Origin: an uncultured Gemmatimonadales bacterium
Lineage (GTDB): Bacteria; Gemmatimonadota; Gemmatimonadetes; Gemmatimonadales; Gemmatimonadaceae
NCBI GenBank assembly: GCA_963701965.1
Contig: OY969695.1
Location: 1,696,001-1,760,000, forward strand
Length of the DNA stretch: 64,000 bases
Reading direction: 5' to 3'
Made by a program: the position numbers and the translations under genes
Notes under the pieces: generated by a model
Told to the model about the DNA's origin: nothing
Seen by the model: the letters and a program-made list of their open reading frames with translations, nothing else
The model's database searches: none
Shown here: in pieces, positions 1-64,000 of the stretch
Layout: every line of letters begins with the position of its first letter
How positions within the stretch are numbered: position 1 is the stretch's first letter

Positions 1-333
1 GGCGACCGCTCCAGCGCGACATCTGTGGATGTCGGCCAGCGGCACCTCGGATGTCGTCGTGGGCCCGAAGGGTCCGTACCTGATCAGGCGAGCCACGCCG
101 GCCGTGCCATCGATCACGACGCGCCGGTCGGCCGCGTTCAGCAACATGACGCACCCCACGAGGGCGAATATCCCGCACACGACGTAGGGCACGAATGGCA
201 CGCGGGCATGCGTCACGATCATGGCGGCGATGATGCCGCCGCCCATGGCCAACAACGCGGCGCCAATGCCCCTCATGGGCCACGCGCTTTCGTGACAGAC
301 GACGAGGCCCGGGCGCTGCTCGACGAGGCGCAT
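1..333 (-). CDS. Hypothetical membrane protein, 5' part (runs off left edge)
   Basis: Read manually on the minus strand: ATG at 333, MRLVEQRPGLVVCHESAWPMRGIGAALLAMGGGIIAAMIV...YVVCGIFALVGCVMLL with two hydrophobic helices. The + strand ORF 25..369 is its shadow. Confidence 0.65.
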   Translation of the reverse strand, partial: MRLVEQRPGLVVCHESAWPMRGIGAALLAMGGGIIAAMIVTHARVPFVPYVVCGIFALVGCVMLLNAADRRVVIDGTAGVARLIRYGPFGPTTTSEVPLADIHRCRAGAVA

Positions 334-370
334 CTCCGGAACAGACGACCCGGGGATAACTTATCGTAAC

Positions 371-907
371 ATGCTCCCCATTCGAGTCCGCCCCGCGGGC
401 ATCAACGATACGGCGGCACTCACGGCGTTCGCGGCGCGGACGTTCCACGCGACGTACCACGCGTTCAACACGGCGGAGAACATGGCGGGCTACATGGCGG
501 CCGCGTTCACCCCGGAGCGCATGCGGGCCGAGATCGTCGATCCGGCGGGGTTCGTCCTGCTCGCCGAGTCCGACGAGATCGTGGGATACGCCGCGATCGC
601 GGGGCCACCGGCACCGGCAGCCGTCCCGTACGCGGGCGCGCTCGAGATCAAGCGCTTTTACGTCAATGGGGCGTGGCACGGTCACGGCATTGCCCAGACA
701 CTGATGCGCGCGGTCATCGAGACGGCGCGCGCCCGCGGCGCGCCGGCGGTGTGGCTCGGCGTGTGGAATCAGAATCCGCGGGCCATCGCGTTCTATCGGA
801 AATCGGGGTTTACCGATGCGGGCGCGCATGCGTTTCAACTCGGCGACGAAACGCAATCCGACATCCTCATGGTGCGGGAGACGGTCCCGGAGTTGCATCT
901 TCCCTGA
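371..907 (+). CDS. GNAT N-acetyltransferase (PaiA-like)
   Basis: EIKRFYV, HGHGIAQTLM acetyl-CoA motif, VWLGVWNQNPRAIAFYRKSGF and FQLGDETQSD are typical of PaiA-type GNATs. Confidence 0.9.
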   Translation: MLPIRVRPAGINDTAALTAFAARTFHATYHAFNTAENMAGYMAAAFTPERMRAEIVDPAGFVLLAESDEIVGYAAIAGPPAPAAVPYAGALEIKRFYVNGAWHGHGIAQTLMRAVIETARARGAPAVWLGVWNQNPRAIAFYRKSGFTDAGAHAFQLGDETQSDILMVRETVPELHLP

Positions 908-909
908 CC

Positions 910-1650
910 ATGCTTTCGACCAAAAAAATCTACGGTGCGCTGCTCCTGGTCACGGCCAGCGTCGCCGGTGCGCAGGACACGACCAAGACCCCACGACCAC
1001 CCGTCGTGGTGTTTCACGGAGATCTCGGGTACGTCAGCACGACGGGGAATACCCAGGTCTCGACCTTCAACTTCACGGATCAACTCACGATCCACACGAG
1101 CCCCGTCAACAAGATCGATCAGAACCTGGGATGGGTGTACGGCCAGAATGACAATGTGGTGCAGACGAACATCTGGACGGCGTCTCTCCGCGACGAGTAT
1201 GCGCTGACCAAGCAGATCGGTCTCTACGCGCAGGTCGGATTCGATCGCAACCCGTTCGCGGGCATCGATCGCCGCCTGGAGGAAGGCGGGGGCCTGGCGA
1301 TCACGCCGGTCCTGCCGGCGCGGCACAAGCTGGAGTTCGACGCCGGTGCGGCCTACATCGAGCAACGATCGCTGCCCGACAGCACCGACAACCACGCGAC
1401 CGCGCGGGGCGCTGTCACTTACCGCTATACGTTCGGCAAAGACACGTACGCGCAGCAGTCGGTCGAGGCGCTCCCCAGCCTCGAAGAGCGCTCGGACTTT
1501 CGCATCAACTCCGAGACCGACCTCGTCGCCCCGCTCTCGCGTCACTTCGCGATCAAGTTGGGCTACACGATCCACTACGCGAACCTGCCACCGCCGGGCT
1601 TCAAGACGACCGACCGTCTCTTCACGTCGGACCTCCAAGTGACGTTCTGA
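910..1650 (+). CDS. DUF481/YdiY-family outer-membrane beta-barrel protein
   Basis: Signal peptide, LGYVSTTGNT N-terminal strand, amphipathic strands, C-terminal Phe (LQVTF). Confidence 0.8.
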   Translation: MLSTKKIYGALLLVTASVAGAQDTTKTPRPPVVVFHGDLGYVSTTGNTQVSTFNFTDQLTIHTSPVNKIDQNLGWVYGQNDNVVQTNIWTASLRDEYALTKQIGLYAQVGFDRNPFAGIDRRLEEGGGLAITPVLPARHKLEFDAGAAYIEQRSLPDSTDNHATARGAVTYRYTFGKDTYAQQSVEALPSLEERSDFRINSETDLVAPLSRHFAIKLGYTIHYANLPPPGFKTTDRLFTSDLQVTF

Positions 1651-2963
1651 CACTCTCGATGATCTTCGACCAGGGCGTCGTGGCGTAGTGCATGCCGTAC
1701 GCCCGGTCGACATCGAGATGCTCGCGGGCCACGGCGCCGGCCGCCTCCCGCAGATACTCCGGCGTAAACCAGGTCGTGCTATCGTTCGGCGCGAAGAGAT
1801 CGCTGGAGTAGAGCAGCTTGTCGGCCGGCCAATAGACCATCATCTGCGCGCGCCCGTCTCCGCGCGATAGGGCACGATGCGCACCGTGCCGACGTCGACC
1901 GGCGCCGACACCACGCGCCACACGGGTTGCCGCGGCGCCCGCTGCAGTGAATCGGGGAACGTACGGTGGACCGCGCGCAGCGCGCGGGTCAGGATCGGCA
2001 CATTGAGATCGAGCGCGTAGATCGGGATGCCCCGCGCCGCATACTCGCGGATGCCCCATGTGCGGCCACGAGTCCGACGTCGTGATGACGCCCTTGACCG
2101 GCCGTCCCGGATATCGGCGCGCCACTTCGGCGAGCGCCTGCCGCGAATATCCGGAGGAGATCGGCGCCTCCAGAACGAGGATCCCGTCGGGTTGCACGAT
2201 CAGCGACACGTTCCAGGCGCCGGGCAAGAGAACGACGCCGGGCGCGACGTCTTGCGCGCGCTCCCCGTGCAGCACCGCCTCGTCGAGCGAACGGCGGTGC
2301 CGCGCGACGAACATCGCCTGGGTGGCCGAGTCGATGGCGAACGCGCTGTCCGGCACCGGGACGTCGAAGGCGAGCGCGGTGATGGATCGCGCCTCGTCCG
2401 GCAATCCGTTGCGCGTCCATTGGCGCTGCCGCGGCACCCGCACGCCATTGGGCTCCAACGTCCACATCGAGTACTCGTACCGCGTCACGAAGTCCCCCCA
2501 GACGTAGCAGCGCCACGTCCGGTTGGCGCACCAGATCCGGCGCGGCGAGCGCCTCCAACACGACGCGCGTCGGGAAATTCGCGAGCTCCTCATCGAGATC
2601 ATGCACCATCGGGTCGCCGCCGGTCGCCGTCGTGCGCGTCGCGCGCCCCGTCGCCGGCGGCGCGAAGTCCGGTGCTTGCAGCCACCATTCATTCTGCGAG
2701 TATCCCCGGGAGCGGAACGTCACGCGCATGCGCCCGCCAGTGAAGTCGAGCAGCTGCGTCTCGTCTTCGTAGTCCTGGAACCACGGACCCTCGGGGCGCT
2801 CCGACTGCTCCAGCATGTTCCGATGCCCGATGCTGGCGATCTGCACGCTGTGTATCGCGCGCAACCGCGCCTCGCCACCCATGGCGTCGATCGACCGCCG
2901 GATGAGACCGCGCGCCGTCGAGTCTGCCGGCACCACGAGCAGCATCGTCAAGAGAAACGTCAT
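1622..2963 (-). pseudogene. Secreted metallo-beta-lactamase-fold protein, broken by frameshifts (~2505, ~2055, ~1843) and probably an internal deletion
   Basis: N-terminus ARGLIRRSIDAMGGEARL and C-terminal MBL-fold elements (GILVLEAP, VITTSDSWPH, GIREYAARG, LLYSSDL, GMH) are spread over three frames. Confidence 0.65.
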
Positions 2964-3065
2964 GGGGCGGAGACTGCGGCCTGTCCCCTGCGGTTGCCAC
3001 CATGATGTCGCAAACGGCGGCGCGGGTGTCGCCAGCGGCGCAAAGTTTGCCCCGGCTCCGTTGTC

Positions 3066-3359
3066 ATGGATGAAGTCGTCGTGCAATTCAACGAGATGTT
3101 TAGCGCGAGCGACGGCGTGCCGTATCTGCCCCGCGTCTGCGCCCGCGAAGATGACATCGGCCGCTGGGAGGGCTGGCTCGAGTTCGACTCGCCCTTGGGC
3201 GGGCCCCCGCTCCGCTCGGCGCGCGAGACGGTCCAGCCCAACCGCGCCGATCTCGCCTACTGGGCCGGCGGGCTCACACGGGTGTATCTGGAGGGCGCCC
3301 TGCGGCGCGCCGAGGACGAAACGCGACGCAACTGGTACGAGGATGACCTGAGCGGATAG
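3066..3359 (+). CDS. Small hypothetical protein (97 aa)
   Basis: Protein-like composition and GC3 bias; motif WEGWLEF...RETVQPNRADLAYWAGGLTRVYLEGALRRA. Confidence 0.7.
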   Translation: MDEVVVQFNEMFSASDGVPYLPRVCAREDDIGRWEGWLEFDSPLGGPPLRSARETVQPNRADLAYWAGGLTRVYLEGALRRAEDETRRNWYEDDLSG

Positions 3360-3385
3360 GCGGGATGGTGCCATTCTTGAGCACC

Positions 3386-4006
3386 ATGAAAGTGCTCGTC
3401 CTTGGCGCCTCCGGACGCCTGGGCCGCGTCCTCGTGATGCGCGCCCTCTCTGCCGGCCACACCGTCACCGCCTTCACGCGTACGCCGGCACAATATCTGT
3501 CCGGCGATCCATCCGTTCGCATCTACGGCGGCAGCGTCGGCCAACCCCGCGCCGTCCGCGCCGCCGTGCGCGATCAAGATGCGGTCATCTGGGCGGTGGC
3601 GCCGGCGGAGCTGGACGGCCTGCGGCTCGTGCTGCGGGAGATGACCAGCGCGGGGACGCGGAGCGTCATCCACGTGAGTGACGCCGCGGCGAGCTCGGAC
3701 ACGCGCTCCGCGGGGGGCGCGGCCGCGCGGCTCCTGGAGAGCGTCACCGGCCGCTCGCCGGGTCGCGCCGCCCGCGACCGCGAGTCGGTGGTCTCTGATA
3801 GCCCGCTGGAATGGACCATTGTGCGGCCGGCGCGCCTCACCCTCGGCCCCCTCACAGGAACATATGCCGCGACCGTTGATCCGGAGGCCGTCCGCATGAC
3901 GAGCATCTCGCGCGCCGACGTCGCCGCGTTCATTACCACGCAGCTGGCCGACCGCACGTTCGTCGGACAGGCGCCCCATCTAACGTCCACGAGCGGCCGG
4001 GTGTAG
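3386..4006 (+). CDS. NAD(P)H-binding Rossmann protein (atypical SDR, flavin reductase/BLVRB-like)
   Basis: MKVLVLGASGRLG, LEWTIVRPARL, ISRADVAAF. Alternative start at 3365. Confidence 0.85.
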   Translation: MKVLVLGASGRLGRVLVMRALSAGHTVTAFTRTPAQYLSGDPSVRIYGGSVGQPRAVRAAVRDQDAVIWAVAPAELDGLRLVLREMTSAGTRSVIHVSDAAASSDTRSAGGAAARLLESVTGRSPGRAARDRESVVSDSPLEWTIVRPARLTLGPLTGTYAATVDPEAVRMTSISRADVAAFITTQLADRTFVGQAPHLTSTSGRV

Positions 4007-4017
4007 GTTGACGCTCC

Positions 4018-5331
4018 ATGGCACCCTCCAACGCCCTCCCCAAGGACTGGACGACGGCGGGACGCATCCCGTCGTACCAGGATTGGCTCACCGAGACCAA
4101 CCGCGGCGCGTTCAAGCCGCGTAGCAAACTGCTGCAGCGCGTCGATCAGGCGATCAAGCAGTGGAATCTCACGCCGAACGCCGACACGACCATCACGCTC
4201 TCCAATGCGATCGACGTGTGGCGCCGGTCCAATCCCGAGTGGGAGAAGCGCAACAAGACGGGCACCATCAGCAAGACAATGTCGGCGCTCGCCCACTTCA
4301 AGCGACTGGATTTCCACGCCAAGTTCACGTCGGCCGACGTCATGGCGCTGCAGTGCATCCGCGAGGAGCGCGAGGCACTCCTCCAGCGGTTCATCGGCAA
4401 GGACGTCACGTTCAAGGGCAAACACGTCCGCGCCAAGCTCAAAGAGGCGGTCGACGACTTCAAGTCGGACGTGCGCGCCGCGCCGGGCTACGTCCAGAAG
4501 CTGACGCCCCAACAAGCCGTCAACGACCTGCAGGGCGCCCTCACGAAAATGGCGGCGGCGATCTTCTGCGTCGACAACCTGACGGTGATCGGCGACATCA
4601 TGAGCTACATCTCGCCGCTCATCGGCCAGTGCGCGGCCAGCGCGGCGCCGTTCGTCTCCAACATCACGGGCATCTACAACTGCTGCAGCACGCTGGCGAT
4701 CGCCTGCAAGAAGGTGTACGAGGAGAACGATGCCTGGAAGCACGTTCCCTACGCTATCGATACGGGCACGCCCAGCGCGGCATTCAAGGGCCTGTCCAAG
4801 TGCATGGAGCGGGAGACCAACAGCGCGCTGGCCAGCGCCGCAAACGCCAGTGTCTCGTTCGCGGCCCAGACGGCGCTCATCTTCGCGGACGGCGGCGTGT
4901 TCAGCGGCCCCGCCGTCGGTCTGGCGAGCTGGATGGCCAGCGTTTCCCAGACCCTAATGTTGTTGGCCATGGAGTGGCGGGCGACGAACAAGTACAACGA
5001 GTTGATCGCCGCGGCCAAAGCCAGCCAGGACAAGCTCGATTGGGACGTGTTCAAGGTCTACCCGCTCATCGGCTGCTATTACCTGGTCATCGGCAACACC
5101 AGCGACATCATTCCGATCGACTACTTCGGGGAGCGGGACTGGATGACGCGGTTCGAGCGGGTCAAGCGCGACCACTTCGATAGCATCTACGACAAGGCCT
5201 GCGACCTGATCGACGCCTCGCCGTGGGAGATCATCGGCCTCCCCAAGCGGAAACAGGGCACCAGCCTGACGCTGGGCAGTCTCGCCAGCTTCGCCTTCGA
5301 CCAGGGCGCGGGAATAGTCGGCCAGGCCTGA
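4018..5331 (+). CDS. Hypothetical protein (437 aa)
   Basis: Long ORF with strong GC3 coding bias; no family I recognise; no signal peptide. Confidence 0.8.
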   Translation: MAPSNALPKDWTTAGRIPSYQDWLTETNRGAFKPRSKLLQRVDQAIKQWNLTPNADTTITLSNAIDVWRRSNPEWEKRNKTGTISKTMSALAHFKRLDFHAKFTSADVMALQCIREEREALLQRFIGKDVTFKGKHVRAKLKEAVDDFKSDVRAAPGYVQKLTPQQAVNDLQGALTKMAAAIFCVDNLTVIGDIMSYISPLIGQCAASAAPFVSNITGIYNCCSTLAIACKKVYEENDAWKHVPYAIDTGTPSAAFKGLSKCMERETNSALASAANASVSFAAQTALIFADGGVFSGPAVGLASWMASVSQTLMLLAMEWRATNKYNELIAAAKASQDKLDWDVFKVYPLIGCYYLVIGNTSDIIPIDYFGERDWMTRFERVKRDHFDSIYDKACDLIDASPWEIIGLPKRKQGTSLTLGSLASFAFDQGAGIVGQA

Positions 5332-5386
5332 GCATTTCTGACGGGTGGTGCGTATACAGCGTGTCACCGACCCGTTGGGAGTCCTG

Positions 5387-7375
5387 ATGCATCGTTTCGC
5401 CGCCGCCATCTGTCTCGCGTGTGCCCTGTCGCAACCGGCTCTCGCCCAGCACCGGGCGATGACGGTCGGCGATATGGCGCTGGAAAAAGGCGTGGGCGAT
5501 CCGCGGCTCTCGCCCGACGGACGCACGGTCGCCTACGTCCGCACCACGACCGACTACACGACGGACGCGATCACGAACGAGATCGTGCTGATCGATCTCG
5601 CCTCCGGCAAGGCGACGCATACGTTTGCGGGAACGTCGCCGCGCTGGTCGCCCGACGGGGCGGCGATCGCCTATACCGTGAAAACCGGCATCTCGGTCTA
5701 CGACGTGGCGTCAGGTCAGTCGCGTACCGTGGCCACGGTCTACGAGACCGACAACTGGACCGGCAATGCCACGCTCAAGAACTTCGCGTGGTCGCCAGAC
5801 GGCGCCTCGATCGCGTTCGTGGGGACGGAGGCTCCGCGTCCCGCACCCACCAGCAATGTCCGGGCGTACTCGCGCATCATGTACAAGACGCGGACGGGCT
5901 TCACCGACGATCGGCGCACCCACATCTGGGTCGTGTCGGCGAAGGGTGACGAGCCGCGCGTGTTGACGCCGGGCAATCACGATGAGCATTCGTTGGCCTG
6001 GTCGCCCGACAGCAAACGGATCGCGTTCGTCAGCGACCGGTCGCCGGATCCCGACAACGCGTATCACAACGACTTGTGGACGGTGGATGTCGCCAGTGGC
6101 GCCATCACGCGCCTGACCGACACGCCGGGCGCCGAGTTCGCCCCCGTCTGGTCGGCGGATGGCACCCAGCTGGCCTATCCGGCGTGGACGCGCCCGCACA
6201 ATACCAAAGACAGTCCGTCCGAGGATACCCACGCCTGGGTGATCGCGGCGACCGGCGGCGCGCCGCACCAGTTGGCCCCGACGCTCGACCGGCGCATCTC
6301 GGAAGTCAGCTGGCAACCCGGCGCGCCCGTCGTGTATTTCGCGGCGACGGATCACGGCTCGAGCGCCATCTACCGCGCGCCGGCCGCCGGCGGCGCCGCG
6401 CAGCGGCTTGTCAACTGTCTGTGCACCGTTCGGCAGTACTCGTTCGACAAAGCCGGGAAGCTCATGACATTCGTCAAGACGGACGTCACGCACCCGCCCG
6501 AGGTCTGGATCTCCGCGACCGACGGTTCCGGGGCCCGGCAGCTGACGCACGATCAGGACGCGCTCCTGGCACAGGTCACCATGGCCGACGCCGAGATGGT
6601 GGAAGTGCCGAGCTTCGACGGGACGCGCGTGCAGGGATGGGTCATGAAGCCGGTGGGCCTCCGCGAGGGGCAGCGGTACCCACTCATCCTCTCGATTCAC
6701 GGCGGCCCCCACGGCATGTTCGGCTACACGTTCTCCGACCGGTTCCAGATGCTCGTCGGCCGGGGATATGGCGTCGTGTTCCTCAACCCGCGCGGGAGCT
6801 CGGGTTACGGGCAGACGTTCTCCGACGGCACGGTGCTCAACTGGGGTGGCGGCGACTACAAGGACTTGATGATCGGGCTCGATAGCGCGATCCACCGGAA
6901 CGCGTCGTGGGTCGACACGGCACGCCTGGGCGTTACCGGCGGCAGCTACGGCGGGTTCATGACCAACTGGGTCATCACCCAGACGCCGCGGTTCAAGGCG
7001 GCGGTGTCCGTCGCCAGCGTGAGCAATCTGATCAGCTTCTACGGCACGTCGTTATACACGGACCTCATTGAGGCCGAGTTCAACATGAGCCCCAAGGACA
7101 ACTACCCGTTGCTCTGGCAGTGGTCGCCGCTCGCCCACGTGGAGCACGTGACGACGCCGACGCTGTTCTTGCATGGCGAGATCGACCACGATGTGCCGAT
7201 CACGCAGGCCGAAGAGATGTACGTGGCGCTCGGGAAGCTCGGCGTGCCGACGACCATCGTCCGCTATCCGAACGAAGGGCACGGATTCCGGCAGCCCACC
7301 CACATCGTCGACAGCATCAAGCGCACGGATCAGTGGTTCGACCAATATCTGCGGTCCGGCGCCGTGACGCAGTAG
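5387..7375 (+). CDS. Secreted S9-family (prolyl oligopeptidase/acylaminoacyl) peptidase
   Basis: Signal peptide, WSPDG (PD40) repeats, IHGGPH, nucleophile GGSYGG, Asp in GEIDHDVP, His in NEGHG. Confidence 0.93.
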   Translation: MHRFAAAICLACALSQPALAQHRAMTVGDMALEKGVGDPRLSPDGRTVAYVRTTTDYTTDAITNEIVLIDLASGKATHTFAGTSPRWSPDGAAIAYTVKTGISVYDVASGQSRTVATVYETDNWTGNATLKNFAWSPDGASIAFVGTEAPRPAPTSNVRAYSRIMYKTRTGFTDDRRTHIWVVSAKGDEPRVLTPGNHDEHSLAWSPDSKRIAFVSDRSPDPDNAYHNDLWTVDVASGAITRLTDTPGAEFAPVWSADGTQLAYPAWTRPHNTKDSPSEDTHAWVIAATGGAPHQLAPTLDRRISEVSWQPGAPVVYFAATDHGSSAIYRAPAAGGAAQRLVNCLCTVRQYSFDKAGKLMTFVKTDVTHPPEVWISATDGSGARQLTHDQDALLAQVTMADAEMVEVPSFDGTRVQGWVMKPVGLREGQRYPLILSIHGGPHGMFGYTFSDRFQMLVGRGYGVVFLNPRGSSGYGQTFSDGTVLNWGGGDYKDLMIGLDSAIHRNASWVDTARLGVTGGSYGGFMTNWVITQTPRFKAAVSVASVSNLISFYGTSLYTDLIEAEFNMSPKDNYPLLWQWSPLAHVEHVTTPTLFLHGEIDHDVPITQAEEMYVALGKLGVPTTIVRYPNEGHGFRQPTHIVDSIKRTDQWFDQYLRSGAVTQ

Positions 7376-7383
7376 ACTCGAGA

Positions 7384-8595
7384 TCAGACGCGCTCGACGA
7401 TAGTGGCGATGCCCTGACCGCCACCGATACAGAGGGTGATGAGTCCGGTGGCTAGATCGCGCCGCTCCAACTCGTCGAGCACCGTTCCCACGAGCATCGC
7501 GCCGGTCGCGCCCAACGGGTGGCCCAGCGCGATGGCGCCCCCGTTCACGTTGACGCGCGCGGGGTCGATGTTCAACTCGCGCATCGTCATGATCGGCACC
7601 ACCGCGAACGCCTCGTTGATCTCCCAGAGATCGATGTCGGTGACCGACATGCCGGCCGCGGCCAACGCTTTGCGCGACGCGGGCGCCGGCGCGGTCAGCA
7701 TGATGAGCGGCTCGCTCCCGATCGTGGCCATGGCCCGTATGCGGGCCCGGGCCTTGAGCCCGTGCGCGCGGACGTATTCCGGCGACGCGACCAGCACCGC
7801 GGCGGCGCCATCGACGATGCCGCTGGAGTTGCCCGCCGTGTGCACGTGGCGGATCGTGCCCGCCTCCGGGTACCGCGCCAGCGCGATCGGGTCCAGCGTG
7901 ACGCCGATCTCGGCGAACGCCGGCGGCAACCCCGCCAACGCCTCCATCGTCGTAGTCGGCCGCGTGTACTCGTCGAAATCGAGGAGCACCGCCCCGGTCG
8001 CCGGATCCGTGACCGGAATCAGGCTGCGGCTGAACCGGCACTCGCGCTGCGCCACGGCGGCCCGGCGCTGCGACTCCAGCGCAAACGCATCGACGTCCGC
8101 CCGTGACACACCGTAGAGGCTGGCGATGAGATCCGCGCTCTCGCCTTGCGGCACCTGATACACGCGCTCGCGGAGCCGCACGTTGCCGCCATCCGTCCCG
8201 CCACCATCCGCGCCCAGCGACAGGTGTGACATGCTCTCGACGCCACCGCCCACCGCGACCTGCTGAACGCCCGCGGCCACGCCCATCGCCGCGAAGTTGA
8301 CCGCCTGGAGCCCCGAGCCGCAGAAGCGATTGATGCTGGTGGCCGACACGTGATCCGGCCATCCGGCCGCCAGAACGGAGTTCCGCGCGATGTTCGCGCC
8401 CTGGACCCCCACCTGCGACACGCAACCGGCGACCACGTCGTCGACGTCATCCGGCGCCACGCCGCTCTTGGCCGCCAGCCCGTTGAGCGCCTGCGCCAAG
8501 AGCTCCTGCGGATGGATCTCCGTCAGGGCGCCTTTCCCGCGCTTCCCCTTTCCGCGCGGTGTGCGTACCGCGTCGACGATCAGTGCCTCGGCCAT
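7384..8595 (-). CDS. Acetyl-CoA C-acyltransferase (thiolase)
   Basis: [15 protein letters not shown] (catalytic Cys), [20 protein letters not shown]. Confidence 0.95.
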
Positions 8596-8654
8596 TGGTT
8601 CCTCCGGCGTCTGACACTAAAAATCGGAAGAGCGCCCCGCTGGTTCCCCGCCCC

Positions 8655-9947
8655 TCAGGCGCCTACCGTACTGGCCACGCGCGCAAACTCGGCGAACCCT
8701 TCCGCGTCGTTGGCCGCGGCCGCGATGCGTTGGACGCCCTCCAGCAACCGTTCGAGGCTCGTCGCGATCGACAGCCGCAGAAAGTGTTGTCCCTCGGCGC
8801 CGATCCGCCCGAACGACATGCGATCCATGGTCGCCACGCCATACCGCTCCAACAGGAACGCCTGCAACGCGCGCGAGGGCGACGTCCACGCCCCGCCGCT
8901 CTCCATGGCGCCCAGTCGCTCGCAGAGACCGGCCACGTTGGGAAACACATAGAACGCGCCGCGCGGCGTCTGGCAGCGGACGCCCTCGACGCGGTTCAAC
9001 GCCGCGACGACCTTCGTGCGGCGCTCCTCGAACGCGGCGACCATCTGGGCGATGGCCGGTTTCGACGCCGGACTCTCCAACGCCACCGTTCCGGCCACCT
9101 GAATGAACGGCGGAACGCAGGATACCGTGTTGATCGTCAGCTGCTTGAACACGGTCGCCTCTTCCGCGGTCGGCAGGACCGCCCAACCGAGGCGCCAGCC
9201 GGTCATCGCGAACCCTTTCGATGCGCCCGAGGCGATGATCGTGCGTTCCGCCATCCCGTCTTCGGCCGCGATACTGTGATGCGTGGCCCCATTGAACAGG
9301 ATGTCCTCGTAGATCTCGTCGGAGTAGACGCGGACGTCCGGCCGGCACCGCTCCCGGATCGCCGTGGCCATGGCCCGGAGCTCTGGCTGCGTCAGGACGC
9401 CGCCCGTGGGGTTCGACGGCGAGCACAGAATGATGACCTTCGTCCGCTTGGAGAGGCGGGCGATGAGGTCATCCGCCGTGAACGAAAAGCCCGTTTCCTC
9501 GCGCAGCGGCAACGGCACCGGCGTGGCGCCGACGTACGTGATCCACGATTCGTAGATCGGGAATCCGGGACTGGGATAGATCACCTCGTCGCCCGGGTCG
9601 ACATAGGTCTGCATCGTGAAACCGATGGACGGCTTGCCGCCCGTCGTCACGATGACCTGGGCCGGGTCGACGGTGATGCCCCGCGTGCGCCGGATGTGTG
9701 CGGCGATGGCTTCCCGCAGCGGCCGGATGCCCTGGGGATCGGTGTAATGCGAGTTGCCGCGGCGGATTTCGGCGCAGGCGGCCTCGTTGATGTGGGGCGC
9801 GCTGTCGAAATCGGGCTCGCCGATGTTCAACCGAATGACGTCGATCCCTCGGGCGGCGAGTCCCGGGGTCACGCGGGCGATATCGTCGCCCACACGGAAG
9901 GCGTTCTCGGTGCCCAAGGCAGCGAGGCGAGTGGCGAAGAGCGTCAT
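8655..9947 (-). CDS. PLP-dependent class I/II aminotransferase (aspartate aminotransferase family)
   Basis: IGEPDF, SPSNPTG, SDEIYE, ASKGFAMTGWRLG (PLP Lys), GAFYVFP. Confidence 0.93.
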   Translation of the reverse strand: MTLFATRLAALGTENAFRVGDDIARVTPGLAARGIDVIRLNIGEPDFDSAPHINEAACAEIRRGNSHYTDPQGIRPLREAIAAHIRRTRGITVDPAQVIVTTGGKPSIGFTMQTYVDPGDEVIYPSPGFPIYESWITYVGATPVPLPLREETGFSFTADDLIARLSKRTKVIILCSPSNPTGGVLTQPELRAMATAIRERCRPDVRVYSDEIYEDILFNGATHHSIAAEDGMAERTIIASGASKGFAMTGWRLGWAVLPTAEEATVFKQLTINTVSCVPPFIQVAGTVALESPASKPAIAQMVAAFEERRTKVVAALNRVEGVRCQTPRGAFYVFPNVAGLCERLGAMESGGAWTSPSRALQAFLLERYGVATMDRMSFGRIGAEGQHFLRLSIATSLERLLEGVQRIAAAANDAEGFAEFARVASTVGA

Positions 9948-9972
9948 GCCTGAAAACTACTGGATCGAAACG

Positions 9973-10852
9973 TCAGGCGCCGATGCCTTCCGAACCGCGG
10001 GGTACGTGTTGGTCGGCGGGCGTGCCGGCGACCGGCAGGGGAACCGCGATATCGGTGCGGACGAGTCCCGCCGCCACGCGGGCCAGGAAATCGTGGGGCT
10101 CGAGCTGGGTGGCCAGGGACGAGGGCAGGAACCCCGATACCGCCCGGACTTCGTTGGCCAGCCCGCGCGCCGTGGCGTACCCAAGCTTGGCCGCCACATC
10201 GCGCACGCGGGTCGCGCCGGGCGGACCCTGCGACAGGTAGTGATAGGCGCGGACGACGCGCGCCGCCCGCAGCAGCACCCATCCCGACAGCCACCCGGCG
10301 CGATCCAAGGCCTCGTGCAGTCGGCGGCGGTGACGGACGCCGGCCAGCCGGGCGAGATCTTCCACCGTGGTGATCGTATCGGGTGTGCGAAAGAGCTCTT
10401 CGACCGCCCGCGCGACGGCGATCGGCAGCCGCGCCAGCGCCGGACCAAGTCGGGTGAGCAGGATGTCGGCCAGCGCGTCCGCGGGGAGGCTCTCCAGATA
10501 CGCGCGGAACTGCATTGGCGCATCGTCGAAACCCTTGAGCACGAGGTGGCGATGGCCGCGCATGGCGAGCGCCATTCTGGGCCCGCATGGCCGCGGGGGA
10601 CACCGTCGTGTAGCTCACGACGTGGACGGACTCGTGGCGTCCCAGCACGCCGACCAGATCACCGAGCTGCCGGCCGCCCACGAGCGCGGGGTCGACGACG
10701 GCGATATCGACGCGCGAGAGGCGGAGCGCGGCGTCGAGTTCCTCGACCGTGCGGACAACGCGCACGACGTGGCGGCGTCCGGGCACCGCGCGAAACGATG
10801 CCATGAGATGATCGGGGAGCAACGCGACAATCTGCAGGCGGTCCTGCGGCAT
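9973..10852 (-). CDS. Regulator with degenerate receiver-like N-domain and AraC-type HTH; +1 indel at ~10576
   Basis: N-part VVRTVEELDAALRLSRVDIAVVDPAL...VVSYT (REC-like). C-part TVEDLARLAG...RVRDVAAKLGYATARGLANEVRAVSG (double HTH). The two frames join at CAG-A-ATG. Confidence 0.75.
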
Positions 10853-10985
10853 CACGTTCAAAGCGCACCGCCCACGCACGACTGTGCCGCGCCCCAGGAC
10901 GTCATCCCAAAACGCCCTCGCGCACCGCACTGTGGACGGGTCCAAACCACGTCGCGTCAACCACTTAAATTATTTGGAGCGCTTA

Positions 10986-11111
10986 ATGTTACGCCGCCTT
11001 TCGATCCTTGCTGCGACCGTCGCCGCGATGACCCTCGCGGCCTGTGCTTCCACCACCGCCCCTACTGCTTCCTGCGGCGGGACCTACGCCGGTGGCTCCA
11101 CGCACTGCTAA
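10986..11111 (+). CDS. 41-aa lipoprotein/peptide precursor MLRRLSILAATVAAMTLAAC-ASTTAPTASCGGTYAGGSTHC
   Basis: GGAG RBS 6-7 nt before the ATG and an AT-rich upstream tract. Classic type II signal peptide (RR, hydrophobic core, lipobox LAA-C). Hairpin immediately after the stop. Confidence 0.75.
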   Translation: MLRRLSILAATVAAMTLAACASTTAPTASCGGTYAGGSTHC

Positions 11112-11121
11112 AACGCACGCC

Positions 11122-11154
11122 GTTGGCGCCGGAGTCCTAAGCTCCGGCGCCGAC
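11122..11154. terminator. GC-rich hairpin between the convergent peptide and TPR genes
   Basis: GTTGGCGCCGGAG-tcctaag-CTCCGGCGCCGAC, a 13-bp stem with one G:U pair; no strong U-tract. Confidence 0.5.
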
Positions 11155-12405
11155 TAACTCGGCGCTCAAGTGCTCTATCGCGTCGGCGACGCGCAAGGCG
11201 GCATTGCCAAGGTCCGGCTGCGCCTGCGGGGCGCTTGATTCTTCCTCGGGCATCGCGTCACGAGCCGCTTCGGCTTCGATTAACCGATCATTCAATTGGT
11301 GGCGCTCCGCAAGCACAATCGCCCGGTCAAACGCGGCACGCGCCTGCTCGTCGCGGCCGAACCGGCGGCAGCCCTGCCCAACGCCGAGCTGATAGTCCAC
11401 CGCGAGACGCGGAGCGAGCGCTTCACCCGCCAGCGTACGGCGGTACCGCTCGAACAACGTCTCCGAGCCAGTCCTGATCGCCAGCTCCATGAGATTGAGC
11501 GTCGCGATCGAGCGGAGAGTCTGATCCTTCGTGCGCGCCTGCAGGAGGAGTAACGCGCGACGAGCGGTGTCTCGCTTGCCGACATCCGCGAAGGCGAGCG
11601 CCAAGTCGTTCAGTACGCGGTCCTGCATGCGCTCTTCACGGTGATGTTCCAGCGCGGCATGCAAAAGCGTAAACCCGCGATCGAAGTCGCTCCGACGCAT
11701 GGCCACGACGCCCTGCTCGTGGAGCGCCAGCGCCATGACGTCGGTCACGGAAGGCACCGCATCCACGACCGGCTTACACTCGACCACGATCTCGCCCAAG
11801 AGTTCATCCGCGCGCGGCAGGTTGCCGCGGCGCAGCACGACGAGCGCCAAACCGTAACGAGACATCAATTCGGTGAATCGTGCGCCGGACTCGTCCGCCA
11901 TCGCCCGCGCCGTCTCGAGCGCCGACTCGGCGTCGACGAAGTTACCAGCCGCGATCGCGCACATCCCGAGTCGCTGCCACGCGTGGGGCACAAGCTCGAG
12001 CTCATTGTCGGACTCGGCAAAGCTCAGAAACGTACGATAGACGTCAATGGCCAGCTCTGATTCACGCTGGTCATGCAAGAGCGCCGCGTATGCAAGGACA
12101 TGCGCAGACACGACCGAGCGACTGCGGCCCCACGACTGGGTGACGGCGTTCACGATCGCGACGAGCGAGTTCTGGATCGGACCTTCCGGCATCTCCCCAA
12201 TCGCCTTGCGCACCGCCGCAACTTCGGTGGGGCGCGGCGCGATCCAGCTGTGCAGCGCTTCAGCCCACTTGTCGACGAGGCGAACCGTGACAAACCCGGC
12301 CGTCGTGGGCTTCCAGCGCGGATCGTCGACATGCATAGACCCAAGCACCTCGAGATAAGCGAGGTGCTCTCCGCGGAGGCGAGTCGGTCGACCCGTGGTC
12401 TGCAT
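11137..12405 (-). CDS. Cytoplasmic tetratricopeptide-repeat (TPR-like) protein
   Basis: Repeated helical units AWQRLGMCAIAAGNFVDAESALETA, GLALVVLRRGNLPRADELL, ALHEQGVVAMRRSDFDRGFTLL, VLNDLALAFADVGKRDTA, QLGVGQGCRRFGRDEQARAAFDRA. No signal peptide or HTH. Start could be 12435. Confidence 0.8.
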   Translation of the reverse strand: MQTTGRPTRLRGEHLAYLEVLGSMHVDDPRWKPTTAGFVTVRLVDKWAEALHSWIAPRPTEVAAVRKAIGEMPEGPIQNSLVAIVNAVTQSWGRSRSVVSAHVLAYAALLHDQRESELAIDVYRTFLSFAESDNELELVPHAWQRLGMCAIAAGNFVDAESALETARAMADESGARFTELMSRYGLALVVLRRGNLPRADELLGEIVVECKPVVDAVPSVTDVMALALHEQGVVAMRRSDFDRGFTLLHAALEHHREERMQDRVLNDLALAFADVGKRDTARRALLLLQARTKDQTLRSIATLNLMELAIRTGSETLFERYRRTLAGEALAPRLAVDYQLGVGQGCRRFGRDEQARAAFDRAIVLAERHQLNDRLIEAEAARDAMPEEESSAPQAQPDLGNAALRVADAIEHLSAELVGAGA

Positions 12406-12557
12406 GGGCCACAATGTTCTTCCAGGTCGGGTCACAGCGCAAGCCGGCTTTGCTCACAGTGTGACAGTTGTGGCGAGTTCCGCCATATGCCGAGTTTTCA
12501 GTGGTGAGATACCGCACACATTCGCCATGAGATAAGAGAACGCTCATGTTAATAGGC

Positions 12558-12586
12558 TGAAACGCGCGTTTCATACACGTGTTCTA
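12558..12586. promoter_or_regulatory. Probable TetR operator (perfect palindrome plus overlapping degenerate copy)
   Basis: TGAAACGCGCGTTTCA (12558-12573) followed by TCATACACGTGTTCTA, about 35-50 bp upstream of an efflux operon that encodes its own TetR. Confidence 0.6.
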
Positions 12587-12608
12587 GAGGCACATTATAT
12601 TCAGACGC

Positions 12609-13664
12609 ATGACGCGCAAGCGAATCCTGCTCGGGACCGCCCTCGCACTGCTCCTGGGCGCCGTAGCCTGGCTCGTTGGTGGCGGATCTGGCGACCTGGT
12701 TCTCACCGGTATCGTGACTACTGATGACGTGATCGTCAGCCCGCAGGTTACAGGTCAAATTGGACAACTGCTCGTCGATCAGGGAGACTCGGTCACGCCG
12801 GGCGAGCTCGTCGCTCGACTCGTGCCTGCCGAACTCCAGGCCGATCGCGCGTACTACGCGCATAGCGCCGAAGAAGGGGCCGTACGCGTCCAGTCGAGCG
12901 AAACATCGCTGCGCTTGCAGCAAATGCAAACCAATGATCAGATCAGCCAGGCCGAAGCGTTACTGGCGGCTGCCGTCGCCCAGCAAGCGGAAGCGGCGGC
13001 CAATCTCGACAACGCCAAGCTCACGCGCGATCGCTACGAGGCCCTGGCCAAGACCGGCGGCGTCGCCAAGCAAGAGCTCGATCAACAAGAGAATGGGTAT
13101 CAGGTCGCGGTCGCCCGCGCCAATGCCGCCGACAAACAAGTCGCGGCCCAGCGCGCGGCGCTGAGCATGGCCCGCGCGGCGGCCGAACAGGTCTCGATCA
13201 AGCGCAGCGACCTGTACATGGCGCGCCAGCAGCAGGCCGCCGCGACCGCCCAAGAGACCAAGGCCGACGTCCGCCTGGGATACAGCGAGCTCCGCTCGCC
13301 GATCGCGGGCATCGTCGATGTCCGCGCCGTGCGGAACGGTGAGGTCGTCAACCCGGGTCAACCCGTCGTGACGCTGATCAACCCGGACGCGCTCTGGATT
13401 CGCGCCGACGTCGAGGAGACCTACATCGATCGCGTCCGCCTGGGCGATCACCTGACCGTGCGGCTTCCGTCGGGCGCCACCCGCCAGGGCACGGTCTTCT
13501 ATAGAGGTGTCGACGCGGGCTTCGCGACGCAACGCGACGTGAGCCGCTCCAAGCGCGACATCAAGACGTTCGAGATCCGACTCCGCGTCGACAACCGCGA
13601 CCGCCTGCTGGCGGTCGGCATGACGGCGTACGTGCTCCTGCCGTCGCGCGTGACGCACGGATGA
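12609..13664 (+). CDS. HlyD-family membrane fusion (periplasmic adaptor) protein
   Basis: N-terminal anchor, lipoyl halves (VSPQVTGQI...QGDSV; LRSPIAGIV...GEVVNPGQPV), coiled coil. Confidence 0.93.
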   Translation: MTRKRILLGTALALLLGAVAWLVGGGSGDLVLTGIVTTDDVIVSPQVTGQIGQLLVDQGDSVTPGELVARLVPAELQADRAYYAHSAEEGAVRVQSSETSLRLQQMQTNDQISQAEALLAAAVAQQAEAAANLDNAKLTRDRYEALAKTGGVAKQELDQQENGYQVAVARANAADKQVAAQRAALSMARAAAEQVSIKRSDLYMARQQQAAATAQETKADVRLGYSELRSPIAGIVDVRAVRNGEVVNPGQPVVTLINPDALWIRADVEETYIDRVRLGDHLTVRLPSGATRQGTVFYRGVDAGFATQRDVSRSKRDIKTFEIRLRVDNRDRLLAVGMTAYVLLPSRVTHG

Positions 13665-14647
13665 ACGCCGTCGACGTCCGGCAGATCACGAAGACCTTCG
13701 GCACGTTCACGGCGGTCGACGCGATCTCGTTCACCGTCGCGCCGGGCGAGATCATGGGTCTCTTGGGCCCCAACGGCGCCGGCAAGTCGACGCTGCTCCG
13801 GATGCTCACGACGCTCATCATCCCCACATCGGGGACGGCGATCATCGCCGGGGCCAATGTCGTCGCCGCGCCCGACGACGTGCGCCGCGCGATCGGGGTC
13901 ATCCCCCAGGCCCTCACCAGCGATCTCGAGCTCTCGGCCCGCGAGAATCTCACCATCTTCGCGAAGCTCTACGGCGTCCCACGCGAGAAGCGGCGGCGTT
14001 TGATCAACGAGCTGCTCGCGGCCGTCGAGCTGACGGAGTGGGCCGACAAGCCGGTCAAGCAGCTCTCGGGCGGCATGCGCCGCCGCGTCGAGATCGCCCG
14101 CGGCCTCGTCCACGAGCCGCGCATTTTCTTCCTGGATGAGCCGACCACCGGACTCGATCCGGTGTCGCGCACGGCGGTGTGGGAGATGCTGCGTCGCATC
14201 AAGGCCGAACGGGACCTCACGGTCCTGCTGACGACGCACTATATGGACGAAGCGGACAAGTTGTGCGACCGCATCGCGATCGTGGACCACGGGAAGCTCA
14301 TCGTGCTCGACACACCCTTGGCCCTCAAGGACGCCGTCGCCGGCGCCAACACGCTCGAAGTGAGCTTCCAGTCGGCGCCCGATGACTGGACGGCGGAGTT
14401 GGAACAGCTGCCCGGCGTCGAGCACGTCGTGGGCGAGGGCGGCCTTTTTCGGATCACCTCGCATTCCGGCCCTGCCACGACTCAAGCCGTACTCGAGGCC
14501 GCCGCCGACCGCGGCGTCGTCGTACAGTCGCTGGGCGTCTCCAGTACCACGCTGGACAATGTCTTCCTGCATTTCACCGGACGCCAGCTGCGCGACGCGT
14601 TGCAATCCGCGACCGCCGCCGACAGTCCCTTCATGATGCGCCGCTAG
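13661..14647 (+). CDS. ABC transporter ATP-binding protein (DrrA/ABC-2 type)
   Basis: GPNGAGKS, LSGGM, FFLDEPTTGLD, TTHYMDEA. Confidence 0.95.
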   Translation: MNAVDVRQITKTFGTFTAVDAISFTVAPGEIMGLLGPNGAGKSTLLRMLTTLIIPTSGTAIIAGANVVAAPDDVRRAIGVIPQALTSDLELSARENLTIFAKLYGVPREKRRRLINELLAAVELTEWADKPVKQLSGGMRRRVEIARGLVHEPRIFFLDEPTTGLDPVSRTAVWEMLRRIKAERDLTVLLTTHYMDEADKLCDRIAIVDHGKLIVLDTPLALKDAVAGANTLEVSFQSAPDDWTAELEQLPGVEHVVGEGGLFRITSHSGPATTQAVLEAAADRGVVVQSLGVSSTTLDNVFLHFTGRQLRDALQSATAADSPFMMRR

Positions 14648-15762
14648 TGCAACGCGTCTGGGCCATCGTCGAACGCGACCTCCGGCGGTTCCGCCGCAGC
14701 CCGGCGCTCATCGTCATGTCGTTGGTCATGCCGCTCGTGCAGCTCGTGATCCTGGGCTACGCCTTCGGCGGCACGGTCAAGCATCTCAAGGTGGGGCTGC
14801 TCGATCAGGATCGCGGCGTGCAGTCCGTCAAGCTGCGCGAGCTGTCCGGCGCGATCGCGGCCAACGCCAGCACATTCGAGACGGTCCCCTACCACGACCA
14901 GGGCTCGGCTCTGTCGGCGCTGCGCAACGGACAGGTCAACGCCGTCCTCGACATTCCGCCCGAGTTTTCCCGCCGCGTCCTGGCCAAGGATGCCCCACGC
15001 GTCGCGCTGATCGAGGACAACACCGACAACTTCGTCTCGGGCGCGCTGGCGTCGAGCATATCAGGGCTGGTCTCGGCGTACAACGACCAGCAGAACGATC
15101 CGGTGCGCGTCCCGACGCAGACGTCGCTCGATCTCGTCGAGGTCTATCCCTACGTCCCGTACATCCAGTACCTGCTCGCCGGTTCGACGGTCATGGCGAT
15201 CTTCATGATGGTCATGATCGGCGGCGGCATCATCTTCATCAATGACAAGGCGCGCGGGCTGCACGAGGGATACCTGGTCACGCCGATCACCAAGCTGGAG
15301 CTCATTCTCGGCTTCAACATCTCGGGCGCGATCAAGGCCGTGCTGGCGGGATTCGTCCTCATGACGATCGGGTCCCTGATCGCGGGCATCCCCAACCCGT
15401 TCGCTCCCATGAGGTTGCTGCGGCTCCTCATCGTCGTGATCGCCACGTCGACCGCGCTGGTCAGCATGATGTTCATGATCATGGTGCGCATGAGCGATCC
15501 GTTGATTCCACGGGCGCTCTTCGGCGTGCTCAATACGCTGCTGTGGTTTCCGAGCGGGGCCATCTACCCGCAGCAGGCGTTCCCGGCCTGGATGCGTGCG
15601 ATCGCCATCGTCGACCCGTTCACGTATGGCGTGCACGCGCTCAAGAGTCTGCTGCTCAAGAACACGGGATTCGCGGCCATCGGGGGTGACTTGTTATATC
15701 TGACCATCTTCACCGTCGTGACCATGACCATCGCCACTCGACTCTTTCGGCGGACGCTGTGA
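14647..15762 (+). CDS. ABC-2 type permease (YbhR/S-like)
   Basis: One N-terminal TM, extracytoplasmic loop, five C-terminal TMs; SGAIYP...P.W...DPFTY motif. Confidence 0.92.
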   Translation: MQRVWAIVERDLRRFRRSPALIVMSLVMPLVQLVILGYAFGGTVKHLKVGLLDQDRGVQSVKLRELSGAIAANASTFETVPYHDQGSALSALRNGQVNAVLDIPPEFSRRVLAKDAPRVALIEDNTDNFVSGALASSISGLVSAYNDQQNDPVRVPTQTSLDLVEVYPYVPYIQYLLAGSTVMAIFMMVMIGGGIIFINDKARGLHEGYLVTPITKLELILGFNISGAIKAVLAGFVLMTIGSLIAGIPNPFAPMRLLRLLIVVIATSTALVSMMFMIMVRMSDPLIPRALFGVLNTLLWFPSGAIYPQQAFPAWMRAIAIVDPFTYGVHALKSLLLKNTGFAAIGGDLLYLTIFTVVTMTIATRLFRRTL

Positions 15763-16403
15763 GCCCGGCCGTCGCCGACGTCGGGCCGCGGGGAGAAGTC
15801 ACGCGCGAGCGTCTCCTCGAGACCGCGGTGCAGCTCTTCGCGGAGCATGGCTTCGCCAAGGTCACCGTCCGCGACATCTGCCGCGGGGCGGACGCCAATG
15901 TCGCCGCCGTGAACTATCATTTCGGCGACAAGTTCGGGCTGTACATGGCCGTGCTGCGATTGGCGGTCGACGAAATGCGCAAGGTCAGCGATGTCACCAT
16001 GCAACCGGCGCCCGGCAGCTCGGCCGAAGACCGCCTGCGGCACTACATCCGGATGCACGTGACGATGCTGGTGCACATCGATCCCGCGTCGTGGATTCTG
16101 CGGCTCATGCTCCACGAGATGGCGGAGCCGACCAGCGCCGCGCCGTGGATCGTCGAGCACGGGTTCCGGCCGCGATTCCGCTACCTGTCAGGCGTCCTGG
16201 CCGAGCTCCTCGGGGCCGACGAGTCGGACCCGCGCGTGCTGCGCTGCGCGATCAGCGTGCAGTCCCAGTTTCTCTTCTGCAAGCCCGACAGGTTCCGGGC
16301 GATCGCCTTTGGCGACGCGATGCCCAACAGCGACGCCGAGATCGACACGCTGGTCGATCACATCGCCGCCTTTTCCCTCGCCGGCATTCGCGCCATCGCC
16401 TAG
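15759..16403 (+). CDS. TetR-family regulator with CecR/DUF1956-type C-domain
   Basis: TRERLLETAVQLFAEHGF...VRDIC...NVAAVNYHFGDK; C-terminal HIAAFSLAG. Confidence 0.9.
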   Translation: MSPAVADVGPRGEVTRERLLETAVQLFAEHGFAKVTVRDICRGADANVAAVNYHFGDKFGLYMAVLRLAVDEMRKVSDVTMQPAPGSSAEDRLRHYIRMHVTMLVHIDPASWILRLMLHEMAEPTSAAPWIVEHGFRPRFRYLSGVLAELLGADESDPRVLRCAISVQSQFLFCKPDRFRAIAFGDAMPNSDAEIDTLVDHIAAFSLAGIRAIA

Positions 16404-17647
16404 GGGCGCACGACCTCGAAATCGCTGCCATGCAGCGATGTCATCGTATGCAGCTCGTCGTCGCTCCACCGCGGGTCGGGCGCCCCGCTCACGAAGAACC
16501 CCGAGCCGTTGTCGGCGACGAACATCCCGTACCGCTGCATGGCCCGCAGGATCACCTGCACGTGCGCCGGAAACGCGCCGATGTTCACACTCGCCTTGAG
16601 CCGCACGCGCATCCCCATCGGCGGGAGCGCCGAGCTCGTGTCGTTGCTGGCGTAGTGGCGGGCCGGGGCGACGTAGGCGCGACGGGTCGACGGACACGTG
16701 AACCGCAAAGCGTGGGTGATGGCGCCATGGATCACGACTTCGTCATATCGCACGAGGCCCGGAAAGATCGGGAGTCCGGCCGCGTCCGCCGACGTCCAGC
16801 CGGCGGGGCGGAGCGCGTCAGATGTGAGATCGAAGACGGCGCCAGACCCGGCCGTCCAGGACGCACCCGCGGTCGCGTTCGCGGTCGCGTTCGCGCTGAC
16901 GGGCCGCGCCGAGAACATCTCGTAGAGCTTCCAGTTGTCGGCGTCGACCACGAGCACGTGCCGATCGCCGGAGCTGGACGGACCGCCCTCGATCGGTGCG
17001 TCCGGCGGCACGGGATAGGGCCCGGGGTCGCTCTCCGACGCATCGTCGAAATCCACGGGCACCCGCGGCTGCGTGCCATGCACGACGACGTACGGGATGC
17101 CGTTCGGCGCGCCGTCGAACACGGTGCCGAAGTCGGGATGCAACGCGCTGGACGCGCCGCAGCTGGCGATCAGCGTGCCAGAATTCGGGTCGACGGGTGC
17201 CGCCGAGATGTCGGCATTCCAGGCATTGTCGGCCGGGAAAACCTGGCGCCCGGCGAGATCACCGCTTCCCGCCCCCTCGCCGTGCACCGTCACCGAGTGT
17301 CCGATCGCCGATACCGCCACGGACTGGTCGAGGAATGTCGGCCCCAACGTCCAGTGCGCCTGCACTTGTCCGCTGGCATCGGTCACAGTCGGCGCGGCGA
17401 TCGTCCCCGATCCGGCCAATGGGACCCAGGTCACGGTGGCGCCGGCGAGTGCATGCCCCAGAGAGTCCGTCACCCGCACGACGAGGGGTTTGGACTCCAG
17501 CGATCCCAACGTCGCCGTTTGGCTGTCCCCGCTCACCACGGCGAGCGGCAACACAGGGCCGGCCTTCGCCGCGGTGGGGCCGTCGCCGCCACAGGCCAGC
17601 ATTGGCAGCACGAGCGCGTACCCATATAAACTGCGTCGAGATCGCAT
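16400..17647 (-). CDS. Lipoprotein with Ig-like (Big) domain and uncharacterised C-terminal domain
   Basis: GGAGG RBS, lipobox MLA-C, VVSGDSQT...TDASGQ...WTLG Ig signature, then FPADNAWNADIS...GDRH...DAAGLP...YGMFVADNG. Confidence 0.8.
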   Translation of the reverse strand: MRSRRSLYGYALVLPMLACGGDGPTAAKAGPVLPLAVVSGDSQTATLGSLESKPLVVRVTDSLGHALAGATVTWVPLAGSGTIAAPTVTDASGQVQAHWTLGPTFLDQSVAVSAIGHSVTVHGEGAGSGDLAGRQVFPADNAWNADISAAPVDPNSGTLIASCGASSALHPDFGTVFDGAPNGIPYVVVHGTQPRVPVDFDDASESDPGPYPVPPDAPIEGGPSSSGDRHVLVVDADNWKLYEMFSARPVSANATANATAGASWTAGSGAVFDLTSDALRPAGWTSADAAGLPIFPGLVRYDEVVIHGAITHALRFTCPSTRRAYVAPARHYASNDTSSALPPMGMRVRLKASVNIGAFPAHVQVILRAMQRYGMFVADNGSGFFVSGAPDPRWSDDELHTMTSLHGSDFEVVRP

Positions 17648-17674
17648 GCGTCTCCTCCCCTTCGACGACGACAA

Positions 17675-18646
17675 GTGACCGCCCCCGTCACGACCCTCTC
17701 CCGCCACACGATCGAAGCCGCGCGCGACCGGTTGCGCGGCATGGCTGTGCGCACCCCGCTCGTCTCCCTCGACTTGCCCGGGCGCACGGTCGCGCTCAAG
17801 CTGGAGACCCTGCAACCCGTGGGCTCGTTCAAGATCCGCGGTGCCGGGGCCGCGATCAGCGCCGCGCCGCGCGAGCGGTTGACCCGCGGCGTCTACACCG
17901 CGAGCGCCGGGAACATGGCCCAGGGCGTCGCCTGGTGCGCCCGCGCGCTGGGCATTCCCTGCACGGTCATCGCGCCGGACGATGCGCCGGAGGCCAAGAC
18001 GGCGGCGGTCGAACGACTCGGCGGCACGATCGTGCGGGTGCCGTTCCCGCGTTGGTGGCAGGTCCTCGTCGAACGCTCGTATCCCGGACTCGATGGACTC
18101 TTCGTGCATCCGGTGTCCGACGCCGACGTGATCACCGGCAACGCCACGATCGGACTCGAGATCATGGAGGACGCGCCAGAGACGGACACGGTGCTGGTCC
18201 CGTTCGGCGGCGGTGGTTTGTCCTGCGGTATCGCGCTGGGTCTCCGCGCCGCCGGATCGTCCGCGCGCGTCATCGCCTGCGAGGTCGACACGGCGGCGCC
18301 GCTGGCGGAGTCGTTCCGTGTGGGACGCGCATCGGCGATCGAGCGGCGTCCGAGCTTCGTCGACGGCATCGGCGGGCAATCGGTACTGGAAGAGATGTGG
18401 CCGTTGGCCAGCGCCGTGCTGGACGGCAGCATCGTCAGCTCGGTCGCCGAGATCGCGACCGCCGTGCGCTATCTCGCCGAACGGGCCCACGTCATCGCCG
18501 AAGGCGCGGGCGCGGCATCCGTCGCCGCGGCCACGTCGGATGCCGCGGCGGGCCGGCTCGGCGAACGCGTGGTCTGCATCGTTTCCGGTGGCAATATCGA
18601 CTTGCCCAAACTCGTGACGATTCTCACAGGGGGTGTGCCCGCCTGA
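17675..18646 (+). CDS. PLP-dependent threonine/serine dehydratase family enzyme
   Basis: KLETLQPVGSFKIRGA, SAGNMAQ, PFGGGGL, EGAGA, SGGNID. Confidence 0.92.
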   Translation: MTAPVTTLSRHTIEAARDRLRGMAVRTPLVSLDLPGRTVALKLETLQPVGSFKIRGAGAAISAAPRERLTRGVYTASAGNMAQGVAWCARALGIPCTVIAPDDAPEAKTAAVERLGGTIVRVPFPRWWQVLVERSYPGLDGLFVHPVSDADVITGNATIGLEIMEDAPETDTVLVPFGGGGLSCGIALGLRAAGSSARVIACEVDTAAPLAESFRVGRASAIERRPSFVDGIGGQSVLEEMWPLASAVLDGSIVSSVAEIATAVRYLAERAHVIAEGAGAASVAAATSDAAAGRLGERVVCIVSGGNIDLPKLVTILTGGVPA

Positions 18647-20061
18647 GATACCTGGCCGCACCGTCGCCCGGGGCACTGTGGCCGCGCTGGATCTTCCTGC
18701 GCGCCCTCGGTCTTATTTTCGGCTCGGCGTTCTACTCGCTGCTATTTCAGATCCACGGTCTGATCGGACCGGCGGGAATTTTACCGGCGGGCGACTACCT
18801 TGGCGCGCTCCGACGCGCGGCGCCTGGCATCGTCCACGTCTGGGCGGCGCCGACGCTCCTCTGGTTCGGGGCGGGCGATGGCGCACTGACGGCGCTCGTC
18901 GGGGCCGGCTTCGTGGCGTCCGTCCTGCTCACGGCCAACATCGCTCCGCGCCTCACGACGGCGGTCTGCACGATCGTCTTTCTCTCCTGCGTCGCCGCGC
19001 TGCAAGACTTCTCGTCATACCAGTCGGACGGCATGCTGCTCCAGGCCGGGGTCGCGTCGATCCTCCTGGCCCCCGGCGGACTCCGCCCGGGACTGGGCCG
19101 CGAGTCCCCGCCGCCGCGGGCGGCCGTGTGGCTGCTCTTGTGGGAGTGGTTCTCGATCTACTTCGAGTCGGGGCTGGTCAAGCTGTTGAGCGGCGACGTG
19201 CAGTGGCGGACGCTCACGGCCATGGACCACTACTACGAGAACAACCCGCTCCCAACGTGGCTCGGCTGGTACGAACAGCAGCTGCCGCACGCCATACAGG
19301 CCGGCGTCACCCTGCTGACCCTCATCGTGGAGCTCGCCGGACCGTTCGTCTTGTTTCTCCCCCGCAAGCCGCGCCTCTACGCGGCCGCGTTTCTCACGGC
19401 GTTTCAGATCGCGATCATCACGACCGCGAACTACGCGTTTCTCAACTACCTGGTGCTGGCGCTGGGCGTGTTGCTCATCGACGACAAGACGGTGCCGTCC
19501 GGAGACACGCGCCCGCGACGGCTGGGATGGGCCAGCGCCGGCGCGTTCGTGGTGACGCTGTATGTGTCGATCGTGTCGTTCCCGGTGCGCGCCGTGCCGG
19601 ACGTGCTCCTCTTGCCCGCGCGTTGGCTGGCGCCCTTTCGCATCGCCAACGCCTACGGCTTGTTCGCCGTCATGACGACCGCCCAGTACGAGATCGAGTT
19701 CCAGGGCACCCGCGACGACTCCACGTGGATCGCGTACCCGTTCCGCTACAAACCGCAGGACCCCGCGGCGCCGCCCGGTATCTACGCCCCGTACCAGCCA
19801 CGATTCGACTGGAACCTGTGGTTCGCGTCGCTGGCCCCGTCGGAAGAGACGCCGTGGATCGCGACGGTCCAGGAACGCTTGCTCGCCAACGACGGCGCTG
19901 TCCTGTCCCTGTTCGCCAAGAATCCGTTCGGCGCGACGCCGCCGATCGCCGTGCGCGTGGTGCTCTGGCGATATTGGTTCGCGGACTTCGCCACCCGTCG
20001 CCGCACGGGCCGTTGGTGGAACCGCCAGCTGCTCGAGCTCTTTGTCCCCACGGTACATTAA
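18643..20061 (+). CDS. Lipase maturation factor (LMF1) family membrane protein
   Basis: IFLRALGLIF...QIHGLIGPAGILP, SGLVKL, YYENNPLP, ANYAFLN, NAYGLFAVMT, PYQPRFDWNLWFA. Start uncertain: only a CTG overlapping the upstream stop. Confidence 0.88.
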   Translation: MRYLAAPSPGALWPRWIFLRALGLIFGSAFYSLLFQIHGLIGPAGILPAGDYLGALRRAAPGIVHVWAAPTLLWFGAGDGALTALVGAGFVASVLLTANIAPRLTTAVCTIVFLSCVAALQDFSSYQSDGMLLQAGVASILLAPGGLRPGLGRESPPPRAAVWLLLWEWFSIYFESGLVKLLSGDVQWRTLTAMDHYYENNPLPTWLGWYEQQLPHAIQAGVTLLTLIVELAGPFVLFLPRKPRLYAAAFLTAFQIAIITTANYAFLNYLVLALGVLLIDDKTVPSGDTRPRRLGWASAGAFVVTLYVSIVSFPVRAVPDVLLLPARWLAPFRIANAYGLFAVMTTAQYEIEFQGTRDDSTWIAYPFRYKPQDPAAPPGIYAPYQPRFDWNLWFASLAPSEETPWIATVQERLLANDGAVLSLFAKNPFGATPPIAVRVVLWRYWFADFATRRRTGRWWNRQLLELFVPTVH

Positions 20062-20066
20062 GCGCC

Positions 20067-20987
20067 ATGCGCATTCTGATTCTCGGAGCGGGAGCGATCG
20101 GCGGATACTTCGGCGGACGCCTGCTCCAGGCCGGCCGCGACGTGACGTTTCTCGTGCGTCCCAAACGCGCCGCCCAGCTGGCCGAAACCGGCCTGGTCAT
20201 CCGGAGCCGGTTCGGCGACGCGACGGTGCCGCATCCACCCACGGTGCTCGCCGACACGCTGCGCGGGCCGTTCGATCTGGTGATCGTGAGCGCCAAGGCG
20301 TACGATCTGGAGAGCGCGATCCGCGATGTGGCGCCCGCCGTCGGACCCAAGACCGCCATTCTGCCATTGCTCAACGGACTGCGGCACATCGACGTCCTCG
20401 AGGCGCACTTTGGCGCGGGGCCGGTGCTCGGCGGACAGTGCCTGATCGCCGTGACGCTGGATGAGGCCGGACGCATCCTCCATCTCAACGAGAACCAGTC
20501 GATCACGTTTGGCGAGCGGGCCGGCGGACGGTCGGCCCGTATCGACGCGATTGCCGCCGCGCTCGGCGGCGCGACGTTCGACGCCCGCGTGAGCGAATCG
20601 ATCCTGTTGGACATGTGGGAGAAGTGGGTGTTCCTGGCCACGCTGGCGGGCGCCACATGCCTGATGCGCGCGCCCGTGGGGGATATCGTCTCGGCCGGCG
20701 GCGCCGCGTTCGGCGAACAGCTCCTCGCCGAGTGCGCCGCGATCGCCGCGGGGGCCGGCTATCGGCCGCGGCCGGCGTTGATCGATAACGCGCGCCAGAC
20801 CGTCACCGCACCGGGGTCCCCGCTCACCGCGTCAATGCTGCGCGACGTCGAGCGCGGCGCGCGCACCGAGGCGGATCACGTCATCGGCGATCTGCTCGCG
20901 CGCGCGGGGTCAACCGACCCCCGTCTCCTGCGACTCGTGGCGCTGAACCTGCGCGCCTATGACGCCCGCCGGTCCCGAACGGCGTAA
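20067..20987 (+). CDS. panE: 2-dehydropantoate 2-reductase (ketopantoate reductase family)
   Basis: ILGAGAIGG, KAYDL, LLNG, MWEKW, SMLRD...TEAD. Confidence 0.9.
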   Translation: MRILILGAGAIGGYFGGRLLQAGRDVTFLVRPKRAAQLAETGLVIRSRFGDATVPHPPTVLADTLRGPFDLVIVSAKAYDLESAIRDVAPAVGPKTAILPLLNGLRHIDVLEAHFGAGPVLGGQCLIAVTLDEAGRILHLNENQSITFGERAGGRSARIDAIAAALGGATFDARVSESILLDMWEKWVFLATLAGATCLMRAPVGDIVSAGGAAFGEQLLAECAAIAAGAGYRPRPALIDNARQTVTAPGSPLTASMLRDVERGARTEADHVIGDLLARAGSTDPRLLRLVALNLRAYDARRSRTA

Positions 20988-21024
20988 AAAAGCAAGGGAC
21001 CCGCGCCACGCGGGTCCCTTTGCT
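20986..21024 (-). terminator. Rho-independent terminator for pqqA (probably bidirectional)
   Basis: AGCAAGGGACCCGCG-cca-CGCGGGTCCCTTTGCT stem; the A6 tract at 20986-20991 gives a U-tail on the minus strand. Confidence 0.8.
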
Positions 21025-21041
21025 CGGCCTGGCAGTGCGCT

Positions 21042-21116
21042 TTAGCGCCGGGCCACGTACGCGGTGACTTCCATCGTCACTTCGACGACTTCGAATTCGG
21101 GTTTGGACCACGTCAT
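21042..21116 (-). CDS. pqqA: Pyrroloquinoline quinone precursor peptide PqqA (24 aa, MTWSKPEFEVVEVTMEVTAYVARR)
   Basis: Not in the ORF track; read manually. W-x-K-P-x-F leader and E-V-T-x-Y core of PqqA; GGAG RBS. Confidence 0.9.
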   Translation of the reverse strand: MTWSKPEFEVVEVTMEVTAYVARR

Positions 21117-21153
21117 CCTATGCTCCATTGGCTAGGGTTGCACCAGTTGTATA

Positions 21154-21169
21154 AGCACCCGGCGTGCCA
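21154..21169 (-). promoter_or_regulatory. Sigma54 (-24/-12) promoter of pqqA
   Basis: Minus strand TGGCACGCCGGGTGCT: GG-N10-GC spacing with consensus TGGCAC. Confidence 0.8.
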
Positions 21170-21197
21170 CGCGGGACCATTTGCGTAACACGCTTTC

Positions 21198-21210
21198 TTT
21201 CAGTCACTTA
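21198..21210. promoter_or_regulatory. IHF-like site between enhancer and sigma54 promoter
   Basis: TTTCAGTCACTTA resembles WATCAA-N4-TTR and lies in an AT-rich tract. Confidence 0.4.
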
Positions 21211-21247
21211 GATTGCGTGCTCGAGTATTCATGTGGGGACGATTGGG

Positions 21248-21282
21248 TGGGGGATTCGCCCCGAACTGGGTGAAATCACCCA
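21248..21282. promoter_or_regulatory. Tandem palindromes, probable enhancer (UAS) for the adjacent sigma54 activator
   Basis: TGGGGGATTCGCCCCG (21248-63) and TGGGTGAAATCACCCA (21267-82), about 80-115 bp upstream of the -24 box. Confidence 0.6.
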
Positions 21283-22628
21283 CTGATCCCGAATTTCTTG
21301 AGCCGATAGCGCAGCGTGTCGCGACTGATGCCGAGGCGGCTCGCCGCTTTGGTCTGGTTCCCTCCCGCCTCGCGCAGCGCCTGCTCGATCATGGAGCGCT
21401 CCCATTGGACCAGATCCACGCCGGCCGGTGGGCGGCTCTCGGGATCGCCGGGCGGCTCGACCAACGACAGATGCTCGGCATCAATGGCGGGCCCGCGACT
21501 CCACAGCACCGCGCGCTCAATGACGTGGCTCAGCTCGCGCACGTTCCCCGGCCATGAATAGGCGAGCAGCGCATCGCGCGCCGGGGGTGCGATCTCGCGC
21601 ACCTCGCGTCCGTACTTCGCGCTCGAGCGCCGGAGAAAGTCGCCGGCCAACAGCAACACGTCGTCGCCGCGCTCCCGGAGCGGCGGTAATCGCAGCAGGA
21701 TGACGGCGAGCCGGAAGTACAAGTCCTTCCGAAACTGCCCGCGCTGCGCCTCCCGCTCCAAATCGCGATTGGTCGCGGAGAGAATGCGCACGTCGACCTT
21801 GCGGTCGCGGACGCCGCCGACGCGCCGCACCATCCGCTCTTCGATCGCGCGCAACAGCTTGCCCTGCAGCGCCAGCTCGACGTCGCCGATCTCGTCGAGA
21901 AAGAGAAACCCGCCTTCGCCCGCCTCGAAGAGCCCGATCTTCGATTCCTTCGCGTCGGTGAACGCGCCGCGCTCGTGCCCGAACAACTCGGCTTCCATGA
22001 GCGTGGCAGGCAACGCCGTACAATTGACCTCGATGAACGGACGGGTCGCCCGCGGGCCGGACGCATGAATGCTGCGGGCGATCAACCCCTTCCCCGTGCC
22101 CGTCTCGCCGGTGATGAGGATCGGCGGCACATCGTCGAGAGCCGCGACCTGCGCGGCGCGGTCCAGCACCGCGCGCATCGCGGGCGACTCGCCGATGATG
22201 CCGGCGAACGGCATTTCGCGCTTCGTGCGCCCCCGGTAATAGGACAGCTCCTGGCGCATGAGCGCCTGCTGCCGCGCCCGATCGGCCAGCAGCTTGAGCT
22301 CATCGAGATCGACGGGCTTCTTGAGGTAGTCGAACGCCCCGCGCTTGACGGCGTCGACCGCGCCCTCGATCGTGCCGTAGGCCGTCATGATGATCACCGG
22401 CACCGCCGGATCGAACTCGCGGATGCGCTGCAACAACTCGATGCCGCTCATGCCGGGCAGACGCACGTCGAGGAACACGACGTCGGGTCGCACGCGCTCC
22501 AGCATCTCCAGCGCCTGCTCCGCCGTGCCGGCGACTTCCGCCTCGTACCCGGACTCGTTCAAAAAGGCCTTGATCGAACGGGCGAGGGTTCGCTCGTCGT
22601 CGACGATCAGCACCGTCGACCCGTTCAT
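21276..22628 (-). CDS. Sigma54-dependent response regulator (NtrC/AtoC family)
   Basis: REC (LIVDDE, FLDVRLPG), AAA+ (GETGTGK, GAFTDA, FLDEIG, WPGNVREL), Fis HTH (GGNQTKAASRLGISRDTL). Confidence 0.95.
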   Translation of the reverse strand: MNGSTVLIVDDERTLARSIKAFLNESGYEAEVAGTAEQALEMLERVRPDVVFLDVRLPGMSGIELLQRIREFDPAVPVIIMTAYGTIEGAVDAVKRGAFDYLKKPVDLDELKLLADRARQQALMRQELSYYRGRTKREMPFAGIIGESPAMRAVLDRAAQVAALDDVPPILITGETGTGKGLIARSIHASGPRATRPFIEVNCTALPATLMEAELFGHERGAFTDAKESKIGLFEAGEGGFLFLDEIGDVELALQGKLLRAIEERMVRRVGGVRDRKVDVRILSATNRDLEREAQRGQFRKDLYFRLAVILLRLPPLRERGDDVLLLAGDFLRRSSAKYGREVREIAPPARDALLAYSWPGNVRELSHVIERAVLWSRGPAIDAEHLSLVEPPGDPESRPPAGVDLVQWERSMIEQALREAGGNQTKAASRLGISRDTLRYRLKKFGISG

Positions 22629-24100
22629 GCGGCCGTCTCCGCCGGGAGCCAGACGCGCGCCGTGGTGCCCCCGCCTTCGCCGTGGCGACTGGCGATAGCG
22701 AGGCGGCCGCCGTTCTGCTCCACGTAGCGCTTCGCGATGGCCAGGCCCAGCCCCGTGCCTTCGGGGCGGGTCGTAAAGAAGGGCTCGCACACCGACGGGA
22801 GCACGCTCTCCGGAATGCCGCGCCCCGTGTCGCTGATCTCGACCGTGATCCCGCTGTCATCGGACCGCGCCGCGATCCGGAGCCGCCCGCCTTCCGGTCC
22901 CGGCATCGCGTCGATGGCGTTGGCGATGATCTCCAACAGCGCTTGCTCGATCTGCATGGGATCGACCCGAATGGGCGGCAACGTCGCCGCGACCTCCATA
23001 TCGAGCGTGATACCGTGCTCGCGCATCGGTCCCGCCACGGCGGGCAGCAGATCGTCGACCAGCGTGGCTACGTTTTCCCGCAACGGGTGAAAGGGAGCTG
23101 GCCGCGAGAAGCTCAACAAATGACCGACGCGGCGGTCGAGACGATCGACCTCGTCGATGATCGTCTGGAAATGCTCGCGCGCGTCGGGGACTGCGGCCCG
23201 GTGGAGCCCCAACTGCGCCGCCGCCCGCAGACTGGCCAGGGGATTCCGGAGGCCGTGCGCCACCGCGGCCGCCATTTCGCCGATCAATGCCAGGCGCTCC
23301 GACTGGACGAGCTGCGCCTGTTTTGCATCGAGCTCGGCGCGCGACAGCCGGAGCTTCTCGGTCATCTGGGCGAAGGCGCGGGCTAGCGTCCCCACTTCGT
23401 CCGACAATGTCACGTCGATGGGAGATGTGAGATTGCCGGCGCCCACCGCCACCATCGCATCGTTCAGGGCGCGGATCGGGCGCGTCAATCCGCGCGCGAT
23501 GAGCCACGATGCCACCACCCCCGTACCCAGCGCCAACACCAGCATCGCGATCAGGGTCCGGCGTTCGCCGGCGACGATGGCCGCCAGCTCCGCGTAGGCG
23601 CCGCGCACGCTCGACTCGCGTTGCCGCCGATAGACGTCGCGGTTGACATCCGCCAGAATTGGCATCAAGCCATTCCGAAGGTCGCGCGTCGCCAACTGAT
23701 AGGCGGCAACGCGCTGGCCGGAGTCATACAGCGTGAAGACCTGTCCCACGACGCGATCAATGGCGTTCTGCAGCGCGCGCACCGTGTCGGCGAGCCCCCG
23801 CTCATCGGGTCTCAGCTCGGACTGCCATCGTTGCTGCCAGTAGTTGATCACCTGACCGGTGACCTGATATTCCTTGCGGCCCTCGGGGCTCATGCCCGTC
23901 AGGTATCGCCACACGGCGTCCGTCTGCTTCGACATGATATCTTCGAGCTCGCCGTACGTGCGATTGCGCGCCATGTTCTCGCCGAGCGTCTCCAGCGCGG
24001 CGCGCTCCAGCAAGTTGATGCGAATGGCTTCGGCGGCGATCAGCAAAACCGGAATCGCCGTCAGCGAAAATCCGAGGAGCAGCTTGCGCTGAAAGGTCAT
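22625..24100 (-). CDS. Membrane sensor histidine kinase (periplasmic helical sensor, HAMP, HisKA, HATPase)
   Basis: Two TMs, HAMP (DEVGTLARAFAQM), H-box VAHGLRNPL, DTGRGI, PFFTT, GTGLGL. Confidence 0.93.
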   Translation of the reverse strand: MTFQRKLLLGFSLTAIPVLLIAAEAIRINLLERAALETLGENMARNRTYGELEDIMSKQTDAVWRYLTGMSPEGRKEYQVTGQVINYWQQRWQSELRPDERGLADTVRALQNAIDRVVGQVFTLYDSGQRVAAYQLATRDLRNGLMPILADVNRDVYRRQRESSVRGAYAELAAIVAGERRTLIAMLVLALGTGVVASWLIARGLTRPIRALNDAMVAVGAGNLTSPIDVTLSDEVGTLARAFAQMTEKLRLSRAELDAKQAQLVQSERLALIGEMAAAVAHGLRNPLASLRAAAQLGLHRAAVPDAREHFQTIIDEVDRLDRRVGHLLSFSRPAPFHPLRENVATLVDDLLPAVAGPMREHGITLDMEVAATLPPIRVDPMQIEQALLEIIANAIDAMPGPEGGRLRIAARSDDSGITVEISDTGRGIPESVLPSVCEPFFTTRPEGTGLGLAIAKRYVEQNGGRLAIASRHGEGGGTTARVWLPAETAA

Positions 24101-24194
24101 GCCGCCGGGGAGTCTCCAGGCCGAGCCTGTATCTTAACGCTCGGGCCGGCCCGGCGCGCGCTCACGGGCGACCATGGCCAGTACAGGCGCGGGG

Positions 24195-24692
24195 TCAGGC
24201 CAGCGAGACGGACCTCGCGCGCGTCTCGGCAATGAATGCGATGGGCGGCCCCACCAGCAGCATGTGGCCCGCGAGCTCGACGAAGAACACGACGGACATG
24301 ACGGGCACGGTCGTGGTGTGTCGCGATAGCGGCACCACAATGCGGTTCATCGCCAGCCATACAATGGCGCCAAACACGAGTCCGACCGCGACCGTGCCAC
24401 ACTCCATGTGCGTGAGCCGGCGGAGCCACGCCGACCTTTCCCATGTCACGAGGTAGACGGCGGCCCAGAAGAACGCGACGGCGCAATGCAATGCCAGTCC
24501 CAGCGCCGCTGCCGGCAGGCCGTCGTAGAAGGCCGATTCCCCGAGCAGCGCGGTGGCGATCGACTGAAAGAGCTGCTCGACATCGCACACTTTGAGAATG
24601 ACCACGAACAGCACCACGGCGAACGCGCCATCCAACAGCGCGACCACCGTGCCGGCAATGGCCAGACGCTCGCCCAGCGACCGGGGTGTCAT
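24195..24692 (-). CDS. Small four-TM membrane protein
   Basis: Four hydrophobic helices with FQSIA and GLALH motifs; divergent from the MocR regulator. Confidence 0.75.
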   Translation of the reverse strand: MTPRSLGERLAIAGTVVALLDGAFAVVLFVVILKVCDVEQLFQSIATALLGESAFYDGLPAAALGLALHCAVAFFWAAVYLVTWERSAWLRRLTHMECGTVAVGLVFGAIVWLAMNRIVVPLSRHTTTVPVMSVVFFVELAGHMLLVGPPIAFIAETRARSVSLA

Positions 24693-24716
24693 TCTGTCAG
24701 AAGCTAGACAATCGGG

Positions 24717-24761
24717 TGGTCTGCCTTGGAGAGCCAACTTCGCCTATTCCGGTGAGACCAA
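24717..24761. promoter_or_regulatory. Putative MocR-type binding boxes
   Basis: TGGTCT (24717) is inverted relative to AGACCA (24755), and GCCAA/ACCAA form a direct repeat 24 bp apart; this mixed arrangement is typical of MocR/GabR targets. Confidence 0.4.
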
Positions 24762-24776
24762 TTACCATTCACCGAC

Positions 24777-26253
24777 ATGGGAAGAAAACCCGGAGCTTCA
24801 GCCACAGTCTATTTCCAAGTCGACCAGGGCGGGGACACGCCCCTGCAACACCAGATATATAGTGGCATCCGCGACGCGATTCTGAAGGGCGCGCTCATCC
24901 CCGGCGCGCGGCTGCCGTCGTCTCGGTCGCTCGCTGACGAGCTTGGTGTCTCGCGCACGACGGTCGTCTTTGCCTTGGGTCAGTTGCAAGCCGAGGGGTG
25001 CGTGATCTCGGCCGGCGCGGCGGGGACGTTCGTGGCGCGCACGCTGCCCGACACCCTGCGCCGCGTGCGCCGGACGGGCGGCGGCGCGGTGCTCTCCCGG
25101 CTCGCGACGACGCTGCTCGAAGCGCCGCCGCCGGCCGTGCGCATTCCGGGGCCGCCGCGCCCGTTCCGCGTAGGGACGCCGGCCGTCGAGCAGTTCCCGG
25201 TCACCGTCTGGGCGAGGCTCGCTGCGCGTCGCCGTCGGAGCGTCTCGGCGTCGCTGCTCGACTACAGTGCCATGGGCGGGTATCGGCCCCTGCGCGAGGC
25301 GATCGCCGGACACGTGGCCGTCGGGCGGGGCGTACGGTGTGCGCCCGAGCAGGTCGTCATCATGGCCGGTGCGCAGCACGCCCTGACCTTTACCGCGCGC
25401 ATGTTGCTCGATCCGGGCGACAAGGCGTGGCTCGAGGAACCCGGGTACATCGGCGCCCGCCACGCGTTGATGGTTTCCGGCGCGACGATCGTGCCGGTCC
25501 CCGTCGACGCCGAGGGCCTCAACGTCGCGGCGGGCATCCGGCTCGCGCCGTCGGCGCGGATGGTCTATGTCTCCCCGTCGCATCAGCATCCCCTCGGCGT
25601 GTCGCTGAGTCTCACCCGGCGGCTGGCCCTGTTGCAGTGGGCGGCGCGCAGCGGCGCGTGGGTCATGGAGGACGACTACGACAGCGAGTACCGCTACGGC
25701 GGGCGGCCTATGCCCGCAATGTACGGCCTGGACACCTATGGTCGTGTCATCTACGTCGGCTCGTTCAGCAAGACAATGTTCCCCTCGCTCCGCCTGGGGT
25801 TCATTGTCGTGCCCGACGAGCTGGTCGACGCGTTCGCCGCCGCGCGGCCGAGGGTCGAGCAGCATCCGCCGACCTTGGATCAAGTCATTCTCGCCGATTT
25901 CATCACGGACGGACACTTCGCGCGGCACACGCGGCGCATGCGCCAGGTGTACGCCGAGCGGTACAATGCCATCCGTCGGGCGGCGGCGCGATATTGCCCC
26001 GAGACCATCGAGCTCTATCCCAGCGACACGGGGCTGCACGTCACCGGCGAGCTGCTGACCGTGCGGAGTGACGTGCGGGTGTCCGAATGCCGCGCGGCGG
26101 CGTGGCATCGAGGTCGGGCCGCTGTCACACTATTACTGCTCCGCTCTGGCCAAGCCGCGGCCCGGCGTCATCCTCGGATTCGCCGCCGTCGATCCCGCGC
26201 GCATCGCCGCCGGCATGCGCACGCTGGCCGAGGCCATTCGCGATCAGGCGTGA
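24777..26253 (+). CDS. MocR/GabR-family PLP-dependent regulator; +1 indel at ~26086
   Basis: GntR wHTH (LPSSRSLADELGVSRTTV) and aminotransferase domain (EDDYDSEY, GSFSKTMFPSLRLG). The C-terminus (GVILGFA) continues in ORF 26068..26253. Confidence 0.9.
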
Positions 26254-26462
26254 TTGCCAGGCCACGAGACCCGTGGCCTCGCGCGTCCGACGCCGCCCGC
26301 GGACACTCGTCGCCGCGAGACTGGCGATGGCGAGGATGGTGGCGATCGCCCAGATGAGACGCTGGCCCAGCCACAGGGACCAGCGGAGGACGCGGAGCAG
26401 TTGGATTCGTGTCATGGGAAGGGGATAGCCGGCCCGCGGCTTGCGTGTGCCATCCCCGCAAC

Positions 26463-27059
26463 GTGGACAGCATCCTGACGTACCTCGAGTCGCTGCCTCC
26501 CGTGGCGCTCTACATCGCGCTCGGGTTGGCCGCGGCAATGGAGAACGTCCTCCCGCCGCTGCCCACGGACAGCGTGGTGGCCTTTGGCGGGTTTCTCGCC
26601 GCTCGCGGCCAGGCCAGCGCGCTCGGGATATTTCTGGCGACCTGGACCGGAAATGTCGCCGGCGCCTGCGCCGTGTACGCCGTCTTTCGGCGCGTGGGTT
26701 GGGGGCAGCACCGGCTCATGCGCGAGAGCGGACGCTGGTCCGCGGCGCGGCTGCGCGCGCTCTACGATCGCTATGGGCTCGTCGCGTTGGCGCTGAGTCG
26801 ATTCGTGCCCGGCGCCCGCGCGCTCGTGCCGCCGCTCGCCGGATCCCTGCGCGTGGCGGCGCCGGGATTTGTCGGCGTCCTGGCGCTCGCCTCCGCCGTA
26901 TGGTATGGCGTCCTCACGTCGGTCGCCTATACCGCCGGCGCCAACTGGGAGACCGTCCAGTCTCGGATTGTCGCAATGGCGGACGGCTGGACGCTGGCGG
27001 CGGCGGGGATCGTGGCCGCGCTCGTGATCTGGTGGTGGCTCGCGCGGCGCCGGGCTTAG
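26463..27059 (+). CDS. DedA family membrane protein
   Basis: ENVLPPLPTDSVVAFGGFL, SRFVPGAR. Confidence 0.88.
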   Translation: MDSILTYLESLPPVALYIALGLAAAMENVLPPLPTDSVVAFGGFLAARGQASALGIFLATWTGNVAGACAVYAVFRRVGWGQHRLMRESGRWSAARLRALYDRYGLVALALSRFVPGARALVPPLAGSLRVAAPGFVGVLALASAVWYGVLTSVAYTAGANWETVQSRIVAMADGWTLAAAGIVAALVIWWWLARRRA

Positions 27060-27061
27060 CC

Positions 27062-28114
27062 CTATTCGACGCCCAGGTTGGCGATGATCTCGTGGAAGGC
27101 CGCCGGCGCAATGCGTTGCGCGGCCGCCGCCCGCCGGCCGGCATCGAATTCCGGCGCGCTCAGATCGCCGGTGTCGACAGCGCGCGCGAGTACCGCGACT
27201 TCCGTCAATTTCTCCTGGCCGAACGTCAGCCATGTCCTGACCTCCGCGTCGAATCGCCACGGGCCCGACATCTCGGCGGGCACATAGCGGAGAGAGCACG
27301 ACGGCGCGACCCACAGCCGCTCCGTGCCGCGCGTGTACGCGATCCGCTCGAGCGTGCGGTACGCGCCTTCAATGTCGGTGCGCCACACCGTACGGCCATC
27401 AATGACCCCGGCCGAGAGGACGCGATCGTGCGGCAACGCGCGCAGAATGCCGTCCAGCTGCTCGGGAGCCCGCACGAGATCGACGTGCAAGCCGGCCACC
27501 GGGAACAATGCGGCAAGGGCAATGTTGTCGCCAAGGCCGCCGAAATACGTGGCGACCAAGAGCTTCGGCGCGCCGGGCATGCCGGCCAACACCGCGTACG
27601 CCCATCCATAGGCCGCCTGGGCATCGGGCGAGATGTCCGTGACGAGCATGGGTTCATCGAGCTGCACCCAGGTCGCTCCCTCGCGCGCCAGGCGGCTGAT
27701 CGCCTCGGCATAGATCGCCATCACCTGGTCGAGGATCTCGAGCCGCGGCGCGTCCCCCATCGTCGCCAAGAGGAGGAACGAGATAGGCCCCAGTAGTACC
27801 GGCCGGGTGTCTATGCCCAGTGCCAGGGCCTCGCGATACTCGGCCACTGGCTTGGAGACGTCGAGCGCCAGCGCATCCCGCGTCAGCTGCGGCACGACGT
27901 ACTGGTCCCTGGTGTCGAACCATGGCGCGCGCGTGAGAGCGCCCGGTTCCCCGTCGCGGACGGCGCCGACCATGCGAGCGGTCTCGAGCACGGGATCGCA
28001 CGTCGCGCAATCATTGCTCGGTATGCCCACGATCCCGCTGTCGCGCTGAATCTCCCAACGGCGCCGCCGGGAGCCATCCATCCGGAACGCGCCGAGATTG
28101 GCAGCAATGGTCAT
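27062..28114 (-). CDS. Stand-alone, degenerate N-terminal barrel of cobalamin-independent methionine synthase (MetE_N)
   Basis: IPSND, WFDT..YVVP, RPVLLGPISFL, WVQLDEP, ATYFG, GVIDGRTVW, VAPSCSL, EKLTEV. Stops before the catalytic C-terminal barrel. Confidence 0.8.
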   Translation of the reverse strand: MTIAANLGAFRMDGSRRRRWEIQRDSGIVGIPSNDCATCDPVLETARMVGAVRDGEPGALTRAPWFDTRDQYVVPQLTRDALALDVSKPVAEYREALALGIDTRPVLLGPISFLLLATMGDAPRLEILDQVMAIYAEAISRLAREGATWVQLDEPMLVTDISPDAQAAYGWAYAVLAGMPGAPKLLVATYFGGLGDNIALAALFPVAGLHVDLVRAPEQLDGILRALPHDRVLSAGVIDGRTVWRTDIEGAYRTLERIAYTRGTERLWVAPSCSLRYVPAEMSGPWRFDAEVRTWLTFGQEKLTEVAVLARAVDTGDLSAPEFDAGRRAAAAQRIAPAAFHEIIANLGVE

Positions 28115-28189
28115 TCCTGCCAGCAACGTAAATAGTGCACGGGTGACCGTGCAACTGGCGTCGCGACCTGGCCGGGGCGATAATGGCGC

Positions 28190-31100
28190 ATGTCCCAGAT
28201 TATGAGAATCGCGGCCATCGCTGTGAGCCTGGCCGCCACCGCGCCGCTCGGCGCCCAGACATCCGGACCACTCCTGCTCCAGCAGCCGACGATCAGCCGG
28301 ACGCTGGTGGCCTTCACCTACGGCGGCAATGTGTGGACCGCGCCGCGCAGCGGCGGGGCCGCGCGGCGCCTCACCGCCGGCACCGGCCTGGCGACGAATC
28401 CTGCGTTCTCGCCCGACGGCAAATCCATCGCCTTCACCGGCATCTACGACGGGAATGCCGACGTGTACGTCGTGAGCGCGGACGGCGGTGTCCCGACGCG
28501 TCTCACCTACCATCCAGCGGCCGACGTCGTCGTGGGTTGGACGCCGGACGGCGGACGCGTGCTCTTCCGGTCGGGCCGGTCGAGCTTCAGCCGGTACGCG
28601 CGCCTCTATACGGTCGCCAAGGAGGGCGGGCCGGCCACGGAAGTGTCTCTGCCCCGCGGATATACCGGGTCGTTCTCGTCCGACGGCGCGCGCCTCGCCT
28701 ACGTGCCGAACGATCCCGCCAACGAGATCTGGAAGCGATATCGCGGGGGTGAGACATCGGAGATCTGGCTGGCGACAATGTCCAATGCGTCGATCGAGCG
28801 CATCCCGCGCGAGAACTCGAACGACAACTGGCCGATGTGGGTCGGCAACTCGGTGTACTTCCTGTCCGATCGCAACGGCCCGACGACGTTGTTCGAGTAC
28901 GACACGCGGTCAAAGGCGGTGACCGCGGTTGTCGCCAACACCGGTCTCGATATCAAGTCGGCGGCCGCTGGCCCCGACGCCATCGTCTACGAGCAATTCG
29001 GCAGCCTGTTTCTGTTCGATCCCGCGAAGAAAACGTCGACGCCGATTCCCATCACGGTCTCCGGCGATCTGCCGCACGTCCGTCCCCGCTATGTGCCGGT
29101 CGGTCAACAGATCGCCGCCGCGAATCTCTCGCCAACCGGCGCGCGCGCCGTGTTCGAGGTGCGCGGCGAGATCGTGACCGTGCCCGCCGACAAGGGCGAC
29201 ATCCGCAACATCACCAACACGCCGGCCGTGATGGAGCGTGATCCGGCGTGGTCGCCGGACGGGCGCTCGATCGCCTATTTCTCCGACGCATCGGGCGAGT
29301 ACACCCTGCACATCGCGCCCCAGAACGGTGCCGGGACGCCCCGCAGCATCACCCTGGGCGACGCGCCGTCGTTCTACTACTCGCCGACGTGGTCGCCGGA
29401 CAGCAAGAAGATCAGCTATCTCGACAAGCGCCTCAACGTGTGGTACGTCGACGTGGCGACCGGGAAGTCGGTCAAGGTCGACACCGACCCGTTCGAGGCG
29501 CCGTGGCGGGCGCTCGACCCCGTGTGGTCGCCCGACAGCCGGTGGATCGCCTATACCAAGAGCCAGCCCAACCATCTGCGGGCCGTCTTTCTGTACTCGC
29601 TGGAGACTGGCACCGCGACGCGGGTGACCAATGCCATGGGCGACGCGCGCTTCCCGGCGTTCGACCGCGGCGGCGAATACCTGTACTTCACTGCCAGCAC
29701 CAATGCCGGCGCCTCGGCGGGTTGGTTGGACATGTCGAGCTTCGACCATCCCGTGACGCGCAGCATCTACCTCGTCGTGTTGCGCAATGACCGTCCGTCG
29801 CCGCTGGTCCCGCTGTCCGACGAAGAGAAGATCGACTCGGCAAAAGCGGCGGCGGACACCGGGAAAAAGGCCGACTCGGTCAAGAAGAAGCCCGACGCGG
29901 CAACGGCTATCCGCGTTGACCTGGCCAACATCGATCAGCGCGTGCTGGCGCTCCCGCTTGGCGACCGCCGCTGGAGCGGTTTGGCAACCGGAGCGCCGGG
30001 AACGATCTTCGCGCTGGAGACTGTCGACCGCCCGCCGCAGACAGCCGAAGACGAGGGCGGATCCCGCCAGACGGTGTTCAAGTGGGACCTGACGAGTCGC
30101 AAGCTGACGAAAGTCGCCGACGGCGTCATGGGACTCAGTCCCCAGGGCGACGCCGGAGATCGCATCCCGACGTCGTTCCATCTGTCGGCCAACGGGCAGA
30201 AGATGATCTACCGTGCCGACGGCCAGTGGATGATCGCGCCGGTCGATGGCGCCAAACCTGGCGAGGGGATGCTCAACCTCGCCGACGCGCAGGTCGCGGT
30301 CGATCCGCGCGCCGAATGGCGGCAGATGTACCACGAAGCCTGGCGCATCGAGCGCGATTTCTTCTATGATCCGCACTTCCATGGCCTCGACCTGGGCACT
30401 GCCGAAGCGAAATACGCCGCCTACGTTCCCGGGCTCGCCAGTCAACAAGAGCTCCGCTACCTGCTGACCGAGGCACTGGGCGAGCTGACGGTCGGGCATC
30501 TCTTCATTAGTGGCGGCGGCGAGATCCCGGCGACGCATCCACCGCGCACCGGTCTGCTCGGCGCCGACTACGCGGTCGACCACGGCCGGTACCGCTTCGC
30601 GCGGATCTACTCGGGCGAGAACTGGAATCCGGAGCTCAAGGCGCCGCTCACGCAGCCCGGCGTCAACGTCGCGGTCGGCGACTACCTGCTCGCCGTGAAT
30701 GGCGTCGATGTCCGAGGCACCGAGGACGTCTACAAGTACTTCGGCGCGACGGCCGGCAAGACCGTCATCCTGCGCGTCGGCCGCGATCCCTCTGGCGCCG
30801 GCGCCCGTGATGTGAGCGTCGTCCCCACGGCCAGCGAAGTCGCGCTCCGCAATCTGGCGTGGATCGAGGATAACCGGCGCACCGTGGATCGTTTGAGCGG
30901 CGGGAAGCTTGCGTACGTGTACCTGCCCAACACGGGCGGCGCCGGATACACGAGCTTCAACCGCTACTATTTCGCGCAAACGGCGAAGCAAGGCGCGGTG
31001 CTCGACGAGCGCTTCAATGGCGGCGGCTCGATCGCCGACTATATGATCGACGTCATGATGCGGAAGCCCATGTTCCGCGAGATGACGCGCGACGCGTCGG

Positions 31101-31531
31101 ACTTCACCTCCCCGGTCGGCGCGATCTTCGGCCCCAAGGTGATGGTGACCAACGAGTACGCGGGCTCGGGCGGCGACGCGCTGCCGTTCATGTTCCATGA
31201 GACCAAGATCGGACCGCTCGTTGGGAAGCGGACGTGGGGCGGCCTGGTGGGCATCTACGACTATCCGCCGCTCATGGATGGCATGAGCGTCACGGCGCCC
31301 CGCGTCGGGTTGTACACCACCCGGGGCCAGTTCGAGATCGAGAACCACGGCGTCGCGCCGGACGTCGCGGTGGAGCTCGACCCGACGGCCTGGCGCGCCG
31401 GACATGACACGCAGCTCGAGCGCGCCGTCGCCATCGCGATGGACTCGCTGGTCAAGGAACCGCCGGCCATCGTCAAGCGCCCCCCGTATCCCAACTATCA
31501 CCAGGCGGGGAGCACGGCCGCAACACAGTAG
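28190..31531 (+). CDS. Tricorn protease (S41 family), secreted
   Basis: Signal peptide, two propellers (KRYRGG, WSPD), EWRQMYHEAWR, PDZ, DERFNGGG, NEYAGSGGD, KRTWGGLVG. Confidence 0.95.
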   Translation: MSQIMRIAAIAVSLAATAPLGAQTSGPLLLQQPTISRTLVAFTYGGNVWTAPRSGGAARRLTAGTGLATNPAFSPDGKSIAFTGIYDGNADVYVVSADGGVPTRLTYHPAADVVVGWTPDGGRVLFRSGRSSFSRYARLYTVAKEGGPATEVSLPRGYTGSFSSDGARLAYVPNDPANEIWKRYRGGETSEIWLATMSNASIERIPRENSNDNWPMWVGNSVYFLSDRNGPTTLFEYDTRSKAVTAVVANTGLDIKSAAAGPDAIVYEQFGSLFLFDPAKKTSTPIPITVSGDLPHVRPRYVPVGQQIAAANLSPTGARAVFEVRGEIVTVPADKGDIRNITNTPAVMERDPAWSPDGRSIAYFSDASGEYTLHIAPQNGAGTPRSITLGDAPSFYYSPTWSPDSKKISYLDKRLNVWYVDVATGKSVKVDTDPFEAPWRALDPVWSPDSRWIAYTKSQPNHLRAVFLYSLETGTATRVTNAMGDARFPAFDRGGEYLYFTASTNAGASAGWLDMSSFDHPVTRSIYLVVLRNDRPSPLVPLSDEEKIDSAKAAADTGKKADSVKKKPDAATAIRVDLANIDQRVLALPLGDRRWSGLATGAPGTIFALETVDRPPQTAEDEGGSRQTVFKWDLTSRKLTKVADGVMGLSPQGDAGDRIPTSFHLSANGQKMIYRADGQWMIAPVDGAKPGEGMLNLADAQVAVDPRAEWRQMYHEAWRIERDFFYDPHFHGLDLGTAEAKYAAYVPGLASQQELRYLLTEALGELTVGHLFISGGGEIPATHPPRTGLLGADYAVDHGRYRFARIYSGENWNPELKAPLTQPGVNVAVGDYLLAVNGVDVRGTEDVYKYFGATAGKTVILRVGRDPSGAGARDVSVVPTASEVALRNLAWIEDNRRTVDRLSGGKLAYVYLPNTGGAGYTSFNRYYFAQTAKQGAVLDERFNGGGSIADYMIDVMMRKPMFREMTRDASDFTSPVGAIFGPKVMVTNEYAGSGGDALPFMFHETKIGPLVGKRTWGGLVGIYDYPPLMDGMSVTAPRVGLYTTRGQFEIENHGVAPDVAVELDPTAWRAGHDTQLERAVAIAMDSLVKEPPAIVKRPPYPNYHQAGSTAATQ

Positions 31532-31585
31532 CGGAGAAGGTGATGGACATGTGACTCGACGCCGGATCATGCGTCGATCGTCGGG

Positions 31586-32977
31586 ATGAGAACGTTCGCC
31601 AATGATCCGGACGAGTCGATTGGAGCGTTGCTGCGCGCAGAACACGCGCGCGCCGAACGTTTGCTCAATCACGTGCGCGGCGGCGTCCTGCTCCTGCTGG
31701 GCGCCGCCGCGATCGTCTATGCACCGGCGCTCACCGCGGCGCTGGTACGGGTGAACATCCTGGTGTTCACCCCGATGCTTCTGTGGACGGCGTTCCAAGA
31801 GCTGCGCTACCACCGTCCGCACTACGCGCCGTCCTGGCTCATCACCGTCAACGCCGCGGCCGACCTGGGGGCCATCACCGCGCTCCAGGCCGGGTACGGG
31901 TTGGCCGGCATTCCCGGATTGGCGCTCCACTCGCCGATCTTCCTGGCGTATTTCGCGGTGTTGGCGAGCCGTCCGTTTACCGGATCGGAGCGACACGCGG
32001 CCGGTGTCACCATCGGAGTCGTGTGTGCATACGCGACACTGGTCGCCGCAATGGTGCTCACGGGGCGCGTGCATCTCGTGAACAGTCCGTTGGCGGTCAC
32101 CACCTCCAGCGATGCGTCGATGCTGGACGAGGGCGCCAAGCTCATGCTGCTGGGCATGGTCGGCGCGATCGCGACGTACGCGACAGCGTGGAACGAACGC
32201 ACACTCCGGCGGGCCTTGGCGGCGCAACTGCGACGCGACATCGAAGAGCGCGAGATGACCGACCGCCTGCGCGAAGCGGACAAGCTGGCGGCGATTGGCA
32301 CGCTGGCCGCGGCCACGGTGCACGATGTCCGCAACCCCCTGACTGCCATCGCGCTCCAGTCCGAGTTGCTCATGGAGTCGCCGCTCGGCGAGCCGCTCCG
32401 GAACGATTTGACGCTGATCCTGGAGGAAGCGCGCCGGGCGATGGCGTTCCTCGCCGATCTCCTGCAGTTCGCCCGGTCGGCGAACACGGAGCCGGAAACG
32501 GTGCCGCTGGCGATCGCCGAGACAGTGGACGCGGCCGTCGCGGCCGCCCGCCCCTTGTTGCACGAGCACCGGATTCCCGTCGAAGTGTCGATCGAAAATC
32601 TGAATGGCAACCTCGCGCCCTTGCACGGTTCCCCCATGCGCCTCGAGCGCGCGTTGGTGAACCTCCTGGTCAATAGCGTGCAAGCAATGGAAGAGCAGGA
32701 CGGCGCCAAAGCGATCCGCGTCCACGCCCGTCCCGACGCGACAGGACGGGGCGTGATTCTCGATGTGGACGACACGGGGCCGGGGTTCCCGGCCGGTCTG
32801 GTGACGCGCGCCTTCGAGCGATTCGTCACCACCAAGCCGCCCGGCAAGGGGACTGGACTCGGGCTGTGGATGGTGCGCCAGACCGTGTCCGATCTCGGTG
32901 GCCGCGTGTCGGCCATCAATCTCGCCGGCGGCGGTGCGCGGGTCCGGGTCGAGCTGTCGGGAGACGGCGTGGCCTGA
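31586..32977 (+). CDS. Orphan multi-TM sensor histidine kinase
   Basis: About 5-6 TMs, H-box VHDVRNPL, NLLVNS, DDTGPG, TTKPPGKGTGLGL. Confidence 0.88.
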   Translation: MRTFANDPDESIGALLRAEHARAERLLNHVRGGVLLLLGAAAIVYAPALTAALVRVNILVFTPMLLWTAFQELRYHRPHYAPSWLITVNAAADLGAITALQAGYGLAGIPGLALHSPIFLAYFAVLASRPFTGSERHAAGVTIGVVCAYATLVAAMVLTGRVHLVNSPLAVTTSSDASMLDEGAKLMLLGMVGAIATYATAWNERTLRRALAAQLRRDIEEREMTDRLREADKLAAIGTLAAATVHDVRNPLTAIALQSELLMESPLGEPLRNDLTLILEEARRAMAFLADLLQFARSANTEPETVPLAIAETVDAAVAAARPLLHEHRIPVEVSIENLNGNLAPLHGSPMRLERALVNLLVNSVQAMEEQDGAKAIRVHARPDATGRGVILDVDDTGPGFPAGLVTRAFERFVTTKPPGKGTGLGLWMVRQTVSDLGGRVSAINLAGGGARVRVELSGDGVA

Positions 32978-33008
32978 CCTGCGCGGCGCGCGCCGCCTAT
33001 CATTTGGC

Positions 33009-34172
33009 ATGGCCGCGCTGGAATTGATTCTCCTGCTCGTGGCCGTGGCGGCGGTGTTGCAGACCGTCGCCCGGCGGTTCTCCATTCCGCTCCCCGCAAT
33101 ACTCGTCACCGGCGGGCTGCTGCTGGCGGTGATCCCCGGCGTGCCCCGGGTATCGATCCCGCCGGACCTCGTATTTCTCATCTTCGTGCCGCCGCTCCTG
33201 TTCAGCGGCGCGATCCAGTCCTCGTGGCGTGAGTTCCAGACGCGGGCGCGCCCGATCCTGAGCCTGGCCGTGGGTTTGGTGATCGCCACCATGATCGCCG
33301 TCGCCGTAGTGGTGCACGCGCTCAACCCGGCGTTTGGTTGGGCGTCCGCGTTCGTGCTGGAAAGCCTCATTTTCATCTTCATCGGCCTGGAGTTGCCGGT
33401 GGTCGCGGCCGCATTGGGCGGCTACCCGATCGCCACGCTGGTCCAGGAGATCGCGATCGTGAGCGCGGTATGCATCGCCGTGCGCTTACTCTGGGTCTTT
33501 CCCAGCGCGGCGTTTACGCGCGCCGGTGAGATCCGGGGCGGGAAGCGCGTGTGGCGGGAGGTCGCGTTCATCGGGTGGACCGGCATGCGCGGCGCCGATT
33601 CGCTGGTGATCACGCTCGCTCTGCCAACGGTGACGCAGCAGGGCACGCCGTTCCCGGCCCGGGCGTTCATCATCGTGATCACGTTCGGCGTGCTCCTGTC
33701 GACGCTGGTCCTCCAAGGCCTGACCCTCAAGCCTGTCGTCCGATTGCTCGGTCTCGCCAATGGGAGCCGCGCGCTCGATGACCAGGAAGAAGCCTTCGGT
33801 TGGAAGAACACGAGCGAGGCGGCGCTGACGCGGCTCGCGGACATCGAGCGCCGGATCGACGGCCAGGCGCCGGAAGTCCGCGCCGCGGTCGCCCGGTTGC
33901 GCGCGCAGTACGAGGCGCGGCGCCGGAAATTCGGCTCCCAGCGCCCGGCGGTCGACAGTCCGGTGGACGAGACGAACGCCGAACGCCATCTCAAGCGCGC
34001 CGTGATCGACGCCGAGCGGCAGCGGCTGCTGGAGTTGCGCGACACGGGCGCCATCGACGACACCGTCGTGCGGCATCTCGCGCGCTATATGGATCTCGAA
34101 ACCTTGCTCGCGAACTATCCCGGCTTGGGCACGACGGAATCACCCTTCGAGGTGATTCCGCCGGACGCCTGA
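33009..34172 (+). pseudogene. CPA1 (YjcE/NhaP-like) Na+/H+ antiporter with large in-frame internal deletion
   Basis: FVPPLLF, WTGMRG, TLVLQGLTL and AERQRLLELRD are present. The core GAIVSP(T/P)DAV...EGESLxND region is absent at the junction AFVL|ESLIF (~33355). Confidence 0.7.
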
Positions 34173-34175
34173 GGG

Positions 34176-35564
34176 CTACTGGATAGGCGTGTGCGCCGGC
34201 GCGCCTTCAGGTCCCGTGTCCCAATGCTGCGCCGTCGAGACGTTCGGCATGCCCCAGGAGTGACCGTTCCATCCGTCGAAGCCGTCCATGAAGAACGCCC
34301 AGAATCCCGTGGACATGTCGCTGATGACGATGAGACCGTCGGCGTCGCGTACCTGAACGCCGAAGGCCCCGTTGGCGACGCCGTGGTCTCGCGGATCCTG
34401 GCTGGGATCGGCGATATACGCATCGGAGCAGCAGCCGGTCTCGTGACCGCCACTGAACGTATGGTAGGACGCCATCGTGTACGGGTCCGTCGGATCCAGC
34501 ATGTTGAAGACTTGGAGGCCATCCTCGTAGGCCGAGACGAACACGTACGGCCAGCGGACTTCGTGGTTGTGGGCGAGGTCGCGCCAGTCGGCCGTCCAGG
34601 CGCCGATGGGGTGCGAGATCGTTTGGACCTTCTTGTCGAGGCCCGGCTTCAAGTCGAAAATCCGGAGGGGCTCGTACTGCACCTCGGTCTCGGTGACCGC
34701 GTACCGGCCGTCGGGCGACGGCGTGATGGTATGGCCGGCCGTGATGCCCATGACGCCGGTGATGGATGTGACGAGCTTGGGTGACTCCGGTTGCGTGACG
34801 TCGAAGACGAAGTAGCCGCCGCGACCGGCACCATAGAACTTGTCCTGGTGCGTGGCGGGGTCGTACCCCACCCAATAGTCGTGGAACGACCCGACGATAC
34901 TTTGTGGGCCTTGGGCAAGGCGATCCGGATTTTGGATGCGGCCCACGAATCCGTTGTTCGGCGCGCCGGCCAGCAGCTTATCCATGTCAAAGATCTGCGC
35001 GTAGGACTTGGCGGACGTCGAGGCGAACATGAGGACGCGGCCGTCAGAGTGCTTGTACGTGAAGATGTTGTGAAAGCCGCCCGGCGCGTCCGTCTGATGA
35101 ATGCGCGCCACTTCTTTGATCTTGGTCGTGTCGGGAAGACCGGTGACATCGAAGACGATGGCGCCGAGGTCGGCGTCCGGCGAGCCCTGGTTGAACTGAA
35201 AGCACTGCACGAGGTAGTACTTGCCGTGGCTCTTGAAGTAGCGGGCCCGGAGCCCGCCCAAGCCCACGTGGAGCTCCGGGTTCTCAATGTTCCATTCATA
35301 CAAGACGCGAGGCTTCTCGCCTTTGGCGATGTCCTTCACGCTGATGATGGAGAAACCCGCCGGCTTGCTGACGCCGCGCGAGACGTAGACGTACGGACGC
35401 GAGAGCTCCTGTTCGATGTCGATGTCCGAGACCTGTAGATATCCCGCGAGCGGGACGTGACCGACGACATGGACGTTCGGCGTGCCCTCTTGTCCCGGCA
35501 GGGGCCGCCGGGTTTGGGCCAGGGCCAGGACAGGAATTGCGAGTCCGACAAGGAGCATTCTCAT
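34176..35564 (-). CDS. Secreted LVIVD-type beta-propeller protein (paralog 1)
   Basis: Signal peptide; DIEQELSRPYVYV, IVFDVT, FVFDVT.P, AYEDGLQVF, IVISDMSTGFW repeats. Confidence 0.78.
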   Translation of the reverse strand: MRMLLVGLAIPVLALAQTRRPLPGQEGTPNVHVVGHVPLAGYLQVSDIDIEQELSRPYVYVSRGVSKPAGFSIISVKDIAKGEKPRVLYEWNIENPELHVGLGGLRARYFKSHGKYYLVQCFQFNQGSPDADLGAIVFDVTGLPDTTKIKEVARIHQTDAPGGFHNIFTYKHSDGRVLMFASTSAKSYAQIFDMDKLLAGAPNNGFVGRIQNPDRLAQGPQSIVGSFHDYWVGYDPATHQDKFYGAGRGGYFVFDVTQPESPKLVTSITGVMGITAGHTITPSPDGRYAVTETEVQYEPLRIFDLKPGLDKKVQTISHPIGAWTADWRDLAHNHEVRWPYVFVSAYEDGLQVFNMLDPTDPYTMASYHTFSGGHETGCCSDAYIADPSQDPRDHGVANGAFGVQVRDADGLIVISDMSTGFWAFFMDGFDGWNGHSWGMPNVSTAQHWDTGPEGAPAHTPIQ

Positions 35565-35569
35565 GGGGA

Positions 35570-37234
35570 CTATTTCGCCTCGACAGTGAGTGGCGCCATC
35601 ATGCCCGCCGCGACGTGCTCGCCAATGTGGCAGTGCAACATCCACGTGCCGGGATTCGTGAGATCCAACAGGAGGTCGACCGTCGATCCCACGGGGATGA
35701 TCGCGGTGTCCTTCCACACCAGATACGGATTGGGTTCGCCGTCGCGGGCAATGACGAGAAAGCGTTGGCCGTGCAGGTGCAACGGATGATCCATCGGGTG
35801 CAGCGACCGCGGGTCGTTGAACACGCGCAGCTTGATCACGGACCCCACGGGGAAGTGCCAGCCGATCTTCATGTTCTCGGCGCCTGTGCGCTGGTCGCGA
35901 ATGACCCACCGCACCTCTTTGCCCGTGGCCACCCAGTTCATGTCGGCCATGCCGTCCGTCCACTCGAGCGCCGGGCGAAAGAGCGTGTCGACGCTCATGA
36001 ACTGCATCACCGGGATCGGGAGATCGTGAATGTCCGTGGTGAGCACGATCTCTTCGTCGGGGGCTTTGTCGAATTGCGGGCGCAGGCGCTCGATGCTTCG
36101 CATCGTCACGCTGTCGGTGCGGAGCACGTCGAATGACGCCGGGCGAGCGACCGGCGGACCGCTGACATGAATGGAGCCGAGCGTGTCGACGTTGGCGGAG
36201 AATTCGCCGAGGAAGTGGTCGATCGTCTGGACCGCGTTCACGATGGCGATATCCCCTGGCTTATCGACGTGCGTTTCGACCACGTAGCGTTCGCCGGGGG
36301 CGATCACCACGCTGGGCACCATCACCTCATGAGCGTACGGCCCCTGGTCCGAGGCAATGAGCTTGAGCGGCGCGTCGCCCACGCTCAGGTTGTACGTGCG
36401 GGCGCTGGAGGCGTTCGTGATCAACAGGCGGACCACCTCGCCGGGCGCGGCGTCCAGGCGAACGCGCGGGCTGCCATTCACCAGCAAGACGTTCCCGAAG
36501 CGGCCCATGAGTGCGAAGTTCGGCGCGTCGAGACCGAATGGAACGACGCTATCGCCGTCGAGGAGCAGGTCGTTCAACATCAAGAACGCGGTGCGGGTGC
36601 CCGGCCCATTTTGATTTGCAGGCTCGACGTACAGGTTCCCGAACAGGCCCATCGGCTGACCGATATCCTCGCGGACGTGCTCGTGGTACCAGAAAATTCC
36701 CGCGTCGGGACAATGTACGGCGTACACGAACGTGCCACCGGCCCGGACCGGCGGCTGCGTCATGTCGGGCGACCCATCGAACCGGTTATCCAACCGGACC
36801 CCGTGCCAGTGAATGGTCGCGGGCAGATCGATGCCGTTGTGAAACCTCACGTAAAACGTCGCGCCTTGCGGCACCCGGAGCAGGGGGCCTGGCGACTGGC
36901 CGTTGAATGCGAACGTGGTCAGGGTGCGCCCGCCTACGGCGTGGCGCACGAATCCCGTCGCCAACGTGATCGTGTCTCCGTTCTTGATGCGCATCTCGGT
37001 GCTCGGCATCGCCGTAGGCGTCGCCAGAGGGGCGGTGCTGCTCTTGGGCACGTAGGCCTCGACCGCCGGACGCACGCCCTCGAGCCCGGGCATCATCGGG
37101 TTCTTCATCATGGGCACAATGGACCGGCCGCTCGGCGCCTCCAGGGTGTCCATCTTCTCCATTCCCGGCATCCCCGCCATGTCTTGACCAAAGGCCCTGA
37201 GTGGCAGCACGAGCAACAATGCGAAACGTTTCAC
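35570..37234 (-). CDS. Three-domain multicopper oxidase with Met-rich N-terminus
   Basis: All four Cu motifs: IHWHG, WYHEH, HPLHLHG, HCHIGEHVAAGM. Signal peptide, then QDMAGMPGMEKM...PMMKNPMM. Confidence 0.93.
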   Translation of the reverse strand: MKRFALLLVLPLRAFGQDMAGMPGMEKMDTLEAPSGRSIVPMMKNPMMPGLEGVRPAVEAYVPKSSTAPLATPTAMPSTEMRIKNGDTITLATGFVRHAVGGRTLTTFAFNGQSPGPLLRVPQGATFYVRFHNGIDLPATIHWHGVRLDNRFDGSPDMTQPPVRAGGTFVYAVHCPDAGIFWYHEHVREDIGQPMGLFGNLYVEPANQNGPGTRTAFLMLNDLLLDGDSVVPFGLDAPNFALMGRFGNVLLVNGSPRVRLDAAPGEVVRLLITNASSARTYNLSVGDAPLKLIASDQGPYAHEVMVPSVVIAPGERYVVETHVDKPGDIAIVNAVQTIDHFLGEFSANVDTLGSIHVSGPPVARPASFDVLRTDSVTMRSIERLRPQFDKAPDEEIVLTTDIHDLPIPVMQFMSVDTLFRPALEWTDGMADMNWVATGKEVRWVIRDQRTGAENMKIGWHFPVGSVIKLRVFNDPRSLHPMDHPLHLHGQRFLVIARDGEPNPYLVWKDTAIIPVGSTVDLLLDLTNPGTWMLHCHIGEHVAAGMMAPLTVEAK

Positions 37235-37707
37235 TCCGGGGGCATGCCCGTGTTGTAGAAGGGATGACCCGCGAACGACTGCATGAGCGAGCTCGGGCTC
37301 CGACCCACAAGCACGATGGCACCGCGCCAATGCGCGCCTACGGGTGCGGGCTCCGCGCTCACGATCACGGTGAACTTGTTCCAGTCCGCCTTGGCGCGGA
37401 GCGGGGTGTCGTTGGTGATGGGGCCCAAGGAGCGGACGACCCCGAGGTTCGGCGTGGCGAGCCACGCGTGGTAGCTGGTGTACGCTCCCAACAATGCGGC
37501 CGGCGGCAAGTCGTGGACGTTGACATCGAGGTCATACACAATGTGCCCATCTTTACTCACGCCGATCACGAACGGCGACTGCGCCGGCGCCAGCTCGACC
37601 CAACCCGACGCCAGCGCCGCGGGTCCGGCCACCGCGAGCCGGAACCGTGGACGCGATCCCGGGAGAACGGCGATCGCGAGTGCGCCGGCCAGGGCGAGCG
37701 TCTTCAA
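37231..37707 (-). CDS. Exported hypothetical protein, translationally coupled to the multicopper oxidase
   Basis: TTG start overlaps the upstream stop and its TGA overlaps the oxidase GTG; signal-like N-terminus; beta-rich. Confidence 0.72.
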   Translation of the reverse strand: MKTLALAGALAIAVLPGSRPRFRLAVAGPAALASGWVELAPAQSPFVIGVSKDGHIVYDLDVNVHDLPPAALLGAYTSYHAWLATPNLGVVRSLGPITNDTPLRAKADWNKFTVIVSAEPAPVGAHWRGAIVLVGRSPSSLMQSFAGHPFYNTGMPPE

Positions 37708-39203
37708 TGTGCGCCCGTGCGCGTCGCGGTGGCGGTGGACTTGGGCGCAGTCTTGGGCACGCCTTCGGGGCCGTTCGCCCAATCCTGAGCGGTAGAGACG
37801 TTGGGCATGCCCCAGTTATGGCCGTTCCATCCGTCGAACCCATCCATGTGCAGCGCCCAGAACCCCGTCGGTGATGTCGCTGATCACGATCAGGCCGTCC
37901 TCGTTTCTGACCGCGATGCCCCAAGCGCCATTGAGCACGGTGCCCGTGCCGTGCCGCAGGCTGATCTCGGCGGTGTCCGGTCGGCCGGCTTGGCTGACCC
38001 CCGCCTCGGTCGGACCATCGTACGTCTTGTAGTACCCCACCGTCATCGGGCGCGTCGGATCCAGCATGTTGAAGATCTGCAGACCATCTTCGTAGGCCGA
38101 CACGAACACGTACGGCCACCGCACCTCGTGATTGTGCGGGAGATGCTTCCAGTTCGCGGTCCAGGCGCCGATCGGGTGCGTGATCGTGGGGACGGTGCCG
38201 TCCAAGCCGGGTCGCAGATCGAAGATGCGCAGCGGCGCGTACTGATACTCGGTCTCGGTGACCACGTAGCGGCCGTCGGGCGTCGGCGTGACCGTGTGCC
38301 CGCGGCCGAACGGCGAGAATATGGCGCCCGGAAGCGGCGTGATCGACGTGAGCAACTTCGGCGTCTCCGGCTTCGAGACATCGAACACGAAATAGCCGCC
38401 GGGCTGCGCGCCGCCATAGAACTTGTCTTGGTGCGTCGCGGGATCGTATTGGACGACGAAGTCGTGATAGCGGCCCGTCGCTCCCGGCACCGGCACGTGG
38501 CTAATGAATCCCTTGTCCGGCGCGCCCGCGAGAAACTTCCCGAGATCGAAGATGCTGGCGTACGTTCCGGTCAGCGTCGTGGTGAAGAGCAGCGTACGAC
38601 CGTCGGAGTGCCGGTACGGGAAGACGTTATGGAAGCCGCCGGGCAGCGAGCAGCCGGCCATGCCGCCGCACTGAGGATCGGAGCCTTTCGTGACCGCCGA
38701 GTTTGGGGCGGTAATCCGGCCGACCTCTTTAATAGTGGATGTGTCGGGCAGTCCGGTGACGTCGAAGATGATGGCGCCCAGGTCGGCATCCGGTGACCCC
38801 TGCGCGAACTGGAATCCCTGAACGTAGTAGTACCGTCCATGGTACTTGAACGTCTTGCCTTCCATCCCGCCGAAGCCCTGGTGCAGCTCGGGATCCGAAT
38901 GTGATAGTTGTACAGCACTTTCGCGTGCGCGGGATCCTTCACGCTGATGAGCGTGAATCCGGCCGGTGTGTGCGGGTCCAGCATCCGCGAGACATACACG
39001 TACGGTCGGCTCAGCTCCTGCTCCATGGCGATCCCGGAGATCGTCTGCGACCGGCCGAGGGGAATGTGCGACATCAAGTGCACGTTCGGCGTGTTCGGCA
39101 CGAACAACGGGCTGCCACTGTCGGCATCAAACGCGTGTTGCGCGTCGACGCGACCGGCGACGACGAACGCAATGAGCAGTGCGATGCGAGCGGCGCGTGG
39201 CAT
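37704..39203 (-). CDS. Secreted LVIVD-type beta-propeller protein (paralog 2); indels at ~38895 and ~37878
   Basis: Clear paralog of 34176..35564, spread over ORFs 38571..39257, 37816..38865 and 37231..37782-adjacent frames. Confidence 0.75.
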
Positions 39204-40570
39204 CACTGACCAGCCACCGGCTGGCATCCGGGCGGCGCGGGGTTCCGTGGAAGACACTCGGCCTGTGGGATCGGAAAGTGGGAGATGATCTTGAAGTTCG
39301 GGAGATCGCGCGGGAGTTGTAACAGCTTACCGTATCTCCGCCAATCGATCAATCGGTGCCCGCCCTCCCAGAACAGCGAGTACCGCTTCTCGTAGAGCAA
39401 TTCGTCCAGCAGGTTCCCGGTGAACGACCCGTCGAGTGGCGCCAGGCCGCCATCCTGCACCCGGATCACGTTGATGTCCGTCATCGCGGCAGCCGCGTGT
39501 CCGAGCCCAATGTTTGCTTCGGCACGGAGCAGGATCAGCTCCGCGTTCCGCACGATGGGGATTGGCGCCGTCGGACTGCCATACACGATGATCGACAGAT
39601 TGGAGGTGACACCCTCCAGCGTCCGCGGCGTGACGACCTTGACCTTGGCGGCGACCCGGAGATCGGGCGTCCCGTCCGCGCGGGACTGCGCGTCGGTCAC
39701 GAACGAGGGGTGGGCGTAGTACTGGGTGGCCGAGGGATCGAACAGGGGGTTGAGGGCGTCACCGGAGTTCGTGCTGTACACATGGTATGCGCCGAGGGTG
39801 AGCGGCGCGCTCGTCGAGACGAACGACGCCGCCAACGCGGTCAGCGCACCGGCGTAGTCGAGCTGATAAATGGCGACGCGCGCCCGGAGACCGCGATTGA
39901 CCTGCCGGAACGTGGCCGGTGTATCGAAACCGGCGAAGCCGGTGGTCAACGCGAACGGGAAGGCGGCGCCACCGGTCGCCAGCTTTGCGTCCGCATCATC
40001 GAGGAGTTTGGCGATACTGTCGAGCGCCTGGGGCGCGGTCTTGATGGGCGCCGGGGTGCCGGCCGGATCGCCATCCACCGCCATCGGGATGCCGGCCGAG
40101 TCACGCGCGTTCAGCACCTGCAGGAAGTCGTTGGCCTGGATCGTCTCGGCGAACCCCCGCGTGGCGTCCTTCTGCACATCGGTAAATCCCGGCACCTTCG
40201 CGACCGCGGCCAGCAGCAGGTTCGCCGAACGGATGTTCTTGTACGGGTTGCGCCACAGAAAGATGTCGCCGCCCAGACTGCCCGGGTCGATCGGCCCTAT
40301 GAGCAGCTCGCTGATGAATCGCGGCTCGTTGTTGCAGAGACAGTAGCCTTCGCGACCCAGCGTGCCGTCCATGAAAATGAAATTCGGCATCTCGGTCCGC
40401 GTCCCGAAGAGCAGACCCTGGGCGAGCGCTTTCACGGACGCGACGTTGGGCGCGCCGGTGACCGACTGTAGCGTGCTGTTGTTGAGATCGGGATTCGTGG
40501 GGTTCGTGCATCCGACCGCGACGGTCGCGAGCACCACCCACCGCCATGCGCCGACGTGATGTCTGGTCAT
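39203..40570 (-). CDS. SusD/RagB-family outer-membrane lipoprotein
   Basis: Lipobox AVG-C; IVRNAELILLRAEA, INVIR, LLYEKRYSLFWEGGHRLIDWRR. Confidence 0.9.
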   Translation of the reverse strand: MTRHHVGAWRWVVLATVAVGCTNPTNPDLNNSTLQSVTGAPNVASVKALAQGLLFGTRTEMPNFIFMDGTLGREGYCLCNNEPRFISELLIGPIDPGSLGGDIFLWRNPYKNIRSANLLLAAVAKVPGFTDVQKDATRGFAETIQANDFLQVLNARDSAGIPMAVDGDPAGTPAPIKTAPQALDSIAKLLDDADAKLATGGAAFPFALTTGFAGFDTPATFRQVNRGLRARVAIYQLDYAGALTALAASFVSTSAPLTLGAYHVYSTNSGDALNPLFDPSATQYYAHPSFVTDAQSRADGTPDLRVAAKVKVVTPRTLEGVTSNLSIIVYGSPTAPIPIVRNAELILLRAEANIGLGHAAAAMTDINVIRVQDGGLAPLDGSFTGNLLDELLYEKRYSLFWEGGHRLIDWRRYGKLLQLPRDLPNFKIISHFPIPQAECLPRNPAPPGCQPVAGQ

Positions 40571-40571
40571 G

Positions 40572-43500
40572 CTAGAACCCCGCGCTGATGCCGAGCCAGA
40601 AACTGCGGCTCGCCGGGAAGGCGAAAAGCTCGAAGTTCCGCGCGATCGGCTGGTTGCCAAAATGACTCACTTCCGGGTCCGTCCCGTCGTAGTGCGTGAA
40701 CGTCACGAGATTGCGGCCGCTGAACGTGAGCGCCATGTGGTGCGAGCCGCCGCCAATCCGGCTGAGCCACGCACTGGGCAGATCGAAGGTCACGTTGACC
40801 TCCCGCAGCTTCACGTAGGACGCGTCCTCGATGTAGGTGTTGGTGTGTCCCGGGAACTGCGAGAGCCGGTAGGCGCCCCGGTCCCACGTCACACCGTTCA
40901 CCACGATCTTGTCGGCATAATCGCGCGTAGTCTGCGCTTGATCGTACGTCAGCTTGGTGAAATTGATGTCGTCGCCGCCGTCCTTCCAACTGAACAGAAA
41001 TCCGAGGTGGAGCTTCCGGTACCGGAAGGTGTTCTGCAGGGACATGATGGCGCGCGGATTGAAGTCGCCCACCTGACCCACCACCACTTGGCCGTTCGGC
41101 AACGTCAGGTTGCCGACGATCTGCGTCGCCGACTTCCCCTGCTGGATCTCGTTCGTGCCGACGTCGGTGCCAAATCCCAGACCGACGAACGCCGGCACCG
41201 GGAGGTTCTCGATCACGCTGGCGTCATGGTACACCGACGCCGTGGCCGTCCAGTCGAAGTTGCGACCGGTGAATGGCGCCACCGTCAGGCCGACCTCGAT
41301 CCCGCGGTCGCGGAGCTGACCGCCGTTGAAGAACTGGGTCAGGAACCCGCTCGACGGGGACAGCGTACGCTGGAGGAGCAGATCGGTGATGTCCTTCTGA
41401 TAGAGCGTGAACTCGAGCGTCGCTTTCCCGCGGAACAGTTGGGCGTCGAATCCGGTCTCGATCTCCCGCTGGCGCTCGGGCTGGAGATTGGGCGCCAATG
41501 TGCTCGTGGTCGGCGCCAGACCCGGCAAGGCCTGGATATTCTCCGCGGCCAATAGCGTGAACTTCTGGCCAAAAAGCGGCCGATTGCCGGACTCGCCGTA
41601 GGCGGCGCGCAGCTTGAGCTCGTCAATGACGCCAGGAAGCACTGGGAAACGGTATGACGCCGCGGCCTTCGGGAAAAAGTAGAAGTGATTGAGCGCCGAA
41701 TTGGCGGTGCTCCGATCCACGCGGGCGCCGATCGTGAGGAGCAGGCGGTCGGACAGAGTCAGGAACTCCTCCTGGCCGAACAACCCCAGGTCTTGGATGT
41801 TCTCGTCATCCTCCGCCACCTGCACGACCGTCCCCGTCCCGACGTTGGGCAAGCCGCCGATCAGATTCTGGGCCAGGGTGCGCCCCACGTTGAGCGACGA
41901 GGCCTCGTCTTGAAATCCCAGCGTCGTCGTCATGCCGAACGCGCCGCTGCCCGGCTTGAACGAATGGATCGCGTAGGCGCCAACGTTGGCGTTGATATTG
42001 TTGCTCTTGGACAACGCCTTGAACCCCGGGAGCGCGCCGCTGGCCTCGAACTGCAGCTCGGGCGGCGCGAAGACGTCATTGGTCTGATTGAAGAAGTCGA
42101 CGCCGCCCGTTCCCACGATCTTCACGGACTGCGTCGCGGTCTCGAGCAGGGTCCAGTCCGCGGTCAGCGAGGCGACGTCGCGCCACACCTCCTCTTCATT
42201 GTGGAGGAGGGCGGCCGTCTGCACGGGATTGCTCGGCGCGAACGGATTGGTCGGATAGGCGCCGTTCTTCGGCGACAAGTCGAAGAAGCTGGGCGTGAAG
42301 GGAAGCACGGCATAAAAGACAGCGCCAATGTTGTCGTTGTTGCTCAGGCCGCGACCCGTGTTCGAGTGGATCAGTTGGTTGCCGCCCGACAAATGCAGCC
42401 GCGTGCCGACCTCGTGATCCAGATTGAGCCGGACGGAGGATTTGTTGTAGAACGTGTTCTGGATGATGCCGGGGTCGCGGTTCACCATGCCCGAGGCATA
42501 GAACTGCGTGTTGTCCGTGCCTCCGCTCACGCTCAGCATCGTCTCCGACGACAGCGGCTTCCGGCCGGCCAGCGCGCTCTCGTTGTCGAACACGGCGCCG
42601 GGGTGAAAGTACTGGGCGGCGATCGGCCCGAATGCCGAATCGGCTTCTTGCACGTTGGCGAACGTGCGCGAGCCCAGCTCGCGCGAGATCTCCGAGATCC
42701 CGAAGTTCTGCTGCACGTCGTAGCGCGCGGCCCCCGCCTTGCCCCGCTTCGTCGTGATGACGATCACGCCGTTCGATGCCTTGGAGCCGTACACGGCCGC
42801 CGCCGACGCGCCCTTCAGCACCTCGATATTTTCGATGTCCGCCGGATCGATGTCGGCAATGCGATTGGTCGGGTTGTCCTCGTTGCCCGCAATACCCTGC
42901 CGCGGCGACGCCAGTGTCAGCAGATTCGTCGCCGGCTCGATCGAGGCGTCGCTGACGATGACCCCGTCCACGACGTAGAGCGGCGTAGCCGAGCCGATGA
43001 CGGACGTGATGCCGCGCAGGCGGATCTGCATGCCGCCCCCGGGAGCCCCGGTATTCGACGAGATGTCGGCGCCCGTGACCTTGCCTTGCAGTGCCAGATC
43101 GACGCTCTGGGCCGGCGCCTGATTCAACTCGTCGCTATTGACGGTGGCCACGGCGTTGGCGGCGTTGCGGCGCGCCACGGTGGTCGCCTGGCTGGTGACG
43201 ACGACTTCGTTCAGGTGCAGGACGTCGCGCACCAGCCGGATCTCGATCGTGGTCTGCGCGGCATCAATGGCGATCTCACGGGCCAGGTACCCGATGAGTC
43301 GGGACTGGATCGTGAAGGCGCCGCTGGGCGCCCGCAGCACGAAGCTCCCGTCGGCCTTGGTGTGGGCGCCGAACGTCGTGCCTTTGACCACCACGTCCGC
43401 CGACTGTAAGGGTTCGCCCGACGCATCGTCGAGCACGTGCCCGGTCAGCGTGCGCTCCTGCGCTTCGCGCATGGGCACCGGCGGCTCGGCGCGCGGGGCG

Positions 43501-43898
43501 CGCATGATGAGCACGTGCTGGTCCACGGCCCGATACAGCAATGCCGTCCCCGCCAGCATGGTATCCAGCGCCTCGGCCACCGTCGCCCGGTCGCAATGAC
43601 AGCGCACCTCGAGCCGCGACGGCAAGGCGCTGGGACTGAAATCGAGTTGCACGCCGGACGTCGCCGTGAGCTGCCGCAGCGCCGCCTCGAGCAACACATT
43701 GTCCACGACCAGTCGCGCGGGCGCCGCCAGCACCGTCGCGTTTCGCCCCTGGCGATCGTCGGCGCCGGGTACGGGCCGGGCGGCCAGGGAGATCTCGCGG
43801 ACCGACTGGGCGCCAACCACGTTTCCGGGCGCGGCGGCGAACACGATCCCCCACACCACGCTCAGACACAATCGACGTGACACGGTAAGCACTCTCAT
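40572..43898 (-). CDS. SusC/RagA-family TonB-dependent receptor with N-terminal STN signalling domain
   Basis: STN-like N-domain, CarboxypepD-like domain, PLYVVDG, IENIEVLKGASAAAVYGSKASNGVIVITTKRG, LKLRAAYG, EDASYVKLRE, C-terminal Phe. Confidence 0.95.
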   Translation of the reverse strand: MRVLTVSRRLCLSVVWGIVFAAAPGNVVGAQSVREISLAARPVPGADDRQGRNATVLAAPARLVVDNVLLEAALRQLTATSGVQLDFSPSALPSRLEVRCHCDRATVAEALDTMLAGTALLYRAVDQHVLIMRAPRAEPPVPMREAQERTLTGHVLDDASGEPLQSADVVVKGTTFGAHTKADGSFVLRAPSGAFTIQSRLIGYLAREIAIDAAQTTIEIRLVRDVLHLNEVVVTSQATTVARRNAANAVATVNSDELNQAPAQSVDLALQGKVTGADISSNTGAPGGGMQIRLRGITSVIGSATPLYVVDGVIVSDASIEPATNLLTLASPRQGIAGNEDNPTNRIADIDPADIENIEVLKGASAAAVYGSKASNGVIVITTKRGKAGAARYDVQQNFGISEISRELGSRTFANVQEADSAFGPIAAQYFHPGAVFDNESALAGRKPLSSETMLSVSGGTDNTQFYASGMVNRDPGIIQNTFYNKSSVRLNLDHEVGTRLHLSGGNQLIHSNTGRGLSNNDNIGAVFYAVLPFTPSFFDLSPKNGAYPTNPFAPSNPVQTAALLHNEEEVWRDVASLTADWTLLETATQSVKIVGTGGVDFFNQTNDVFAPPELQFEASGALPGFKALSKSNNINANVGAYAIHSFKPGSGAFGMTTTLGFQDEASSLNVGRTLAQNLIGGLPNVGTGTVVQVAEDDENIQDLGLFGQEEFLTLSDRLLLTIGARVDRSTANSALNHFYFFPKAAASYRFPVLPGVIDELKLRAAYGESGNRPLFGQKFTLLAAENIQALPGLAPTTSTLAPNLQPERQREIETGFDAQLFRGKATLEFTLYQKDITDLLLQRTLSPSSGFLTQFFNGGQLRDRGIEVGLTVAPFTGRNFDWTATASVYHDASVIENLPVPAFVGLGFGTDVGTNEIQQGKSATQIVGNLTLPNGQVVVGQVGDFNPRAIMSLQNTFRYRKLHLGFLFSWKDGGDDINFTKLTYDQAQTTRDYADKIVVNGVTWDRGAYRLSQFPGHTNTYIEDASYVKLREVNVTFDLPSAWLSRIGGGSHHMALTFSGRNLVTFTHYDGTDPEVSHFGNQPIARNFELFAFPASRSFWLGISAGF

Positions 43899-44872
43899 TG
43901 AGGTGAGATCACGACTCCCGCCGGACCCATCGTGCACTTGACGTCGGCCACGGCGCAGATGGAGCTCAAGACACCGGGCAGACTCCAGCCGGTGAAGGAC
44001 GCCGTCACCGTGCGTTGCGCGAGCTTGGGCGTGGACAGCGTGACGCGAACGTGATAGTGGCGGGTCAACTCCTGCGCGACTTCGTCCAAGGGCGTGGCCT
44101 CGAACGACACGAGATCGCCGACCCAGGCATCGATCCGGCCAAAAGCATCGGGGACGGCCGCGACCCGCGGCGCAGCGCCCGGCGTGACATCGCCGACCTG
44201 GCCGGCCCGGACGAGCGCGCGCTGCGCTCCCGCGATGGCGGCGACGGTCCCCTGCAACACCAAGGCGTGCATCGACCGGCCGTCGGTTTCGACCGCGAAA
44301 CGCGTCCCGGTCACTTCCACGTCGCCGGCGGCCGTCCGCACCCGGAAGGTCGCGCCGTCCCGGTGCGTCACCGAGAAGTAGGCGCGCCCATCGAGATGCA
44401 CGATCCGCGTGGCGAAATCGCGAGCGACGCGCATCGTGCTCGTCGGCCCCAGACGCACGATGGTCCCGTCGTCGAGCGTCACGGTCGCCAGCTCCGTGGG
44501 GCCGGTGCGAAACTCCCGGCCCATTGCCTCGATCGCGCGCGACGGGCCACGCCATCGATACACGCCGAACCCGACCAGCGTAATCGCCGCCGCCACGCCG
44601 GCCCACGGGAGCACCGCGCGGAATTGTCGAAGACGCGCCCGGCGCTTGGCCCTGGCCGCGCGCGCGAGGATCACGCCGGCGGTGGGAATCGCATCGCGGT
44701 CGGCCTCGATCCGCGTCGTGCCCGTCAGCTGCCAGGTGCGTTCCAACTCCCGGCAGTACTGCTGGCGCTCGGGCGACGCGCGCCGCCACTCGCGGAGCGC
44801 TTCGAGCTCCTCCGGCGTGGCGGAGCCCTGCAGCCACCGCATGATCAGTTCATCGATTCCGTCGACGGGCAT
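43895..44872 (-). CDS. FecR-family anti-sigma/transmembrane sensor
   Basis: N-terminal helix (LREWRRASP), one TM, TLDDGTIVRLGPTS, GRAYFSV, VTGTRFAV, FEATPLDEV. Confidence 0.92.
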   Translation of the reverse strand: MPVDGIDELIMRWLQGSATPEELEALREWRRASPERQQYCRELERTWQLTGTTRIEADRDAIPTAGVILARAARAKRRARLRQFRAVLPWAGVAAAITLVGFGVYRWRGPSRAIEAMGREFRTGPTELATVTLDDGTIVRLGPTSTMRVARDFATRIVHLDGRAYFSVTHRDGATFRVRTAAGDVEVTGTRFAVETDGRSMHALVLQGTVAAIAGAQRALVRAGQVGDVTPGAAPRVAAVPDAFGRIDAWVGDLVSFEATPLDEVAQELTRHYHVRVTLSTPKLAQRTVTASFTGWSLPGVLSSICAVADVKCTMGPAGVVISPQ

Positions 44873-44914
44873 GCGGGGATGACACGCCAGCCGACCGGGG
44901 CTACTATCGCGCTC

Positions 44915-45539
44915 TTATCCGGATCCCGTGCGGACGCGGCCAGGACGCACCGCGATCCGGGACACCGAGACGTCGCGCAAGGGGCGCAGCGCGTCGCGGA
45001 GACGCACGAGCGCCGACGTCATCTCGGTTGGCCACCGTCTGCGGCGATGTTCCGAGAATCTTGGCGATCTCGTAATGCGTGAGCCCCTCGTACCGCGCCA
45101 TGACGAAGACCGTCCGTTGCCGGGGCGGCAACGCCGCGATGGCCCGATCGATGGCCTGCTCCAACCCGCGCGTCTCCAACACTTCATCCGGAGGGGACAC
45201 GATGACTTCGTCCGAACGGATGGAGCGGATCTGCCGATCCCGCGCCGCCTGGTTGCGCACATTGTTCAGCGCCAGGTTCCTGGCCACGCGGTGCAGAAAC
45301 GCGGGCGCCGAGGCACCCGGCATGAGCCGCGTGCGCCACTCCCACAGCTGCACGAACGCTTCCTGGGCGATGTCCTCGGCCCCATCGGGACAGCCCGCGA
45401 CGTGGGTCGCGAAACGGACGATGCGCGGCCAATAGCGTCGGAGCATCTCGTCGAGGGCACTGACCCGCCCCGCGGCGAGCGAAGCCGTCAGCTCGCCGTC
45501 GCCCAGCTCAGTTTCTTTGGGCGCTCTTCTTGACCACAT
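44915..45539 (-). CDS. ECF RNA polymerase sigma-70 factor; +1 indel at ~45025
   Basis: Region 2 AEDIAQEAFVQLW...ARNLALN; region 4 LPPRQRTVF...GLTHYEIAKILGTSPQTVAN. Continues as (Q)MTSALVRLR in the next frame. Confidence 0.9.
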
Positions 45540-45601
45540 CGCAACGCATCCTCAATGGCGCGACTCCATATAGCGAATTGTCGGTCGCGACGCAATGTCC
45601 C

Positions 45602-47065
45602 TTATCGGATGCCGACGACGCCTCGAACCGCTTGAATGAGCTTGGCCGAGTCGTAGCCGATGCCGTCCTTGAACACGATTTCGGCGTTCTCAATGTCGTC
45701 GATCCGCGCCGAGGGATCACCCCGGATCACGACGATATCGGCCTGCCGTCCCGATGCGATCGTCCCGAAGTGGTCGGACTGACCGAGGAACTGCGCGCCA
45801 TTTGCCGTCGCGATCTTGATCGCTTCGACCGGCGTGAAGCCCGCCTCGACCAACAGTTCGATGCCGCGCTGATCGCCGAAACCGGCCAAGGCGCCGCCAA
45901 TGCCGGTCGGATCGGGACCACTCAGCAACAATCCTCCCGCGCGCACGAACGCCAGTTCAAACGCCATTTCCTTCGCCAGCAGTGTCCCCCAGGGCAGCGG
46001 TTGCCCTTTGAACAACGGGGCGCCGCGCGCGCGCATGGTGAGATAGCTGACCCGCGACTCCGGCGACATGGCGTCCAGCACGCGGCGCTGCAGTGGCGGG
46101 CGATTGGGGACGAACAACTCGAAGACGGGCAGCGTCGAGGTGATCGCGACGTGATGGCTGACGAGGTCGCGGATCAGGTCCTGCACCGGCGGACTCGTGA
46201 GATCCATCGCCTTCCAACTGTCCATGATGGCCGGACCGCCCGGACAATCGTCCGGCTGTTTACCGGCCACGAACTCGGCGTCAGTCGAGACGGGCCCGTG
46301 CTCGAAATCATCGATGCCGAGGGCGATGGCTTCGCGATAGCTGACGGAACACAGATGGCCGGTGACGGTCAGTCCGCGATGGTGGGCCTCCGTGATGGCG
46401 GCGCCCAGCTCGGCCCGGGTGATGTGCATATAGGCCTTGAACGACGTCGCGCCGAGATCGGCCCAGAAGTCCACCATCTTGCGCGCATCGTCGGGGCTGG
46501 TCAGCTCGTGCATTTGCGGGAACGCGGTCCCCTTCCCTTCGAGATACGGAGAACTGATGTACATCCTGGGACCGGGCGCGCGGCCGTCGTCGATCTGGGC
46601 CTTGAGATTGAGATCGGTGTACGGCTCCATGCTGCCCGTCGTGCGGATGGTCGTGACGCCGGACCCCAGATAGAGCCGCGGAAACGAGAAGGCCTCCTCG
46701 CCCGCGAGCTGTCCCGGAGGGGCGGAACGCCCGGTGCTGTCGCGATCGAGGGATGACGTATAGAACATGTGATCGTGCATCCCCACGATCCCCGGGATCA
46801 CGCTATACCCGTGAAGGTCGAGCACCTGCGCATCGGCCGGCACGGGAAGTCCCGCGGGTCCCAGCGCGGCGATCTTGCCCTTGGCGACGAGCACGGTCTG
46901 ATCATCACGCGGCGCCGCACCGGTCCCGTCGATGACGCGCACGTGCGTGAGGGCGACGACGGGAGCGTCGACGCGCACGAACTGGCGGACGTCGGGCGTG
47001 AGAGTCTGCGCGCCGACGCACAGAGGAAGGCATGACGCGGCGCCGAGAAGAATTGGGATGCGCAT
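45602..47065 (-). CDS. Secreted amidohydrolase-family protein
   Basis: VIPGIVGMHDH (HxH), GVTTIRTTG, VTGHL, FEHG, ATANGA, GRQADIV. Confidence 0.9.
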   Translation of the reverse strand: MRIPILLGAASCLPLCVGAQTLTPDVRQFVRVDAPVVALTHVRVIDGTGAAPRDDQTVLVAKGKIAALGPAGLPVPADAQVLDLHGYSVIPGIVGMHDHMFYTSSLDRDSTGRSAPPGQLAGEEAFSFPRLYLGSGVTTIRTTGSMEPYTDLNLKAQIDDGRAPGPRMYISSPYLEGKGTAFPQMHELTSPDDARKMVDFWADLGATSFKAYMHITRAELGAAITEAHHRGLTVTGHLCSVSYREAIALGIDDFEHGPVSTDAEFVAGKQPDDCPGGPAIMDSWKAMDLTSPPVQDLIRDLVSHHVAITSTLPVFELFVPNRPPLQRRVLDAMSPESRVSYLTMRARGAPLFKGQPLPWGTLLAKEMAFELAFVRAGGLLLSGPDPTGIGGALAGFGDQRGIELLVEAGFTPVEAIKIATANGAQFLGQSDHFGTIASGRQADIVVIRGDPSARIDDIENAEIVFKDGIGYDSAKLIQAVRGVVGIR

Positions 47066-47125
47066 AGGTCGACGAACATATCATCACCTATCGTTGCGCG
47101 CCATCAGGACACATACTATGCGCCC

Positions 47126-47998
47126 ATGCGACGACTCTTCGTGCTCTTCGGATTCCTCATCCCGGCGCTCGCGCGTGCGCAGGGTCAGTACGCCGACATC
47201 AACGGCGCGCACATCTACTATGAAGTCGAGGGCACAGGCCATCCGTTGGTCCTGATTCACGGCTGGCCGATGAGCGCGCGGATGTGGGAGAACCAAGTAC
47301 GCGTGCTCAAAGACTACTATCGGGTGATTACCTACGATCGCCGGGGGTTCGGCCGGTCGCCCGGCACGCCGTGGAACGAGTCGCAGGCCGAGCACGACCC
47401 CGCCGACCTGGCCGCGCTGCTCCGCTATCTGCACGTGTCGAGCGCGTACATCCTCGGCCATTCCCAAGGCGGCTCGGTGGCCACGCAGTTCGCGCTGGAT
47501 CATCCGGAGCAAGTAGACGCGCTCATTCTCCATGGCGCCGGCCTCGATGGATTCGTGCTGCCGGAGACCGGCCCCTTCGCGGGACCGAACTCGGTGCGCA
47601 CGCTGATCCAAACCAAAGGCATGGACGAGTTTCGCCGACAGTGGCTCGCGCATCCGATCAATCGCGTTCCCGAAGACAAACCCGCCGTCCGCGCGCTGAT
47701 CGCCGACATCGTCGGCCAATACTCGGCCGCCGATGTGCTACAGCAACCCACGGCCCCGCCCAAACCGCACACCAGCGCGATCGAGCGGCTGCACGAGCTC
47801 AAGATGCCAACCCTCGTACTCGTGGGCGGGCTCGATCTGCCGTTCTTCCAGATCACCGCCGAGGCCCTGGAGTTCGAGATCCCCGGCGCGCAGCGCGTGG
47901 TCGTCCGCGGCGGCGCCCATCTCGTCAACATGGTCGAGCCGGAGCTCTACAACGCGGAAGTCCTCCGTTTTCTGCGGAGTGTCGACCGGTCGCACTAG
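47126..47998 (+). CDS. Alpha/beta hydrolase with signal peptide
   Basis: LIHGW, YDRRGFGRS, GHSQGG nucleophile, GAHLVN. Confidence 0.9.
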   Translation: MRRLFVLFGFLIPALARAQGQYADINGAHIYYEVEGTGHPLVLIHGWPMSARMWENQVRVLKDYYRVITYDRRGFGRSPGTPWNESQAEHDPADLAALLRYLHVSSAYILGHSQGGSVATQFALDHPEQVDALILHGAGLDGFVLPETGPFAGPNSVRTLIQTKGMDEFRRQWLAHPINRVPEDKPAVRALIADIVGQYSAADVLQQPTAPPKPHTSAIERLHELKMPTLVLVGGLDLPFFQITAEALEFEIPGAQRVVVRGGAHLVNMVEPELYNAEVLRFLRSVDRSH

Positions 47999-48062
47999 TA
48001 GTGCGCGGCGGTTCGCGTGTTCCTAAAGACAGGATTCTTGGGCTTCAACTCGGGGAGAAGAC

Positions 48063-49436
48063 ATGTCACGCTTACTGTCGCGCGGGTCACTGCTGGCGCT
48101 TTGCCTGCTGGCGGGAGCTCCGCTACGCGCGCAGGATTTTGACCCCGCGACCTATCGGGGTCGCCGCGACCGCCTGGCCGCCCTGGCAAAAGAGGGCGTC
48201 GTCATCGTCCAGAGCGTGACGGCCGACCAATCCGGGATCACCGAATACCTGATCGACCACAGCGACAATCACGACTTTCTGTATCTGACCGGAGTGGAGA
48301 CCGCCAACGCGACACTCGTCTTGATGCCGCAGTCCTCGCTCTTTCCCGAAGTGCTGTTCGTCCCCGAGGACGAGGTCGCGCACGCCCAGGCCGTGAGCGG
48401 CGTCAAGACAGTCATGGGAGCGGACCGGTTGAACAATGTCCTCTCCGAGGCGCTCACGGACTTCGCCATCAAGCGCGTGACCGAGCGGCGCCACAAGGCC
48501 GTGTCGACGGAGATGTCGCGCGTGCTGTCCTTGGGTCCCAAGAAGCCGTTCTACGTGAACTTTCCGCGCTATCTCAATCTTGCCGCAGAGCCCCCGGCGC
48601 GCGTGCAGCTGGCGGAGCGGATACGTCTGTTCTCGCCGGCCGTGGAGATCCGCGACGATACCCCGTTTCTGACGCACCTGCGCATCCGGCACGACAAGAC
48701 CGAGCTGGCCATGATCGCGAAAGCCGTCCACGTGGGGACGGACGGGCTGATGGCGGCAATGCGGGCATGCAAGCCGGGCGCGTACGACTATCAGGTCGAT
48801 GCGCTGACCGAGGCGGCCTTCAAGAGCGAGGGCGCGAGCCGGATCGCCTATCCGCCGCTCACGTATATCTCGCCGTTCGGCCGCAAAGTGCAGGTGTTGT
48901 CCGCCGCCGAGATCGGGAAGAGCTCCGAGCCCCAGTCCGCCATACATCAGATGCAGGCCGGCGACCTCACGATGCTGGATGCCGGCGCCGAGTACCACCA
49001 CTACGCAACCGACCTGAGCCGTATGGTCCCGGTGTCAGGGAAATTTACGCCCGAGCAACGGCAACTCTATGATGCCGTCCTCGCCGCGCACCACGCGGCC
49101 ATTGCCGCCATCCGTCCCGGCGCCACATTCAAGCAAGTGCACGATGCGGCCGTCGAAGAGCTGAAAAAGCGCAACCTCGATCAGTTCTTCACGTTTGGCA
49201 CCAGCCACTTCATTGGAATGGACGCGCACGATGCGGGCAGCTACGAAGAACCCTTGGAACCCGGCATGATTTTCACCGTGGAGCCGGGTATCATCGACAA
49301 CCAGAGGAATATCACCGTGCATGTCGAAGACATGGTCCTGGTCACCGACCAGGGTCATCAGATTTTGTCGGACGCCGTGCCCATCGAAGCGGCCGACGTC
49401 GAGAAGATGCTCGCCGACCGACCTGATGCTCACTGA
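48063..49436 (+). CDS. Xaa-Pro aminopeptidase (M24 family), secreted
   Basis: FLYLTG, LDAGAEY..YATDLSR, SHFIGMDAHD, TVEPG, VEDMV. Confidence 0.9.
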   Translation: MSRLLSRGSLLALCLLAGAPLRAQDFDPATYRGRRDRLAALAKEGVVIVQSVTADQSGITEYLIDHSDNHDFLYLTGVETANATLVLMPQSSLFPEVLFVPEDEVAHAQAVSGVKTVMGADRLNNVLSEALTDFAIKRVTERRHKAVSTEMSRVLSLGPKKPFYVNFPRYLNLAAEPPARVQLAERIRLFSPAVEIRDDTPFLTHLRIRHDKTELAMIAKAVHVGTDGLMAAMRACKPGAYDYQVDALTEAAFKSEGASRIAYPPLTYISPFGRKVQVLSAAEIGKSSEPQSAIHQMQAGDLTMLDAGAEYHHYATDLSRMVPVSGKFTPEQRQLYDAVLAAHHAAIAAIRPGATFKQVHDAAVEELKKRNLDQFFTFGTSHFIGMDAHDAGSYEEPLEPGMIFTVEPGIIDNQRNITVHVEDMVLVTDQGHQILSDAVPIEAADVEKMLADRPDAH

Positions 49437-50571
49437 CGGCCAGATAGCGGAGCTGCGGTCGCACTTTCCGATCCTCCGCGAAAAAACCTACCTCTACAAC
49501 TGTTCACAGGGCGCGCTGTCGGACATCGCCCAGTCCGGCATGGATGCCTATACCGCCAGCTGGCGGACATCGAGCGCCCCATGGGACGAGTGGGTCGGTT
49601 ACTACGAGGGGTTGCGGACTGACTTCGCCCGGTTCATCAACGCCGATCCGGATGAAGTCGCCGTCGTGAGCAGCGCGTCGGCGGGCATCAACCCGATCGC
49701 CAACGCGCTGACGTTCAACGGCCGCCGGCGGGTCGTGATGAGCGAGTTCGAGTTTCCCACGATGGGTCAGATCTGGCTCGCCCAGCAGCCGCGGGGCGCC
49801 GAGATCTGCTTTCTCGATGGGGTCGACGGCGCCGCGCCGATCGAGTCGTATCGGCGCGCCGTCGACGAACGCACCCGGATCGTGCCGCTGACCCAGATTT
49901 CGTTTCTCAACGGCGCGCGTTCCGACGTCGCCGCGGTGACGCGAATCGCGCATGACAACGGCGCGCTGTTGTTCCTGGACGGCTTCCAGGACTGCGGCAC
50001 CCGCCCGGTCGACGTGCGGGCGCTCGATTGCGATTGCTACGTCACGGGCACGCTCAAGTATCTGCTCGGGCCGCCGGGCGTGGCATTCCTGTACGTGAAA
50101 CGATCGCTGATCGAGACGTTCGCGCCGACGCTCACGAGTTGGATGGCCCAGCGCAACGCGTTCGCGTTCGACACGCGGCACCTGGACCCCGCGCCTAATG
50201 CCCGGCGATTCGAAGGCGGCTCGCCGCCGATGCCGAGCATTTACATGGCGCGCCCGGCGCTCGCGTTTCTCATGCGCATCGGGATGGCGAACGTCGCCGG
50301 CCAGATCGAACGGGTCGCCTCGGCGTTTCTTCAGGGTCTTCGTGATCTGGGTGTCGCCTCGAAGACGCCGTGGCCGACGGTCGGGCCGTTGGTCGTCGTC
50401 CGCTCCCCCGACGCCGGCGCGCTCAATGCCGCCCTCGTCAAGCGCGGCATCGTGGCTTCCGTCCGGCACGACGGCGTCCGGTTCGGCTTCCACGTGTACA
50501 ATAACATGGACGACGTGCACACCGTGTTGGACGCGCTCAAGGACAACCGCGCGCTCACGGTGCCGGCATGA
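49426..50571 (+). CDS. Class V PLP enzyme (kynureninase/cysteine desulfurase-like)
   Basis: YLYNCSQG, EFPT, LDGFQDCG, TLKYLLGPPG (PLP Lys), RRFEGGSP, FHVYN. Confidence 0.85.
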   Translation: MLTDGQIAELRSHFPILREKTYLYNCSQGALSDIAQSGMDAYTASWRTSSAPWDEWVGYYEGLRTDFARFINADPDEVAVVSSASAGINPIANALTFNGRRRVVMSEFEFPTMGQIWLAQQPRGAEICFLDGVDGAAPIESYRRAVDERTRIVPLTQISFLNGARSDVAAVTRIAHDNGALLFLDGFQDCGTRPVDVRALDCDCYVTGTLKYLLGPPGVAFLYVKRSLIETFAPTLTSWMAQRNAFAFDTRHLDPAPNARRFEGGSPPMPSIYMARPALAFLMRIGMANVAGQIERVASAFLQGLRDLGVASKTPWPTVGPLVVVRSPDAGALNAALVKRGIVASVRHDGVRFGFHVYNNMDDVHTVLDALKDNRALTVPA

Positions 50572-51287
50572 AGACACTGGCCGGCGGGTGTCAGGTTTGC
50601 GGTCCCGACGATGGACACGTCTCCACGCTCGGCAACTGTACGTCGCGAGCGATCATCTCCCAGCGGGTATCGCAGACGATGTACGAGTACGCGCCGGGCG
50701 TATCCGCGTCGTCCTTCAACCCGTCGGCCGAGGAAGTCCTCTACGTCCTCGAGGGCGAGGGCATCTGCAACATCGACGGCACTAAATATCCCGTGACGCC
50801 CGGCACTGGCGTGCTGCTGCCCCCGGGAGGGGTCTCGTCCGTCGAGAACGCGGGCCCGGCGCCGCTCAAGATGATCGGCGTCCGGTGTCCCGCCGAGGCC
50901 GCGCCCACACCGGCGGGTGCGCCGGTCCGTCGCACGGTGCACGTGTCGGAGCGGGAGCCGATTCGGGCTGGGAAGGACCGGGAGTTCCGGTTGCTGGTCA
51001 CCACCGACATCGGCAGCGTCGAAGTGACGCAGTTCGTGGGATGGATTCCGCCGGGCAAGGCGAAGTTTCACCACCATACGTACGAAGAAGACATCTTCAT
51101 TCTCGACGGCCACGGCGTCCTGCACCTCAAGGGACAGCCATCGGCCGCCGAGTTCGGGCCGGGCACCAGCATCTATCTCCCGCCCGGTGTCGTTCACTGC
51201 CTGGAGAATCCCGGCACCGAGCCCATTCGGTTGCTGGGCGTGTTCCACCCCTCCGGCAGTCCCGGCACCGCGTATGAAGACGACTGA
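50568..51287 (+). CDS. Bicupin protein
   Basis: Two cupin motifs: EEVLYVLEGEG, and HHHTYEEDIFILDG...PPGVVHCLEN. Confidence 0.85.
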   Translation: MKTLAGGCQVCGPDDGHVSTLGNCTSRAIISQRVSQTMYEYAPGVSASSFNPSAEEVLYVLEGEGICNIDGTKYPVTPGTGVLLPPGGVSSVENAGPAPLKMIGVRCPAEAAPTPAGAPVRRTVHVSEREPIRAGKDREFRLLVTTDIGSVEVTQFVGWIPPGKAKFHHHTYEEDIFILDGHGVLHLKGQPSAAEFGPGTSIYLPPGVVHCLENPGTEPIRLLGVFHPSGSPGTAYEDD

Positions 51288-52650
51288 CATCGAGGACAAC
51301 GAGCAGCTCTCTCGACAACTGACCACGCGGCAGCTCGGCATGATCGCCATCGGTGGGGCGATCGGTACCGCGTTGTTTCTGGGCAGTTCGATTACCGTCC
51401 ACACCGCCGGACCCGGCGCCATCATCAGTTACCTGATCGGCGCCGGCATCGCGGTGCTGCTCATGGGCGCGCTGTCGGAAATGGCGGTCGCGCACCCGAC
51501 GGCGGGATCGTTCGGGATCTACGCCGAGAAGTATTGGAATCCCTGGGCGGGATTCGTGGTGCGATACACGTACTGGGCCTGCCAGTGCATCGCGATCGGC
51601 GCCGAGGCGACCGCCATCGCGATTTACTGCCAATGGTGGTTCCCCCACACGCCGCCCTGGCTCTGGGTGCTGGGCTTCTCGGTCGCCCTGCTCGCGATCA
51701 ACGCGCGCAGCGTCGGCAGCTTCGGGAGCATCGAATATTGGTTTTCGATGATCAAGGTCGTCGCCATCGTCCTGTTCATCGTCTGCGGGTTGTCGCTGCT
51801 GGTCGGCGTCGGGCCGTATCCGGCCATCGGGTTCTCCAACTTCACGGCCCATGGGGGATTTCTTCCGCATGGTTGGACCGGCGTCTGGCTGGCGATGTGC
51901 TTCGTGGTCCTGAGCTTCATGGGCACGGAGGTCGTGGCGGTCACGGCGGGCGAGGCCCAGCATCCCGAGACTGCTATTCCCAGCGCCATGCGCCGGATCG
52001 TCGGCCGGCTGACGCTCTTCTACATGGGTGCGATCGTCGTGCTGATCGGCCTCGTGCCCTGGAACCAGATTCAGTCCGGGTCTACCGTCACGGCCAGTCC
52101 GTTCGTGAGGGTCTTTCAACTGATCGGCATTCCCGCCGCCGCCCACATCGTGAACTTCGTCGTGATCACGGCCGCGGCGTCGAGCATGAACTGCAATCTG
52201 TATCTGGTCAGCCGGATGATGTTCTCGCTCTCGCGTGGCGGTTATGCCCCGAAAGCTTTCGGGCGTGTGTCGGCGCGAGGAGTCCCCATACCGGCGCTGC
52301 TGGCGTCCGCCGTCGGACTGTCGGCCTCGATCCTGGTGGCGTTCTTCTACCCCGGCTCGGCATTTGTCTACCTGTATGGCGTCGCCGCTTTCGGCGGCCT
52401 CTTTACCTGGCTCGCCATCTTCATCACGCACCTGTACTTCCGGAAGCGGTGGGATGCGGCGGGCAACCCGCCGGTCTCGGTCCGCATGATCGGCTATCCG
52501 TACACGTCGCTGCTAGGCGCGGCCTTGATCGTGGTGACGCTGGCCACCACGTGGTGGGTGCCCGACCTCCGCATTACGCTGATCTCGGGCATCCCGTGGT
52601 TGGTGTTCCTCACGATCGTCTACTTCGTGGTCGCCCGACGCCGGAAGTGA
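51274..52650 (+). CDS. Amino acid permease (APC/AAT family)
   Basis: MIAIGGAIGTALF, FGSIEYWFSMIK, GTEVVAVTAGEA, SPFV; about 12 TMs. Confidence 0.93.
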   Translation: MKTTDIEDNEQLSRQLTTRQLGMIAIGGAIGTALFLGSSITVHTAGPGAIISYLIGAGIAVLLMGALSEMAVAHPTAGSFGIYAEKYWNPWAGFVVRYTYWACQCIAIGAEATAIAIYCQWWFPHTPPWLWVLGFSVALLAINARSVGSFGSIEYWFSMIKVVAIVLFIVCGLSLLVGVGPYPAIGFSNFTAHGGFLPHGWTGVWLAMCFVVLSFMGTEVVAVTAGEAQHPETAIPSAMRRIVGRLTLFYMGAIVVLIGLVPWNQIQSGSTVTASPFVRVFQLIGIPAAAHIVNFVVITAAASSMNCNLYLVSRMMFSLSRGGYAPKAFGRVSARGVPIPALLASAVGLSASILVAFFYPGSAFVYLYGVAAFGGLFTWLAIFITHLYFRKRWDAAGNPPVSVRMIGYPYTSLLGAALIVVTLATTWWVPDLRITLISGIPWLVFLTIVYFVVARRRK

Positions 52651-54642
52651 CGCGGCCGACGCCACCCGCCGAGCTGACCGCCCGCGCGCTGCTGCTCGGG
52701 GCGTTCCTCGGGATCGTGTTCGGCCTCGTCACGGTGTACGTCGCGCTGGAGGTGGGACTCAACTTCAGCGCCTCGATCCCGATCGCGGTCCTCTCCATCA
52801 CCGTCTTCCGGCGCCTGGGACACGGGTCGGTGTTGGAGAAGAACATGGTCCAGACGGTGGGGTCGGCCGGCGAGTCGATCGCGGCCGGTATCGTCTACAC
52901 CATGCCGGCGCTCCTCTTCCTCGGTTACCAACTCGAGCTGTGGCGCATTTTTTGGCTGGCCCTCGTTGGCGGCATTCTCGGCGTGCTGTTCATGGTGCCG
53001 CTCCGGGAACATCTCGTCGTCAAAGAGCACGGCCGGCTGATCTACCCCGAGGGCACGGCGTGCGCCGACATTCTCATCTCCGGAGAGCGCGGAGGCGCGT
53101 TCGCCCGACAGGTCTTCCTAGGCCTGGCCGTCGGCGCCGGCTACAAGTTCGCCATGAGCGGCCTGCGGTTGTGGCGCTCGTCGCTCGACTGGACGCTGAG
53201 TGGACTCCGCGGTGCGGTGCTCAGTCTCGACCTGGCACCCGAGCTCTTGGGGATAGGCTGCCTGATCGGACTCCCCGTCGCCCGCGTCATCTTCGCGGGC
53301 TCGGTCATGTCGGGCATCGTGCTCATCCCGCTGATCTACTTTTTCGGCGAGCAGCTGACGGGCCCCATCTACCCTTCGTCCGTGCCGATCGACCAGAATG
53401 GCCCCGGGCGACATCTGGTCGAGTTACCTGCGGTATGTCGGCGCCGGAGCGGTCATCGCCGGCGGCGCGCTGCTCCTGTTTGGCGCGCTGCCGACCGTCG
53501 TCGCATCGCTGCGCGGTCTGCGCGCGTCGCGTACGACCGATACGGCCAATGCATCGCGGGACCTGTCGCCCCGCACCGTAATCGGCGGGGCGGTGCTCAT
53601 GTTGGGCGCGCTCTACGCGCTGCTCTCCATCGCCATCAATCCGGGGGGCCAAGCCAATCTGCTGTCGACGCTCCTGGTCGCGGTGTTCGGCTTCTTCTTC
53701 GTCGTCGTGTCCGCGCGGATCACCGGTCTCATGGGATCGTCCGCCAATCCGATCTCAGGAATCACGATCGCCGTCATCATGCTGACCTGCCTCCTCTTCG
53801 TCTCGTCGGGTTGGGTCGGCGGGACCTACGAGATCATCGCGATCAGCATCGGCGCCGTGGTCTGCGTCGCGGCGTCGAACGCCGGCACGACGGCGCAGGA
53901 TCTCAAGACGGGGTACCTAGTGGGCGCGTCCCCGCGACGCCAGCAGATCGGCCTCGTAGTCGGCGTGCTGACGTCGGTGCTCTGCATCGGCTACACCTTG
54001 ACGTGGCTCAACGGGCACGCCGCTCCGGTCTCCGTCGCCGCCACCGCGCTCCCCAGCGATAGCCGATTGGTCGAGACCGGGATGCGATTCCAGGGCGGCA
54101 CGTACGACGTCTACGCCGTCCGCACGGGCAGCGGCATGCCGGCCGGGCGGTACCTCGTGACGCCTGGCGATCGGCGGACGGCGTTCCGGGAGACACAACG
54201 CATCGGGTCCGCGCAACTCCCGGCGCCGCAGGCTCAGGTCATGGCGATCCTGGTCGACGGGCTCCTCAATCATCGGATGCGCTGGCGTCTCTTGCTCGTC
54301 GGCATCGTGATCGCGTTGGTTCTGGAGCTGGCCGGTGTCCGGTCCCTGCCCTTCGCCGTCGGGATGTATCTCCCGCTGTCGGCGACAACGACCCTGCTGG
54401 TCGGCGCCCTCATCGGGCGCCTCGCCAAATCCGGAGAGTCGGGCACGTTGTACAGCTCCGGGTTGATCGCCGGTGGCGCCATGAGCGCCATCGGAATCGC
54501 GGTCGCATCGAGCATGGGACTGCTGGATCGATTCGACTTGGGCAGCCGGCTCGGGCTCTCCTTCCTCCAATCGCCGATCTGGGCGCTGGCGACGTTCGTG
54601 GCGCTCTCGGGAATCCTCTGGCGCGAGAGCCGGTCCCGCTAG
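52647..54642 (+). CDS. OPT-family oligopeptide transporter; +1 indel at ~53397
   Basis: ELTARA, SASIPIAV, NMVQTVGSAGES, YPEGTACA; then YVGAG, NPISG, QDLKTGYLVG, LPAPQA, FAVGMYLP in the next frame. Confidence 0.9.
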
Positions 54643-55361
54643 ACCTGCGCCCGGTGGTAGATCCTGAGCTCCGGAATGATCGTGTCCGGATCCTGCTTGA
54701 TACAAAAGACGACGGCCGCTGCGACAGGCCGGGGATCGAGCCAGTCCAACCCGAGGTGCCACACTTCGGACTCCTCGGCCATCGGCGTCAGGATCATCCC
54801 TGGCGTCAGGGCGGTCACCCGGATGCGCGTTTTCTTGAGATCCTTGGCCACCGACTCGGAGAACCCGAGGATGCCCCACTTCGACGCACAGTAGGCCGAG
54901 CTGTCCTCTTCACCCTTTTTGCCCGATCCGGACGAGATGAAGATGATGGTACCGTCGCCGCGCGCGCGCATGTCCTGGACGAGGGCCTCGCGCGTACAGA
55001 GAAAGTGACCCTTGAGGTTGGCGTCGTGGATGCGGTCCCACATCGCTGTCGACGTCTCCCAAATGGGAGCGACCTGGCGAATACCGGCGTTGTTCACCAG
55101 GACGTCGAGCCGGCCCCAGCGGGCGATCACATCACGCGTGAAGGATTGCACCGCGCGCTCGTTCCCAATGTCGGCCGCGAACGCCAGCGTCTCGACGCCG
55201 CGCTCGCGCCCGATGGCCGCCATCCGGGCCGCCAGCTCCTCGCGCTTGACGTCGACACCGGCCACGCGCACGCCTTCCTGCGCCAGGGCGTCGGCGATCT
55301 CGGCGCCGAGCCCGCGGGCCGCGCCCGTCACGATCGCCGTCTTGCCCGCGAGATCAGACAT
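54639..55361 (-). CDS. SDR oxidoreductase
   Basis: TGAARGLG, NNAG, YCASK. Confidence 0.92.
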   Translation of the reverse strand: MSDLAGKTAIVTGAARGLGAEIADALAQEGVRVAGVDVKREELAARMAAIGRERGVETLAFAADIGNERAVQSFTRDVIARWGRLDVLVNNAGIRQVAPIWETSTAMWDRIHDANLKGHFLCTREALVQDMRARGDGTIIFISSGSGKKGEEDSSAYCASKWGILGFSESVAKDLKKTRIRVTALTPGMILTPMAEESEVWHLGLDWLDPRPVAAAVVFCIKQDPDTIIPELRIYHRAQV

Positions 55362-55737
55362 GCTTGTTGGCCTTCTCGGTGTCGAAGTACTCGCGCACCC
55401 AGTAGATCTTGCCGTCCTTGATCTCAATGAAGAACGCGCCGGTGTTGCTGTAGTTCTTCCCGGTCTTCGGCTTGAGATGGCTCCGCCACTCGATCATGAC
55501 CGTTGAGTGCTTGGGATCTTCATCGAGATGGACGACCTCGAAGCGCACCTCGTGGAACGCGGGAAACACGCGCTGGCGAAAATAGTCAGCGATCTTCGCG
55601 TTGCCTTCGAGATCGACACCGAAATCGGATCCGGGCGCCGAATGCTTGGCCTGGGAATGCAACAAGGGCTGCAGTTGGTCGGCACTCATTGTATTGTAGC
55701 AATCGACCATCTGTCGCACGAGATCGACATTGGACAT
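55354..55737 (-). CDS. SnoaL/NTF2-like protein
   Basis: Size and C-terminal IKDGKIYWVREYFDT motif. Confidence 0.85.
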   Translation of the reverse strand: MSNVDLVRQMVDCYNTMSADQLQPLLHSQAKHSAPGSDFGVDLEGNAKIADYFRQRVFPAFHEVRFEVVHLDEDPKHSTVMIEWRSHLKPKTGKNYSNTGAFFIEIKDGKIYWVREYFDTEKANKHV

Positions 55738-55768
55738 GCTCCTGCTCTCCTGGCTACGGGGTTGATGC

Positions 55769-56155
55769 TCAGTCGGGTACGACGGCGGTCACTTCGATCT
55801 CCACCCGCGCGCCATCCTCAATGAGACCGGCGACCTGCACGGCGGTCATCGCGGGATAGTGGCGGCCGATGATCTCGCGATAGATGGTGCCGATCTCCCG
55901 GTGGGCGCGCACATATTCGTTCTTGTCGATCATGTACCATGTCATGCGGACAATGTGCGACGGTTGGGCGCCGCCTTCCGCCAGAATGGCCACGATGTTC
56001 TCGAGCGCCCGCCGCGTCTGCGCCGCGAACCCGTCGGCGAGTTGCCCGGCTCGATCCCATCCGATCATGCCGCTGACGAACACCGTGCGACCTTTGGCGA
56101 CCATGCCAAAGGCGTAGCCCTTGGGCCGCGGCCAACCCGGCAGCTCAATCCGCAT
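55769..56155 (-). CDS. RidA/YjgF family protein
   Basis: GWPRPKGY, FVSGMIGW, YPAMTAVQVAGL, VEIE. Confidence 0.9.
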   Translation of the reverse strand: MRIELPGWPRPKGYAFGMVAKGRTVFVSGMIGWDRAGQLADGFAAQTRRALENIVAILAEGGAQPSHIVRMTWYMIDKNEYVRAHREIGTIYREIIGRHYPAMTAVQVAGLIEDGARVEIEVTAVVPD

Positions 56156-56573
56156 GGAACACCGCCAGGCGCGCGCGCAGGTCGGCGGGAATCGGCGAGG
56201 GCCGCTTCGTGGCGGCATCGGTCAGCACGAGCACCGAATTCCCGCGGACGCGCTCCCCGCCATCCGGTCCCGATAGCACGATCGCCAGACCCACGGAGCT
56301 CGTGCCAATGCGCCGCACCGCGAGCGTGGCCGTGAGCACATCACCGAGCATGCTGGGCGCCACGAAGTCCACATCGAGATGCACGGTCGGCAGGCCCCAT
56401 CCCCGCTGCTGATGAATCTCGGCGAACGAGACGCCGAGCTCGTCCCGGCACCAATCTTCGACGAGATTGTTGAACATCTCCAGATACCGCGGGAAGAAGA
56501 CGATGCCGGCCGGATCGCAATGGGCGAAACGCACTAGAATGTCCGCGCGATAGACGCGGCCTCGCTCAGCCAC
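56145..56573 (-). CDS. 4-hydroxybenzoyl-CoA-type hotdog thioesterase
   Basis: [17 protein letters not shown]. Confidence 0.9.
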
Positions 56574-57717
56574 GGGGACCCTCGCTGTCCTGGAATGCCT
56601 TGATGATGCCGCGCGCGATGATCAACTGCTGGACCTCGGTCGCGCCCTCGTAAATGCGGAGCGGCCGGATCTCGCGGTAGAGTCGCTCCACCGGTTGATC
56701 GCGCACCACGCCGAGGCCCCCGAACATCTGCAGCGCCGCATCGATCACCTGTTGGGCGGTCTCGGTGGCGGTCATCTTGGCCATCGCCGCTTCGACCGTG
56801 ACGCCGCGACCCATGTCGCGCTGCCACGCGGCGCGGTACGTGAGGAGCGCCGCGGCGTCGACGCCGGTGGCCATGTCCGCCAGCTTGGCTTGGGTCAGCT
56901 GAAAATCAGCCAGCGTCTGGCCGAAGAGGGTTCTGGTGGTCGCGCGCCGGAGCGCCTCATATAACGCACGCCGCGCGAATCCCACCGCCGCGGCGGCGAC
57001 CGACGTGCGAAACACGTCGAGCGTCGCCATGGCGACCTTGAATCCTTGCCCGGGCGCCCCAATGACCTGCGCCGCGTCGACTCGACAGTCGGTGAAAACC
57101 AGCCGCGCCAACGGATGTGGCGCCATGACCTGGATCCGCTCCCCGGCGTTGAAGCCGGGGGTGCCGGCTTCGACCACAAAGGCGGTGATGCCTCTCGCGC
57201 CGGGCGCTTCACCGGTCCGGGCGAACACGACGTAGAAATCGGCGATGCCGCCGTTCGAGATCCACGTCTTCTCGCCATTGAGCACGTACGCATCGCCCTC
57301 CCGGCGTGCGGCGCACTGCAGCGCGGCGACATCCGATCCGGCCGCCGGCTCCGACAGCGCGAATGCCGCAATGGCATCGCCGGTGCCGGCGCGGGCGGCA
57401 TATCGCTGCTTCTGGGTCTCGCTGCCGAACAGCGTGATGGCGCCGGAGCCGAGTCCTTGCATCGCGAACGCGAAGTCCGCCAGGCCCGAATGAAACGCCA
57501 GCGTTTCGCGGATGAGGCACACCGCGCGGGTGTCGATGCGCTCGCCGACCGCGTGGGCCAACCAACCGGCATCGCCGAGCGCGCGCACCAGCGCACGACA
57601 GGCGGCATCGACGTCGGCGTCGTGGTCTGGCGTCACGTGGGTGGTGGCCCACGCGTCGCAATCGGTCACTACGGTCTGGTGGCGTGGCTCGAAGAACGGC
57701 CACGCCGAGATGGTCAT
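56566..57717 (-). CDS. Acyl-CoA dehydrogenase
   Basis: [38 protein letters not shown]. Confidence 0.93.
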
Positions 57718-57729
57718 GGCGGTCCACGG

Positions 57730-58587
57730 TCAGTTGCCTTCGAACACCGGCTTCTGTTTGGCGACGAACGCATGATAGGCGCGATGGAAATCGTTCGTCG
57801 CCATGCAGATCGCCTGGGCCTGCGCTTCGGCCTCGATGGCCTCATCGACGCCCATGTTCCATTCTTGCTGCAACATGCGCTTGGTCATCCCGTGCGCGAA
57901 CGTGGGGCCGGATGCCAACGTCTCGGCCAGCGCCCGCGCGTCGGCCAGCAGCGACTCGGGAGCACACAGGCGATTGAGGAACCCCCACCGCTCGGCCTCC
58001 TCGCCGCCCACGCTGCGGCCCGTGAACAGCAACTCGGCCGCCCGCCCCTGGCCGACGACCCGTGGCAGCAGGGCGCACGCGCCCATGTCACATCCGGCCA
58101 ATCCCACCCGCGTGAAGAGAAACGCCGTCTTGCTGCGCGCCGTGCCGAGCCGGAGATCCGAAGCCAGCGCCAACAGCGCCCCCGCGCCCATGCACACGCC
58201 GTCAATGGCGGCGATGATTGGTTGGGGACAGGCGCGCATTGCCCGCACCACATCGCCCGTCATCCGGGTGAACGCCAACAAGCCGGGCATATCGAGAACG
58301 GTGAGCGGACCAATGATCTCGTGCACATCGCCGCCCGAGCAGAAATTCTCTCCCGCGCCCGTGATGACGATGGCCTTGATATCCTCGGCGGCGACCATCG
58401 CCCGGAACAGGTCGCGGAGCTCGGCGTAGGCGTCGAACGTCAATGGGTTCTTCCGCTCCGGCCGGTCCAGCGTGATCGTCGCCAACGCGCGCTCGACGGC
58501 GAACCCGACGTGCTGGCCATTGTAATCGGCGAGGCGGCTCCGATGGCCCGGCAAGTGATGGGACTCGCCCGGGAGATATCGCATCAT
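57730..58587 (-). CDS. Enoyl-CoA hydratase family protein
   Basis: [31 protein letters not shown]. Confidence 0.93.
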
Positions 58588-59072
58588 GTGACCAATCCGA
58601 CTTTGAGTTTGCGCAGCATGCCGAGCATCGCCTGCTTCTCATCCTGGCTGAGACCGGCCATGAGCTCAATGATCCATTCCTCATGGTGGGACGCCATCTC
58701 GCGGAATCGCTTGAGGCCCGCCCGCGTGAGCTTGACGGTCACCGCGCGCCGATCGCTCTGCTCCAACGTGCGAACGACCAACCCTTCCCGCTCGAGCTGG
58801 TCCGTGATGCCGGTGACGTTGCCACCGGAGACCATGAGGCGCTGGGACAGCTCGGACATGCGGAGCCCGTCGGGATGCCGCTCCAGCTGCGCCAGGAGAT
58901 CGAATCGGGGAAGCGTCGTCTCGAATCGCTCCCGCAACCGCGTCCGGACCCGACCCTCGATGCGCATGGTGCAGGAGAGCAACCGCAACCAGAGCCGCAG
59001 GGCCTGATGGTCGTCGGGCGTGGCGCGCGTCTCCAGGTCGACCAAGTCGACCTCGGTGGCTCTCGCTCTCAT
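58584..59072 (-). CDS. MarR-family regulator
   Basis: [39 protein letters not shown]. Confidence 0.9.
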
Positions 59073-59779
59073 GTCACCTCGCCCCCGGCCACCGGGATCG
59101 CCTGCCCGGTGATCGCTTCGCTGCCCGGGGCGCACAGCCAGGCCACGGCGTTCGCCACTTCCTCGGGCTGCACGAACCGGCGCTGCGGGTTGCGCGCGAC
59201 CAGCTCGGCCGCGGCCTGCTCCGCCGTGCGCCCGGTCCGGGCGACGATCGTCGCCACGGCGTCCCGCATCATGTCTGTTTCCGTGTATCCGGGACACACG
59301 GCATTGACGGTGATGCCCGACGTGGCCACCTCCAACGCCAACGCCCGGGTCATCCCGATGACGGCGTGCTTCGCGGCACAATACGCCGACACATACCGGT
59401 ACCCGACCAGGCCCGCGGTACTGGCAATCGTCACGATCCGCCCCCAGCGCGCCGCCAGCATACCGGGCAACGCCGCCTGCGTGCAGTAGAACGCGCCGTC
59501 GAGATTCACGGCCATCGTCTCGCGCCACAGCGCGCGATCGGTGGTCGCGAAGGACGCCGAGCGGGTGCCGCCGGCATTGTTCACCAAGATGTCGACGGGG
59601 CCGATGGCTTCGAACATCCGCGCGACGGCGTCCGGGTCCGTGACATCGGCCTGGACAAATGCCTTGGCGCGGATCGGAGTCCGTCCGGCGACCGTGACAT
59701 CGACGCCAAGCGCGCGCAGCGCGCTGGCGACGGCCGCGCCAATGCCGCGGGTGCCCCCTGTTACCAGAGCACGTCTCAT
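59069..59779 (-). CDS. SDR oxidoreductase (3-hydroxyacyl-CoA dehydrogenase-like)
   Basis: [38 protein letters not shown]. Confidence 0.9.
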
Positions 59780-62064
59780 GGTTGGAGAGCCAGCTGCGCG
59801 GCGCGGGCCATGTTGCGCTCCAGCTGCTCCTTCCCATTGAGATAGGGATCGGGCCACCAGACATTGGCGTAGGCCTGTTTCGCGGCCTCGTGCAACGTCC
59901 ACGCCGGATCGGCCAGGTGGGGGCGGGCCACCGCGCACAGATCGGCGCGTCCCGCGGCGATGATCGTGTTCACGTGATCGCCGTCGAAGATATTGCCGAC
60001 CGCAATGGTCGCGATGCCGGCTTCGTTGCGGATCCGGTCGGCGAGTGGCACCTGGAACATGCGGCCGTAGACCGGTCGCTCGGCCTTGCTCACCTGCCCC
60101 GACGAACAGTCGATCACATCGGCGCCCGCCGCCTTGAACAATCGCGCGATCTCCACCGCGTCCTCGGGCGTGACGCCGCCGGATACCCAATCATGGGCCG
60201 AGATGCGGACACTCATGGGCTTGTCGTGCGGCCAGACATCGCGCATGGCGCCAAACACCGCCAGCGGATACCGGCACCGGTCGCGCAGTGACCCGCCGTA
60301 TTCGTCCGTCCGCTGGTTGGTCAACGGCGAGATGAAGCTGGACAACAGATAGCCGTGCGCGCAGTGCAGCTCCAGCCAGTCGAATCCCGCGGCCGCCCCG
60401 CGCCGCGTCGCGGCCACAAACTCCCCGAGGATGCGGTCCAAGTCCTCCCGCGTGGCTTCGCGCGGCACGGCGGAGACGCCGGCAATGTAGGGCAATGGAG
60501 ACGCTGATACGAGGGGCCAGTTGCCGTCCTCGAGCGGCTGATCGATCCCCTCCCAACCGCGGCGGGTCGATCCTTTGCGACCGGAGTGACCGAGCTGCAA
60601 CGCGATCGCGGCGTCGGTCTCCCGATGCACGAAGTCGACGATCCGGGTCCAGGCGTCCTGTTGTGGTGCGTTCCAGAGTCCGAGGCACCCGGGCGTGATG
60701 CGTCCCTCGGGTGACACACAGGTCATCTCGGTAAACACCATTGCGGCCCCACCCATGGCCCGCGCGCCAAAATGGACGAGATGAAAATCGTTCGGCATCC
60801 CGTCCGTGGCCCGATAGGTCGCCATGGGAGAGACCAACACGCGGTTCTTGAGCGCTACGCCGCGGAGCCGGTACGGCGTGAACATCGGCGGACGGACGTC
60901 GCTCACGCCACTGCGCTCGGCAAACCACCGCTCAATGCCGGCCACGTACCCCGCATCCCGGACTTTGAGATTCTGATGCCCAATGCGCTGGCTGCCAGTG
61001 AGCAAACTGTACGTGAATTGCTCGGGGTCGAGATGCACGTACCGCTCGACCTGCTCGAACCATTCCATGCGGTTGCGGGCGGCAGCCTGGAGCTTGAGCG
61101 CTTCGACTTCGCGTTCGGCTTGATAGCGCCCGAGCGCCGCCGACACATCGCCCTCGTGACACGACAGAACGCGGGCCAGCGCGATCGCGTCCTCCATGGC
61201 CAGCTTGGTCCCGGACCCGATGCTGAAATGCGCCGTGTGCGCGGCGTCGCCGATCAGCACGATATTCCCGTGGTACCACTTCTCGCACAGCACGCGATTG
61301 AACGCCAGCCAAGCGGTGGACCCCCGCCGATGCCGGGCGTTGGAGATGAGGGCGTGGCCGTCGAGGCGATCGGCGAACAGCTGCTCGCAGAACGCGACGG
61401 ACGATTCGGTGTCCATCGTATCGAGACCGGCGGCCTTCCAATTCTGCTCCGGCGTCTCGACAATGAATGTCGACCAATCCTCGGCGAACCGATAGGCGTG
61501 GAGATTGAACCAGCCCCACGGCGTCTCGCGAAAATCGAACGTGAAGGCGTCGAGCTTCTGTCGGCTTCCCAGCCAGATGAACCGATTCTGTCGGACCTGG
61601 ATGTTGGGGCGAAACACATCCTCGTACGTCTTCCGCGTGATCAATGCCACGCCGTCGGACGCGATCACCAGGTCGTATTCCGACGCATACCGGGCCGTGT
61701 CGACGACCTCGGTCTCGAATTTCAGACGGACGCCGAGATCGGCGGCGCGCTGCTGCATGATCTGCAGCAACGTGAGGCGGGCGATGCCGCAGAAGCCGTG
61801 GCCGCCGGAGGTGACGGTGCGCCCCCGAAAATGGACATCAATGTCATCCCAATGCCGGAACGCGCGGGTGATCGCCTCGTGCGTCTCGGGGTCGGCGACG
61901 CGGAAACCATCCATCGTCTGGTCGGAGAACACGACACCCCAACCGAACGTGTCGTCGGGTCGATTCCGCTCGACCACGGTCACGTCCCACGAGGGGTTGG
62001 CTTTCTTCGCCAGGATCGAGAAGTACAATCCGGCCGGACCGCCGCCCAGACACACGATTTTCAT
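59776..62064 (-). CDS. abmA: Bifunctional 2-aminobenzoyl-CoA (salicylyl-CoA) monooxygenase/reductase
   Basis: N-terminal FAD monooxygenase ([34 protein letters not shown]) fused to an old-yellow-enzyme domain ([28 protein letters not shown]). Confidence 0.88.
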
Positions 62065-63549
62065 GCCAGCACCTTGAGGACGGCTTCGCCAAGCTTGGCG
62101 CCCGTGTCGTCGGCCAACGCCGCCTCGCGCAGCGTCCGCACGCGACCGGCCGCGTCGCTCTTCCCTTGGAGCTGCCCGATCGCGCCGATCACGGTGTCGA
62201 AGTTCCGGGTACCGCGGCAATGGGTGTCCCCATAGCCTTTGACCACACGCGCGCACTCCGCGACCTCGACGGCCAACGCATAGTCCACTGGTGCCAACGA
62301 CGCGATCCGCGCCAACCACGCGGCAATGCGCTCCCGCTCCCGTTGAAACCGCAGGGACGCGCGCCGCCATGGCCGCAAGCTCGCCACGACATAGAGTTGC
62401 ACATATCCGCTGAGGGATGTGGTCTCGAGGACCGTCCCTTTGCGCGTGATCCGTCCGATCGCCTTCGTGGCCCAGCGGCTGTTGTGCAACCACCGTCCGA
62501 GTCCGGTCGGCATGACGTCCGCCAGCTCGTCGATGCCGGGATGCAGGAACTCGTTGATGCGCACCACCTGGTGCGCTCCCGCCCTGGCCTCCTGCTGGAC
62601 CCGGTCGAACCGCGTCCGCCGAATCTTGAGATCGGCCACCCGGATCGCGTCCTCGTAGGTCATCCACAGCGCCAGATATCGCGCGGTCTCCCGGAGCAGG
62701 GCGAACTCCCCGCGGCCGTACCGCGCATCCGCCTCGCGCACCGGATCCAGCCGATCCAAATACTCGGCCGCGTACCGCTCGTCCTGATAGTCGGCGAGAC
62801 GCGGCACCGCGGTCAGGAGGATCTCGTGACTCGCCGCCGGAAAGGTCCGTTCGACTCTCCCGACCAGTTCCCGTATCCTGGGCCCGGCCTTGGCCTGCGC
62901 TGGCGAGGGACCGGCCGCCGCATCGGGCCGCGACGCCGAGTCGAATCCCGCCGCGAACGCCGCGCGGCTCGACTTGACCCCGACACCGCCGCGCTCAATG
63001 GCCTCCTCGTACTGCTGGCGCGTGAACGGCAGCGCGCTGCGTTGCCGCCAGGGCGCCCAGGAGCACAGCGCTGATGACGCTGCCGGCCCGCTCCGCCACC
63101 CGCGCGAAATCCCGGGCCACCAACACGCGCGCCGCTCCTTGGGCCGCCGCCAGCAGGGCCGCCGCGTCGACCCGCCCGTCGCCGCTATCCGTGCGCTCGG
63201 TCATCGAATACACGCGATGCGTGGACGCGATGAGCGTCGTGCGATCGGGCGTGACGAGCCCCCGCTGCACGGCGCGTCCGGCCTCCATCAACTCCGATGC
63301 GATGACGACGTCGAGCTCGCCGGGCACGGGCATGAGCGCCAACACCGGCTCTTTGCCCGCCGCTCTCGCCTCGGCCTCCGGGAAAATCTCCAGATAATAG
63401 ATGGTGGTGCCGGTGCGCTGCGCCACGCCCGGCACGGACGTGGTCTGGGCATAGTAGCCCGCGTGTTCGGCGACATCGACGATCCAGTCGGCGAGTACGC
63501 CGCCGCCTTCCCCGCCCATCGCCAGAATGGCGACCGTCGTGGCTCTCAC
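62061..63549 (-). CDS. iorB: Indolepyruvate:ferredoxin oxidoreductase beta-subunit family; indel at ~63035
   Basis: AMGGEGGGVL, TSVPGVAQRTG, ASELMEAGR; C-terminal DYQD, LALWMTYED, KGYGDT. Confidence 0.85.
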
Positions 63550-63552
63550 GCG

Positions 63553-64000
63553 CTACGAGCCGGCGTAGATGCCGGCCAGCCGTCGTTCGATGCGGCCCTG
63601 CAGCACACCAATGATCGCCCGGCGAACGCGCGCGACGAAACGCTCCCATCGGCCCGGGTTCGACACAATGTCGGCGCGATAGAACGAGGGGCACAGGACA
63701 GCCGCGTGCGCGACTTCGCCGCAGAGACCGCAGCCGACACAACTGTCGAGCACCGTGGCCACCGGGTCGGGCCGCAAGGGATCGGGGCTGGGGGCGATGG
63801 TGAGCGACGGACACCCCGACAACCGGATGCACGAGTGGTCGCCCGTACAGGTGTCGCCATCGACCCCGAACTTCTCGCGCACGACCCGCTTGCCCTCGTC
63901 CGCCATCTTCAACATCATCGGCCGCACGCGCCGCTGCTTGTTGAGCGTGCACTCGCTCTGGGCGATGATGACCTTGGGCCCTTTTTCCTTGGTGGTCAGG
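63553..64000 (-). CDS. iorA: Indolepyruvate:ferredoxin oxidoreductase alpha subunit, C-terminal part (runs off right edge)
   Basis: GPKVIIAQSEC and ferredoxin-like CTGDHSCIRLSGCP and CVGCGLCGEVAHAAVLCP. Confidence 0.85.
   Translation of the reverse strand, partial: LTTKEKGPKVIIAQSECTLNKQRRVRPMMLKMADEGKRVVREKFGVDGDTCTGDHSCIRLSGCPSLTIAPSPDPLRPDPVATVLDSCVGCGLCGEVAHAAVLCPSFYRADIVSNPGRWERFVARVRRAIIGVLQGRIERRLAGIYAGS

Follow-up and report, generated by a model that had tools for sequence, protein, structure and literature searches.

A conserved, often-duplicated unit of a TPR protein, a lipopeptide and an AraC-type regulator in Gemmatimonadota, a candidate peptide-signalling module

The window, a 64,000-nucleotide stretch of a Gemmatimonadales genome, contains a gene for a 41-aa prolipopeptide (10986..11111, plus strand). 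It lies tail-to-tail with a gene for a 422-aa TPR protein (11137..12405, minus strand) and is divergent from a gene for an AraC-type regulator, which is read on the minus strand in two frames (10577..10852 and 9973..10575). The stop codons of the TPR and peptide genes are separated by 25 nt (median of 34 nt in 75 relatives). The homologs of the module carried the names Gemmatimonadaceae and Gemmatimonadales. The host is a diderm with lipoprotein machinery, as LpxC, LolA and Lgt are encoded in the genome.

A preceding sequence-only reading had placed the trio between unrelated genes. The flanking genes were indeed unrelated to it in function, but the same neighbours were found in a congeneric genome (G001). 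This indicated that the trio is a resident locus. The start of the TPR gene is adjoined by an efflux operon (12609-16403, plus strand; HlyD-family, ABC ATPase, permease and TetR-like genes), as in G001. Elsewhere in the window, a 437-aa ORF of atypical composition (4018-5331, plus strand) had no match in Pfam or NCBIfam.

The peptide gene is preceded by a ribosome-binding site, GGAG (10976..10979), which is retained as GGAG or GAGG in orthologs. The product has a basic-hydrophobic leader (10986-11042), a lipobox (LAA-C20) with predicted lipidation at Cys20 (11043-11045), a linker, and two more Cys, C30 and C41, that bound a loop of 10 residues (11073-11108). Its homologs are likewise convergent with TPR genes. 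The ribosome-binding site, the lipobox and the convergence with the TPR gene were all as originally read. In 19 disjoint close pairs of relatives, the dN/dS of the peptide gene was 0.28 across its whole length and 0.30 across the last 11 codons. This indicated a translated gene under purifying selection, and removed the concern that the small ORF might not be expressed as protein.

The peptides of 78 relatives were 38-67 aa long. A Thr-Ala-Pro-like linker followed the lipobox in 76 of them and was shared by long lipoproteins of the window's own genome; the residue at +2 was never Asp. The tail after the linker was variable. Beyond the lipobox Cys, which was present in the 136 tallied peptides by selection and was judged by motif, two further Cys were found in 90 peptides (57 and 33 in the two locus sets), none in 46 (21 and 25), and a single one in none. 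That the extra Cys were paired or absent, but never single, argued for a disulfide that is optional across the family. The loop spanned 6-12 residues in the relatives, mostly 7-8. The Cys loop on which the sequence-only reading had drawn is thus present in the window peptide, but is not a general trait.

Exact tandem units in the tail were uncommon (one of 78 and one of 58 tallied peptides, and also L011, L158 and L161); the L158 tail consisted of three exact heptamer repeats, and that of L161 of two. These are informative despite their rarity, because intragenic repeats are described as a mark of Phr and NprX signals in the part of PMC5199041 used here. The tails differed between species at otherwise near-identical peptides (L018 and L019 versus L020). 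One variant, L034, kept the tail and lacked the usual lipobox Cys.

A hairpin lies between the convergent genes (11122..11154), and was well supported in the window (z -6.05; 0/200 shuffles). The earlier claim of such a hairpin was correct to this extent, but its right arm is made of the last codons of the TPR gene and overlaps the stop codon, and there is no T-run. Nor is the hairpin a general feature: z was below -2 in 23 of 72 relatives, with a median of -0.75.

The 422-aa protein matched TPR_12 (E 1e-9) and TPR_2 over the Pfam cut-off, and its model was all-helical (pLDDT 92.7). The start Met is common to the orthologs, and residues 15-130 form a conserved helical N-terminal region, as seen within the full-length protein. 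Neither an HTH nor an export signal was found in it, in agreement with the cytoplasmic, HTH-less protein first proposed, and we regard it as a candidate cytoplasmic peptide receptor. RapH-Spo0F was among the fold matches; the TPR fold itself is generic, and no sequence homology to Rap was detected.

Co-variation of the peptide tail with the TPR pocket, which had been suggested as a check, was weak overall, and single pairs fitted. Between L018 and L020, in which the tail changed, 16 of 74 TPR substitutions fell in the 36 groove positions (of 371). Between L039 and L034, with nearly the same tail, none of 31 did.

In the window regulator, the C-terminal part (9973..10575; Pfam HTH_18, E 2e-4), which bears the AraC double HTH, is out of frame with the N-terminal receiver-like part (10577..10852). 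DNA comparison with the orthologs L017-L019, which read through, showed one additional base at the junction (10575..10577, minus strand). L017-L020 have a single frame of 285-287 aa. Both halves of the window regulator are 52-72% identical to the orthologs and free of stop codons. The sequence-only reading took the regulator as one protein and missed the frameshift. In the same single-contig assembly, 12 of 129 genes (about 9%) were split by frame changes compared with G001. The count is approximate: the regulator itself escaped it, and some of the splits may be genuine. The proportion suggested that the frameshift is probably an assembly error, and we consider it quite likely that the regulator is intact in the living cell. 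With such a proportion of split genes, findings of broken genes elsewhere in this assembly (G000) also call for caution.

The receiver-like fold and the AraC domain were assigned on intact orthologs. There, the REC-like/AraC regulator divergent from the peptide gene was as claimed before; in the window it is broken over two frames. HTH_18 was over the cut-off in L051 (47.7 bits) and below it in L019 (31.0), and the regulator family profile matched AdpA (E 2e-15). A canonical receiver has an acidic pair after beta1, a phospho-Asp, a Thr/Ser and a Lys. Among 75 regulators, the Asp was present in 97% and the Thr in 74%, the Lys position was occupied by Arg in 46%, and the metal-binding acidic pair was present in only three and absent in 72. 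The window copy keeps the beta3 Asp-Pro and the beta4 Tyr-Thr and lacks the beta1 acidic pair. Pfam Response_reg did not match the regulator. The N-terminal domain is thus not a canonical response-regulator receiver, and probably offers a surface for docking instead of acting as a phosphorylation switch.

Linkage of the three genes was analyzed in loci chosen by the regulator alone, from 110 of the 150 matches listed (the top 30, and 80 spread over genera and scores). Six were excluded as belonging to the own genome or to genomes already in the profile, and seven for too little upstream DNA, leaving 97. Among the 79 strong regulator matches (E<1e-55), 74 had the TPR gene upstream on the same strand with a divergent lipopeptide in between, two had the TPR gene only, and three had neither. 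The 18 weak matches gave four, one and 13, respectively. Control windows contained a lipopeptide ORF in 2/97 and 0/97 cases. In a held-out set (80 loci, minus 14 short and six duplicate ones), the TPR gene and a divergent lipopeptide were upstream of the regulator in 58 of 60 loci; all 80 were from MAGs labeled Gemmatimonadota or 'bacterium'. The linkage is far beyond chance, and the conserved association on which the earlier proposal depended was borne out as a tight one in Gemmatimonadota.

Of 301 genomes of the phylum, 124 contained the TPR family, with six candidates scored in each genome, and 249 contained regulator-like matches. In family f1, a TPR gene was present in 38 of 39 genomes with a best regulator match under 1e-50, compared with 3 of 31 others, by a hand count in which kin are not independent. 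Outside the order, the trio was present in family f7, where a GAF-like domain precedes the TPR (L158, L161, L164 and L165). In family f4, the TPR and regulator genes were adjacent in other gene orders. An unpublished genome, G012, is one genome in these tallies and the source of L024; no claim depends on it alone.

There were 7-27 TPR matches per genome in the window's genus, and one in the other carriers (20 relatives). Among the 17 TPR-family loci of the own genome, nine lacked a tiny peptide and eight had a convergent lipopeptide, every tail being different (16 loci examined). Three of these eight pairs also had a regulator and five had none alongside. One further TPR gene was coupled to a regulator in the absence of a peptide, and four intact close paralogs of the regulator were present elsewhere in the genome. 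The TPR protein, the peptide and the regulator are thus a conserved, often-duplicated unit across the phylum.

At one TPR paralog of the own genome (L003:2050-3280; G000:C1 near 3564046-3564500), the position of the tiny peptide was occupied by a longer lipoprotein (about 140 aa) that looked cupredoxin-like by eye and had a Gly-rich loop between Cys residues. It ended 30 nt from the TPR stop.

The module had been described as three genes only. Most relatives add a fourth, a lone canonical receiver gene (DD, D, T and K motifs), which followed the regulator in 59/78 and 56/56 trios and mostly overlapped its stop codon. Next to the window regulator and its congeneric orthologs no lone receiver was found; the TPR and regulator genes remain.

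The region between the peptide and regulator starts was searched for direct repeats. The best repeat had a period of 21 in 49 of 73 regions, and an operator matrix (consensus TGtCgCAAAAacGCCC twice) fitted 59 of the 73. The repeat ended a median of 76 nt ahead of the peptide start, and was followed about 20 nt further on by a TAnnTT-like box. All 58 held-out regions, and no shuffles, scored over 8. Five of 53 loci also had the 21-bp repeat ahead of the TPR gene, and in two it pointed away from that gene. XylS and FoxR are described as binding direct repeats of 21-bp period that end at -35 (PMC9804782, in the part cited here). In the cassette, as at Pm for XylS and foxA for FoxR, two direct half-sites lie 21 bp apart and end at the -35 region. 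In contrast to these AraC/XylS activators, which have a ligand-binding N-terminus, that of the cassette regulator is receiver-like, and the apparent target here is the peptide gene. The regulator may bind the 21-bp repeats.

The window itself has an imperfect direct repeat of 21-bp period (10865..10903, plus strand; units 10865-10882 and 10886-10903), with 10/15 matches (P about 0.02 by shuffling). It did not match the phylum-wide operator matrix. In the clade of the window, this position carries a weaker repeat that differs from the common one (L017, L018, L030, L033 and L037), and period 21 reached P<=0.02 in 8 of 12 regions, with P taken region by region. We consider it a candidate clade-specific operator.

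Pattern searches found 13 operator sites in 9 of 10 genomes and none with the reversed control; nine were at the cassette, which is circular because the same genomes trained the matrix, and four were elsewhere. The putative regulon therefore looks small. The top genome-wide match to the common operator in G000 (C1:1669771, minus strand; score 23) had TTGACA directly after it, no clear target gene, and a tRNA-like remnant downstream. Extra sites in relatives (L201, L202, L198, L110 and L153) were followed by genes for a secreted SH3-like protein, a lipoprotein and an IS30-like transposase (by eye), and by genes divergent from the TPR gene.

These features were compared with known systems. RRNPP/RRNPPA systems are given a five-point signature, with lipoprotein tags admitted only at a relaxed level, in the part of PMC10075063 considered here. 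Three points were found outright in the cassette: a peptide of 10-100 aa (41 aa in the window), a receptor of 250-500 aa with TPRs, and adjacency of the receptor and propeptide genes. Export by signal peptidase I, the strict level, was not found in the window peptide, which has a lipobox Cys; export fits at the relaxed level only. The fifth point, re-import of the matured peptide and its binding in the TPR groove, is a prediction for the cassette.

Enterococcal sex pheromones are cut from lipoprotein leaders and are received by PrgX and TraA. The cassette similarly combines a lipoprotein-type precursor with a cytoplasmic helical-repeat receptor, but the receptor has no HTH and the information apparently resides in the C-terminal tail of a dedicated precursor of 38-67 aa. 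The repeats and paired Cys are in this tail, which L034 keeps without the usual lipobox Cys, and the earlier idea of a signal cut from the leader was not supported.

ComA drives rapC-phrC. The anti-activator branch of Rap-Phr (RapC and RapF on ComA, pLS20 Rap on Rco) belongs to Bacillota, whereas the cassette is in a diderm. Its precursor is a lipoprotein of the signal peptidase II type, with a predicted disulfide ring in two thirds, the peptide gene is tail-to-tail with the TPR gene, and the cassette encodes its own AraC-type regulator with a degenerate receiver. The cassette likely works like Rap-Phr. Rap proteins have an N-terminal three-helix bundle, lack an HTH and act on response regulators by direct contact; in the cassette, the TPR and regulator are linked as genes. 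The Rap phosphatases that act on Spo0F (RapA, RapB and RapH) find a parallel in the lone receiver protein of most cassettes, with the difference that it is encoded inside the cassette and is absent in the window.

We favor, at about even odds (0.5), a Rap-Phr-like autoinduction loop of regulator, lipopeptide and TPR protein. It is modelled on Rap proteins that act as anti-activators on ComA and on import by Opp, as described in the parts of PMC3601965 and PMC6334282 cited here. The Rap/Phr-like logic is supported by the repeated tails and the AraC-type repeat at the peptide promoter; the loop, the simplest circuit to accommodate all of these features, also builds on the observed gene order, the co-duplication of TPR and peptide genes, coding selection, the paired Cys, the fixed position of the repeat, and the folds. 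From these we infer that the regulator would switch on the lipopeptide gene through the 21-bp repeat as its binding site, and that the peptide would be lipidated and exported. The variable tail would then be cut loose and re-imported by an Opp/Dpp-type permease. Its binding to the TPR protein would release the regulator, otherwise bound and held inactive. As for the sign, we lean slightly to the TPR protein as anti-activator over co-activator. Activation of the TPR gene would provide negative feedback, and TPR-peptide pairs without a neighbouring regulator may feed the same or other regulators. Points against the loop are the weak co-variation of tail and pocket, the unexplained import of a lipid-anchored ring, and the lone receiver as another possible target.

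Alternatively, the target of the TPR protein might be the lone receiver, which it would dephosphorylate or sequester in the manner of Rap; this receiver would be Spo0F-like and in turn control the receiver-like AraC protein. The frequency of this receiver gene in the trios, the RapH-Spo0F fold match and the retention of the beta3 Asp in the regulators are in line with this. We think it improbable, as the window and its congeneric orthologs lack the receiver and keep TPR and regulator, and 72 of the 75 regulators lack the acidic pair. A slightly better, still unlikely, case can be made for self-sensing, in which the TPR protein reads the cell's own peptide. This would be either the precursor before export or a tail recovered from the periplasm, and would report on the envelope or on lipoprotein export, or act as a timer. 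The lipid-anchored precursor with its generic lipoprotein start, the lack of Asp at +2, the extra operator sites ahead of the secreted protein and the lipoprotein (L201 and L202), and the lack of a linked exporter or protease agree with self-sensing. A plain export gauge has no need of a private code, however, and the tails differ between species and among the eight paralogs of one genome; tandem copies of the tail suit a released signal.

We are most doubtful that the lipopeptide is output only. It would then be a small tag on the surface or a lipoprotein of the envelope that the regulator activates, and the TPR protein would be a chaperone or a regulator with some other input. The operator does point toward the peptide gene, the TPR fold is generic, co-variation is weak, nine of the 17 TPR loci have no tiny peptide, and some TPR members have extra N-terminal Cys-rich or GAF-like domains. 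Against this, the repeats and paired Cys are located in the tail, and the five own-genome pairs without a regulator indicate that the peptide travels with the TPR gene and not with the activator. One further possibility concerns the window copy alone and fits any mechanism: the frameshift may be real, and the module decaying or served by a paralogous regulator. The extra base, the weak repeat and the four intact paralogs would fit; the split genes of the assembly and the conserved, stop-free halves speak against it, and we give it a minor but appreciable chance, somewhat above that of self-sensing.

Returning to the autoinduction loop, the module is real, conserved and, in the literature searched, undescribed; its mechanism is plausible, and the window regulator is broken as assembled. 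That literature was mainly open-access main texts, and the RRNPP_detector tables could hold non-Bacillota matches. It described a comparable peptide circuit only in Gram-positive bacteria, and cytoplasmic peptide receptors are treated as a Bacillota trait in the cited parts of PMC10075063 and PMC9765709. If the loop is true, such a circuit also exists in a diderm phylum that is abundant and has received little study, and there the lipoprotein precursor must cross two membranes. As the parts amount to a defined operator, three small genes and a short synthetic peptide, a laboratory host would suffice to test peptide signalling in diderms; more than a hundred candidate natural receptor-peptide pairs are available. 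More tentatively, there may be phylum-wide, allele-specific peptide communication in diderms, with an origin independent of RRNPP. Lipid-anchored, often disulfide-ringed propeptides would reach neighbours free, on vesicles or by contact, and cytoplasmic TPR receptors would gate AraC or sigma regulators; the 7-27 receptor matches per genome in one genus would then be many parallel channels.

Five TPR paralogs of the own genome (L004, L007, L008, L009 and L013) have an N-terminal domain of about 60 residues, rich in Cys and His, with the pattern C-x(3-7)-H-x-W-x(5-8)-CC-NG. It was also found in 12 of 148 representatives, including P0047, P0077 and P0089, and had no match in Pfam. It is possibly a metal-binding sensor.

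In P0078 (644 aa), an ECF sigma factor (regions 2 and 4) is fused ahead of the TPR family; its cluster also includes unfused members of 412 aa. ECF-like genes were seen by eye near the TPR paralogs L009, L010 and L014.

Follow-up and report, generated by a model that had tools for sequence, protein, structure and literature searches.

In the window, i.e. the whole 64-kb stretch of DNA analysed, which comes from a soil bacterium assigned to the Gemmatimonadales by its relatives, a sensor kinase, an NtrC-type activator and a short peptide gene follow one another on the minus strand, together with these features:

20986..21020, minus strand: intrinsic terminator, 12-bp stem (21020-20994) plus T6 tail
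21042..21116, minus strand: pqqA, 24-aa PQQ precursor peptide, second genome copy, assigned from PF08042, TIGR02107 and identity to the operon copy
21123..21126, minus strand: ribosome-binding site GGAG, 6 nt 5' of the pqqA ATG, read from sequence
21154..21169, minus strand: sigma54 -24/-12 promoter, GG at 21168-21167, GC at 21156-21155, predicted +1 at 21143
21198..21210, plus strand: AT-rich IHF-like site of uncertain function, one mismatch to the consensus
21248..21263, no strand assigned: second, degenerate palindrome, predicted activator site, 8/12 match, 19 nt from the first
21267..21282, no strand assigned: perfect palindrome TGGGTG-N4-CACCCA, predicted enhancer (UAS), conserved upstream of the box
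21276..22628, minus strand: NtrC-type response regulator, 450 aa, with receiver (D54), AAA+ domain with GAFTDA loop and Fis-type HTH
22625..24100, minus strand: sensor histidine kinase, 491 aa, with TM, four-helix bundle, TM, HAMP, HisKA (H282) and HATPase

The first-pass annotation had described this arrangement as a PqqA frame with its own ribosome-binding site and a strong terminator, placed directly downstream of an NtrC-type activator and a sensor kinase, in a window holding neither pqqB, C, D or E nor a quinoprotein gene, and each of these points was borne out. In profile searches the 24-aa product scores 24 bits against PF08042 (cut-off 21.1) and 30 against TIGR02107 (cut-off 20), and the E-x-x-x-Y motif of PqqA is present as a C-terminal EVTAY. 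The terminator lies some 20 nt past the pqqA stop, folds at about -32 kcal/mol (the search returned two terminators, against 0.5 in shuffles) and is shared from the other side by a convergent panE-like gene that stops at 20987. The stretch from the end of the activator gene to pqqA yielded no terminator-like site, so that read-through from one into the other is possible. Searches of the window gave no match to pqqB, C, D or E, nor any to PF01011.

The sigma54 box proposed in the same annotation is also upheld: the spacing is exactly GG-N10-GC, 10 of 11 consensus positions match, and it is the top-scoring site of the whole genome when scored with a matrix trained solely on relatives, the congeners being in the training set. 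A search for a sigma70-type promoter at the stand-alone pqqA gave none. The perfect palindrome, which overlaps the activator stop codon 114 nt upstream of the GG, is the sole perfect copy in the 5.1 Mb genome; other single matches are weaker, mostly coding-looking and lack a paired box. Of the two tandem palindromes that had been claimed, this first one thus stands, whereas the second is degenerate, although the best-scoring neighbouring palindrome is spaced 17-21 nt from the first one in all 50 relatives scored. A third palindrome, present in 41 of 60 orthologues, is absent from the short leader here. The supposed IHF tract fared less evenly, since a site with one mismatch exists but the genome encodes a single HU/IHF-family protein, below both IHF cut-offs; at two mismatches or fewer such a site occurs in 37 of 57 relatives, against 23 in shuffles.

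The activator and kinase genes overlap by ATGA. The activator retains the receiver phospho-Asp, the AAA+ Walker A and B motifs and a Fis-type HTH, and the position of its GAFTGA loop reads GAFTDA at 221, a variant listed among those retaining activity in the available text of PMC4641369. The best NCBIfam matches of the pair are AtoC and AtoS, with all equivalog cut-offs unmet (AtoC 458/714, NtrC 412/559, ZraR 373/760, AtoS 208/646 bits). Between its two TM helices the kinase carries a periplasmic domain (about residues 27-180) that is predicted to form an antiparallel four-helix bundle (pLDDT 88). This model superposes on 3va9 with Z 15.9 and rmsd 2.1 over 125 aligned residues, helical bundles scoring high generally; PF12729 matches 9 of 73 sensor family members, the Atlas value is 0.94, and neither Foldseek against the PDB (E <= 0.001) nor a profile search of the PDB returned a match. 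As modelled, the sensor is of the 4HB_MCP_1/CHASE3-like four-helix-bundle type, at a level above the subfamily. Nine residues are invariant in the 73 sensor sequences (R27, R45, R47, R158, R161, Y49, W64, W92 and Y157), and the taxon names among the best 120 of 513 kinase-search matches are Gemmatimonadales or Gemmatimonadaceae. The gene for sigma54 itself, rpoN, lies at C1:5046401-5047832 and is full-length, but as assembled here a frameshift splits it; this is likely an assembly error, because further genes are frameshifted too and rpoN is intact in three of five congeners (G001, G002 and G005; broken elsewhere in one, partial in one).

A search of the rest of the genome for pqqBCDE, further pqqA copies and PQQ dehydrogenases found, 2 Mb from the stand-alone copy, an intact pqqABCDE operon that includes a pqqA of its own, together with six PQQ-dehydrogenase loci; motifs point to XoxF-like enzymes in this genome. 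The operon's pqqB, C, D and E (C1:3672084-3675150) are all above NCBIfam cut-offs, and its pqqA promoter has no sigma54 box. Absence of pqqE and pqqC, which the first-pass annotation considered damaging to a role in PQQ synthesis, is therefore not the case.

Comparison with relatives ties the unit to PQQ. Among 401 genomes the kinase sensor domain occurs in 77, all of which have pqqC, while 11 pqqC genomes lack it and none of 313 pqqC-negative genomes has it, a count drawn from genomes that are kin rather than independent and genes that are mostly linked. Sixty-nine of 80 kinase loci were evaluable, and the kinase-regulator-pqqA order proves to be kept across the order: pqqA lies within 600 nt of the activator in 60, and the other nine have pqq genes within 3 kb. 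Orthologous pqqA promoters carry the sigma54 box in 57 of 60 cases and the upstream palindrome in 50 of 60; pqqB directly follows pqqA in 57 of the 60 loci. Across the order, the unit usually stands at the head of a whole pqqABCDE operon. Three loci have an insertion after the activator, and there the palindromes stay beside pqqA, so that these are no artefact of the stop codon. Of 80 genomes with the kinase, 62 carry the composite of palindrome and -24/-12 box (reversed-pattern control, 0), at pqqA in 61 of them, and the three other sites all precede a PqqU-like gene. Where an operon pqqA has no kinase linked to it, the pairing of palindrome and box is absent, and five rearranged pqqBCD-pqqA-pqqE loci have the box in three cases and the palindrome in one. 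Extra perfect palindromes in relatives were unconvincing in four of seven cases (three without a box, one inside a long open frame). Across 60 loci no conserved accessory gene was found upstream of the kinase, the largest gene cluster there being an efflux adaptor (23/60). As the genome encodes 13 sigma54 activators, it is through this co-occurrence that pqqA is assigned to the adjacent one.

These comparisons bear on the earlier suggestion that the peptide feeds a different radical-SAM RiPP pathway. Three other radical-SAM proteins in the genome do match the PqqE model, but weakly (36-61 bits), whereas the peptide is identical to the operon PqqA at 23 of 24 residues, the genome encodes a genuine PqqE (534 bits) as well as PqqD, pqqB is the usual neighbour in orthologous loci, and the kinase never occurs without pqqC. 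We reject this reading as highly improbable; the homology and gene-neighbourhood evidence supports a role for the peptide in PQQ synthesis.

The stand-alone state of pqqA is probably derived, as judged from a quick tree with a long-branch root. One rival reading is that operon splitting left the unit behind as a relic, the operon pqqA supplying the precursor in this strain and the sigma54 copy contributing little or nothing. The second pqqA in the operon, the frameshift in rpoN as assembled, the missing third palindrome and the failure to find the other predicted targets, PqqU and DUF3280, in this genome all speak for this. Nevertheless the unit shows no damage in its kinase, activator, box, perfect palindrome or terminator, eight of the nine base differences between the two pqqA copies fall at third codon positions, stand-alone copies recur in three genera, and in four congeners (G001, G003, G004 and G005) the kinase-linked copy is the sole pqqA found, their pqqBCDE lacking one. 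We consequently regard a relic as unlikely.

Instead, this second pqqA copy is likely switched on by the adjacent kinase and activator via sigma54, as the conserved layout suggests, to raise PQQ supply. The periplasmic four-helix bundle would read a signal, and phosphate would pass from H282 to D54 of the activator, which would then bind both palindromes; with the AT-rich tract bending the DNA, sigma54 polymerase would open the promoter at about 21143 and yield a transcript of some 150 nt, terminated at the hairpin. The peptide would be consumed by PqqD/E/B/C from the distant operon. The first-pass annotation envisaged a dedicated switch setting PQQ output through precursor supply alone. Comparative evidence makes the adjacent system a likely dedicated activator, but 'alone' does not hold here: because the operon has its own pqqA without a sigma54 box, the unit would boost precursor supply rather than be its sole setter, topping up the operon pqqA. 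To the four congeners 'alone' does apply, and there the kinase-linked copy would gate PQQ synthesis.

The same sites precede other genes in relatives. Across the order they are found at promoters of pqqABCDE and pqqA-pqqE, and also ahead of genes for a PqqU-like importer and for an exported protein resembling DUF3280 (DUF3280 match 27.5, cut-off 30.1); the last two gave no match in this genome. In genomes with the kinase, box plus palindrome occurs upstream of 13 of 45 PqqU-like loci, as against 0 of 19 in kinase-less genomes and none of 4000 windows drawn at random from this genome, the sites being missing at 32 of the 45 and the positives coming from three genera only; six of the 13 positives have their only palindrome of 10/12 or better downstream of the box. 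The relatives' protein matches YncD at E 4e-76, the sole PDB family under 1e-8, and, of six named PQQ-contact residues in an alignment read by hand, four are identical (K274, R304, R365 and R536), one is conservative and one changed (Y99 to F, Q84 to L). The gene is likely a PQQ importer on this homology, and the pattern suggests a make-and-import PQQ regulon in some Gemmatimonadales genera.

Might the pair, like AgmR/ErbR or MxbDM, be a general regulator for alcohols, methanol or lanthanides, with pqqA one of many targets? The presumed XoxF-like enzymes would suit such a role. Known PQQ regulators, moreover, co-regulate dehydrogenases and pqq genes, according to the available text of PMC12997753. 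Against this, neither box nor palindrome was found within about 600 nt upstream of the six dehydrogenase loci (start positions estimated), a joint scan of the whole genome for box and palindrome gave the pqqA site only, and composite sites away from pqqA all precede a PQQ import or DUF3280-like gene. This evidence counts against a broad regulon only, not against a methanol or lanthanide signal, and leaves the general-regulator reading improbable. Since the sites precede pqq, import and DUF3280 genes, and not dehydrogenases in this genome, we favour reading the pair as a putative regulator of PQQ supply.

As for its signal, the leading candidate is periplasmic PQQ itself, though on balance this is less likely than not; the four-helix bundle would then be a PQQ receptor. 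PqqU uses Arg-plus-aromatic chemistry for PQQ, as described in the text available of PMC12124388, and the analogy with the invariant arginines and aromatics of the sensor is suggestive only. If true, this would be a cofactor-sensing homeostatic circuit in which PQQ making (pqqA) and importing (pqqU) are switched on together, and which in several Gemmatimonadaceae would ration PQQ via one 24-residue precursor, with the enzymes under another promoter.

Each component is of a familiar type, and the novelty lies in the wiring; no description of sigma54 control of pqqA or of such a system was found in the titles and abstracts searched, most subscription journals lying outside that coverage. The unit offers a concrete kinase, activator, binding motif and promoter for PQQ control, directly testable. 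It shares with AtoSC and ZraSR (NtrB/NtrC-type) the membrane kinase, REC-AAA+-HTH activator, -24/-12 promoter and tandem upstream sites, but differs from AtoSC, NtrC and ZraR in falling far below their equivalog cut-offs, in its predicted four-helix-bundle sensor and in having a cofactor precursor peptide as its target. MxbDM controls pqqA, and neither MxbDM nor AgmR/ErbR is known to be a sigma54 enhancer protein. AgmR/ErbR (Pseudomonas pqq operon) and MxbDM (Methylorubrum; role shown for mxaF in the part available of PMC5784242) likewise place PQQ synthesis under signal-dependent control and, unlike the pair here, also drive dehydrogenase genes (PMC12997753, in part). Among methylotrophs, Hyphomicrobium denitrificans, Methylovorus sp. 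MP688 and Methylobacterium aquaticum 22A similarly carry pqqA copies apart from the operon, with expression that differs from that of pqqBCDE; in the sections available, one report gives five pqqA copies, three separate from the operon (PMC9851590), and another describes pqqA1A2 as regulated apart from pqqBCDE (PMC5784242). Those sections name no regulator or sigma54 promoter for the extra copies, whereas the copy here has its own kinase and activator. For PqqU/YncD, the TonB-dependent PQQ importer with which the relatives' protein shares homology and the four contact residues, import and synthesis were suggested to be generally regulated independently (PMC12124388, in part); the shared sites instead suggest co-regulation in some Gemmatimonadales genera and, if the pqqU link holds, would provide a counter-example.

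The anatomy proposed for 20986-24100 by the first-pass annotation was borne out, with kinase, activator, pqqA, sigma54 box and hairpin all present:

24100-22625, minus strand: sensor kinase, 491 aa
22628-21276, minus strand: activator, REC-AAA+-HTH, 450 aa, with an ATGA overlap with the kinase gene
21116-21042, minus strand: pqqA ORF, 24 aa, above curated PqqA cut-offs

A hairpin with a T6 tail lies 3' of the pqqA ORF on the minus strand; a panE-like (ketopantoate reductase) gene at 20067-21020, which is ~4.3-4.5 kb more distant in four congeners with other genes intervening, converges on the same hairpin. The 160-nt spacer between activator and pqqA contains a perfect palindrome (TGGGTG-N4-CACCCA) that overlaps the activator stop codon and occurs as a single copy in the 5.1-Mb genome, an AT-rich tract carrying an IHF-like site with one mismatch, and a GG-N10-GC box with a predicted +1 at 21143. 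Of the two tandem palindromes claimed previously only this first holds as such, the second, 19 nt beyond it, being a degenerate copy. As reported earlier, no pqqB-E or quinoprotein gene lies here, with no pqqB-E or PF01011 match in the window.

Elsewhere in the host genome, a second pqqA, identical to the window copy at 23 of 24 residues, is the first gene of an intact pqqABCDE operon (C1:3675286, contig C1) that is divergent from an ECF sigma gene; neither a GG-N10-GC box nor the palindrome was found in the region upstream of it. Six PQQ-dehydrogenase loci, one of them frameshifted, are also present. The operon, its near-identical pqqA and these dehydrogenases together rule out the alternative that the peptide feeds a different radical-SAM RiPP pathway, and with them present a role in PQQ supply is not refuted. 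The window pqqA is therefore an addition in this genome, where another source exists. Accordingly, the earlier proposal of control through precursor supply alone is not supported in the host, whose operon has its own pqqA, but fits the anatomy of four congeners (G001, G003, G004 and G005), in which a pqqBCDE operon lacking pqqA lies beside an ECF sigma gene and the kinase-linked pqqA is the only copy found (G004 is 67% complete, and the two matches in G005 are one locus on overlapping contigs). An ECF sigma gene adjoins the pqq operon in most members examined of the host family; at locus L006:11396-12302 it is accompanied by a small Cys/His-rich anti-sigma-like ORF, divergent from the operon.

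The host rpoN (G000:C1:5046401-5047832) is full length but frameshifted; in five congeners it is intact in three, broken at another place in one and partial in one. Since further genes of the same assembly are frameshifted, namely an XoxF-like gene (C1:2655578-2657099) and a MocR-type regulator (window 24777-26357), an assembly error is the likelier explanation for rpoN, and the frameshifts in all three are probably assembly indels. The single HU/IHF-family gene found in the host (L002:362-676) is nearer IHF than HU, intermediate between the IHF alpha and IHF beta models and below both IHF cut-offs.

Conservation was assessed in the best 80 of 130 loci of kinase relatives (L068-L147), all from Gemmatimonadota and nearly all labelled Gemmatimonadales or Gemmatimonadaceae; 11 were dropped because of contig ends, leaving 69 evaluable. 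The kinase-regulator-pqqA order is kept in 60 of these 69, with pqqA no more than 600 nt from the activator, and these 60, drawn from the same best 80, carry the sigma54 box in 57 cases and the upstream palindrome at 11/12 or better in 50. The gene 3' of pqqA is pqqB in 57, pqqE in one and none in two, the last two matching G001 and G003 and not being independent of them. Among the remaining nine loci, an insertion separates the activator from pqqA in three, where the palindromes remain at pqqA, and the other six run from kinase and activator into pqqB onward; the five of these fully seen have the order pqqBCD-pqqA-pqqE (box in three, palindrome in one). An ABC transporter (ATPase and permease), a candidate PQQ exporter, follows pqqE in ~42/53 loci of L068-L147; its closest host matches are only ~40% identical.

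A strict composite site (palindrome, 95-125 nt, box) was found in 62 of the 80 genomes that carry the kinase; the reversed control gave 0. In relatives the distance between the first palindrome and the GG falls mainly into two groups, 125-126 nt and 134-138 nt, which differ by roughly one turn of the helix; it is 114 nt in the window and 78 nt in congeners. A third palindrome copy, with a possible role in feedback or as a roadblock, lies within the predicted transcript 50-53 nt downstream of GG in 41 of the 60 promoters (33 at exactly 52), and is missing from the window's short pqqA leader. All 77 of 401 phylum genomes with the sensor domain fall within the 88 with pqqC, a co-occurrence that is no statistical test because the genomes are kin and the genes mostly linked.

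In the host family, G000, G001, G003, G004, G005, G127, G363 and G145 carry the unit in stand-alone form; in G022, G253, G309 and G412 pqqE alone follows it. Across all the arrangements seen, pqqA is the sole gene kept beside the promoter. In a quick kinase tree of 42 chosen rows, rooted on long branches, the rearranged forms group (support 89) inside operon-type forms, and this nesting suggests that the stand-alone state is derived. A second, different sigma54 activator, ~40% identical and with an N-terminus PAS-like by eye, lies directly upstream of another pqqA at L188:5010-6672 (G145), L056:5402-6547 (G002) and L058:9955-11265 (G024); GAGAC/GTCTC-type repeats replace the TGGGTG palindrome there, and pqqA is stand-alone in G145 and G002. 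This is possibly another input on precursor supply.

A joint scan of the host genome for palindrome and box returned the pqqA site only, with no joint site upstream of its PQQ dehydrogenases. In relatives, three composite sites lie away from pqqA, as judged by eye from coordinates, and all three precede a gene for a TonB-dependent receptor that, among solved structures, is nearest to E. coli YncD/PqqU (E 4e-76); the PqqU residues K274, R304, R365 and R536 are kept, Y99 is replaced by F and Q84 by L. We surveyed 500 nt upstream of 64 PqqU-like genes, drawn from 80 matches with the weakest paralogues and the discovery paralogues in G090 and G414 left out. In kinase-bearing genomes the box was found in 18/45 regions, and with a palindrome (10/12 or better) in 13/45; in kinase-less genomes the box was found in 0/19. 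Of 4000 random windows of the host genome, none had both sites. Positive regions come from three genera, mostly one. At L222:486-4572 (G414) a PqqU-like gene under a composite promoter has a PQQ-dehydrogenase-like ORF immediately after it. The same site pair precedes a small exported DUF3280-like protein in G001, G003 and G005, and is absent at three other homologues in kinase-bearing genomes and at one in kinase-less G002. Neither a PqqU-like nor a DUF3280-like gene was found in the host genome. PMC12124388 takes a lack of synteny to suggest that import of PQQ and its synthesis are, in general, controlled separately from each other; the sites shared by pqqA and PqqU-like genes point against this for part of Gemmatimonadales.

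Structure prediction gives a four-helix bundle for the periplasmic region of the kinase (pLDDT 88), resembling 4HB/CHASE3-type sensors, although sharing a fold does not identify the ligand; 29 columns are invariant in 73 sensor sequences, five of them Arg, two Trp and two Tyr. Every predicted target would increase periplasmic PQQ, and no dehydrogenase is among the targets; on these grounds our preferred, tentative guess is that PQQ itself is the ligand of a homeostatic circuit, though the signal may instead be alcohols, lanthanides or a partner protein.

Earlier work records separate pqqA copies (PMC9851590), signal-dependent control of pqq operons (PMC12997753), a Gluconobacter operon whose sole promoter is that of pqqA (PMC8102297), and GAFTDA, the loop sequence of the window's activator, among activity-keeping variants (PMC4641369). 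Among the titles and abstracts found, within incomplete literature coverage, none dealt with sigma54 control of pqqA, and the wiring of the unit is apparently undescribed so far. The unit is real, well conserved and made of parts of known kinds, and from footprinting only we infer that its kinase-activator pair probably activates pqqA for PQQ supply. The pair shares its way of working with NtrB/NtrC-type enhancer systems, but is no orthologue of AtoSC, NtrBC or ZraSR.
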